Of a stretch of 37,738 nt of DNA, positions 1 through 37,738 are shown in pieces (positions within the stretch are counted from its first letter, which is position 1; every line of letters begins with the position of its first letter). Origin of the DNA: an uncultured Candidatus Saccharibacteria bacterium (GTDB taxonomy: Bacteria > Patescibacteriota > Minisyncoccia > Phycocordibacterales > UBA9973); the NCBI GenBank assembly GCA_964546355.1, contig CAZJJM010000002.1, positions 1 through 37,738 of the forward strand, given 5' to 3'. The translations under genes were made by a program, and so were the position numbers. Under the pieces are notes generated by a model. The model made no database searches. It was not told the origin of the DNA and was given only the letters and a program-made list of their open reading frames with translations.

Positions 1-249
1 TGTTGGAACTAGGATACGGGAACATAGAGGCTATATTTATATACCACCATTAAATATTTAATCTAGAGAAATTTATTCAAGTGTTAAACGTTTATGAGTT
101 TACACCTTTATCTGCTTCTCACGAAACTCTTTTATTGATTCCTGAGCTTTATCATATTCTTCCTGTGTTATTGGTCTATACACTACCCGCACTAAATTTA
201 ATAGCCGAGGATGGATCAGAGCAAAAACAACATAGCATCTACACTAAAA

Positions 250-267
250 GGTATCCGTATGGATACC
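250..267. terminator. Perfect hairpin (GGTATCC-GTAT-GGATACC) flanked by A- and T-tracts, about 20 nt 3' of the TR. It may be a bidirectional terminator or a structured TR-RNA 3' element.
   Basis: Read directly: aaaaGGTATCCgtatGGATACCttttgtttt. There are U-tracts on both strands. Confidence 0.4.
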
Positions 268-286
268 TTTTGTTTTGCGAGGAGGA

Positions 287-417
287 ACTTCGGAACGAAG
301 CCGGAGGCGGAACCATAGTGGTCATTAGTATTCGACACATCGTTCGCATTGAACTTAAGCTTGTCATCATTGAAGTTCAAGATCGGAGCCTTCGAGAACA
401 CACCATCGCCATCCGGA
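287..417 (-). repeat. DGR template repeat (TR), the adenine-bearing invariant copy
   Basis: The plus-strand T's at 290, 322, 326, 340, 343, 349, 350, 355, 356, 361, 362, 364, 371, 376, 377, 383, 391 and 392 are A's on the minus strand. These are the only positions that differ from the VR, apart from a single C/T difference at 300/803. In the VR reading frame the TR is rich in AAY codons (..ILNFNDDKLKFNANDVSNTNDHY..). Confidence 0.85.
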
Positions 418-680
418 AATCTACTTCTATCCATCTACACCACCAGAACTTGAAACGACACAGATCGCTTCTTATTCCTGTATTTTATCTGATAGCATGC
501 GAGTCGCATCTATTTTGAATAGAAGTAAGCAGTATCTCCTCACAGAGAGTGCACTCTTCCAAACCGTAGTCGGGAAAATTCTGACTCTTTTCTCACTGAA
601 GAGAAAGAGTTCGGCGACGGCTATCCTTGGACATGCCGTACACGAGCCTATACTCACATAGACTATACCAGATGTAATAT

Positions 681-716
681 AAAAAGAAAAAAGGGCTATC
701 CAGTGGATAACCCTTT
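681..716 (-). terminator. Rho-independent terminator downstream of the DGR target gene/VR
   Basis: Minus strand reads AAAGGGTTATCCACTGGATAGCCCTTTTTTCTTTTT. This is a ~10-bp stem with one mismatch followed by a T-tract, about 75 nt after the stop codon. Confidence 0.6.
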
Positions 717-787
717 GTATAAAAAAAATTCGAATGCAACGTAGTATAAAGGAAACAAAAGTTTCAATATACGAGATGCAACAATCA

Positions 788-1723
788 CTACTGCGGAACG
801 AAACCGGAGGCGGAACCATAGTGGCCATGAGTATTCGACACACCGCTCGCAACGAACCCAAGCCCGCCATCATCGAAGCCCAAGACCGGAGCCCCCGAGA
901 ACACACCATCGCCATCCGGAGCAAATTCATCACCTGCACAATCAATGTGTAATTGTTCCCACATAACAAATCTTTCAGGATGGGTTAATGCGATGCAGAT
1001 AACTGCAAGCGCACCTAATCCGTATTCGTTCGCAGTGCTGGAAATAATTTCCCTAGCACGGTTTACTGATTCACCCCGGTGTTTGAATCCCAACTGAGCG
1101 GCAATGATAATGATATCGCCTTGTTGCTGTTGCTTTACTTCGCCAAATTTTTCAATCGTGCGTGCATTACCACGAAGGTGTTTTTTGTCGATTTCACCCT
1201 TACGATAATTGGTAAAGCTACGGCTTTCATCAAGCTTAGCTAATGCAGTGTTTACTGCCTGGCAATACCGGTCAATAGGGTCTGTAACGTGAGGGAAAAG
1301 CTTTGCGGCAATTGCTTCTGTGCGTGGAATGGCAAACCATCCTTCGGCACCTTCAGGTAATTCCGGTAAGTTTTCTGCATACGCTAATGCCTGTGCTGCA
1401 TCTAAGCCCCACTGAGCAGAAACCATGGCAATCTGCATTTGGATTGTTTTTGGTCCTTTGTACTCTTTCGGGTAGGTGGAGGTTGATTCTGTTACCTGGT
1501 CGGCATATTTGTTCGGAGTGGTCATATCAAGAATGATTGCCTCTACGGCTTCCTGCACTCTTCTTTTGAATTCTCCACCCTGTTCAATAACTCCCTTTTG
1601 GACGTTATCGTTTGTCGGGTTTACTTTGCCTACTGCAGCTTTACAGGCCTCTCTGCCTAAATCAGCTACTTTGTCTTTTTGTTGGTCCGTGATCAACGTA
1701 CTTGTTTTTGCGATTGTTGTCAT
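788..1723 (-). CDS. DGR target (variable) protein, 311 aa. The N-terminal ~260 aa are unassigned. The C-terminal ~45 aa are encoded by the VR; a C-type-lectin-like fold is inferred only by analogy with other DGR targets.
   Basis: Long ORF with an ATG start and a consensus promoter upstream. The C-terminus ..PDGDGVFSGAPVLGFDDGGLGFVASGVSNTHGHYGSASGFVPQ is paralogous to the TR-encoded ..PDGDGVFSKAPILNFNDDKLKFNANDVSNTNDHYGSASGFVPK. Confidence 0.85.
   Translation of the reverse strand: MTTIAKTSTLITDQQKDKVADLGREACKAAVGKVNPTNDNVQKGVIEQGGEFKRRVQEAVEAIILDMTTPNKYADQVTESTSTYPKEYKGPKTIQMQIAMVSAQWGLDAAQALAYAENLPELPEGAEGWFAIPRTEAIAAKLFPHVTDPIDRYCQAVNTALAKLDESRSFTNYRKGEIDKKHLRGNARTIEKFGEVKQQQQGDIIIIAAQLGFKHRGESVNRAREIISSTANEYGLGALAVICIALTHPERFVMWEQLHIDCAGDEFAPDGDGVFSGAPVLGFDDGGLGFVASGVSNTHGHYGSASGFVPQ
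790..920 (-). repeat. DGR variable repeat (VR) at the 3' end of the target gene
   Basis: Ungapped match to 287..417. TR adenines are replaced by G (15 sites), C (2) and T (1). Changes hit codon positions 1-2, for example AAC->GGC, AAT->GAT, AAG->GGG, AAT->GTT, AAC->AGC and AAT->CAT. The VR ends at the TAG stop (788-790). Confidence 0.85.
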
Positions 1724-1765
1724 CGTTATTAAGTTTTAAAGAGCTAGAAAACGCTAGCTTGCGTC

Positions 1766-1787
1766 TATAAAACAACGTTGTTTTATA
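1766..1787. promoter_or_regulatory. 22-bp perfect palindrome TATAAAACAACGTTGTTTTATA over the predicted transcription start of the target gene; candidate operator
   Basis: A perfect inverted repeat, read directly, located 5-6 nt downstream of the -10 box. A second hairpin, AGCTAG-cgtttt-CTAGCT, follows in the leader (~1742-1759). Confidence 0.4.
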
Positions 1788-1792
1788 AAAAT

Positions 1793-1821
1793 ACTATATC
1801 AAAAATATATGGTTTTGTCAA
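1793..1821 (-). promoter_or_regulatory. Sigma70-type promoter of the DGR target gene
   Basis: Minus strand has TTGACA (1821..1816), a 17-nt spacer, then TATAGT (1798..1793). It lies about 70 nt upstream of the ATG at 1723. Confidence 0.55.
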
Positions 1822-1958
1822 TATAGCTATATATTCCCTATTTTAAGGGGTTTTTAGTGCTTCTTCTTCCTTTTTATCATATTGCTCTTTCTGATGTTCG
1901 TATATCACCCCCGCTAAACCGATAAGCATCACAGCACCATCAATAAGATCTTCTTCGG

Positions 1959-2072
1959 TTAGCTTATAGTTAACTCAGATGGATCCATTTGTTTTAATAC
2001 ACCATTCTGACAGAACGGACAATTATCCCCTTCTCCCTTATTGTTTCCGAATACCGTACAAGATGGACACAT
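1959..2072 (-). CDS. Possible 37-aa zinc-ribbon micro-protein (MCPSCTVFGNNKGEGDNCPFCQNGVLKQMDPSELTIS)
   Basis: ATG at 2072 is preceded by AGAAGG 9 nt upstream. There are two CxxC pairs 13 residues apart. The ORF is below the 60-aa cut-off of the ORF track and has no other support. Confidence 0.3.
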   Translation of the reverse strand: MCPSCTVFGNNKGEGDNCPFCQNGVLKQMDPSELTIS

Positions 2073-2132
2073 GGTTGTACCTTCTGGAACATATACTACA
2101 TTCTGACAACTGTGACAGATTCTTCACAAGAT

Positions 2133-2164
2133 ATAAAAACACAAAAGGAGGCTTTTGCCTCCTT
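2133..2164 (-). terminator. Rho-independent terminator after tRNA-Asp
   Basis: Minus strand reads AAGGAGGC-aaaa-GCCTCCTT followed by TTGTGTTTTT. Confidence 0.6.
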
Positions 2165-2177
2165 GAGTGTATTGATG

Positions 2178-2251
2178 CGCGATCGAGCGGACTTGAACCG
2201 CCGACCTCCCGCGTGACAGGCGGGCGCTCTAACCAGCTGAGCTACGATCGC
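2178..2251 (-). tRNA. tRNA-Asp (GTC)
   Basis: Reverse complement is GCGATCGTAGCTCAGCTGGTTAGAGCGCCCGCCTGTCACGCGGGAGGTCGGCGGTTCAAGTCCGCTCGATCGCG. It folds as a canonical 74-nt cloverleaf with anticodon loop CTGTCAC and T-loop TTCAAGT. CCA is not encoded. Confidence 0.95.
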
Positions 2252-2297
2252 AACAATATCTTTTTATCATAAAATAGGAATTACTCCTATTTTATTG

Positions 2298-2371
2298 TGC
2301 CGGTAACAAGAGTTGCACTTGTGACCTTCGCTTTATGAGTGCGATGCTCTAACTACCTGAGCTATACCGGC
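2298..2371 (-). tRNA. tRNA with CAT anticodon (elongator Met, or Ile2 if lysidinylated), with a non-canonical T-loop
   Basis: Reverse complement is GCCGGTATAGCTCAGGTAGTTAGAGCATCGCACTCATAAAGCGAAGGTCACAAGTGCAACTCTTGTTACCGGCA. The acceptor stem is 7 bp, the anticodon loop is CTCATAA, and the T-stem is ACAAG/CTTGT. The T-loop is TGCAACT, so G sits where U55 normally does. There is an A31/A39 mismatch. Confidence 0.8.
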
Positions 2372-2386
2372 AAATATACCATTTGT

Positions 2387-2414
2387 ACTATAGCATATAT
2401 ACGCATTTTCTCAA
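2387..2414 (-). promoter_or_regulatory. Putative promoter for the tRNA-Met/tRNA-Asp transcription unit
   Basis: Minus strand has TTGAGA (2414..2409), a 16-nt spacer, then TATAGT (2392..2387). It lies 15 nt upstream of the tRNA 5' end. Confidence 0.4.
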
Positions 2415-2420
2415 GAAGCA

Positions 2421-2449
2421 TTGCTCTTTATGTCAGATTGTGGTATTCT
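2421..2449 (+). promoter_or_regulatory. Putative extended -10 promoter for tRNA-fMet
   Basis: TTGCTC (2421-2426), a 17-nt spacer ending in TGG, then TATTCT (2444-2449). It lies 16 nt upstream of the tRNA 5' end. Confidence 0.4.
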
Positions 2450-2465
2450 TTTGACTGTAGATTAT

Positions 2466-2536
2466 CGCGGGATAGAGAAGAGGCATCTCGCAAGGCTCAT
2501 AACCTTGAGACGTCCGTTCGAATCGGGCTCCCGCAA
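2466..2536 (+). tRNA. Initiator tRNA-fMet (CAT)
   Basis: Sequence is CGCGGGATAGAGAAGAGGCATCTCGCAAGGCTCATAACCTTGAGACGTCCGTTCGAATCGGGCTCCCGCAA. Three features mark it as a bacterial initiator: a C1xA72 mismatch, an A11:U24 pair, and CGCGGG...CCCGCAA ends like E. coli tRNAfMet. Only two of the three usual G:C pairs occur in the anticodon stem. Confidence 0.9.
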
Positions 2537-2548
2537 CATGTATATAAA

Positions 2549-2575
2549 AATCATCCATGATACACATGGATGATT
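2549..2575. terminator. Bidirectional terminator between tRNA-fMet and the convergent membrane-protein gene
   Basis: AATCATCCATG-ataca-CATGGATGATT is an 11-bp perfect stem, flanked by AAAAA on the 5' side and TTTAT on the 3' side. Confidence 0.65.
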
Positions 2576-2582
2576 TTTATAT

Positions 2583-3179
2583 TTAGAGTACATCCAATGT
2601 TTCAAGTACTCGTTTGAAACGATCAATTGTTTGTCGAGTTTCTGCTCTGGTCAATTCATATAATGAGCCTTGGTGAGCAATATTATTGCGAACAAGGTGA
2701 GCATCCCATGCCAGTTGTTTTGCTGGGAATTGCTGTTCAGAAACATTTTTTAATCTTTCACCAAGTGTGTCACCGACAAATCCTTTTTCAGATGTTGCTT
2801 CTTCGAGCATGGCATCTGCTTCAAGGATTGCCAATCGCCATTCTGCGTCACGATCTGAATTACTATGTTCTTCGACAATAGACCAACGTCCAGTATATTT
2901 CTTAGTATCTACAGAAACTGGCGGTTGATCTGGACCAGCAAGGAGTGCTTTGCGTTTTTGTGCTTGTTCGTGATTGATTTCGTATATACGAATCAAACAA
3001 TACAAAATAACTGCAATAAAAATAACTGCGAGTAATGAAAAGAAATTTTTGAACCAAAGAAAAAAATTAGTAGCTGTTTCTCCTCCACCAAATATTGCAC
3101 GGAAAAATAACAATATCTGGTAAAAAATATAATCAAGGTTGAGATATGTTGGATCAAAAACTTCTTTGTTCATAGACAC
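2583..3179 (-). CDS. Membrane protein (2 predicted TM helices) with an all-alpha C-terminal domain carrying an Rx4H motif
   Basis: 198-aa ORF. Hydrophobic segments are YIFYQILLFFRAIF and FFSLLAVIFIAVILYCLI. The C-terminal domain contains ..AWDAHLVRNNIAHQG... I do not recognise a family. Confidence 0.7.
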   Translation of the reverse strand: MSMNKEVFDPTYLNLDYIFYQILLFFRAIFGGGETATNFFLWFKNFFSLLAVIFIAVILYCLIRIYEINHEQAQKRKALLAGPDQPPVSVDTKKYTGRWSIVEEHSNSDRDAEWRLAILEADAMLEEATSEKGFVGDTLGERLKNVSEQQFPAKQLAWDAHLVRNNIAHQGSLYELTRAETRQTIDRFKRVLETLDVL

Positions 3180-3209
3180 TTCTAGTATATCTCGTTTAGA
3201 AGATTTGGG

Positions 3210-4619
3210 CTACTCACCGAGAAATGTTTTACCGCACGTAAACAACATTTTATCTTCAAAAAGTGGTGCCATGAGTTGGAGTCCTATTGGAAGTCCATTT
3301 TTTGCATGACCTGCAGGAAGTGAGATTGCTGGAATTCCTGCAATGTTTGCCGGTACTGCAAAAAAGTCTGACATATACATCGCGAGTGGATCAGCAACTT
3401 TTTCTCCAGCGACAAACGGCAGGAATGGTGAAGTCGGTGTGGCAATCATATCCACTTGCTCAAAGAGTGTTTCAAATTCTTTTTCGATCATTGAACGAAC
3501 AGCAAGTGCTTTTGCATAATACGCATCATAATACCCATGAGAAAGAATATATGCACCGAGAATCATACGACGACGAACTTCTTTACCAAATCCTTTTCCG
3601 CGACTTTTTTCATATACTTCAAGAAGTGTGTTTCCGTCTTCAGAAAGACCAAATCGGATACCATCAAATCGAGCGAGGTTACTTGAAACTTCTGCTGGTT
3701 GTAAAATATAGTACACAGCAAGTGCGTGCTCAGAAAGTGGCATGTCAACATCCACTATTTCATACCCTTGTGTCTTTAATTTCTCAAGAGACATTTCAAA
3801 AGCGGTAAGGATTTCAGGATCAAGCCCTTCTTGAGAAATCATTTTTCTTGGCACGCCAATTTTTTTCTTTTCAGTGTGTGTCGAAATTCTTTTTTCAACT
3901 GGTACAGAAGTTGCTTCCATTGGATCATGCACAGAAAGCGCTTCAAATAAAATTTCTGCATCACGTACGGTATGTGTCATTGGTCCAATCTGATCAAGTG
4001 ATGATGCCATAGCAATCAAACCATGACGTGAAATAGTGCCGTATGTTGGCTTCATGCCGACAAGGTCACAAAACGCGGCTGGTTGGCGAATTGACCCTCC
4101 TGTATCGGAACCAAGAGATATCAGTGCCCCGCCCATTGCAAGCGCTGCCGCAGCACCACCTGACGAACCGCCAGGAACTCGACTTGTATCGAGTGGATTT
4201 TTTGTTCTTCCAAAGGCACTGTTTTCGGTTGAACTTCCCATAGCAAACTCATCCATATTTGTACGACCGATAAGTATCGCGCCGTGTTCTTTGAGAATAC
4301 GAGCAACTGTTCCGTCGTATGACGCAACGTAACTCTCAAGCATTTTTGATGATGCACTTACTACATGCCCTTTGATAAGCATGTTGTCTTTCATAGCAAC
4401 AGGAATACCTGTAAGCATGGTTGCTGTACCATTATCGAACATTGTCTGCGCACGAGAAACTTGCTCATCAATGTCAGTAAAGACTTCTAGGTACGCATTA
4501 ATATCAGGATTTTTTTCAGTAATGACAGCAAGATATTCATCGACAAGTGCACGAACAGTGAGTGTTCCGTTTTTGAGTGCGTTGTGTGTTTCTTCTATTG
4601 TACGAAAAGGGTGAGTCAT
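3210..4619 (-). CDS. gatA: Glu/Asp-tRNA amidotransferase subunit A
   Basis: 469 aa with the amidase signature ..GGSSGGAAAALA..GSDTGGSIRQPAAFC... It sits directly downstream of gatC. Confidence 0.93.
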   Translation of the reverse strand: MTHPFRTIEETHNALKNGTLTVRALVDEYLAVITEKNPDINAYLEVFTDIDEQVSRAQTMFDNGTATMLTGIPVAMKDNMLIKGHVVSASSKMLESYVASYDGTVARILKEHGAILIGRTNMDEFAMGSSTENSAFGRTKNPLDTSRVPGGSSGGAAAALAMGGALISLGSDTGGSIRQPAAFCDLVGMKPTYGTISRHGLIAMASSLDQIGPMTHTVRDAEILFEALSVHDPMEATSVPVEKRISTHTEKKKIGVPRKMISQEGLDPEILTAFEMSLEKLKTQGYEIVDVDMPLSEHALAVYYILQPAEVSSNLARFDGIRFGLSEDGNTLLEVYEKSRGKGFGKEVRRRMILGAYILSHGYYDAYYAKALAVRSMIEKEFETLFEQVDMIATPTSPFLPFVAGEKVADPLAMYMSDFFAVPANIAGIPAISLPAGHAKNGLPIGLQLMAPLFEDKMLFTCGKTFLGE

Positions 4620-4620
4620 G

Positions 4621-4905
4621 TTATTGATTGAGAATACTTTTAACTTTCAAAAAACCATCCTGCGAATCAGGAAAAGCAGCGATGATATCATCTCGATATT
4701 CACCTGTAGTATTGACGGCGACATCTTCTGCAAATTGATTACGATGACTCGGCAATTCATTTCTCTCACCTGTCGCAGCAACTGCAGTGATATTACTCAC
4801 ATACGAAAGAATATGCTCCAGATCATGACCCAGTGCTTCCATTTCAGTATCAGACATTTCGACACGAGCAAGCTTGGCAAGTCCTTGTACTTGATTTTTA
4901 TCCAT
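4621..4905 (-). CDS. gatC: Glu/Asp-tRNA amidotransferase subunit C
   Basis: 94 aa. N-terminus is ..VQGLAKLARVEMSDTEMEALGHDLEHILSYV... The size and the tight coupling to gatA (1-nt gap) fit gatC. Confidence 0.85.
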   Translation of the reverse strand: MDKNQVQGLAKLARVEMSDTEMEALGHDLEHILSYVSNITAVAATGERNELPSHRNQFAEDVAVNTTGEYRDDIIAAFPDSQDGFLKVKSILNQ

Positions 4906-4932
4906 ATACCATCGAGTATAGCATTTTTAAGT

Positions 4933-4964
4933 AAAAATAAAAAAAACCCGCACGAAGCGGGTTT
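4933..4964 (-). terminator. Rho-independent terminator
   Basis: Minus strand reads AAACCCGC-ttcgt-GCGGGTTT followed by TTTTTTATTTTT. Confidence 0.7.
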
Positions 4965-4971
4965 ACTGTAA

Positions 4972-5415
4972 TTAATTAGTGATTATTTCGAAATATTCAA
5001 AATCTTTTCCGACCGTCTTCATCTCAACAACACGTCCGGGTTCTTTATGATCAAGTAAAGCCAAACATCCTTTCTGTAACCATACACCAATAGGCTTTTT
5101 AATGTGATTTTCAATATCAAGATACAAAGCACCAAAAGCAAATAGTGTTCCCAGTTTGTATAAAAGATCTGCTTCAGAAAAAACTTCTTCTGGTTCTTCT
5201 GCTTCAGAAAACTGAGTTGAGAGCAAACTACAAGTTACCTTTTTGTTTTCACCAACAGGCAAAGGAATAGTGTCTTTGCCAATAAAAAACCGATGATCCA
5301 CATACGTGAATATTACGGAGGCTTCATTTCCTTTGGTTAAATTATTCAAAGTAAAACCATTGAGAAAATGAGGGTGAGTCTTAACGAGTTTATCATAACT
5401 TATTTCGAATTTCAT
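4972..5415 (-). CDS. Hypothetical protein (147 aa, no recognisable motifs)
   Basis: Clean ORF between ligA and gatC with its own terminator. It is acidic in the middle (SEAEEPEEVFSEAD). Confidence 0.6.
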   Translation of the reverse strand: MKFEISYDKLVKTHPHFLNGFTLNNLTKGNEASVIFTYVDHRFFIGKDTIPLPVGENKKVTCSLLSTQFSEAEEPEEVFSEADLLYKLGTLFAFGALYLDIENHIKKPIGVWLQKGCLALLDHKEPGRVVEMKTVGKDFEYFEIITN

Positions 5416-5483
5416 AGTACAAGTTTTTTGATGTATATTCTATCAAAAAAGATACCACAAAAAACATTTATTGTAAAATACCT

Positions 5484-8158
<2,675 letters not shown>

Positions 8159-8167
8159 AAAAAATTA

Positions 8168-8845
8168 TTAGTTGAGATTCGTTGTCCAATCAAATAATCG
8201 CTCAGTGAATTGCACAGAACCTGCGACTGCACCACCCTTTGTCCAAAACACATAACTCGTCACTAATAATTCACGAACAGGTACTGGCGCAGAACCACTA
8301 GGAGGAAGTGTAGTGATTGCACTATTATCTACTTCTTGGATAGTAATATATCGCGTGAACCCATCATCACTTGATGGAATTAGTGCGTACTGAAAGAAAA
8401 GTCCAGTATCAACAAGATGACATCGACCAGCGGAACCAAGACACGGAAAAATATCCACAGCATACAGAGGATGCGTAGCCGACGCATCAGTGTTTGTTTG
8501 GATACTACATCCCGCTGGAGATCCTGGTGTCATAGTCACACCTGCAGGTATAACACAGTCACCAATAACACCACTTGTTGCAACACCAACACCTGTGGGT
8601 GTACCAAAAAACAAATCCCAAGTATTTTGTGAATCAATAAACGATGCTGTATCTCTAAGATTACGCACCATTTCTACACCTTCTTGTGCAAGATACGATG
8701 CAGTCAATTTGTTCTTCACATACGTTGCACCAGAAGAACCACTAATAGTCACAGAGATGAGTGCAATCACTGCCACAGAAAAAATAGACAATGCGACCAG
8801 TGTCTCAACGATAGTGAAGCCTTGTTGTGTAATAATTTTTTTCAT
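8168..8845 (-). CDS. Type IV minor pilin/pseudopilin (PilV-like)
   Basis: The internal start MKKIITQQG|FTIVETLVALSIF gives a class III (prepilin) signal with Glu5. This start also avoids overlap with the upstream gene, which the longer ORF (to 8902) does not. Confidence 0.75.
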   Translation of the reverse strand: MKKIITQQGFTIVETLVALSIFSVAVIALISVTISGSSGATYVKNKLTASYLAQEGVEMVRNLRDTASFIDSQNTWDLFFGTPTGVGVATSGVIGDCVIPAGVTMTPGSPAGCSIQTNTDASATHPLYAVDIFPCLGSAGRCHLVDTGLFFQYALIPSSDDGFTRYITIQEVDNSAITTLPPSGSAPVPVRELLVTSYVFWTKGGAVAGSVQFTERLFDWTTNLN

Positions 8846-8849
8846 ATGA

Positions 8850-9497
8850 TTATATCTCTGGATCATCTCGGTACCGAGGTGAAATAGTCGTTTGTAATAC
8901 AAATGGTGTTTGTTGGTTTTTATATGTTACAAAACCAGACAACCGTATGACGACACGAGGTTGAACTTCATCTGCTTTTTGAGAACCTAGAATAAGAAAC
9001 CCTGACTGGGCAGAGTCAATAATTACTTCGGGCGGAGTAAGGAGTTTGAATTGACCAGAAACACCTGATGCAATATCAGGGATGTCATTTTTAAATATAC
9101 CAACTGGAGTGATCACATATGCGAGACGACGAATAGTCGTAATTGTTGGATCTATATTTGTTGGAGTAAAAGACACACTTGAATATAAATTAGACGCAAC
9201 AAGACAATCTGCAGGATCAGTAAGCAGATTCCCAGACAAGGTTGGTGGAGTAGAGCCTGTAGCAGGTAGGTACAACGCGGCATCAACACCTTCACAAGTA
9301 AAGTCATACCCCAATCGAACATTTCTAGCGATATCTTCCATAACAAAACCAAGGTTGTCGATCACCGCGCGAACACTTTGTGTTTTTTTGTGCAATAAGT
9401 TTGCATTAAGCACAGCACCAATACCAATTACCATCACAATGGTGAAAAGTGCAACTGCAATCATCATTTCAATGAGGGTAAATCCACGTGTACGCAT
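8850..9497 (-). CDS. Type IV minor pilin/pseudopilin (PilW/GspJ-like)
   Basis: MRTRG|FTLIEMMIAVALFTIV is a prepilin signal. Confidence 0.75.
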   Translation of the reverse strand: MRTRGFTLIEMMIAVALFTIVMVIGIGAVLNANLLHKKTQSVRAVIDNLGFVMEDIARNVRLGYDFTCEGVDAALYLPATGSTPPTLSGNLLTDPADCLVASNLYSSVSFTPTNIDPTITTIRRLAYVITPVGIFKNDIPDIASGVSGQFKLLTPPEVIIDSAQSGFLILGSQKADEVQPRVVIRLSGFVTYKNQQTPFVLQTTISPRYRDDPEI

Positions 9498-9503
9498 ATA
9501 TGA

Positions 9504-10139
9504 TTATTCTACGCTAATTTGACCAGTCGCCCAAATAATAATATTTTTCTGACGAGTCTCATCAGCAGATTGGATGACTATCTTTCCATCAACAATTACA
9601 CCAGTAGAAACAACAGGAAAACCTGCATATCGCATTACCGCATCAAGGTTTGGTCTCTTGAAAACTACTTCGAGTGGCTTGTCAGGACTACAGTCAACAT
9701 CACCTTGCATGAGTTTACTGTTTGCACACACTTCTTTGATATCATCAGTGCCACTAATGGTGTATTTTTCGATACACTCATCCCCTACCATAGGTGTGCC
9801 GCAAGCACGGTTTGCAGGATCAAGAGAATCCAATTGACCACTATTGTCGAGATCGGCAAAATAATAAAAAGATTGTTCATTTGGATCAACATACACACCA
9901 TACGAAGGTTTGTTCGGTAAAACAAACAAGGCGTTGTATCCACCTGACGCAGAAGTAGTCTGTGCACGTTTGATCGTAAGTGCAATATCTTGAGAAAGAT
10001 TTTGTAAAGATATGTTTGAAGAAAAATCTCGTGAGTTGAACAATACCACAGACGCAATAATGCCGAACAAGCTGATAATCACGATCAGTTCAATGAACGT
10101 CATACCTTGATTCTGTTGTGTGTACCATTTTTTCATCAT
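9504..10139 (-). CDS. Type IV minor pilin/pseudopilin (FimT/GspH-like)
   Basis: MMKKWYTQQNQG|MTFIELIVIISLFGII is a prepilin signal. The start was chosen at 10139 to avoid overlap with pilD. Confidence 0.7.
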   Translation of the reverse strand: MMKKWYTQQNQGMTFIELIVIISLFGIIASVVLFNSRDFSSNISLQNLSQDIALTIKRAQTTSASGGYNALFVLPNKPSYGVYVDPNEQSFYYFADLDNSGQLDSLDPANRACGTPMVGDECIEKYTISGTDDIKEVCANSKLMQGDVDCSPDKPLEVVFKRPNLDAVMRYAGFPVVSTGVIVDGKIVIQSADETRQKNIIIWATGQISVE

Positions 10140-10147
10140 GAAATAGT

Positions 10148-10960
10148 TTAGAAAGTGAACCATCCAATAATCGTCGCAATATCAATTTGTAAAAAGTACA
10201 CGAGTAGTGTTGCAAGGAGAAGAAAAGGGGCAAACGGTACTTCTGTTTTCATTGTCCATTGAGCATTTTTTGTGAGATGTTTGATGACAAGGATTATTAC
10301 TGAAACAACTGCTCCAATCCAAAACGCGATCATTACGGCAACAATAGACTGTTTCAATCCGAGGAGTAATCCGATCGGAACCATAAGCTTGGCATCACCA
10401 AGTCCAATCGCACGGCCTTTTGAAAAATACCACAAGAGTGCAAATGGAATAGGTACAAGCACTGCTGCAAGAATATCACTGAGCATAATCGACTGACCAA
10501 AAAGAAGCATTGCAAATCGATACACAACAATCACGCCACTTAGTATATATATAAGTTTGTTTGGAATAATCTTGTGACGAATATCATAAACAGTAATTAC
10601 AAGCATTACAGAAAATACCGCAGTCAAAAGAAGAAATATTCCAAGTGTAATAAACCATGGAGTAATCATAATCACTGGTAACATGAGTGATGCAAAAAAC
10701 AAACATGCAAGCGCGGTGGCCAATTCTACGAGCGGATATTGTACAGAGATAGGACCTGCACATGAAGTGCACTTCCCTTTTTGAAACAAAAAACTAAACA
10801 GTGGTACGAGTTCATGTGCATGAAGTTGCTTACGACAATGCATGCAAAATGATCGTCCGCCGTATCCAACACCTGTTTGAAAACGATAAATAACTACATT
10901 AAGAAAACTTCCAATAAGTGCACCGAATATAAATGAGAAAAACAAGATACTAATTTGCAT
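10148..10960 (-). CDS. pilD: Prepilin peptidase (A24 aspartic protease)
   Basis: Features seen: the N-terminal CxxC..CxxC pair (CMHCRKQ...CTSCAG), the two catalytic Asp contexts (VYDIRHKIIPN and GLGDAKL), and multiple TM helices. The ORF is open to 10993, but a hairpin at 10993-11021 favours the ATG at 10960 (MQISILFF..). Confidence 0.88.
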   Translation of the reverse strand: MQISILFFSFIFGALIGSFLNVVIYRFQTGVGYGGRSFCMHCRKQLHAHELVPLFSFLFQKGKCTSCAGPISVQYPLVELATALACLFFASLMLPVIMITPWFITLGIFLLLTAVFSVMLVITVYDIRHKIIPNKLIYILSGVIVVYRFAMLLFGQSIMLSDILAAVLVPIPFALLWYFSKGRAIGLGDAKLMVPIGLLLGLKQSIVAVMIAFWIGAVVSVIILVIKHLTKNAQWTMKTEVPFAPFLLLATLLVYFLQIDIATIIGWFTF

Positions 10961-10992
10961 ATGTAATAAGTATACCACACCAATACAAAACA

Positions 10993-11021
10993 AAAACCAT
11001 CCGCCTAAACGAATGGTTTTT
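10993..11021 (-). terminator. Weak terminator/attenuator hairpin after the major pilin gene
   Basis: Minus strand reads AAAACCAT-(12-nt loop)-ATGGTTTT followed by TGTTTTG. Confidence 0.4.
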
Positions 11022-11054
11022 AATCTTCTCTGTCGACAAGAGGATTTTTAGGAA

Positions 11055-11513
11055 CTAGTTACAAGCGTTAGCTGTGATTGCACCAGCAGCAGCACCTGCA
11101 TTTTTTGCTGATGAACCAGTTGAATCAACACACCATGAACCACCTTGAGTGAGATCAGCAGCAACAGCCCAAGCTGTTGTAGTACTAGAACAGTTAATTC
11201 CATTACTATTACGTTTTGTTAAAGATGTCGTTAATTTAACAATACCTGCGTCTGCAAAAATACTACTTGCTGTTGCACCAGTCGGTGCTGCATCTGTAGC
11301 ACAATTTGTACCAGCTGCTGTACCATAACTTCCAACTGAATCGTAAACAATCTCTGCTTGCGCACGAAGACTTGAGAGTTCACCCTTGATCGCAGCATCA
11401 GCACCTTTACCACGAGCACTGTTGAGCGATGCGAGCACAACAGATGCAAGGATTCCGATGATTGCAACAACAACCAAAAGTTCAATCAATGTAAAACCTG
11501 AATTTTTTTTCAT
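11055..11513 (-). CDS. pilA: Major type IV pilin (GspG/PilA-like)
   Basis: MKKNSG|[28 protein letters not shown] is a textbook prepilin signal. The protein is 152 aa with four Cys in the Ala/Gly/Thr-rich C-terminal half. The gene has its own promoter region and terminators on both sides. Confidence 0.85.
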
Positions 11514-11587
11514 ACGTATGAATTAAACTTAATTATATTTCCGCTCATGAACGGAAATGTTTATTACTAATAACTTCTTTATTGTAT

Positions 11588-11614
11588 CACAAAACACCTG
11601 TTGTACAGGTGTTT
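11588..11614 (-). terminator. Rho-independent terminator after pilC
   Basis: Minus strand reads AAACACCTGT-aca-ACAGGTGTTT followed by TGTG. Confidence 0.55.
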
Positions 11615-11639
11615 CTGTGGATATCTCTGTGTATAAATT

Positions 11640-12842
11640 TTACTCAATACCACTGGCGATATTGTAGATCGGCACAAGTACTGATGTGAGAAGTACGCCA
11701 ACACCGAGACCGAGCAATACAATCATAATCGGTTCGATGAGTCCTACCATAGTATCAACAGCATCATCCACTTCTCGCTTGTAGAAATGAGCAAGTGTGC
11801 GAAGAATCTGCGCGAGTGAACCAGTTTCTTCACCGACACGAATCATTTGCACGAGAATAGATGGTACCTCAGGATGTGATTCAAAAGATTGTGAGAGTGA
11901 TCTACCTTCCTTCACTGCTTCTGCGGCTTCTTTCATAATATTTTCATAAATACTATTACCAACCACAGATCCAGTGATTTCAATCGAACGCACAATTGCG
12001 ATTCCTGATGTAAGCATAGTGTCCATGTTGTCAGAAATACGAGAGAGGTATAACTTGTGAAATAGGTCACCGACAACTGGCGTAGAGAGTTTTACTCGAT
12101 CGAGAAATAATTTACCTTTTGGAGTGAGGGACATACGCCACACATAAAACAAAGCGATGATGAAAAAGATTGCAAAGAAAATACCGTACTGCACAGTAAA
12201 ATTACTGACACCGATGACAATACGTGTGTAGAGTGGCACGGTCTGTGCTGATTCAAGAATAATCGCAGACAATTTCGGAATCACCACAACGAACATCAAT
12301 ATCATCACCGCAAAGAACGTGAAGATCACGAATGCAGGATAAATAAGCGCGTTCTTCGTCTTGGATGTCAGAGCGTATTGACGGTCGAGATAGTCAGCGA
12401 GATAGATGAAGGTTTGATTCAATTTACCAGATTCTTCACCCGCACGCACCATGTTGATATAAAAATCAGAGAACACATCACTGTGTTTACTAAGCGCACC
12501 AGAAATAGAATTACCTGCCTGCAAATCATCTACCACTTGGTTCAACTTGCGTTTCAATAGTGAATTTTCGGTATTACCTGCGAGAAGCGAGAATGCTTTG
12601 AGTGCGGACACTTGCGCCTCAAACAATGTTGAGATTTGTCGAGAAAGTACCACGACTTCTTTGACGGATACTTTTTCAAAAAGATTCTTTTTCAAAAAAC
12701 CTTTTTCTTCTTCTATGGTCACAGAAACCACGATAAAACCTCTCCGCTGAAGTGCAGAAATAGCAGAGTCACGATTTGTTGCACTGATTGTTCCTTCTTT
12801 ATGTTCACCTTTATCGGTGATTGCTTTGTAACTAAATGTCAT
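11640..12842 (-). CDS. pilC: Type IV pilus platform protein (GspF family)
   Basis: 400 aa with a duplicated T2SSF-type domain architecture and 3 TM segments. It sits between pilT and the pilin gene. Confidence 0.9.
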   Translation of the reverse strand: MTFSYKAITDKGEHKEGTISATNRDSAISALQRRGFIVVSVTIEEEKGFLKKNLFEKVSVKEVVVLSRQISTLFEAQVSALKAFSLLAGNTENSLLKRKLNQVVDDLQAGNSISGALSKHSDVFSDFYINMVRAGEESGKLNQTFIYLADYLDRQYALTSKTKNALIYPAFVIFTFFAVMILMFVVVIPKLSAIILESAQTVPLYTRIVIGVSNFTVQYGIFFAIFFIIALFYVWRMSLTPKGKLFLDRVKLSTPVVGDLFHKLYLSRISDNMDTMLTSGIAIVRSIEITGSVVGNSIYENIMKEAAEAVKEGRSLSQSFESHPEVPSILVQMIRVGEETGSLAQILRTLAHFYKREVDDAVDTMVGLIEPIMIVLLGLGVGVLLTSVLVPIYNIASGIE

Positions 12843-12861
12843 ATGATGTTAGTATAGCATG

Positions 12862-13923
12862 TTACATCATGCGTTCGAGTGACTTTGGATTAAATGAATA
12901 GAGAAATGCGTTTTCAATAGTGATTTCTCCGAGACGAACCAGTTCGAGCAATGAACGATTCATGTCAACCATCCCAGACTCAAAACCTGTCTCAATAACC
13001 ACGTCTATCTCATGGGTTCGCTTTTCACGAATGAGGTTTGATACAGCATTGTTATTGATAAGCAACTCATATGCTGGCACAAGTCCACCACTAATTCGCG
13101 GAACAAGACGTTGTGAGAAAATCCCAAGCAAACTTGATGCAAGTTGTGTACGAATCTGATCTTGTTGTCCTGATGAGGCAAATGAATCAACGATACGGTC
13201 GATAGTTTGAGATGCATTATTCGTATGCAATGTTGAGAACACCAAGTGTCCTGTCTCTGCGGCAGTTACTGCTGTCGAGATTGTTTCTGCACTGCGCATC
13301 TCACCAATCAAAATCACGTTGATATCTTCACGGAAAATAGACTTGAGTGCATTATTGAAATCTTTGGTATCAATACCAACTTCACGCTGATCAATAATAG
13401 AACGATTTGCTTCGTAGATATGCTCGATCGGATCTTCAACCGTGACAATGCGTTCAGCGCGTTCGTTGTTGATCATATTAATCATCGCTGCGAGTGTAGT
13501 TGACTTCCCTTGTCCGACAGGACCAACCACAAGAAAGAATCCTTGCTTCTTGCGAGCAAATGTTTCAAGAATTGGTGGCAAGCGAAGTTCTTGCAAACTC
13601 TTTACGGTAGGAACAAGACGAATTGCAATAGCGATCTGACCTTTTTGGAAATATGCATTACAGCGAAAGCGATTCTTTTCTTGATAGGTATACGCAAAAT
13701 CAACTTCTTGATCTTCCATAAAACGCTCAACTTTCTTCTCATCAAGCATTACTTTCAAAATACCCACCATGTCTTCCTTTGTCGGAATACGCGCCTTCAT
13801 GAGAAAGATCAATTGACCAGACACACGCACTGACGGATAGCGTCCTGCTGAAATGTGAATATCAGATCCATTTTCATGGAGCACTGTATCGAATAATTCA
13901 TGTATATATGCTTGATGATCCAT
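12862..13923 (-). CDS. pilT: Type IV pilus retraction ATPase
   Basis: 353 aa. Features seen: Walker A GPVGQGKSTT, Asp box, His box and the AYELLINNNAVSNLIREKRTHEI region typical of PilT. Confidence 0.9.
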   Translation of the reverse strand: MDHQAYIHELFDTVLHENGSDIHISAGRYPSVRVSGQLIFLMKARIPTKEDMVGILKVMLDEKKVERFMEDQEVDFAYTYQEKNRFRCNAYFQKGQIAIAIRLVPTVKSLQELRLPPILETFARKKQGFFLVVGPVGQGKSTTLAAMINMINNERAERIVTVEDPIEHIYEANRSIIDQREVGIDTKDFNNALKSIFREDINVILIGEMRSAETISTAVTAAETGHLVFSTLHTNNASQTIDRIVDSFASSGQQDQIRTQLASSLLGIFSQRLVPRISGGLVPAYELLINNNAVSNLIREKRTHEIDVVIETGFESGMVDMNRSLLELVRLGEITIENAFLYSFNPKSLERMM

Positions 13924-13928
13924 ATGTA

Positions 13929-14300
13929 TTATAAAAATGTGTTAACGCGTTCAACAACTTCTGTCGGTGTCGAGTTCGCTTTGATAATGTATCCTATTGC
14001 ACCATATTTATCACAGAGAGTGATATCTTCTGGTTCACCCTTGTTGGTAAGCATGATGACTTTTGCTTTTTTTAATCGATCTTCTTTTTGTATCTGTTTC
14101 AATGTTTCAAACCCATCCATCACCGGCATAGTCAAATCAAGCAGTATAATATCCGGAATTATTGTTTGAAGTTTTTCTAATGCATTTTTACCATTACTTG
14201 CAGTAGTTACTTCATACCCAGCAGTTTTGAAACGCATCGAATACATATCAAGAAAAAATGTATCATCATCTACTATCAGAATGTGTATTTTTTCTTTCAT
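13929..14300 (-). CDS. Single-domain CheY-like response regulator (receiver only)
   Basis: 123 aa. Features seen: the acidic pocket IVDDD, the phospho-acceptor context ILLDLTMPVMDG, the conserved T (MLTNKG) and the conserved K (IIKAN). There is no output domain. Confidence 0.88.
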   Translation of the reverse strand: MKEKIHILIVDDDTFFLDMYSMRFKTAGYEVTTASNGKNALEKLQTIIPDIILLDLTMPVMDGFETLKQIQKEDRLKKAKVIMLTNKGEPEDITLCDKYGAIGYIIKANSTPTEVVERVNTFL

Positions 14301-14305
14301 ATATC

Positions 14306-16042
14306 TTAATTAAAATTATACACCTCATTGAAAGGAATGACACCTTCCATACTTTTCAAAATGGCGTCTTCTTTCATAGTAATCATACCTTTTGCTCGCG
14401 CAGCCTTGTAAATTTCTGGTTCTACGGGATTTTTCAAAATAATACTCTGCATTTCTTTATCCACAACGAACATTTCAAAAATCGCCTGACGCCCTTTGAC
14501 ACCAGAAGAACACTCCGCAGAAGGAACAGCTTCATGAACTTCTGATTTAAATGGAAGTTCTTTTTTGAATTCTTCAGGAAGATCAGTGAACTGCTTGTCG
14601 ATAAACATCTTCGTACTTTCATCGACAGGTACTGCTTTTTTTGAACTTGGACAAATAACTCTCGAGAGACGTTGTGCCACAGAGAGAATCAGTGTCGGCG
14701 CGATAAGGTACGGATCGACTCCCATGTCTACCAAACGAGGAATTACACCAATAGCGTTGTTGGTGTGCAGAGTTGAAATCACCAAGTGTCCAGTAAGCGC
14801 AGCTTGAATCGCGAGTTCTGCAGTCTCTTTGTCGCGGATTTCTCCCACCATGATGATGTTCGGGTCTTGACGCAAAATAGAACGAAGACCTGATGCAAAG
14901 GTATAGCCAATTTCTGGCATGACCTGTGACTGGTTCATGTCTGGAATGTGATATTCGACTGGATCTTCTAGAGAAACAACGTTTGCTGTCTCACGGTCAA
15001 GTTCATTGATAAGTGAGTACAATGTAGTAGATTTACCTGAACCCGTCGGACCAGTAACAAGAATAAGTCCATACGGTCTTTTTATTGCATTACGAATCAA
15101 ATCAAGATTTCTCTTTGACATATTGAGTTGTTCAAGAGAACGAACACCTTTTTCTGAATCAAGAATACGAATCACCACCTTTTCTCCGTAATACGTTGGA
15201 AGTGTCGACACACGGAAATCAATCTTGCGACCATCGATTTTTGCAGAAAAATTACCATCTTGTGGTTTGCGCTTTTCATCAAGACGTAATTTTGAAAGAA
15301 TTTTCACACGAGCAATAACACCCGCATACACATTGAGTGGCAACACGAGACTGGTATGAAGTACACCGTCAACACGAAAACGGACCTTAACTTTGTCTCC
15401 CCCATTTTCAATGTGGATGTCAGACGCTTCACCCTCAATCGCATGACGAATAATCACGGCAACGATTTTGATAATCGGTGCTTCTTCCACGATACGCTCT
15501 TCTTCACCAGGAGCGAGTGATTGTTGAATATTTGCTTGTTCAATCGCAAGATCAGTGTCTTCTTGTGCCAATGATTCAGTGTTAAATTCTGACAACGCTT
15601 GATCTACTTCGGCAGTAAGTTGTCGATACGCAGTAACAGCTTGCTTAAAATCAGACGGAGAAACAATGAACAGCTTGAATGGAACATTTGATTTACCGGA
15701 AACAAACCGCAAAGCATCCATCGCAGCAATATTATCTGGATCAACAATACCAACTTCTAGTATGCCGTTTTGCAAACCAATCGGAACAAATTGGTAATGA
15801 TCCACTGTGTCTTTTGGAATATATTTCAAAAGTTCTGGTGTGACGTGTGCAATATCTACAACTGTTGATGGAATATTAAAATATGCACTCTTGAGTGAAA
15901 TGAGGTTCTTCTCAGACATGCCAAGTTCTATAAGCGCTTGATCAATATCGCCTCCAAATGCTTCATTTGCGCGACGTTTTACTTCAAGTATTTGCTTTTG
16001 CTCGATAATGCCACGTTGTGCAAGTTCATCTAAAAAAGTCAT
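14306..16042 (-). CDS. pilB: Type IV pilus assembly ATPase (GspE family)
   Basis: 578 aa. Features seen: an N-terminal T2SSE_N-like domain, Walker A GPTGSGKSTT, and a tetracysteine-region remnant. Confidence 0.92.
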   Translation of the reverse strand: MTFLDELAQRGIIEQKQILEVKRRANEAFGGDIDQALIELGMSEKNLISLKSAYFNIPSTVVDIAHVTPELLKYIPKDTVDHYQFVPIGLQNGILEVGIVDPDNIAAMDALRFVSGKSNVPFKLFIVSPSDFKQAVTAYRQLTAEVDQALSEFNTESLAQEDTDLAIEQANIQQSLAPGEEERIVEEAPIIKIVAVIIRHAIEGEASDIHIENGGDKVKVRFRVDGVLHTSLVLPLNVYAGVIARVKILSKLRLDEKRKPQDGNFSAKIDGRKIDFRVSTLPTYYGEKVVIRILDSEKGVRSLEQLNMSKRNLDLIRNAIKRPYGLILVTGPTGSGKSTTLYSLINELDRETANVVSLEDPVEYHIPDMNQSQVMPEIGYTFASGLRSILRQDPNIIMVGEIRDKETAELAIQAALTGHLVISTLHTNNAIGVIPRLVDMGVDPYLIAPTLILSVAQRLSRVICPSSKKAVPVDESTKMFIDKQFTDLPEEFKKELPFKSEVHEAVPSAECSSGVKGRQAIFEMFVVDKEMQSIILKNPVEPEIYKAARAKGMITMKEDAILKSMEGVIPFNEVYNFN

Positions 16043-16057
16043 AGGTGTAACACGATA

Positions 16058-16522
16058 TTATTGTGTATTGTTTTGATTAAGTAATTGATTCAACAAATTA
16101 GTTGTATTAACAGGTGCTTGTGTTTGAGTTATTGCTGTACCAGCGTTTGTAGCTGACAAAAGTCCCACAGAAATACTTGGGTCACTTCCAATAGGAGAAA
16201 AAGGATTCACACGACCTTCATTTCCAAGCGGAACAAGTGGACGAGTAAAATCTTGAAGACTCTTAAAAGCTGGATCAGTAAAAACTCCATCATTCAAAGA
16301 CATTTTTCTGAGACTCAGTAATGATGAGAGAAATTCTTGACCTGTATCACTGATTGCACTTATATCAGTAGTTGCTGCAGGATTTGCTGTCTGTGTCACG
16401 CCATTTGAAGTACTGAGCAGAGAAGATGTTCCTGTTGCGCCTTGCTTTTGTACTACGAAGAAATAATATCCTCCTCCTAGTACCCCTACTATAACTAATA
16501 TGATGAGTAATTTTTTAAGCAT
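16058..16522 (-). CDS. Membrane-anchored pilus-cluster protein, possibly PilP-like
   Basis: 154 aa. Features seen: an N-terminal TM helix (LLIILVIVGVLGGGYYFFVV), an S/T-rich linker and a GRVNPFSP motif resembling the RDPF motif of PilP/GspC-type proteins. Its position follows pilO. Confidence 0.45.
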   Translation of the reverse strand: MLKKLLIILVIVGVLGGGYYFFVVQKQGATGTSSLLSTSNGVTQTANPAATTDISAISDTGQEFLSSLLSLRKMSLNDGVFTDPAFKSLQDFTRPLVPLGNEGRVNPFSPIGSDPSISVGLLSATNAGTAITQTQAPVNTTNLLNQLLNQNNTQ

Positions 16523-16528
16523 ATATAT

Positions 16529-17128
16529 TTACTTCTTAAGCCAATATGTTTTGACCTTAAATTCATATTTGTACATATCGCTCGACGCCTGAGATGTACC
16601 GACTGATTCTGTGGAACTAAAAGTGATCGAATTCACATCAACTACACGAAGACTTTTTTCCAAATCTTTCACAAAACTCACAAAATTACTGTATGACGCA
16701 CGAGTTGTCACAAATTGCATTTCGAAAATACCATAATCTTTTTTGTTTGCGAGTTGCGCACTTGATTGGACAACCTGCGCACCATCTTCCTTTTTTTCAC
16801 CAGTGACACTTGCGTCAAATTTGATATTTTGAATGTCCATACCGTATGTTTGAGCAATACGCTGAATATCAAGAATTAATTTTATGTTGTCTACGTTATC
16901 AGGAAGTATTTTGTTTAGTTTATCCAAATCTGTTTTGGAAAAAGTATTATATTTGTTGTTGAGTGTGTCACGAGTTTCTTTGAGCTGACGTGCGTTCGTA
17001 AGTGCTTCTTCATACGAAGCACTTTTTTCCATCAAAGATCGTGCTTCTTTGTATGTTTTGTCGGTAAACAAAAAGAATGTTCCTAATGCAACTCCGATTA
17101 ATGTAACTGGGATAATAAGTCTAAACAT
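16529..17128 (-). CDS. pilO: PilO-like pilus alignment protein
   Basis: 199 aa with an N-terminal TM helix, then a coiled-coil-like segment, then an alpha/beta C-terminus. The call rests mainly on position after pilM-pilN. Confidence 0.5.
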   Translation of the reverse strand: MFRLIIPVTLIGVALGTFFLFTDKTYKEARSLMEKSASYEEALTNARQLKETRDTLNNKYNTFSKTDLDKLNKILPDNVDNIKLILDIQRIAQTYGMDIQNIKFDASVTGEKKEDGAQVVQSSAQLANKKDYGIFEMQFVTTRASYSNFVSFVKDLEKSLRVVDVNSITFSSTESVGTSQASSDMYKYEFKVKTYWLKK

Positions 17129-17132
17129 ATAA

Positions 17133-17822
17133 TTATTGTGGCATACCGTTATTTTCTGGTAACGTCTCGACGGTATTCATATCAGTGGTTTGTTGTGAGA
17201 TTGCAGGTGTGACTGACTGTGGAAGAGATGATTTCTGAACATTGATGCGATATGAGACAAATGATGGATCTACAGAAAATGTAAGATCAAATAACACATT
17301 GCCTTTTTCATCAAGGGCAAGGTTTGAAAAGATAATGTTCTTAAGATATTTGTTCTTTGCAAGAAGATCTGACTGAAGTGCAATAGACGTATAGTTGGTT
17401 GCTTGGCCAGAAAGTTTGACTACGACTTTTTCAGCACCTGCTTCAGGATTTAATGAGTACGAAAACTTAGTGTATCGAACTGATTTGAGTGTTGCCTCTT
17501 GTAATGCAGCAAAAATTGGTGATACAGAAATATGGTTTGAAAGAATTTCTTGTGATGCATTGAGTCGTCTTTCTACTTGTTGCAGATTGTTGATAAGTGT
17601 GGCCTCAAACTCAGATTTTGCAGCTGCGAGTGATTGTGCTTGAGTCAGTACTTTTTTTGTTGCGTATGTTTTGTATGCGTATGCACCACCAGCAGCAACA
17701 AGTGATGTAATAAAAACAACAACACCAATGATGTTGAAAATATTAGAACTCACACCGGACGTTTTTTGTTCGGTGACGAGTGGTTTCTTTGGAATAAACG
17801 ATGTTTGAAATTGTTGCTCCAT
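17133..17822 (-). CDS. pilN: PilN-like pilus alignment protein
   Basis: 229 aa. Features seen: a short cytoplasmic N-terminus (..FIPKKP..), a single TM helix (IIGVVVFITSLVAAGGAYAY) and a periplasmic-type domain. It lies directly downstream of pilM. Confidence 0.5.
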   Translation of the reverse strand: MEQQFQTSFIPKKPLVTEQKTSGVSSNIFNIIGVVVFITSLVAAGGAYAYKTYATKKVLTQAQSLAAAKSEFEATLINNLQQVERRLNASQEILSNHISVSPIFAALQEATLKSVRYTKFSYSLNPEAGAEKVVVKLSGQATNYTSIALQSDLLAKNKYLKNIIFSNLALDEKGNVLFDLTFSVDPSFVSYRINVQKSSLPQSVTPAISQQTTDMNTVETLPENNGMPQ

Positions 17823-17853
17823 AATGTGTGAGAAGATCTACACTCTTAGTATA

Positions 17854-19026
17854 TTACTGAAGCTTACGTAATGCAATCCCCAACGCAACACCAAACTCAG
17901 GTCCAGCACTTTCAAGTGCCTTAGAAAGAAATACTGGTGCTTCGATTTTTGCAAATGGATTACCAATCACGACATCGCAACTAAAATTTTTCTTTGCTTC
18001 TTCGACAAATCCTTTTAGAAGAACACCGCCACCAGTGAGTACGACCTTGCTAATGATTTTGTTTTGCTTACGCTCATAATCAAGGACAACACTATTTGCT
18101 TCCATAAAAATATAATCGAGTGATGCTTTCATAATCTCAGCAGCTTTTTGATCACCACCAATACCTGTAAGACCTTGTGAACGCTTGAGTTCTTCTGCTT
18201 TTTCAAATGGAATCGCGAGTGATGTCGCAAGTGAATTTGAAATATCGTGTGAACCACGATTCACTACGTGAAATGTTCGCACTACACCATGCTCAATGAC
18301 AGAAAGCTTGGTCTTCGATGCCCCCATGTCGAAGATAAGCACTGGAGAAAGTTCATGTCCGAAGTTTGCACGAATACTACTAAATACTTCAATTTCAAAT
18401 ACTGGGTCTACAAGTTCTAGTGAAGTAACTAATTCTTTGTATCGAGTAAGCGTATCGTTGTGAATTGCGACTACTAACGCTTCTTTTTTGTGTGAAGTAG
18501 GAGTACTTGTTGTTTCATCAAGACCTTCTGGACCAGAAGTCTCACTATCACGTTCTGGAATCACCCACCAATCAAGTGTCACCTCTGCAATCGGCACAGG
18601 AATAAATTTACGTGCTTCTGTTTGAATCACACTATCATATTCTTTTTCAGACAGACGTTCTGGAATTTCTACGATAAAGATAAGACTCGCAGCAGATGGA
18701 ATAGCAAATGCTGTTTCTTTTGTATTCACTCCTGATGCTTTCAAGAGCTCAGTAATAGCTGGGAGAAGCTTTTCATTATCAAGATTAGTCACCTTGCCTG
18801 CAGGAAGATCTGCGTATGGACCAAGTGCAATCGCACCATAGGTCTCAAGCACCGCACGTCCTTCGCGTTTCTTAATCTGCACAACTTTGATTGCTGAAGT
18901 ACCAATATCAATACCGATAACACTATCGGATTTTGTTTGCATAACATTATTGAGCGCAGACGTGCTCACTTTTTGAAATGTTTCTTTGAGTTTTGCCATT
19001 ATATCCATATGGAAATAGTATACCAT
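17854..19026 (-). CDS. pilM: Actin-like ATPase PilM
   Basis: 390 aa with the motifs ..IGIDIGTSAIKVVQI.. and ..IFDMGASKTKLSVI.. and ..VVLTGGGVLLKG... Alternative starts lie at 19008 and 18999 (MAKLKETF). Confidence 0.85.
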   Translation of the reverse strand: MVYYFHMDIMAKLKETFQKVSTSALNNVMQTKSDSVIGIDIGTSAIKVVQIKKREGRAVLETYGAIALGPYADLPAGKVTNLDNEKLLPAITELLKASGVNTKETAFAIPSAASLIFIVEIPERLSEKEYDSVIQTEARKFIPVPIAEVTLDWWVIPERDSETSGPEGLDETTSTPTSHKKEALVVAIHNDTLTRYKELVTSLELVDPVFEIEVFSSIRANFGHELSPVLIFDMGASKTKLSVIEHGVVRTFHVVNRGSHDISNSLATSLAIPFEKAEELKRSQGLTGIGGDQKAAEIMKASLDYIFMEANSVVLDYERKQNKIISKVVLTGGGVLLKGFVEEAKKNFSCDVVIGNPFAKIEAPVFLSKALESAGPEFGVALGIALRKLQ

Positions 19027-19054
19027 AATGCGCTATACTTACTGTGTATAAATC

Positions 19055-19702
19055 ATGAGTATTCGTACATTCATCGCAAATATACTCTTTCCTCTTCACT
19101 GCATCAGATGCAAAAAAGAAGGCACACACTTATGCCTCTCTTGTGCAATGTACTGCAAAAAACCACATGAGGCACCACATGCGTATATTCACGTGGCATT
19201 CTCATACAAAGACCCGTTTATCAGAAAACTTATACGGAAATTCAAATACAGCCACCTTGCAAGTATTGGTAAAACATTTGGCATGCTGCTCAAAGACTTA
19301 TGTATCGAAGATTTCGCCTCATGGCATGAACTCTACCCACATATCCCACTCGCAATTATTCCTGTGCCAAGCTCAGGAACTCACACAAGAAGTCGCGGAT
19401 ACAACACAAGTGCACTCATTGCCAAGCACATGATGGACGGTGTGGATATTCCACATACTATATATATGTATGCAATAACCAAAAATCCTCTTATAGAAGC
19501 CCAATCAATGATCAATAACCGTAGTAAACGCTTGCAAAACATCAAAGGTGCCTTTATTCTTACCGATCCACAGGTAATAAAAGGCAAATATGTGGTTATT
19601 GTCGATGATGTGACCACTACCGGAGGGACAATCGATGAGATCAAAAAACTCTGTATGAAAGCCGGTGCCAAAAAAGTTTCAGCGTATGTTGTGGCTCATT
19701 AG
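19055..19702 (+). CDS. comFC: ComF-family phosphoribosyltransferase-like competence protein
   Basis: Features seen: an N-terminal 4-Cys zinc finger (CIRCKK..CLSC) and a C-terminal PRTase motif VVIVDDVTTTGGT. The protein is 215 aa. Confidence 0.85.
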   Translation: MSIRTFIANILFPLHCIRCKKEGTHLCLSCAMYCKKPHEAPHAYIHVAFSYKDPFIRKLIRKFKYSHLASIGKTFGMLLKDLCIEDFASWHELYPHIPLAIIPVPSSGTHTRSRGYNTSALIAKHMMDGVDIPHTIYMYAITKNPLIEAQSMINNRSKRLQNIKGAFILTDPQVIKGKYVVIVDDVTTTGGTIDEIKKLCMKAGAKKVSAYVVAH

Positions 19703-19724
19703 AAATAAAACCGCTCTAAACATT

Positions 19725-19753
19725 TTGACTTCACTCTTGATTTTTGCTATAGT
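19725..19753 (+). promoter_or_regulatory. Sigma70-type promoter of secG
   Basis: TTGACT (19725-19730), a 17-nt spacer, then TATAGT (19748-19753). The ATG of secG begins 7 nt after the -10 box. Confidence 0.55.
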
Positions 19754-19759
19754 ATAGCC

Positions 19760-19987
19760 ATGATCAGTATGACTACTATGTCGTGGATACAAATTGTCCT
19801 ATCAATTGTACTCATTACCACTATCCTCATCCAACGCGGAAGCTCTGGAGCAGGTAGTGCCTTTGGCGGAAGCGACAGCAATGCTCAAATATACCAGAAG
19901 CGTGGACTTGAAAAAGCGCTTTTCTACTTCACAATTGTGATTGCTATTTTGTTTGCACTTTCTGCGCTCGTCCGAATACTGATGTAA
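19760..19987 (+). CDS. secG: Preprotein translocase subunit SecG
   Basis: 75 aa with two TM helices flanking the Gly-rich loop LIQRGSSGAGSAFGGS. Confidence 0.75.
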   Translation: MISMTTMSWIQIVLSIVLITTILIQRGSSGAGSAFGGSDSNAQIYQKRGLEKALFYFTIVIAILFALSALVRILM

Positions 19988-20084
19988 TATTGGGTGTATT
20001 CTAGGTGTTTTTAATACCTGCCTAACAACCCTGTGATCTAAAGACGTTTTGTTTGTTGTGCATCATGCACTCACCTTCTTCTTT

Positions 20085-21866
20085 ATGCAATTTTTTACAC
20101 AGCTTATAAAAAGATTCCGTGCCCTAAAAACAGAATCAAGCACAGCCCTTCGTACATTTTCAAGTCGCGAATGGATGGTCTTTTCTTTTGCCAGTGTACT
20201 ATTGATTATTAGTGCGATTGGTATGTTGTATAAACTCAACAAACTATTCGTGGTGACTGTTCCTATCTCAGGAGGAACACTCAAAGAAGGAATTGTCGGT
20301 ACACCAAGATTCATCAATCCAATACTTGCAATATCTGACGCAGACAAAGATCTGACAGGATTGGTGTATTCAGGGCTGATGAAGCACGACAACACAGGAC
20401 GTCTCGTGACTGACCTCGCAGAGTCATATACCATATCAAAGAATGGTCTGGTGTATACATTTATCATTCGCGAAGATGCGACATTTCACGACGGTGAACA
20501 AATTACCGCCGATGATGTTGTTTTTACTGTTACAAAAACAAAAGACCCTCTTCAAAAAAGCCCTAAGAAAATCAACTGGGAAGGAGTAGAAGTTCAAAAG
20601 GTGGACGACCGGACAGTAACTTTTTCATTAAAAAAACCATATGCGTCTTTTCTTGACAGTGTTACCCTCGGCATCCTTCCGATGCACATATGGAAAAATC
20701 TCAATCCTGAAGAATTCACATTCAGTGAACTGAACACTGACCCGATCGGTAGTGGTCCGTATGAAGTACGTAGTGTCAAAAAAGTATCCGGTATTGCACG
20801 TACCTATACACTGAAATCATTCAAAGGATATACTGGTGGTCAGCCGTATATTCGAACAATAGAGATTACCTCATTTGCAAACACCCAAACCATGGTGGAT
20901 GCATTCAAATCAGGTGAACTTGATCACATCAGTGGTATAGACAGTACCACAGCAAAACAACTCGAAGAAAAAGATAGTTCGGTGCATATTCGCACAGCTG
21001 TCCTTCCTCGTGTATTTGGTATATTTTTTAACCAAAACGAAAATAGTATCTTTACTGACAAAGCAGTGATTGAAGCGTTTCAATTGGCAATCGACAAACA
21101 AGCGATTATCAATGAAGTGCTCAAAGGATATGGTGTGACATTAGAAAGTCCCATTCCGCCACAATTACTTGCTGACACTGATGAAACACTCAGTAGCGAA
21201 ACACCTACTATTTCCAACACTTATTCACTAGAGCAAGCACGTCTTATTCTAGAAAAAAATGGCTGGACAAAAAATAGTGAGGGAGTATTTGAAAAAGTAC
21301 AAAAAACAGGCACAGGCAAAACGCAAAAAACAGAAAAGAAACAGTTGGTATTCTCACTTGCAACAGGAGATGCACCAGAGTTAAAAGACTCAGCATTGTT
21401 GATAAAAAAATATCTGGAAATACTCGGCGCAAAAGTAACATTAGATGTATATGACCTCGCAACATTGAATCAATCAGTGATTCGTCCTCGGTCATATGAT
21501 GCGCTCTTTTTCGGACAAATCATCAGTAATGAAGCAGACCTGTACGCATTCTGGCACTCATCACAGAGAAATGACCCTGGACTCAATATCGCAATGTATA
21601 CCAATACAAAAGCAGATACACTCCTTGAGTCAGCACTCGCAACAACAGACAGTACCGAACGCACAAAAAAATATCTTCAATTCCAAACAATTGTAGAAAA
21701 AGATCTTCCTGCAATTTTTGTCTATGCACCACTATTTACCTACGCAACACGTGGACACATACAAGGAGTTGCCCTTGATCGCGTAACCAATGCAAGCGAC
21801 CGATTTATCACTGTCTCATCATGGTACACCGAAACAGACAACATATGGAAAATTTTTACACAATAA
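20085..21866 (+). CDS. Family-5 (peptide/nickel type) ABC substrate-binding protein with an N-terminal TM anchor
   Basis: The SBP_bac_5-like core reads ..GGTLKEGIVGTPRFINPI..LAESYTISKNGLVYTFIIREDATFHDGEQITADDVVFT... The ATG at 20085 is preferred over the TTG at 20049. The anchor is MVFSFASVLLIISAIGMLY. Confidence 0.8.
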   Translation: MQFFTQLIKRFRALKTESSTALRTFSSREWMVFSFASVLLIISAIGMLYKLNKLFVVTVPISGGTLKEGIVGTPRFINPILAISDADKDLTGLVYSGLMKHDNTGRLVTDLAESYTISKNGLVYTFIIREDATFHDGEQITADDVVFTVTKTKDPLQKSPKKINWEGVEVQKVDDRTVTFSLKKPYASFLDSVTLGILPMHIWKNLNPEEFTFSELNTDPIGSGPYEVRSVKKVSGIARTYTLKSFKGYTGGQPYIRTIEITSFANTQTMVDAFKSGELDHISGIDSTTAKQLEEKDSSVHIRTAVLPRVFGIFFNQNENSIFTDKAVIEAFQLAIDKQAIINEVLKGYGVTLESPIPPQLLADTDETLSSETPTISNTYSLEQARLILEKNGWTKNSEGVFEKVQKTGTGKTQKTEKKQLVFSLATGDAPELKDSALLIKKYLEILGAKVTLDVYDLATLNQSVIRPRSYDALFFGQIISNEADLYAFWHSSQRNDPGLNIAMYTNTKADTLLESALATTDSTERTKKYLQFQTIVEKDLPAIFVYAPLFTYATRGHIQGVALDRVTNASDRFITVSSWYTETDNIWKIFTQ

Positions 21867-21900
21867 CACATTAGAAATAATTATTAATAACCTATTATTT

Positions 21901-23838
21901 ATGAACACAAACAACAACCCACAACCATTCAACCGACGCACGACTGACGAAAACAAACCTCGTCCTCATACAACAAGAACACACACACCTCGTACACACG
22001 AGCATGGTACTTCGCCTGCGCGCAAACCAATGCAAGCAGCAAGTTTCCAATACACCAAACAACACAATCGATCCACTCGCCGCCCACCAGTAGCACAAAG
22101 TGAATCAAGCACTCGACCTGTGCCAGCAAAACCACGAGGTCAAGGACTTCCTCCTGTAGGAAACAATATTCGCATTATCCCACTCGGTGGAGTAGAAGAA
22201 ATCGGCCGTAACTGTACTGCTATTGAGATCGGTAACGATATCATTGTCATTGATGCTGGTATGCAATTCAAAATAGACGATACCCCAGGTATCGACTACA
22301 TGATCCCAAATACGACATATCTTGAAGAAAACAAAGACCGTGTCCGAGCAATGATCGTCACACACGGTCACCTTGATCACATTGGTGGTATTCCCCTTGT
22401 CATGAGTCGTATTGGTAACCCACCACTTTATTCTCGATATCTCTCTATCCTCTTGATGCAAAAACGTCAAGCAGAATTCCCGCATCTTCCTGCGCTCAAT
22501 ATGCAAACTGTTGAAAAAGACAGTGTGATTATGGCAGGTAATATTCGCGTTCGATTCTTCGGAGTGACTCACACGATTCCAGATTCTATGGGTGTGATTA
22601 TTGAAACTCCACACGGTAGTATCGTAACTCCTGGTGACTACAAACTCGACCACATTGACGGCACCCCAACAGACTCTGAAGAAGATGCGTACGCATTTTT
22701 TGACAAAGAAAATGTACTGCTTCTTATGACCGACTCAACAAACGTCGACAATGAAGGATTCTCACTTCCTGAATTCAAAGTACATATTGGACTTGATAAA
22801 CTCATTACACAAAGTACTGGACGTATTATTATTGCAGCGTTTGCATCGCACATTACTCGTCTTATTAAGATCGTAGAAATTGCAGAACGGCTGGGTAAAA
22901 AAGTAGTACTCGATGGACGTTCACTCAAAACAAACATGGAAGTCTGTGAACAAGCAGGTATTTTCAAACCGAAAAAAGGTACTCTGATTGAAATCGAAGA
23001 GGTAGAAAATTATCCTCCACACAAAGTGATTATTCTCATGACAGGTGCACAAGGCGAAGAATTCGCTGCGCTTAATCGTGCCGCAAACAAAACACACAAA
23101 AAATTTAGTCTTACCAAAGGTGATACTATTATTCTTTCAGCGTCAATTGTCCCTGGAAACGAACTTGCTGTTGCGCGACTTAAAGATAACTTGGCACGAC
23201 AAGGAGTAAAAATTGTCAGTTACAGAACAAGTGAAGAAACAATTCACGCGACAGGACACGGCAACCAAGAAGATATCAAATGGCTTCACCGAAAAACACA
23301 TCCAAAATTCTTTATCCCGATTCACGGTAGTCACTACATGCTCACTCTTCACAAAGAACTTGCACTGGGGCTTGGTATGTCAGAAGAAAACATTATTGTC
23401 CCAGACAATGGTTCAGTAATCGAAATACAAGATGAAGGTAAGAAAATGGTTTTGTTGAAAGAAAAAGTTCCTTCAGGAGCAATGATGGTAGATGGATTTT
23501 CTGTGAGTGACCTCCAAGATGTTGTCCTTCGTGATCGTCAAATGCTTGCATCAGATGGTGTATTTGTTGCATTCATTCTTCTTGATGGCAAAACAGGTAA
23601 ATTAAAAAAGTCTCCAGACCTGATCTCTCGTGGATTCGTCTACTTGAAAGAAAACCAGGAACTCCTTCGTCAAACACGTATCATTATCAAAAAAATTGTT
23701 GAAGATGAGACAGCACGCAGTAACAATCCTGCAAACTACGACAATGTCAAAAATGTTTTAGGTGAACAAGTATCAAAATACCTCTATCAAAAAACAGCAA
23801 AACGTCCACTCGTCATTCCAGTTATCTTGAGTGTATAA
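21901..23838 (+). CDS. rnj: Ribonuclease J (beta-CASP metallo-beta-lactamase) with a basic low-complexity N-terminal extension
   Basis: Core motifs are ..IIPLGGVEEIGRNCTAIE..VTHGHLDHIGGIP.. plus beta-CASP motifs. The start was set at the ATG 21901 after the stop of the upstream gene; the ORF is open from 21790. Confidence 0.88.
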   Translation: MNTNNNPQPFNRRTTDENKPRPHTTRTHTPRTHEHGTSPARKPMQAASFQYTKQHNRSTRRPPVAQSESSTRPVPAKPRGQGLPPVGNNIRIIPLGGVEEIGRNCTAIEIGNDIIVIDAGMQFKIDDTPGIDYMIPNTTYLEENKDRVRAMIVTHGHLDHIGGIPLVMSRIGNPPLYSRYLSILLMQKRQAEFPHLPALNMQTVEKDSVIMAGNIRVRFFGVTHTIPDSMGVIIETPHGSIVTPGDYKLDHIDGTPTDSEEDAYAFFDKENVLLLMTDSTNVDNEGFSLPEFKVHIGLDKLITQSTGRIIIAAFASHITRLIKIVEIAERLGKKVVLDGRSLKTNMEVCEQAGIFKPKKGTLIEIEEVENYPPHKVIILMTGAQGEEFAALNRAANKTHKKFSLTKGDTIILSASIVPGNELAVARLKDNLARQGVKIVSYRTSEETIHATGHGNQEDIKWLHRKTHPKFFIPIHGSHYMLTLHKELALGLGMSEENIIVPDNGSVIEIQDEGKKMVLLKEKVPSGAMMVDGFSVSDLQDVVLRDRQMLASDGVFVAFILLDGKTGKLKKSPDLISRGFVYLKENQELLRQTRIIIKKIVEDETARSNNPANYDNVKNVLGEQVSKYLYQKTAKRPLVIPVILSV

Positions 23839-23845
23839 TAGTACA

Positions 23846-24991
23846 ATGAACAAACAGTATCTCACTCGTGTATATATCCTTGGATTCTTGTTTTCATTTC
23901 ATCTTGCATTAACTGCATATGTGAATTCAACATTTCTCAGTACACTTATTTCTGAAAAATATATCGGACTGATGTATGCAGCGAGTTCACTTATCACACT
24001 CGTGGTACTATCATCACTTTCATCAATTCTGGCAAAAATTGGCAACAAAAAAACAACGATTGTTTTTCTTGTGGGAAATATACTTTCAATAGCAGCGTTT
24101 CTCTTTGCAAACGATCTTCGGATACTCACGGCGGCATTTGTTATATTCCTGACAACAAATACCCTTGTGTTTTACTGCTTTGATATTTTTATTGAGCACT
24201 GGAGTGTAAAAGGTTCGATCGGACGAGCACGAGGACTGTATCTCACCACCATCAATCTTGCATGGGTACTTTCACCAATATTGACTGGAAGTATCATTCA
24301 AGCACATGGATACAAGGGCATGTACCTCCTTGCAGGAATTCTCGGTGTCAGTGTCCTCATACTGCTTCCGTTTTTTGTAAACCATTTCAAAGATCCCGCA
24401 TATGTAAAAATTTCTCTTAGAAAAGCATGGGCTCGATTGAAACAGAGTCCGAATATTATGCGAATTGTATTCTTGAACTTTCTGTTACAATTTTTCTTTG
24501 CATTGATGATAGTCTACACACCAATCTACTTACATGACTATATGCATTTTGACTGGAAACATATTGGGATTATCTTTACCATCATGCTTTCACCGTTTGT
24601 TCTTCTTGGGTTCCCTCTTGGAAAAATTGCAGACAAAACTGGTCGCGAAAAAAGTTTTCTTATTGCTGGATTTTTGATTACAGCGATTACTACATACTAT
24701 GTTGGTGTACTTTCTTCTACAAGTATTATTCTCTGGGCAATACTACTTTTTCTCACGAGAGTTGGTGCAGCAACCATAGAAACAATGTCAGAAATATACT
24801 TTTTCAAACATGTGTCCGAAAAAGACACAGACATGCTGAGTATCTTCCGTGACATGACACCTGTTGCATTTCTCATAGCCCCACTTGTCGGCAGTGCTGT
24901 CATTGCAACAGGTTCGTATTCTGTGCTTTTTATTGGATTAAGTATTCTTATGGGTATTGGTGCATATGCATCATATACACTCAAACAATAA
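23846..24991 (+). CDS. MFS-type transporter
   Basis: About 381 aa with about 12 hydrophobic helices. The ORF is open from the GTG at 23831, which overlaps the rnj stop; the ATG at 23846 is preferred. Confidence 0.7.
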   Translation: MNKQYLTRVYILGFLFSFHLALTAYVNSTFLSTLISEKYIGLMYAASSLITLVVLSSLSSILAKIGNKKTTIVFLVGNILSIAAFLFANDLRILTAAFVIFLTTNTLVFYCFDIFIEHWSVKGSIGRARGLYLTTINLAWVLSPILTGSIIQAHGYKGMYLLAGILGVSVLILLPFFVNHFKDPAYVKISLRKAWARLKQSPNIMRIVFLNFLLQFFFALMIVYTPIYLHDYMHFDWKHIGIIFTIMLSPFVLLGFPLGKIADKTGREKSFLIAGFLITAITTYYVGVLSSTSIILWAILLFLTRVGAATIETMSEIYFFKHVSEKDTDMLSIFRDMTPVAFLIAPLVGSAVIATGSYSVLFIGLSILMGIGAYASYTLKQ

Positions 24992-24992
24992 T

Positions 24993-25697
24993 ATGAAAAA
25001 AAGTACCCGCATCAATCTCTATCTCAAAGAACATAACATCACCACTCGTCGCGGAGCTGATGAACTTATTCAAAAGGGTCTCGTAAAAATTAATGGTGTG
25101 AAAGCACGACTTGGTGACCAAGTGTTCCCTTCTGATGTAGTTACCGTAGATAATCGAGTGCTTGAAAAAGTACAAGAGTACGTCTATTTTGCATACAATA
25201 AACCTCGAGGCGTGAGCACTACCGCATCCACACCGGGAGAAAAAGACATTCTTGGAACGACAACATTTCCTACAGCAGTCTTCCCTGTCGGCAGACTTGA
25301 TAAAGCAAGTCATGGATTGATCATCATGACCAATGATGGACGAGTCACTGATAGACTACTGAACCCGAAAGGAATTCACGAAAAAGAATACATTGTAGAA
25401 ACAGACAAATCAATCAAAGGTGTCGATCTCGTAAAAATGGAAAAAGGAATTCGTATTGAACGTGAAAAAACACTTCCTTGTGTTGCTACTAAGATCAATC
25501 AAACAACAATGTCGATCATTATAACCGAAGGTAAAAAGCACCAAGTCCGTCGCATGTGTGCAGCATTTGGATACCAAGTTGAAGACTTGGAACGTATCCG
25601 TATTGCAAATATTACTCTTGCCGGACTCAAACCAGGAATGTTTCGATCATTTACAGAAAAAGAAAAAACGATCTTCATGCAAGCGCTTGGATTATAA
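24993..25697 (+). CDS. Pseudouridine synthase, RsuA/RluB/RluF family (S4 domain plus catalytic domain)
   Basis: The S4 region reads RINLYLKEHNITTRRGADELIQKGLVKINGV. The catalytic motif is GRLDKASHGLIIMTNDG. The start is at MKKSTRI, directly after the MFS stop. Confidence 0.88.
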   Translation: MKKSTRINLYLKEHNITTRRGADELIQKGLVKINGVKARLGDQVFPSDVVTVDNRVLEKVQEYVYFAYNKPRGVSTTASTPGEKDILGTTTFPTAVFPVGRLDKASHGLIIMTNDGRVTDRLLNPKGIHEKEYIVETDKSIKGVDLVKMEKGIRIEREKTLPCVATKINQTTMSIIITEGKKHQVRRMCAAFGYQVEDLERIRIANITLAGLKPGMFRSFTEKEKTIFMQALGL

Positions 25698-25700
25698 TAA

Positions 25701-25725
25701 AAAAATCCGCACGAAGCGGATTTTT
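25701..25725. terminator. Bidirectional terminator
   Basis: AAAAATCCGC-acgaa-GCGGATTTTT sits between convergent genes. Confidence 0.7.
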
Positions 25726-25730
25726 ACCTA

Positions 25731-26300
25731 TTACAATGCAATAGGTTTCTGTGTTTTTTTAATCACTGCACTGTTTAATAATGCGAGAATAAAAGTTGGT
25801 CTTTTTTCTTGTAAAAATAGTTCGAGTGATTTTTGTATTACCCTAAAATCATCTTCCTCGCCTCTTGTTATCTGAGAAACAAACGGTTCAACATTTTTAG
25901 CATGCTCCCTGTTTTTATAGACAACATGAGAACCCAAGACGGTTATCGGCATATCATGATGCAAGGCTAACATGCGAGGATGTTCAGAAATAATCGCATG
26001 TGTTCCACGAGCATCAATAGGTAAAATTCCTATACCATACAAATCTTCAAAAGATTTTTGCAAGGATTTCGGTTCTATACCAAACGGAACCTCAACAAGA
26101 GCAATTGCCGCTGCATCATACGCACCATGAGACTCCGATGCAAATGTGATTATTTTTCTATTCTCAAAATCTTTTCGTGACTTCGAAATATGTTTTTCTT
26201 TTATTTCTTCAATAAAAGCTTTTGCGTCATGTTCATCTTTTTTTCGAAAGGTTTTAATGAGTGCAATAATTTCTGGTTTTTCTGGTTGTATTTTTTCCAA
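25731..26300 (-). CDS. Hypothetical protein (189 aa)
   Basis: Clean ORF bounded by a terminator. No motif recognised. Confidence 0.6.
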   Translation of the reverse strand: MEKIQPEKPEIIALIKTFRKKDEHDAKAFIEEIKEKHISKSRKDFENRKIITFASESHGAYDAAAIALVEVPFGIEPKSLQKSFEDLYGIGILPIDARGTHAIISEHPRMLALHHDMPITVLGSHVVYKNREHAKNVEPFVSQITRGEEDDFRVIQKSLELFLQEKRPTFILALLNSAVIKKTQKPIAL

Positions 26301-26350
26301 TGTGCAGTTGTTTAATTTCTTTTTATATTATACAAAATAAATTAAAACTG

Positions 26351-27169
26351 TCAATAAATACGAACATGCTTTCTTTCTTCCACCAAAATCCCCTCTTTTT
26401 TTAGATCACCCAAGGCGCGTTCTGTTCTTTCTATTTCAAAAGGTAATTGTGTGTATAATTTTACCAAAGACATGCGTGGATTTTTTGTAAGTATTTTTAG
26501 GATAGCCCCGCGTACTTCACGTAAAGAACCTTTGAATGCCTTTTGTTTAGCGTATGACCCACTCTTACGATGTGTTTTAACTCCTTGTGATTTTAAATAT
26601 GCACCATAATCCATCAGTGCCCAATACCACTCACGTGGATTTTGTATATCACAGGTTTTTTGTATCACAGAAAGCAATTCTTGATCAGAAACTTTTTCTT
26701 CTCTGTCGGCGAAGAAATGATGAATATAGACCGTTCGAATATTGGTCTCAATACACACAGACGGTGTATTCCACGCAAAAGACATAATAGCCCCAGCCGT
26801 ATATGACCCTATCCCCGGAAGTGTCTGGAGTGTTTCCATACTCCGTGGAATCTTTTTTCCATATTCATACACAATCTTTTCAGCAGCACGTTTGAGAAAC
26901 AGTGCGCGTCTATTATATCCAAGACCAGACCAGAGAGACAGCACATCTGCATTAGAAGCTGTTGCGAGTTTTACAATAGTAGGAAATCTTTTTAAAAATG
27001 CCTGATATTTAGGTATCACACGATCCACTTGTGTTTGTTGTAGCATATACTCAGAGACAAGTATCTTGTATGCGGAAAGTTCAGTACCATCAGTAAGTCG
27101 CCACGGCAATACTCTGCCGTGTTTTTTATAATATTCCCAAACGGTTTTTTGAAATTGCTTCGGCGTCAT
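26351..27169 (-). CDS. HhH-GPD DNA glycosylase, MutY-like, lacking the Fe-S cluster loop
   Basis: The motifs LVSEYMLQQTQV and LPGIGSYTAGAIMSFAWN (HhH-GPD) are MutY/EndoIII-like. Only 2 Cys occur in the whole protein, so there is no CX6CX2CX5C cluster. The C-terminus looks like a winged helix rather than a NUDIX-like domain. Confidence 0.75.
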   Translation of the reverse strand: MTPKQFQKTVWEYYKKHGRVLPWRLTDGTELSAYKILVSEYMLQQTQVDRVIPKYQAFLKRFPTIVKLATASNADVLSLWSGLGYNRRALFLKRAAEKIVYEYGKKIPRSMETLQTLPGIGSYTAGAIMSFAWNTPSVCIETNIRTVYIHHFFADREEKVSDQELLSVIQKTCDIQNPREWYWALMDYGAYLKSQGVKTHRKSGSYAKQKAFKGSLREVRGAILKILTKNPRMSLVKLYTQLPFEIERTERALGDLKKEGILVEERKHVRIY

Positions 27170-27182
27170 CGAGGATATCGTA

Positions 27183-27434
27183 TCATATTTTACCCTCTTT
27201 GATGAGTACGAGTTTCTGATCGCGCGTTAGCTTTTTCAGGACTGCTTCTCTTTTGAGTGCCTCTCCTTTTGTAGGAACCTCTTCTGTATAGACAAGGTGT
27301 ACTGGTCTGCGAGAACGAGTGTACTTTGCTGCTCGTGCGCTCGTATTATGATCAAGTACACGCTTTGGTACATCATTGGTCGTTCCAGTATATATTGTCT
27401 CGTCACTACACAAAAGCATATAGATGAAATACAT
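27183..27434 (-). CDS. GIY-YIG domain protein (UPF0213/YhbQ-like)
   Basis: 83 aa. The sequence MYFIYMLLCSDETIYTGTTNDVPKRVLDHN.....ALKREAVLKK matches the GIY..YxG..R..H..E pattern. Confidence 0.8.
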   Translation of the reverse strand: MYFIYMLLCSDETIYTGTTNDVPKRVLDHNTSARAAKYTRSRRPVHLVYTEEVPTKGEALKREAVLKKLTRDQKLVLIKEGKI

Positions 27435-27436
27435 AC

Positions 27437-27465
27437 AAAAAGGATAGCATATTGCTATCCTTTTT
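27437..27465. terminator. Bidirectional-type terminator hairpin
   Basis: AAAAAGGATAGCA-tat-TGCTATCCTTTTT. Confidence 0.65.
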
Positions 27466-27486
27466 GTATGAGATATGTATTAGAGA

Positions 27487-28008
27487 TTATTTAACAGTTT
27501 CTGAAAGTTTTATCATTTTAGCGACTGTTGCATTTTCAGCATTTTTCTCTCCAACAACTGAAATGTATTGACCTGCTTTTAGTCCAGAAAGTCCGACTTC
27601 ACCAACACCTGAAAGAATTACTGTATCAGCCTGTGAGAGAATAGTTTGTTCCTCTGATGCATTGTTGCTAATAGTGATTGTATTCCCTACTACTTTTGTA
27701 ATAACACCAAATGCACGGGTATACTGCATGGCACCTTTTTTACCCATCATTCCTCCACGCATCATATCTCGATCTTGAGACATGATACCAGTATGCATAC
27801 TAGTACAACCACCACATTTATGAGAATATCCGCCACGCATCATTCCCTTGAATTCACCCATTTTTACGCCAACGCAAAATACAATTGCGAGAATGATAAA
27901 ACGAATAAGCCACTTAACAATACGACCTCTTCCTGTATGACAACCACCTTTACACCCTACCCAGCCCATACCACATGTACATGTTTGATTTTTGTTTTCT
28001 GATTCCAT
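27487..28008 (-). CDS. Cys/Met/Gly-rich single-pass membrane protein with a beta-rich C-terminal domain
   Basis: 173 aa. The N-terminus is CTCGMGWVGCKGGCHTG, followed by a TM helix (LIRFIILAIVFCVGV). Next comes MMRGGYSHKCGGCTSMHTGIMSQDRDMMRGGMMGKKGAM, and then ..VITKVVGNTITISN... Confidence 0.65.
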   Translation of the reverse strand: MESENKNQTCTCGMGWVGCKGGCHTGRGRIVKWLIRFIILAIVFCVGVKMGEFKGMMRGGYSHKCGGCTSMHTGIMSQDRDMMRGGMMGKKGAMQYTRAFGVITKVVGNTITISNNASEEQTILSQADTVILSGVGEVGLSGLKAGQYISVVGEKNAENATVAKMIKLSETVK

Positions 28009-28071
28009 ATATATTTGAAATTACTGATAATACGCAATCTGCGTTAACAGAGCTATTATAGCATATTAAAT

Positions 28072-28596
28072 TTATACAAGCTTTTTTGGTGAAAGTGTAT
28101 TAAATTCTTCTATACTATAAATACCTATCCCTGAATGAATATTTTCACTTTCAGTACTTTGAGTGAAAATTGTAACGTGAGGAAAAGGAACAGTAAAAGA
28201 ACACTCAAACAATGACTCGAGTTCCCCGTAGAATGGTTTTAAGTCTGGAAGATCAACAAGAGCAATAATTGATTGTCGAACTTCTCCAGAACCATAAGTC
28301 TTAGTAAGATAAAAATTTTCAGGTAAAATCGTATACTGCCATGTAAACGAGTTTGCGATAATCTGTATTTTTTTACTAACATCCCTTATTTCTTCTTCGT
28401 TTTTCTGAGAAAAGATTTCTTGAATCTTTTTCCCTATCGCATACCCAATGATTGTAATATGGAATTCAGTCTTAGGAATAAGCTGATAGTGTATTGCGTA
28501 CTTTTTAATGTTCTGCATACTTTCTGTTGAAACAGTAGCATGCAAAAGAAGGGTCATTTTTTCTTGATTATATATTAGTTTTTGATCTATCTGCAT
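28072..28596 (-). CDS. 2H phosphoesterase superfamily protein (LigT/2',3'-cyclic phosphodiesterase-like)
   Basis: Two HxT motifs lie in hydrophobic context at the expected spacing: FHITIIG and PHVTIFT, about 95 aa apart. Confidence 0.5.
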   Translation of the reverse strand: MQIDQKLIYNQEKMTLLLHATVSTESMQNIKKYAIHYQLIPKTEFHITIIGYAIGKKIQEIFSQKNEEEIRDVSKKIQIIANSFTWQYTILPENFYLTKTYGSGEVRQSIIALVDLPDLKPFYGELESLFECSFTVPFPHVTIFTQSTESENIHSGIGIYSIEEFNTLSPKKLV

Positions 28597-28634
28597 ATAT
28601 GAAATATACCACGAATATATGGTATAGTAGAGCC

Positions 28635-29267
28635 ATGAAAAAACTTATATTTTTTGACCTTGATGGAACACTGACCGAGAAAAATACTTGGTACGATTTT
28701 AATCTATATTTCGGAATGTCAGAATCAGAAGACAAAACTTTGTTTGATTGGTATGTTCGTGGAATTATTACGTACGAAGAATGGGATCATATCATCGTAA
28801 ACGTACTAAAAGAAAAAGGATTGTGTACTGAAACAAAAGTACAAGAATTTGTACAAACACTTTCTCCTCGCCCAGAATCATTGGATTTGATTAAAAAATG
28901 TAAAGAATTAGGATATACCACAATCATCCTTTCTGGAACAATGTATCAACTTGCTGAACATTTCAAATCACTTCTTGGTACTGATCTTGTATACACAACT
29001 TCTCGTATTATTTTTGATACTGATGGAAAACTAGAACGTATTGATAATGACAAAGATGAAGCACCTGCAAAACTTCGCATATTTGAAAAAGTTTGTGCGG
29101 AATATGGTGTTGATCCTGAAGAAACTCTGTGTGTCGGTGATAGTGGTAATGATGTAGATATGTTTAAAAAATCTAAAAAAGCTATTCTTCTTGGTCAATA
29201 TGAAAAACTTAAACCACACGCGTGGAAACAAATTGATTCTTTAGACGAAGTAATTACTTTCCTCTAA
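28635..29267 (+). CDS. HAD-superfamily hydrolase (SerB/PSPase-like subfamily IB)
   Basis: Motif I is FFDLDGTLT, motif III is the K in ..APAKL.., and motif IV is GDSGNDVDMF. The start at MKKLIFFDLDG (28635) is preferred over 28599. Confidence 0.8.
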   Translation: MKKLIFFDLDGTLTEKNTWYDFNLYFGMSESEDKTLFDWYVRGIITYEEWDHIIVNVLKEKGLCTETKVQEFVQTLSPRPESLDLIKKCKELGYTTIILSGTMYQLAEHFKSLLGTDLVYTTSRIIFDTDGKLERIDNDKDEAPAKLRIFEKVCAEYGVDPEETLCVGDSGNDVDMFKKSKKAILLGQYEKLKPHAWKQIDSLDEVITFL

Positions 29268-29278
29268 GTTGCATATAA

Positions 29279-29310
29279 AAAATCCTCAAGCGATCAAGCT
29301 TGAGGATTTT
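29279..29310. terminator. Bidirectional terminator between the HAD gene and purA
   Basis: AAAATCCTCAAGC-gatcaa-GCTTGAGGATTTT is a 13-bp perfect stem. Confidence 0.7.
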
Positions 29311-29332
29311 GGTAAATCAGAAAAAAATCTTG

Positions 29333-30640
29333 TTACACCAATGCTTTATCAAACATCAGAATATTTTCCCTGGCAGGACCTGTTCCAATACCCGCAATTT
29401 GAATATCTGGAAAATTTTTTCTTATTGTATCAAGAAAAACTTCTAAACCTTTCGGAATAGCAGAACGATCACTTGGATCAAATTTCCAACCCGGCATTTT
29501 TTCATACACAACGGATTCGATATGTTCCAAGCTCATTGGCACTTCTGTAACAGTTTGACCATTTTTCAAAACGTACCCAACCGCAATTTGTATTTCATCA
29601 ACCGGACATATGTCAGTTTTAGTGACATATATTTTATTCGGATGTGTCATTTTAATTGCATGTTGCATCATAGGAAAATCTGGCCACGCACAAGTACGAG
29701 GACGTCCTGTTGTTGATCCAAATTCGTTTCCTGCCTTTCGAAATACTTCATTATCTTCAGGTAGCATTGTTGAAGGAGGATTAACTCCCCCAACACGTGT
29801 ACCATACCATTTTGTCACTGCAATAACGTCACGAACTGCATGGATTGGTAATCCAGCATACCCGAGAAGCATTTGTGGTGTCGTGTGTGAAGATGTATTG
29901 TACGGGTAACATCCGTGTCGAGTATCAAGCAATGCAGCCTGAGCACCTTCAATCAGAATATTTTTACCACTTGAAAGCAATTGATTTGCCAACTTTACAG
30001 TGTCAACAATACTGATTTTTTGAATTAATACTTCAAGTTGTTGCATCCATTTCCCTTCTGTGTTTTTAAGCTCAGTTGTCGATATATCTGGATATAACTT
30101 TTCCAATATCTCTATTTGAGTATTTCTATACTCATTATATTTAACAACCATTGCTCTTGCAGAAAGACCAGCAAAATCACCTATTCGTAGCCCTATATGC
30201 AAAGCATCGTCAGCATATGTAAATGATATGCCTTTTTTGGTTGAACCGAGTTTGCCGGCAAGCTCTTCTCTGTAACAATCTTTCAACACCTGTATTGGTG
30301 TTATTATTGTTGCTTGATGAGAAACATATAACTGTTTACGAAGATTAGGATTTACTTTTTCCAAATCACCAAGTTCTTCCAAAAAACTCACGGGATTAAT
30401 TGCCATTCCACTGCCACAAATAAGCATCTTGTCTTCATGAGCAAATCCACATGGTATATGGTGTGCAACATATGTCTTACCTTCTATTTCTACACTATGC
30501 CCAGCATTAGGACCAGCATTAGGACGTAAGACAGCATTATAATCAGGAGTAAGAGTATCTACAATCTTACCTTTTCCTTCGTCACCCCACAGGAGTCCAA
30601 AGAGGATGTCAGTGTATCCGGTATTTTTATTTTGCTTCAT
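29333..30640 (-). CDS. purA: Adenylosuccinate synthetase
   Basis: 435 aa with the P-loop-like motif GLLWGDEGKGKIVD and further motifs ..GPNAGH.. and ..TTKKGI../..GTTGRPR... Confidence 0.92.
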   Translation of the reverse strand: MKQNKNTGYTDILFGLLWGDEGKGKIVDTLTPDYNAVLRPNAGPNAGHSVEIEGKTYVAHHIPCGFAHEDKMLICGSGMAINPVSFLEELGDLEKVNPNLRKQLYVSHQATIITPIQVLKDCYREELAGKLGSTKKGISFTYADDALHIGLRIGDFAGLSARAMVVKYNEYRNTQIEILEKLYPDISTTELKNTEGKWMQQLEVLIQKISIVDTVKLANQLLSSGKNILIEGAQAALLDTRHGCYPYNTSSHTTPQMLLGYAGLPIHAVRDVIAVTKWYGTRVGGVNPPSTMLPEDNEVFRKAGNEFGSTTGRPRTCAWPDFPMMQHAIKMTHPNKIYVTKTDICPVDEIQIAVGYVLKNGQTVTEVPMSLEHIESVVYEKMPGWKFDPSDRSAIPKGLEVFLDTIRKNFPDIQIAGIGTGPARENILMFDKALV

Positions 30641-30704
30641 TTTTTCTATTTTTAAAAGTGTATTTTCTGGGGCTTATTGTATATTTTTTTCACAATATGT
30701 CAAT

Positions 30705-30737
30705 AAAAAATACCCTACATTTTGTAGGGTATTTTTT
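30705..30737. terminator. Terminator hairpin downstream of the zinc-ribbon gene
   Basis: AAAAAATACCCTACA-ttt-TGTAGGGTATTTTTT. Confidence 0.7.
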
Positions 30738-30742
30738 ATTAT

Positions 30743-31345
30743 TTACTTCTTCTTTGTTGCTACTTTTTTCTTTGCAACAACCTTCTTTTCTGCTTTTTTA
30801 GGAGCTACTTTTGAAACAGTCTTTTGAGCAGGAGTTTTTTGTACTGCTTTTTTGACCATTGATCCGAGAGATGCTGTTTTTTTCACTTCAGTAAATGTAT
30901 CTTCTTTTACCATTTCTTTCTTTGCAACAGAAACAGGATTTGTTTTTATTATTTCTAATACACTATCGAGTTTTTTGTGTAGTGCATCGATTTGCATTTT
31001 GAGATCATCGATTCGACGATCTGGTCGAGATTCTGACTTTTCAGCACTGAATGTGTTGTGAGAAACGACAACATCACGTCGAGAATCAAAACGTCTTTCA
31101 CCACCTTGAGGTTGGTTGCCACCACGCTTATCGCCAAAACAGTTACTACAGAGTACCGGCTTGTCACCACTTGGGCGAAACGGTACCTCACATCCTTTTC
31201 CACAATCAGTACATGTTGCTTTGTGCATCATTGGTGGACGATCATTACTTCTATCAAATTTCTTGAATCCTGGCTTTCCACCAAAACTTGGACGACCTCC
31301 GTCTCTACGATTAAATCCCCCATCAAACTTTTTAAAATCTTTCAT
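30743..31345 (-). CDS. CxxC-x17-CxxC zinc-ribbon protein with Arg/Gly-rich flanks and a lysine-rich histone-H1-like tail
   Basis: The core is CTDCGKGCEVPFRPSGDKPVLCSNCF. The flanks are RGG-like (FNRRDGGRPSFGGKPGFKKFDR and GDKRGGNQPQGGERRFDSRRD). The C-terminus is KVAPKKAEKKVVAKKKVATKKK. The start at MKDFKKF (31345) avoids overlap with the upstream gene. Confidence 0.75.
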   Translation of the reverse strand: MKDFKKFDGGFNRRDGGRPSFGGKPGFKKFDRSNDRPPMMHKATCTDCGKGCEVPFRPSGDKPVLCSNCFGDKRGGNQPQGGERRFDSRRDVVVSHNTFSAEKSESRPDRRIDDLKMQIDALHKKLDSVLEIIKTNPVSVAKKEMVKEDTFTEVKKTASLGSMVKKAVQKTPAQKTVSKVAPKKAEKKVVAKKKVATKKK

Positions 31346-31386
31346 GGGAACAGTATACCTTTTTATGAAATAAAAAGCAAAGGTGG

Positions 31387-32634
31387 TCAAGAGTCAGACC
31401 CTGCGACAAATCCTGTCGTCCAACACAACTGCAATGAATACCCTCCTGAAGGTCTCGTCACATGTAACAAATCTCCTGTAACAAAAAGATTATCACACAA
31501 CTTAGATTGCATCGTTTTCATATCTATTTCTTCAAGAATAATCCCGCCATCAGCAATTACCGCCTTATCGAAACCAAGCAGTTCTGTAATATGCACAGGG
31601 AGTGCTTTTACTGTATCAATGAGCATTCTTCGTTCTTCTTTTGTAATACTGTGTACCTTTTTATCAAAATCAAGATGCGGCAAAAGTGCAACGATTCCCA
31701 GCACCATACCAAGAGGCAGTATATCTTTTAAAGTATTTTTCAGTGTTTTATTTTTATGTAATTCAAAATGCGTAACAATATCTGTATCGAGTGTTCCGAT
31801 ATCCTTATCTGGATAGATATCAATCATTGCAGTCACCTGCCCTGATTGCAACAAATCCCACACAGCACCAGATAGATTTAAAATGAGTGGACCAGAAAGT
31901 CCAAAGTGGGTAAACAGCAATCCTCCTCGTTTGTGAAATTGTTTCTTTCCTTCAAGGAAAAAAGTTATCTTCATATCAGCAAGTGATACACCTGAAAGCA
32001 TGTGGCTCCATGAATCACTTGTCCCAAGAGGAACAATAGTTGGTGTTGGTTCTTTCACTGTGTGACCAAGTGTTCGCAACCATGAAAAACCGTCACCAGT
32101 AGATCCTGTTTCTGGATGAGATACACCACCTGTTGCGATAATATATTTTTTTGCTGTATATGTTCGAGTGCTTGTTTGTATTCCTGTGATGGTATTTTTC
32201 TCAGAAAGAATTTTTTTCACCGTAACACCTGTCTCTATAGTGACGTTATTTTTCTTCATGTATTCATGCAACACGCGGACAACATCACTTGCCTTTTCTG
32301 TTTGAGGAAATACTCGATCGTGCGCTTGTGTGACAAGTGGCAATCCCAGTGAGGTAAAAAAAGTAAATGTATCTTCTACACCAAACTGTGAAAATGGAGA
32401 AAAGAGAAAATCTTTTGCCTGACCATATCGTTCGAGTAATACATGGATATCATATGTTGCATTGGTGATATTACAACGACCACCACCAGAAATACTCAAT
32501 TTATGCCCAAGCATGGTGTTTTTCTCCAAAAGAAGCACTCGTTTACCGAGAGATCCTGCTCGACCAGCCGCTGTCATACCAGACGCGCCTCCGCCGATCA
32601 CAATCACATCATATTCTTGAGTACTCATATTCAT
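31387..32634 (-). CDS. FAD-dependent oxidoreductase, HI0933/BaiN family
   Basis: The N-terminal sequence YDVIVIGGGASGMTAAGRAGSLGKRVLLLEKN...SGGGRCNITN is typical of this family. Confidence 0.85.
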   Translation of the reverse strand: MNMSTQEYDVIVIGGGASGMTAAGRAGSLGKRVLLLEKNTMLGHKLSISGGGRCNITNATYDIHVLLERYGQAKDFLFSPFSQFGVEDTFTFFTSLGLPLVTQAHDRVFPQTEKASDVVRVLHEYMKKNNVTIETGVTVKKILSEKNTITGIQTSTRTYTAKKYIIATGGVSHPETGSTGDGFSWLRTLGHTVKEPTPTIVPLGTSDSWSHMLSGVSLADMKITFFLEGKKQFHKRGGLLFTHFGLSGPLILNLSGAVWDLLQSGQVTAMIDIYPDKDIGTLDTDIVTHFELHKNKTLKNTLKDILPLGMVLGIVALLPHLDFDKKVHSITKEERRMLIDTVKALPVHITELLGFDKAVIADGGIILEEIDMKTMQSKLCDNLFVTGDLLHVTRPSGGYSLQLCWTTGFVAGSDS

Positions 32635-32678
32635 GTATATACTCTAGCATTTTACTGCATTCTTTACACACCCCCATA

Positions 32679-35264
32679 TTACTTCTTTCTAAAAAAGTAT
32701 TTTGTACCCTCAACAAGAAGAACATTCGCCACGAGCCATACCGCAATGAACCAAAACCACACGAGTGGAATAGTGTTGAGATCGAACAATGATCTCAACT
32801 GAGGAATACTCATAGTTGCGACAAGGAAAACGATAGCGACCAAGATTCCTTGGTTTAATTTTTTATTTGAAAAAATAGGATAAGAAAAAAGTGGTTTATT
32901 CAAACTTCTAAAAGAATATGAGATAACGAGAATATATGATGCAAAACATACAAAGAAAATAGATCGAGCAGTCTGCACATCAACACCGAACTTAATCAAT
33001 CCATAATACGTAAAGAACAAGAGCAATGAAGACATCACCCCGATACCAAACGTCAATATATTTACTTCTCGAGTAAAGATAGATTTAAGTGTGCGGTGTT
33101 TGTACATTTGATGATCAAAGTCATCATCGTATGCAAAAGCGAGCGCTGGTAGACTTCCCGTAAATAAATTCACCCAGATAATCTGTAGTGCCGTAAGTGG
33201 CATAGCAATGCCGACAATCAGACTTCCTCCGACCACAAACACTTCATCCAGAGAATTCGACATCAGGTATACAAATGTTTTTCTTATATTCACCAAGATT
33301 CTTCTTCCTTCTTGTATTGCCATACTGATAACTTCAAAATTATCATCAAGAAGCACCAGTCCCGCAACACTCTTTGCAACGTCACTTCCCGAACCAAGAG
33401 CAACACCAATATCCATTGCTTTGAGTGCAGGCGCATCATTGACCCCGTCACCAGTCATCGCAACAACCTCTCCAAGTTCTCTGTAGAGTAATCCGATACG
33501 CAACTTATCTTCTGGTGTCACACGAGCAAATATTTTTTTATGTGGAATAAGAGCAAGTAATTCTGTATCTGTGAGAGACTGTATGTCATGCCCAGTAATT
33601 ACCTGATCTTCAGTTATCTCCCAACCAATTTCACGACCAACGGCAATCGCAGTTCCCTTCAAATCACCAGTGATCATGACCACACGAACTCCAAGTGATT
33701 CAATCTTTTTAATTGCATCAGGAACATTTGCTCGTACAGGATCATGAAATGCGAGTATTCCCTTAAATGCAATATCTTTGATATCTGACACCGACGGTGT
33801 ATCAGATACTGATTTTGCGGTACCTATGGCTATTAATCGCTTCCCTTCATTACTTGCTTCAGTAATCCATGTTTCTAATCGTAAAAATGTATCTTTATCC
33901 ATATGAGCACGAGCAAGCAATATATCTGGAGCACCAACAACAACGAGATGATTCTTTTGTCTTGATACAGAAAACTTATGCGTCGAACTAAAAGGAATAA
34001 CAAGTGAAGTGTTGTTATGTTGTATTCCAGTAATATCAATTCCTTTTTCTCGTGCTGTTTTTACAATATGTACTTCAAACGGTTTACCTTTGAATGTCCA
34101 TTCAGATATAGGATCATGAGGATTTTCAATCAACACATCTACGTTATGGAGTGCGAGTGTCAGAATCGCACTATCATCTGACGTATACTGATTTCCATTT
34201 TCTGTGTCTTCATTCAATTCTTTGACCGTATAGACACCAACCAATTTCATATTTGCCTCAGTGAGTGTACCTGTTTTATCAGTCATAATAAGACTGGTTG
34301 AACCGAGCGTTTCAGCCGCAATCAATGTCCGGGTGACACCTTGTTTCTTTGCTATTCGTTCTGCACCAATAGACAAAATAACCGTTAGAGCAATCGGTAA
34401 TGCCTCAGGAACAGCACCTACCGCAACCGCAACAGACAGAATAAGCATATCGAACAATGGTTCTCCTCTATAAATACCGAGAATGAAAATCCCCACAACA
34501 ATAACGAGCACTATTGCAAAAATAATCCAAGAGATTTTTTCTAGTCCTTTTTGTATTGGTGTTTTTGCTTGTTTTGTACCAGAAACCAATCCTGCAATTT
34601 TACCAATCTCAGTATTAATACCTGTTGCGACAACGACAGCTGTGGCAAATCCATCCACGACAAGCGTCCCCGCATGAAGCATGTTTGTACGTTCAGCAAC
34701 AGTTGCAGATACCGACACAGTAGTTACGTTCTTTTGTATTGGTTTTGATTCACCGGTAAGAATTGCTTCATCAACATAGATATTGTTCGTACTCAAAATT
34801 CTCGCATCCGCAGGAACACGACTACCATACGAAACTTTTATAATATCACCAGGGAATAATTCTTCTGAATCTACTTCGTGCTCAACACCATCACGAATAA
34901 CCCGAGCGCGGTCTTTTATAAATCCACTCAATTTCTCGAGGGTGTTTTCTGCGTGGTATTCTCGAAAAAATCCCAATCCTGCATTGACCAACACCGCAGT
35001 CATTACCACGATGACCTCTATCCACTCTTTGAGTAAAAATGTGACCACTGCAGCACCAAGAAGAATGAAGATGAGCGGACTTGCTAATTGCTTAAAGAAA
35101 ATAGCTACACCACTTTTTTTAGCATATTTTTGTAGAACATTCGTACCGTAAAGAGACCTTCTTTGTTCTATGTCTTTTTCAGATAACCCGTGTGATTGTG
35201 TTGTAAGTGCTGTGAAAATATCTTCCACTTTTACAGACCAAGGTTTTTGTTGTAATGGTTCCAT
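32679..35264 (-). CDS. P-type cation-transporting ATPase, P2 (Ca2+/Mg2+-like) type
   Basis: 861 aa. Features seen: DKTGTLT, TGDGVNDAPALK, TM4 ..AVPEALP.., and an N-terminal Cation_ATPase_N-like segment. There is no CPC/heavy-metal motif. Confidence 0.92.
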   Translation of the reverse strand: MEPLQQKPWSVKVEDIFTALTTQSHGLSEKDIEQRRSLYGTNVLQKYAKKSGVAIFFKQLASPLIFILLGAAVVTFLLKEWIEVIVVMTAVLVNAGLGFFREYHAENTLEKLSGFIKDRARVIRDGVEHEVDSEELFPGDIIKVSYGSRVPADARILSTNNIYVDEAILTGESKPIQKNVTTVSVSATVAERTNMLHAGTLVVDGFATAVVVATGINTEIGKIAGLVSGTKQAKTPIQKGLEKISWIIFAIVLVIVVGIFILGIYRGEPLFDMLILSVAVAVGAVPEALPIALTVILSIGAERIAKKQGVTRTLIAAETLGSTSLIMTDKTGTLTEANMKLVGVYTVKELNEDTENGNQYTSDDSAILTLALHNVDVLIENPHDPISEWTFKGKPFEVHIVKTAREKGIDITGIQHNNTSLVIPFSSTHKFSVSRQKNHLVVVGAPDILLARAHMDKDTFLRLETWITEASNEGKRLIAIGTAKSVSDTPSVSDIKDIAFKGILAFHDPVRANVPDAIKKIESLGVRVVMITGDLKGTAIAVGREIGWEITEDQVITGHDIQSLTDTELLALIPHKKIFARVTPEDKLRIGLLYRELGEVVAMTGDGVNDAPALKAMDIGVALGSGSDVAKSVAGLVLLDDNFEVISMAIQEGRRILVNIRKTFVYLMSNSLDEVFVVGGSLIVGIAMPLTALQIIWVNLFTGSLPALAFAYDDDFDHQMYKHRTLKSIFTREVNILTFGIGVMSSLLLFFTYYGLIKFGVDVQTARSIFFVCFASYILVISYSFRSLNKPLFSYPIFSNKKLNQGILVAIVFLVATMSIPQLRSLFDLNTIPLVWFWFIAVWLVANVLLVEGTKYFFRKK

Positions 35265-35271
35265 TACAGAG

Positions 35272-35757
35272 TTATACGATAGGTTCTTCTTCTCCTTTAA
35301 TAGAGTGAGTAAGCGTCATCGGCTTGAGTCGTGCAAAAAGGACCAATCCAAGTGAAAGGAGTGCGACATTTTTAATAATGTATTGACCAATAAGGTTTGG
35401 AAGGAGAAAACCATCCCACACCGCATGAGGAATCATGAAGAGAGGCATCACTGTCGTGAATAAATGGAACAATAAAATAGCAAATGTAATACGCTCAAGT
35501 TTTGGCAATAAAATCATTGCACCAAGCACTACTTCAAACACACCAAAATATCGAACGAATGTATCTGGGTCAATAAAACCAAGAAATGTTGATTGTAACA
35601 AACTTGTCACAAGAGGTCCCGCAGGACTGATGAGAAATACTTTCAATAAACCAAACCATACAAAAATAATAAATAACGAAATACGGGCAATTTGATCTGA
35701 GTGTTTTCGTAAAAAATAAATAACTTTTTGATCGAACTGTTCTATTGATTGTCTCAT
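35272..35757 (-). CDS. Small integral membrane protein (4 TM, DoxX/DUF417-like)
   Basis: 161 aa with four hydrophobic helices. The family assignment is tentative. Confidence 0.6.
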   Translation of the reverse strand: MRQSIEQFDQKVIYFLRKHSDQIARISLFIIFVWFGLLKVFLISPAGPLVTSLLQSTFLGFIDPDTFVRYFGVFEVVLGAMILLPKLERITFAILLFHLFTTVMPLFMIPHAVWDGFLLPNLIGQYIIKNVALLSLGLVLFARLKPMTLTHSIKGEEEPIV

Positions 35758-35769
35758 ATATATAGTATA

Positions 35770-36000
35770 TCAACGTCTCCGAGGTTTTGGAAGTGATTGT
35801 ATATACAGATCTTCAACTTTTGCACGTGCCCATGGTGTACGACGGAGAAATTTCAAACTTGATGCAATACTTGGATCACTCACAAAACAATTAATCTTAA
35901 TACGAGTACCAAGTTCTTCCCATCCATACATATCAACAAGCACTGTCAGTATCGATTCGAGTGTTTTCCCTTGTAATGGGTTGTTTGGATGATTACTCAT
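35770..36000 (-). CDS. VF530/DUF2132-family small helical protein
   Basis: 76 aa. The sequence ..[58 protein letters not shown] matches my memory of the DUF2132 consensus. Confidence 0.65.
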
Positions 36001-36568
36001 GTGTTTTTCTTGAAAAAAATTTAAAAATTATCATTGTCATAAATGTATTCGTCGTAATCATAACAATAGAATGAAGTGTCGTTGCGATATTATACGCTTG
36101 TAATGAGAACAACATGAGGATATGTCGAAATACATTCATTGAGTACAGTACAGGTGTTTCTGTTTCAGGGCGAGCCCATGTCTTACGCATCGTAGGAATA
36201 AATGCAACAAGATCAATACCGACTGCAATGATTACTGACACAGTAGGGTCTTTTGTCAGTATCCACGGAATAATACCGAGTAATGCAATGATAAAAAATA
36301 CGGTATCTATTTTACGGATATTTTTGAATCCATACTTGAGTGAAAAGAAAAAGATGATGATCGTGAACACTTCAGACGCAGCGGTCGGAATTGCTCCGAC
36401 ACCTGCACCTTTTGCGAGTTGTCCAAAAAAGATAATACATGATACGAGTGACCACACGAGCCATGTGTATGGATGTGGTTGTACTCTCCCCTTCATGATA
36501 TCTCGGAGATATGGAACATTGCCGACAATAGCAAGGAGCGCAGCAATGATCGCAATGGTGATTTTCAT
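35993..36568 (-). CDS. Integral membrane protein (about 6 TM), unknown family
   Basis: 191-aa hydrophobic ORF. It overlaps the downstream gene by 8 nt, which suggests translational coupling. Confidence 0.6.
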
Positions 36569-36586
36569 ATATCTATCCTACCATAC

Positions 36587-37075
36587 CTAGCGAATACCTT
36601 CTTCTTTTGCCTTTCTCATAATCGCATCACCTATCTGCCCCCAATCAAAATAGGTTTTATAGTCATCAATTTTAATAACTTTAATTTCTGTGATTCCCCC
36701 TGCTGGGTCTTCGATAAATTCTCCGAGTGGTTCTACATGAGCAACTACGCGCAATTGATATATTGGTTCTTTTCCTTCAATGAGAACTTTCTGATATCCG
36801 ATTGGTTTGAAATCAATGACCTTCATGTTTGATTCCTCTTGTATTTCACGAACAAACGTTTCTTCATATGTTTCCCCTTCTTCTATTGAACCCCCGATAA
36901 GTCCCCATGCATTTTTCTTACCACCAAAACCAATGACGATTTTACCTGGCTCAACAAAACACACTCCATATATTTGCTTACATCGATCTTGTGGGAGCAT
37001 ATCAAAATCATCACATTCATAATACTCAAATGTATGTTTTACTCCTTGTGGACTTGTCCAGAACTCTGTAATCAT
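36587..37075 (-). CDS. NUDIX hydrolase
   Basis: The Nudix box is GGSIEEGETYEETFVREIQEESN. Confidence 0.85.
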   Translation of the reverse strand: MITEFWTSPQGVKHTFEYYECDDFDMLPQDRCKQIYGVCFVEPGKIVIGFGGKKNAWGLIGGSIEEGETYEETFVREIQEESNMKVIDFKPIGYQKVLIEGKEPIYQLRVVAHVEPLGEFIEDPAGGITEIKVIKIDDYKTYFDWGQIGDAIMRKAKEEGIR

Positions 37076-37078
37076 ACT

Positions 37079-37474
37079 TTATCTATTCAAAAAGGTTACG
37101 CTCAATTGCAACACTGTAGCAAATGATACCCAGAGAAGATACGGAATCTGTATATACGTAATCCATCTCATGTGTGGATATATTGCAATCATTACCCACA
37201 CAAGAGTTATGAGCACAAGAAGAATATCAATCGCTGCGAGAAGATTATTTCGAAGTCCGAACTGAAGCGGAGTGAATGCGAAATTGAATATAAGATTTAA
37301 GACAAAGGGCAATACCACAATCCATGGAAGTTGTTTTTGTGAAGCCATCAAAAAGACCTTTCCGAAAGATATCGCGATAAGGATATACAATACACTCCAC
37401 ACTGGCCCAAAAAGATAACTTGGTGGTGCCCATGTTGGCTTGATCAGTTGTGAGTACCAGTTGTATGTGTTCAT
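37079..37474 (-). CDS. tspO: TspO/MBR family tryptophan-rich membrane protein (short, 131 aa)
   Basis: The N-terminus is WYSQLIKPTWAPPSYLFGPVWSVLYILIAISFG. The protein has multiple TM helices and conserved aromatic residues. Confidence 0.75.
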   Translation of the reverse strand: MNTYNWYSQLIKPTWAPPSYLFGPVWSVLYILIAISFGKVFLMASQKQLPWIVVLPFVLNLIFNFAFTPLQFGLRNNLLAAIDILLVLITLVWVMIAIYPHMRWITYIQIPYLLWVSFATVLQLSVTFLNR

Positions 37475-37493
37475 AATGATTAGGTACTGTTAA

Positions 37494-37738
37494 TTATAAA
37501 GGTGTTGAGAGAAGTATATTCGTTACAGGCATGAGAAGTACAATAATCGCAGGCATTGTTCTGATATACGGATCTCTTACTTTTATGTGCATTGCAATAG
37601 CTCCAACCATAAGCATTGCTAAAACTAGTGAAGCTGGGTAGACCAAAAACGGAAACCAGAATCCGGCGATCAACAACACAGCGATCAATATTTTTGTTGC
37701 ACCAACTACATACATAAACCACACAGGCAACCCATATG
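37494..37738 (-). CDS. DoxX-like membrane protein, 5'-truncated by the window edge
   Basis: The frame stays open to position 37738. The C-terminal half (..GATKILIAVLLIAGFWFPFLVYPASLVLAMLMVGAIAMH..) is DoxX-like. Confidence 0.55.
   Translation of the reverse strand, partial: YGLPVWFMYVVGATKILIAVLLIAGFWFPFLVYPASLVLAMLMVGAIAMHIKVRDPYIRTMPAIIVLLMPVTNILLSTPL

Follow-up and report, generated by a model that had tools for sequence, protein, structure and literature searches.

An apparently truncated Patescibacteria diversity-generating retroelement cassette that retains its repeat pair and template RNA module

Near one end of a Patescibacteria contig of 37,738 nt, all of which was analysed and is here called the window, lies what appears to be the target-proximal half of a diversity-generating retroelement (DGR) of the Patescibacteria B3 type. 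The genes for its reverse transcriptase (RT) and its Avd protein seem to have been deleted, and on balance the locus is most likely a relic that was silenced recently, with its variable repeat (VR) frozen and the RNA module of its template repeat (TR) still free of decay. Judged by gene content, it is a truncated derivative of a CPR B3 DGR rather than a complete member and would not be able to run alone. The B3 architecture of CPR DGRs has been defined as TR-(avd)-RT (Wu et al. 2018, PMC5758913), and one DGR clade, clade 2, is restricted to Patescibacteria (Roux et al. 2021, PMC8144416); the relatives of the window described below probably belong to that clade. We present evidence that the repeat pair bears the marks of mutagenic retrohoming, that a conserved RNA element upstream of TR is intact, and that a short remnant of avd survives where the deleted genes would have stood.

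Results

The template and variable repeats

The repeat pair and the gene that carries one of its copies comprise the following features.

788..1723, minus strand: target gene, encoding the variable protein of 311 aa; helices are predicted for residues 13-68, and the C-terminal domain (about 118-311) looks C-type-lectin-like in the model
790..920, minus strand: VR, the last 43 codons and stop codon of the target gene
287..417, minus strand: TR, 131 nt with 30 adenines, mostly within AAY, AAG and GAY codons
1793..1821, minus strand: target-gene promoter, TTGACA, 17-nt spacer and TATAGT with a TG upstream of the -10 (11/12 consensus positions)
690..716, minus strand: intrinsic terminator of the target gene, a 12-bp stem followed by a T-run

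A repeat search and a separate re-alignment gave the same result: TR and VR align without gaps over 131 nt each at an offset of 503, with 85.5% identity and 19 mismatches. Tabulated by TR base on the minus (coding) strand, 18 of these 19 are adenines in TR, which VR reads as G (15), C (2) or T (1), reproducing the pattern that the original prediction had described for two 131-bp repeats 503 bp apart. Changes thus affect 18 of 30 TR adenines but only 1 of the 101 other bases (Fisher p = 2.5e-13), and identity outside the adenines is 100/101. The mismatches fall at codon positions 1 (9), 2 (9) and 3 (1). The prediction had also placed the diverged copy in the last ~43 codons of the 788..1723 frame, with changes at codon positions 1-2 and no stop codon created, and this holds; its count of twelve altered residues must be raised to 13, a terminal K->Q having been missed.

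That terminal replacement arises from the mismatch at 290/793, where TR AAG corresponds to VR CAG. Nearly all of the ~30 related TR/VR pairs listed have a TR ending in CCGAAGT and a VR with CCGCAG, and this recurrence shows the 290/793 mismatch to be a fixed rather than a random difference at the repeat boundary, probably of the IMH/IMH* type. The sole non-adenine difference, which had been located in the 3'-terminal segment, is indeed there: a synonymous C->T at 300/803, inside the zone of a G/C-rich stretch (CCGCCTCCGG) near the repeat 3' end that is a candidate IMH region. The TR and VR of two related loci, L026 and L029, are mismatched at the same codon position. We considered the C->T change as a marker of decay and ruled this out, since intact relatives are mismatched at the same 3'-terminal codon position.

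An ordinary duplication, its copies diverging by chance, selection or some other strand-specific mutation, might be proposed because A->G transitions make up 15 of the 18 changes, so that G is favored more strongly than in relatives (L002, for example, has 10 G, 6 C and 3 T at changed TR adenines). Such an origin does not account for 18 of 19 differences on the adenines of one strand (p = 2.5e-13), for the placement of adenine changes at codon positions 1 and 2, for the positional homology with TR/VR pairs of ~60 RT-bearing DGRs, or for the coincidence of the protein family's variable columns with adenine-containing TR codons. The adenine bias and the homologous RT-bearing loci effectively refute a non-DGR origin, to which we assign next to no probability. 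That 287-417 and 790-920 are a true DGR TR/VR pair, and that the A-to-N pattern is a trace of mutagenic retrohoming, is strongly supported by these sequence comparisons; the DGR interpretation first offered for the pair is backed both by the adenine bias and by the same TR/VR pair, Avd and RT at the ~60 homologous Patescibacteria loci.

The target protein matches no Pfam family and no NCBIfam entry, and a profile search against PDB sequences returned no match. It belongs to a family of >1,400 proteins, almost all from Patescibacteria. AlphaFold models of the target have pLDDT values of 90 and 89; the whole fold has no significant match in the PDB. When the C-terminal domain was searched with Foldseek, nearly all of the best ~30 matches were C-type-lectin-like, 27 being C-type lectin CRDs or snaclecs, in addition to Bd2740-C and TvpA. 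The top match had E = 0.066, probability 0.90 and a target-normalised TM-score of 0.58, with no match at E < 0.001. These matches agree with one another but are weak, and the models suggest that the VR-bearing C-terminal domain probably has a C-type-lectin-like ligand-binding fold.

Homologous cassettes in other Patescibacteria

At ~60 other Patescibacteria loci, homologous targets that are 42-58% identical to that of the window carry the same TR/VR pair at the corresponding place, with an Avd gene and RT after it. The order in these relatives is target with VR, a spacer of ~314-520 nt, a TR of 123-140 nt, a hairpin, avd on the opposite strand and the RT gene; avd starts 50-70 nt past TR, and in all of the ~60 relatives RT and avd adjoin TR. 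Avd (PF22296, NF033474) and RT (PF00078) were found directly after TR at L002, at ~28 of 72 GTDB loci and at ~35 of 80 metagenome loci. One MAG, JAHFMX01, carries two complete cassettes (L024 and L031). The RT genes of relatives contain (GA)n tracts, a possible substrate for phase variation. Over the target family as a whole, complete, RT-less, decayed and absent DGRs were all encountered.

The window resembles these B3 DGRs in its homologous target, in a VR occupying the last ~43 codons, in the length of its TR and the CCGAAGT at its end, in a non-coding VR-TR spacer of similar length bearing the same promoter and structured RNA, in the hairpin after TR, and in the placement of adenines in AAY, AAG and GAY codons. 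Target, VR, spacer RNA, TR and hairpin are collinear. It differs from them in lacking the (avd)-RT module, of which nine avd codons are left, and in the location of its cassette in a small strain-specific islet by a tRNA-Asp gene.

The template RNA module

Five elements surrounding TR make up the RNA module.

662..670, minus strand: extended -10 promoter of the TR RNA (TGGTATAGT), conserved family-wide as TGnTATAnT
418..655, minus strand: structured non-coding RNA 5' of TR, with helices at 613-650, at 546-589 and at 517-525 paired with 424-435; no Rfam match
531..543, minus strand: 5' strand of a long-range helix (GUGAGGAGAUACU), which pairs with the TR 3' end and includes part of a near-invariant AUACUGC motif
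277..289, minus strand: 3' strand of the long-range helix (AGUUCCUCCUCGC), formed by the last 3 nt of TR and the next 10 nt
246..271, no strand assigned: hairpin AAAAGGTATCC-GTAT-GGATACCTTTT just past TR, conserved in position and with compensatory stem changes across the family

The structured RNA 5' of TR, ~240 nt from promoter to TR in the window, is supported by covariation, and a 12-bp helix with this RNA clamps the 3' end of TR. The window copy of the RNA preserves 43 of the 47 pairs in the consensus and 73 of the 75 conserved positions, on par with intact relatives; the long-range helix, the promoter and the target ORF are likewise intact. An Rfam search of window positions 1-2700 at E <= 1 passed only three tRNAs, with sub-threshold matches outside the TR-RNA region, and none of the curated RT-associated Rfam motifs matches the RNA upstream of TR. 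The hairpin lies between TR and the convergent avd in relatives and is therefore likely to be a bidirectional terminator.

The DGR of Bordetella phage BPP-1, which has the order mtd-VR, avd, TR, Sp, brt, offers a comparison. Both systems have repeats of similar size with adenine-specific differences, a VR at the 3' terminus of a gene whose product probably has a ligand-binding fold of the C-type-lectin-like kind, a repeat whose 3' end is rich in G/C and resembles IMH and IMH* in its non-adenine and fixed TR/VR differences, and base pairing between an RNA element and the 3' end of TR. In BPP-1, the Sp-TR pairing adjoins the Sp A56 priming site (PMC6182149). The pairing element lies 5' of TR here and 3' of it in BPP-1, avd of the relatives lies downstream and is encoded on the other strand, whereas in BPP-1 it stands between VR and TR, and the window element is cellular rather than phage-borne and has neither RT nor Avd. 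By analogy, the conserved RNA 5' of TR may do the priming and positioning job of Sp.

The missing reverse transcriptase and avd genes

Pfam annotation of the 47 ORFs of at least 120 aa on the 37.7-kb contig yielded housekeeping genes only and no RT (RVT_1). With sensitivity set to its maximum, HMMs built for the family's RT and Avd detected nothing above noise in six-frame translations of the window and of L001, a Logan contig. The only occurrences of the YxDD motif of RTs in a scan of the window were in adenylosuccinate synthetase and in an open frame of 225 aa without an RT match, and both were discarded.

L001 extends the view past the end of the window. It equals the window at 2203 of 2205 nt, across TR up to the window end, and then enters the gene for a NUDIX hydrolase, which is the next gene after TR; RT and Avd were not found in the 720 bases that it adds past the contig end. 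In syntenic relatives that are 92-95% identical in DNA, no RT was found within 10 kb past the NUDIX gene. The cassette occupies a strain-variable islet, one boundary of which is the 3' end of the tRNA-Asp gene and the other of which lies 61 nt beyond window position 1. VR is identical in the window and L001, for which membership of the two assemblies in one population may be the simple cause.

2177..2251, minus strand: tRNA-Asp, whose 3' end is one boundary of the strain-specific islet carrying the cassette
209..235, plus strand: avd 3'-end remnant (GGATGGATCAGAGCAAAAACAACATAG), nine codons GWIRAKTT*, at a distance from the hairpin typical of the family

Avd proteins of the family end in ..GRMLGGWIRSxxx*. 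The remnant contains an exact 12-mer (TCTGATCCATCC) that is unique in the window, stands in the right position and is followed by an in-frame stop codon; this scar is visible at the DNA level only and was missed by the HMMs. Nine remaining codons of avd imply that avd and RT were deleted, and their deletion would make the cassette non-autonomous.

It is improbable that the DGR is complete and its RT only seemingly missing through an assembly break 286 nt past TR, with L001 being chimeric or from another strain. The contig does end close to TR, and co-occurring strains with different islets in the sample would give a branched assembly graph (L163 derives from the sister run SRR12762291). Nevertheless, avd would be expected to start 50-70 nt after TR, and the 286 nt in the window hold the nine-codon avd tail followed by unrelated sequence; L001, moreover, matches the window through TR to its very end and continues from there. 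The working hypervariation system that was originally proposed is not supported as stated, given the absence of RT and Avd from the contig, the 720 bases beyond it and the syntenic relatives, and the avd remnant. Lack of an RT on the contig, one part of what the original prediction had named as evidence against itself, is what the 37.7-kb sequence displays.

Closer target homologues that might still show the locus as it was before the deletion were sought. The best match, from 5.8 billion proteins together with GTDB genomes and JGI metagenomes, is 58-62% identical, and the pre-deletion state was not found. The 90% cluster of the window protein comprises one sequence only, and no VR variants of it occur among 15 billion database proteins; the clusters of relatives, serving as positive control, contain many VR variants.

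Other cassettes without reverse transcriptase

Loss of RT is found elsewhere in the family. L095, L118 and L148/149 have lost RT and kept an adenine-specific TR/VR pair, with mismatches at adenines in 18/20, 21/21 and 19/22 cases, respectively; in L118 the first 12 RT codons are fused to another ORF. The independent losses in L095, L118 and L148 indicate that such deletions recur. L036 and L038 are clearly decayed, with TR/VR at 74-77% identity and most mismatches at non-adenines. Like the window, the RT-less and decayed cassettes (L095, L118, L148/149; L036, L038/L133, L018) have a deleted RT, a retained TR/VR and avd or RT fragments at the junction. L095, L118 and L148 retain a full-length avd, unlike the window, and the degraded pairs of L036 and L038 contrast with its still pristine one.

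Discussion

In intact relatives, a promoter in the VR-TR spacer would drive a structured RNA that runs into TR, and the helix between this 5' RNA and the TR 3' edge would frame the template. RT and Avd, encoded just downstream of TR, would then reverse-transcribe TR with misincorporation opposite adenines, and the resulting cDNA would take the place of VR at the target-gene end, as in the Bordetella phage DGR. At the window locus retrohoming has clearly acted, recoding 18 template adenines and changing 13 residues, before a later deletion would have taken the RT gene and all of avd except its last nine codons.

What has happened to the cassette since then is either recent silencing or service in trans by another RT. 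The single-sequence cluster of the window protein, set against the many VR variants in the clusters of its relatives, counts for a relic that would now be inactive; counting against it, no part of the cassette looks decayed. This pristine condition is equally compatible with a very recent deletion and with use of the cassette by an RT-Avd whose genes lie elsewhere in the genome.

The second of these readings, in which the TR RNA is still made and is reverse-transcribed by the RT-Avd of a second DGR in the same genome so that VR continues to diversify, is a serious contender, although we hold it to be the less probable. It is consistent with the integrity of every cis element, with TR/VR differences confined to adenines and one 3'-terminal site, and with the adenine-specific pairs kept at three independent RT-less loci (L095, L118, L148/149). 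The two complete cassettes of JAHFMX01 make a second RT per genome possible, and purified bRT-Avd works in vitro on separately supplied DGR RNA (PMC6182149). Against it, RT was not found in 38.4 kb of the strain or in 20 kb of syntenic relatives, RT and avd always adjoin TR in the ~60 relatives, and Avd is gone too, unlike in L095, L118 and L148. The 15 billion database proteins, too, held no VR variant of the window protein. Patescibacteria genomes are small, leaving limited room for a second DGR. TRs are usually directly beside the RT gene (PMC5758913).

On the favored reading, that of a recently silenced relic, the locus offers a view of a cassette shortly after RT loss, in which target, VR, TR and TR-RNA machinery are intact beside a nine-codon scar. 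For annotation, it illustrates that a perfect adenine-mismatch pattern does not prove a working DGR. Because surveys for DGRs take the reverse transcriptase as their entry point, cassettes lacking it go unseen. The analysis also yielded, as a by-product, a conserved RNA of this DGR clade, located 5' of TR and supported by covariation, that clamps the 3' end of TR and has no Rfam match.

The locus is also a test case, within the turnover of Patescibacteria DGRs, for the possible use of TR RNAs in trans. We advance only tentatively, and think rather unlikely, the broader idea that RT-less TR-VR cassettes are functional 'satellite' modules, each with its own promoter, scaffold RNA and TR, served by the RT-Avd of another DGR. 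Its signature would be the near-purely adenine-specific TR/VR differences seen in four independent RT-less cassettes (the window, L095, L118 and L148/149). If true, one enzyme pair would diversify several unlinked targets, each from a private template.

Adenine-specific divergence of a repeat pair

A repeat search of the first 6 kb of the window returned a single strong direct repeat, pairing positions 287-417 with 790-920 over 131 nt at 85% identity and a spacing of 503. Re-alignment on the minus strand yielded 19 mismatches, 18 of which fall at an A of the 287-417 copy, replaced in the 790-920 copy by G (15), C (2) or T (1); the lone exception is a C->T change at 300/803. The original prediction had described the two copies as the template repeat (TR) and variable repeat (VR) of a diversity-generating retroelement (DGR), matched without gaps and differing almost only at TR adenines, and that description was correct: tabulated by TR base, 18 of 30 adenines are altered versus 1 of the 101 remaining bases (Fisher p = 2.5e-13). 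VR, the diverged copy, makes up the last 43 codons of ORF 788..1723, where the mismatches occupy codon positions 1 (9), 2 (9) and 3 (1, synonymous) and create no stop codon in the VR reading frame. Thirteen residues are altered, one more than first counted (K->G, I->V, N->G, N->D, D->G, K->G, K->G, N->V, N->S, D->G, N->H, D->G and K->Q). Nearly all of the roughly 30 related TR/VR pairs listed have a fixed 3' boundary, with CCGAAGT in TR and CCGCAG in VR. The repeat pair of the window is real and DGR-derived.

A truncated member of a common DGR cassette

The comparison drew on GTDB species genomes (72 loci) and metagenomes (80 loci), each locus being scanned for adenine-biased repeats, reverse transcriptase (RT) and accessory variability determinant (Avd). 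About 60 loci of the target family share one common cassette, in this order:

Target gene with VR
Non-coding spacer, mostly 314-520 nt
TR, 123-140 nt
Hairpin
avd gene, opposite strand (PF22296; NF033474, E = 2e-22)
RT gene (PF00078)

This is the 'B3, TR-(avd)-RT' architecture of Wu et al., who report it for 90% of CPR DGRs (PMC5758913). In a placement made without an RT tree, the cassette probably corresponds to DGR clade 2 of Roux et al. (PMC8144416), a clade restricted to Patescibacteria. RT and avd always adjoin TR in these cassettes, avd starting 50-70 nt past TR; roughly half of the target-family loci have no TR or RT inside 10 kb. Beyond its TR the window contains:

246-271: post-TR sequence and hairpin, as in relatives
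209-235, plus strand: avd 3' remnant GGATGGATCAGAGCAAAAACAACATAG, reading GWIRAKTT and a stop codon

The remnant fits the conserved Avd tail (GRMLGGWIRSxxx and stop), and its stop codon lies at the family-typical distance from the hairpin. The 12-mer TCTGATCCATCC has one copy in the window, exactly at this remnant, and similarity stops altogether upstream of the nine remnant codons. Avd and RT HMMs, built from 27 and 17 family sequences, found nothing in six-frame translations of the window, and Pfam identified neither a reverse transcriptase nor Avd among window ORFs of at least 120 aa. A near-identical Logan contig, L001 (SRR12762287), encodes an identical target, shares 2203 of 2205 positions with the window and reaches 720 nt past window position 1. 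In that extension a terminator precedes a gene for a NUDIX hydrolase; there is no RT. The window cassette thus belongs, in truncated form, to a well-catalogued DGR type of Patescibacteria, and its one unusual point is the RT-less state. The hypervariation system originally proposed survives as a DGR-derived pair and not as a complete system, RT being absent and avd reduced to nine codons. The only differences from L001 (GG versus TT at window 47-48) are less than 50 nt from the end of the contig and probably arose there as an artefact of assembly.

In related DGRs outside the window, the RT ORF can contain a (GA)n tract (n = 4-23, reading RERERE) a few to ~20 codons upstream of a conserved GIPIGNLTSQLFAN motif (L028, L033, L034, L046, L048, L049, L050, L059, L060, L063, L075, L089, L107, L111 and L150). 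The frames on either side of the tract differ in 14 of these 15 loci, by +1 in 7 and +2 in 7, and only L046 (n = 8) is in frame. The tracts occur in a subclade of relatives; the subclade nearest the window has none. This arrangement resembles ON/OFF phase variation of the DGR RT by strand slippage, mostly OFF in assemblies, and such frame-breaking tracts may merit separate follow-up.

The target protein and its variable C-terminal domain

The 311-aa target has no match in Pfam, NCBIfam or PDB sequences. Its more than 1,400 homologues, each of ~300 aa and annotated as Paceibacteria, Parcubacteria or Patescibacteria, are at nearest 58% identical over the full length. Family alignments are well conserved save for certain columns among the final ~45 residues (FSxAPxFxFxxGxVxFxAxxVSxAxxxYGS), and these variable columns coincide exactly with the window TR codons that contain adenine. 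AlphaFold models built with 117 family sequences were confident (pLDDT 90 for the full-length protein, 89 for residues 118-311); they predict a helical N-terminal region of ~70 residues and place VR at the last three strands of the C-terminal domain. A Foldseek search of the PDB with the whole model gave nothing significant. When the C-terminal domain was the query, almost every one of the ~30 best matches had a C-type-lectin-like fold: 27 C-type lectin CRDs or snaclecs, Bdellovibrio Bd2740-C and the DGR target TvpA. These matches, the best at E = 0.066, probability 0.90 and a target-normalised TM-score of 0.58, are suggestive only. As modelled, the domain may be a diverged version of the C-type-lectin-like binding modules found in other DGR targets, and VR would set its ligand specificity.

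A conserved RNA module flanks TR

The VR-TR spacer is non-coding yet conserved across 50 loci. The predicted RNA module of the window comprises:

670-662, minus strand: extended -10 promoter, TGnTATAnT
418-670 including the promoter, minus strand: structured RNA 5' of TR, ~240 nt from promoter to TR
531-543, minus strand: 5' strand of a long-range 12-bp helix, near-invariant GAGGAGAUACU motif (the covarying helix clamps the TR 3' end to the near-invariant AUACUGC)
277-289, minus strand: 3' strand of this helix, last 3 nt of TR and next 10 nt

RNAalifold predicted 47 pairs in the spacer RNA, with compensatory changes in 42. The window retains 43 of the 47 pairs (family mean 44.4) and 73 of 75 highly conserved positions (family mean 70.5); judged by sequence, its TR RNA module is intact. 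In an anchored alignment of 36 distinct sequences, the long-range helix has a standard pair in 86% of cells, versus 39-55% when the partner columns are slid, and both-sided changes in 9 of 12 pairs. Its covariation score is 0.35 versus 0.17 for shuffled alignments, and 0 of 500 shuffles reached the observed value. TR/VR homology stops precisely at the start of this helix. An Rfam search of the TR-RNA region gave no family matches.

The cassette occupies a strain-variable islet

The window spans the entire 37,738-nt contig. Its ORFs of at least 120 aa with Pfam matches are ordinary cellular genes (GatC, GatA, NAD-dependent DNA ligase, a type IV pilus operon, RNase J, adenylosuccinate synthetase and a P-type ATPase), and three tRNA genes lie at 2177-2537. 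Contigs L161 and L163-L165, 92-95% identical to the window in DNA, are collinear with it up to the tRNA-Asp 3' end (2176/2177), and collinearity resumes at the NUDIX gene, 61 nt past the start of the window. Between these points unrelated cargo replaces the target-VR-TR cassette, either 204-aa and 104-aa ORFs or phosphoribosyltransferase, methyltransferase and dCMP deaminase genes:

L161, 8653-9936
L163, 56-2433
L164, 69-831
L165, 56-1339

The window cassette therefore occupies a strain-variable islet, ~2.2 kb long, beside a tRNA gene, and the contig probably ends here because co-occurring strains carry different islets. In these four contigs the 10 kb past NUDIX contain neither RT nor Avd, and no integrase or flanking repeat was identified at the islet.

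Within the islet, between tRNA-Asp and the target promoter, a small minus-strand ORF (about 1959-2072; MCPSCTVFGNNKGEGDNCPFCQNGVLKQMDPSELTIS and stop) has two CxxC pairs and is therefore zinc-ribbon-like. In L006, at a locus with synteny to the window (pilus operon, ligA and target, in that order), a 40-nt direct repeat, 92.5% identical, surrounds a DGR-less target homologue (9870-9909 / 11103-11142); L007 and L008 also have it.

Silencing or service in trans

On balance, the window cassette is somewhat more likely than not to be a recently silenced relic. RT and avd, always next to TR in the relatives, are lost, and both the window and L001 carry the same VR. Moreover, the 90% cluster of the window protein is a single sequence, whereas the relatives' clusters comprise numerous variants, distinguished chiefly by VR (22-36 variable columns among the last 45 residues versus 20-42 in the other ~260). 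The cassette is nevertheless free of decay, unlike L036 and L038, which retain only an avd fragment and whose TR/VR identity is down to 74-77% with mostly non-adenine mismatches. Its sole non-adenine mismatch, at 300/803, falls in the 3'-terminal zone, a stretch in which intact relatives differ as well. RT-less, adenine-pristine cassettes have also recurred independently:

L095, 11370-12600: full avd, then EF-Tu; adenine-specific TR/VR pair
L118, 2416-3477: full avd; adenine-specific TR/VR pair
L148 (L148/149), 1664-3164: full avd; adenine-specific TR/VR pair

These features, which speak against a relic, leave service of the window cassette in trans as a real if lesser possibility. In L118, the first 12 RT codons (MKIYKNLFNAII) come next after avd and are joined in frame to an unrelated ORF, marking a deletion junction. 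RT or avd fragments also lie beside target homologues with a degraded TR or none at all (L018 9552-9728, L038/L133 11371-11670, L036 1885-1953), representing more advanced DGR decay within the target family.

In the Bordetella phage, Sp lies 3' of TR and folds back onto the TR 3' end beside the priming nucleotide Sp A56 (PMC6182149), whereas the TR-pairing RNA of the window's family lies 5' of TR. By analogy, this 5' RNA may be the functional counterpart of the phage Sp priming element on the other side of TR, and the conserved TR-flanking RNA may merit separate follow-up.
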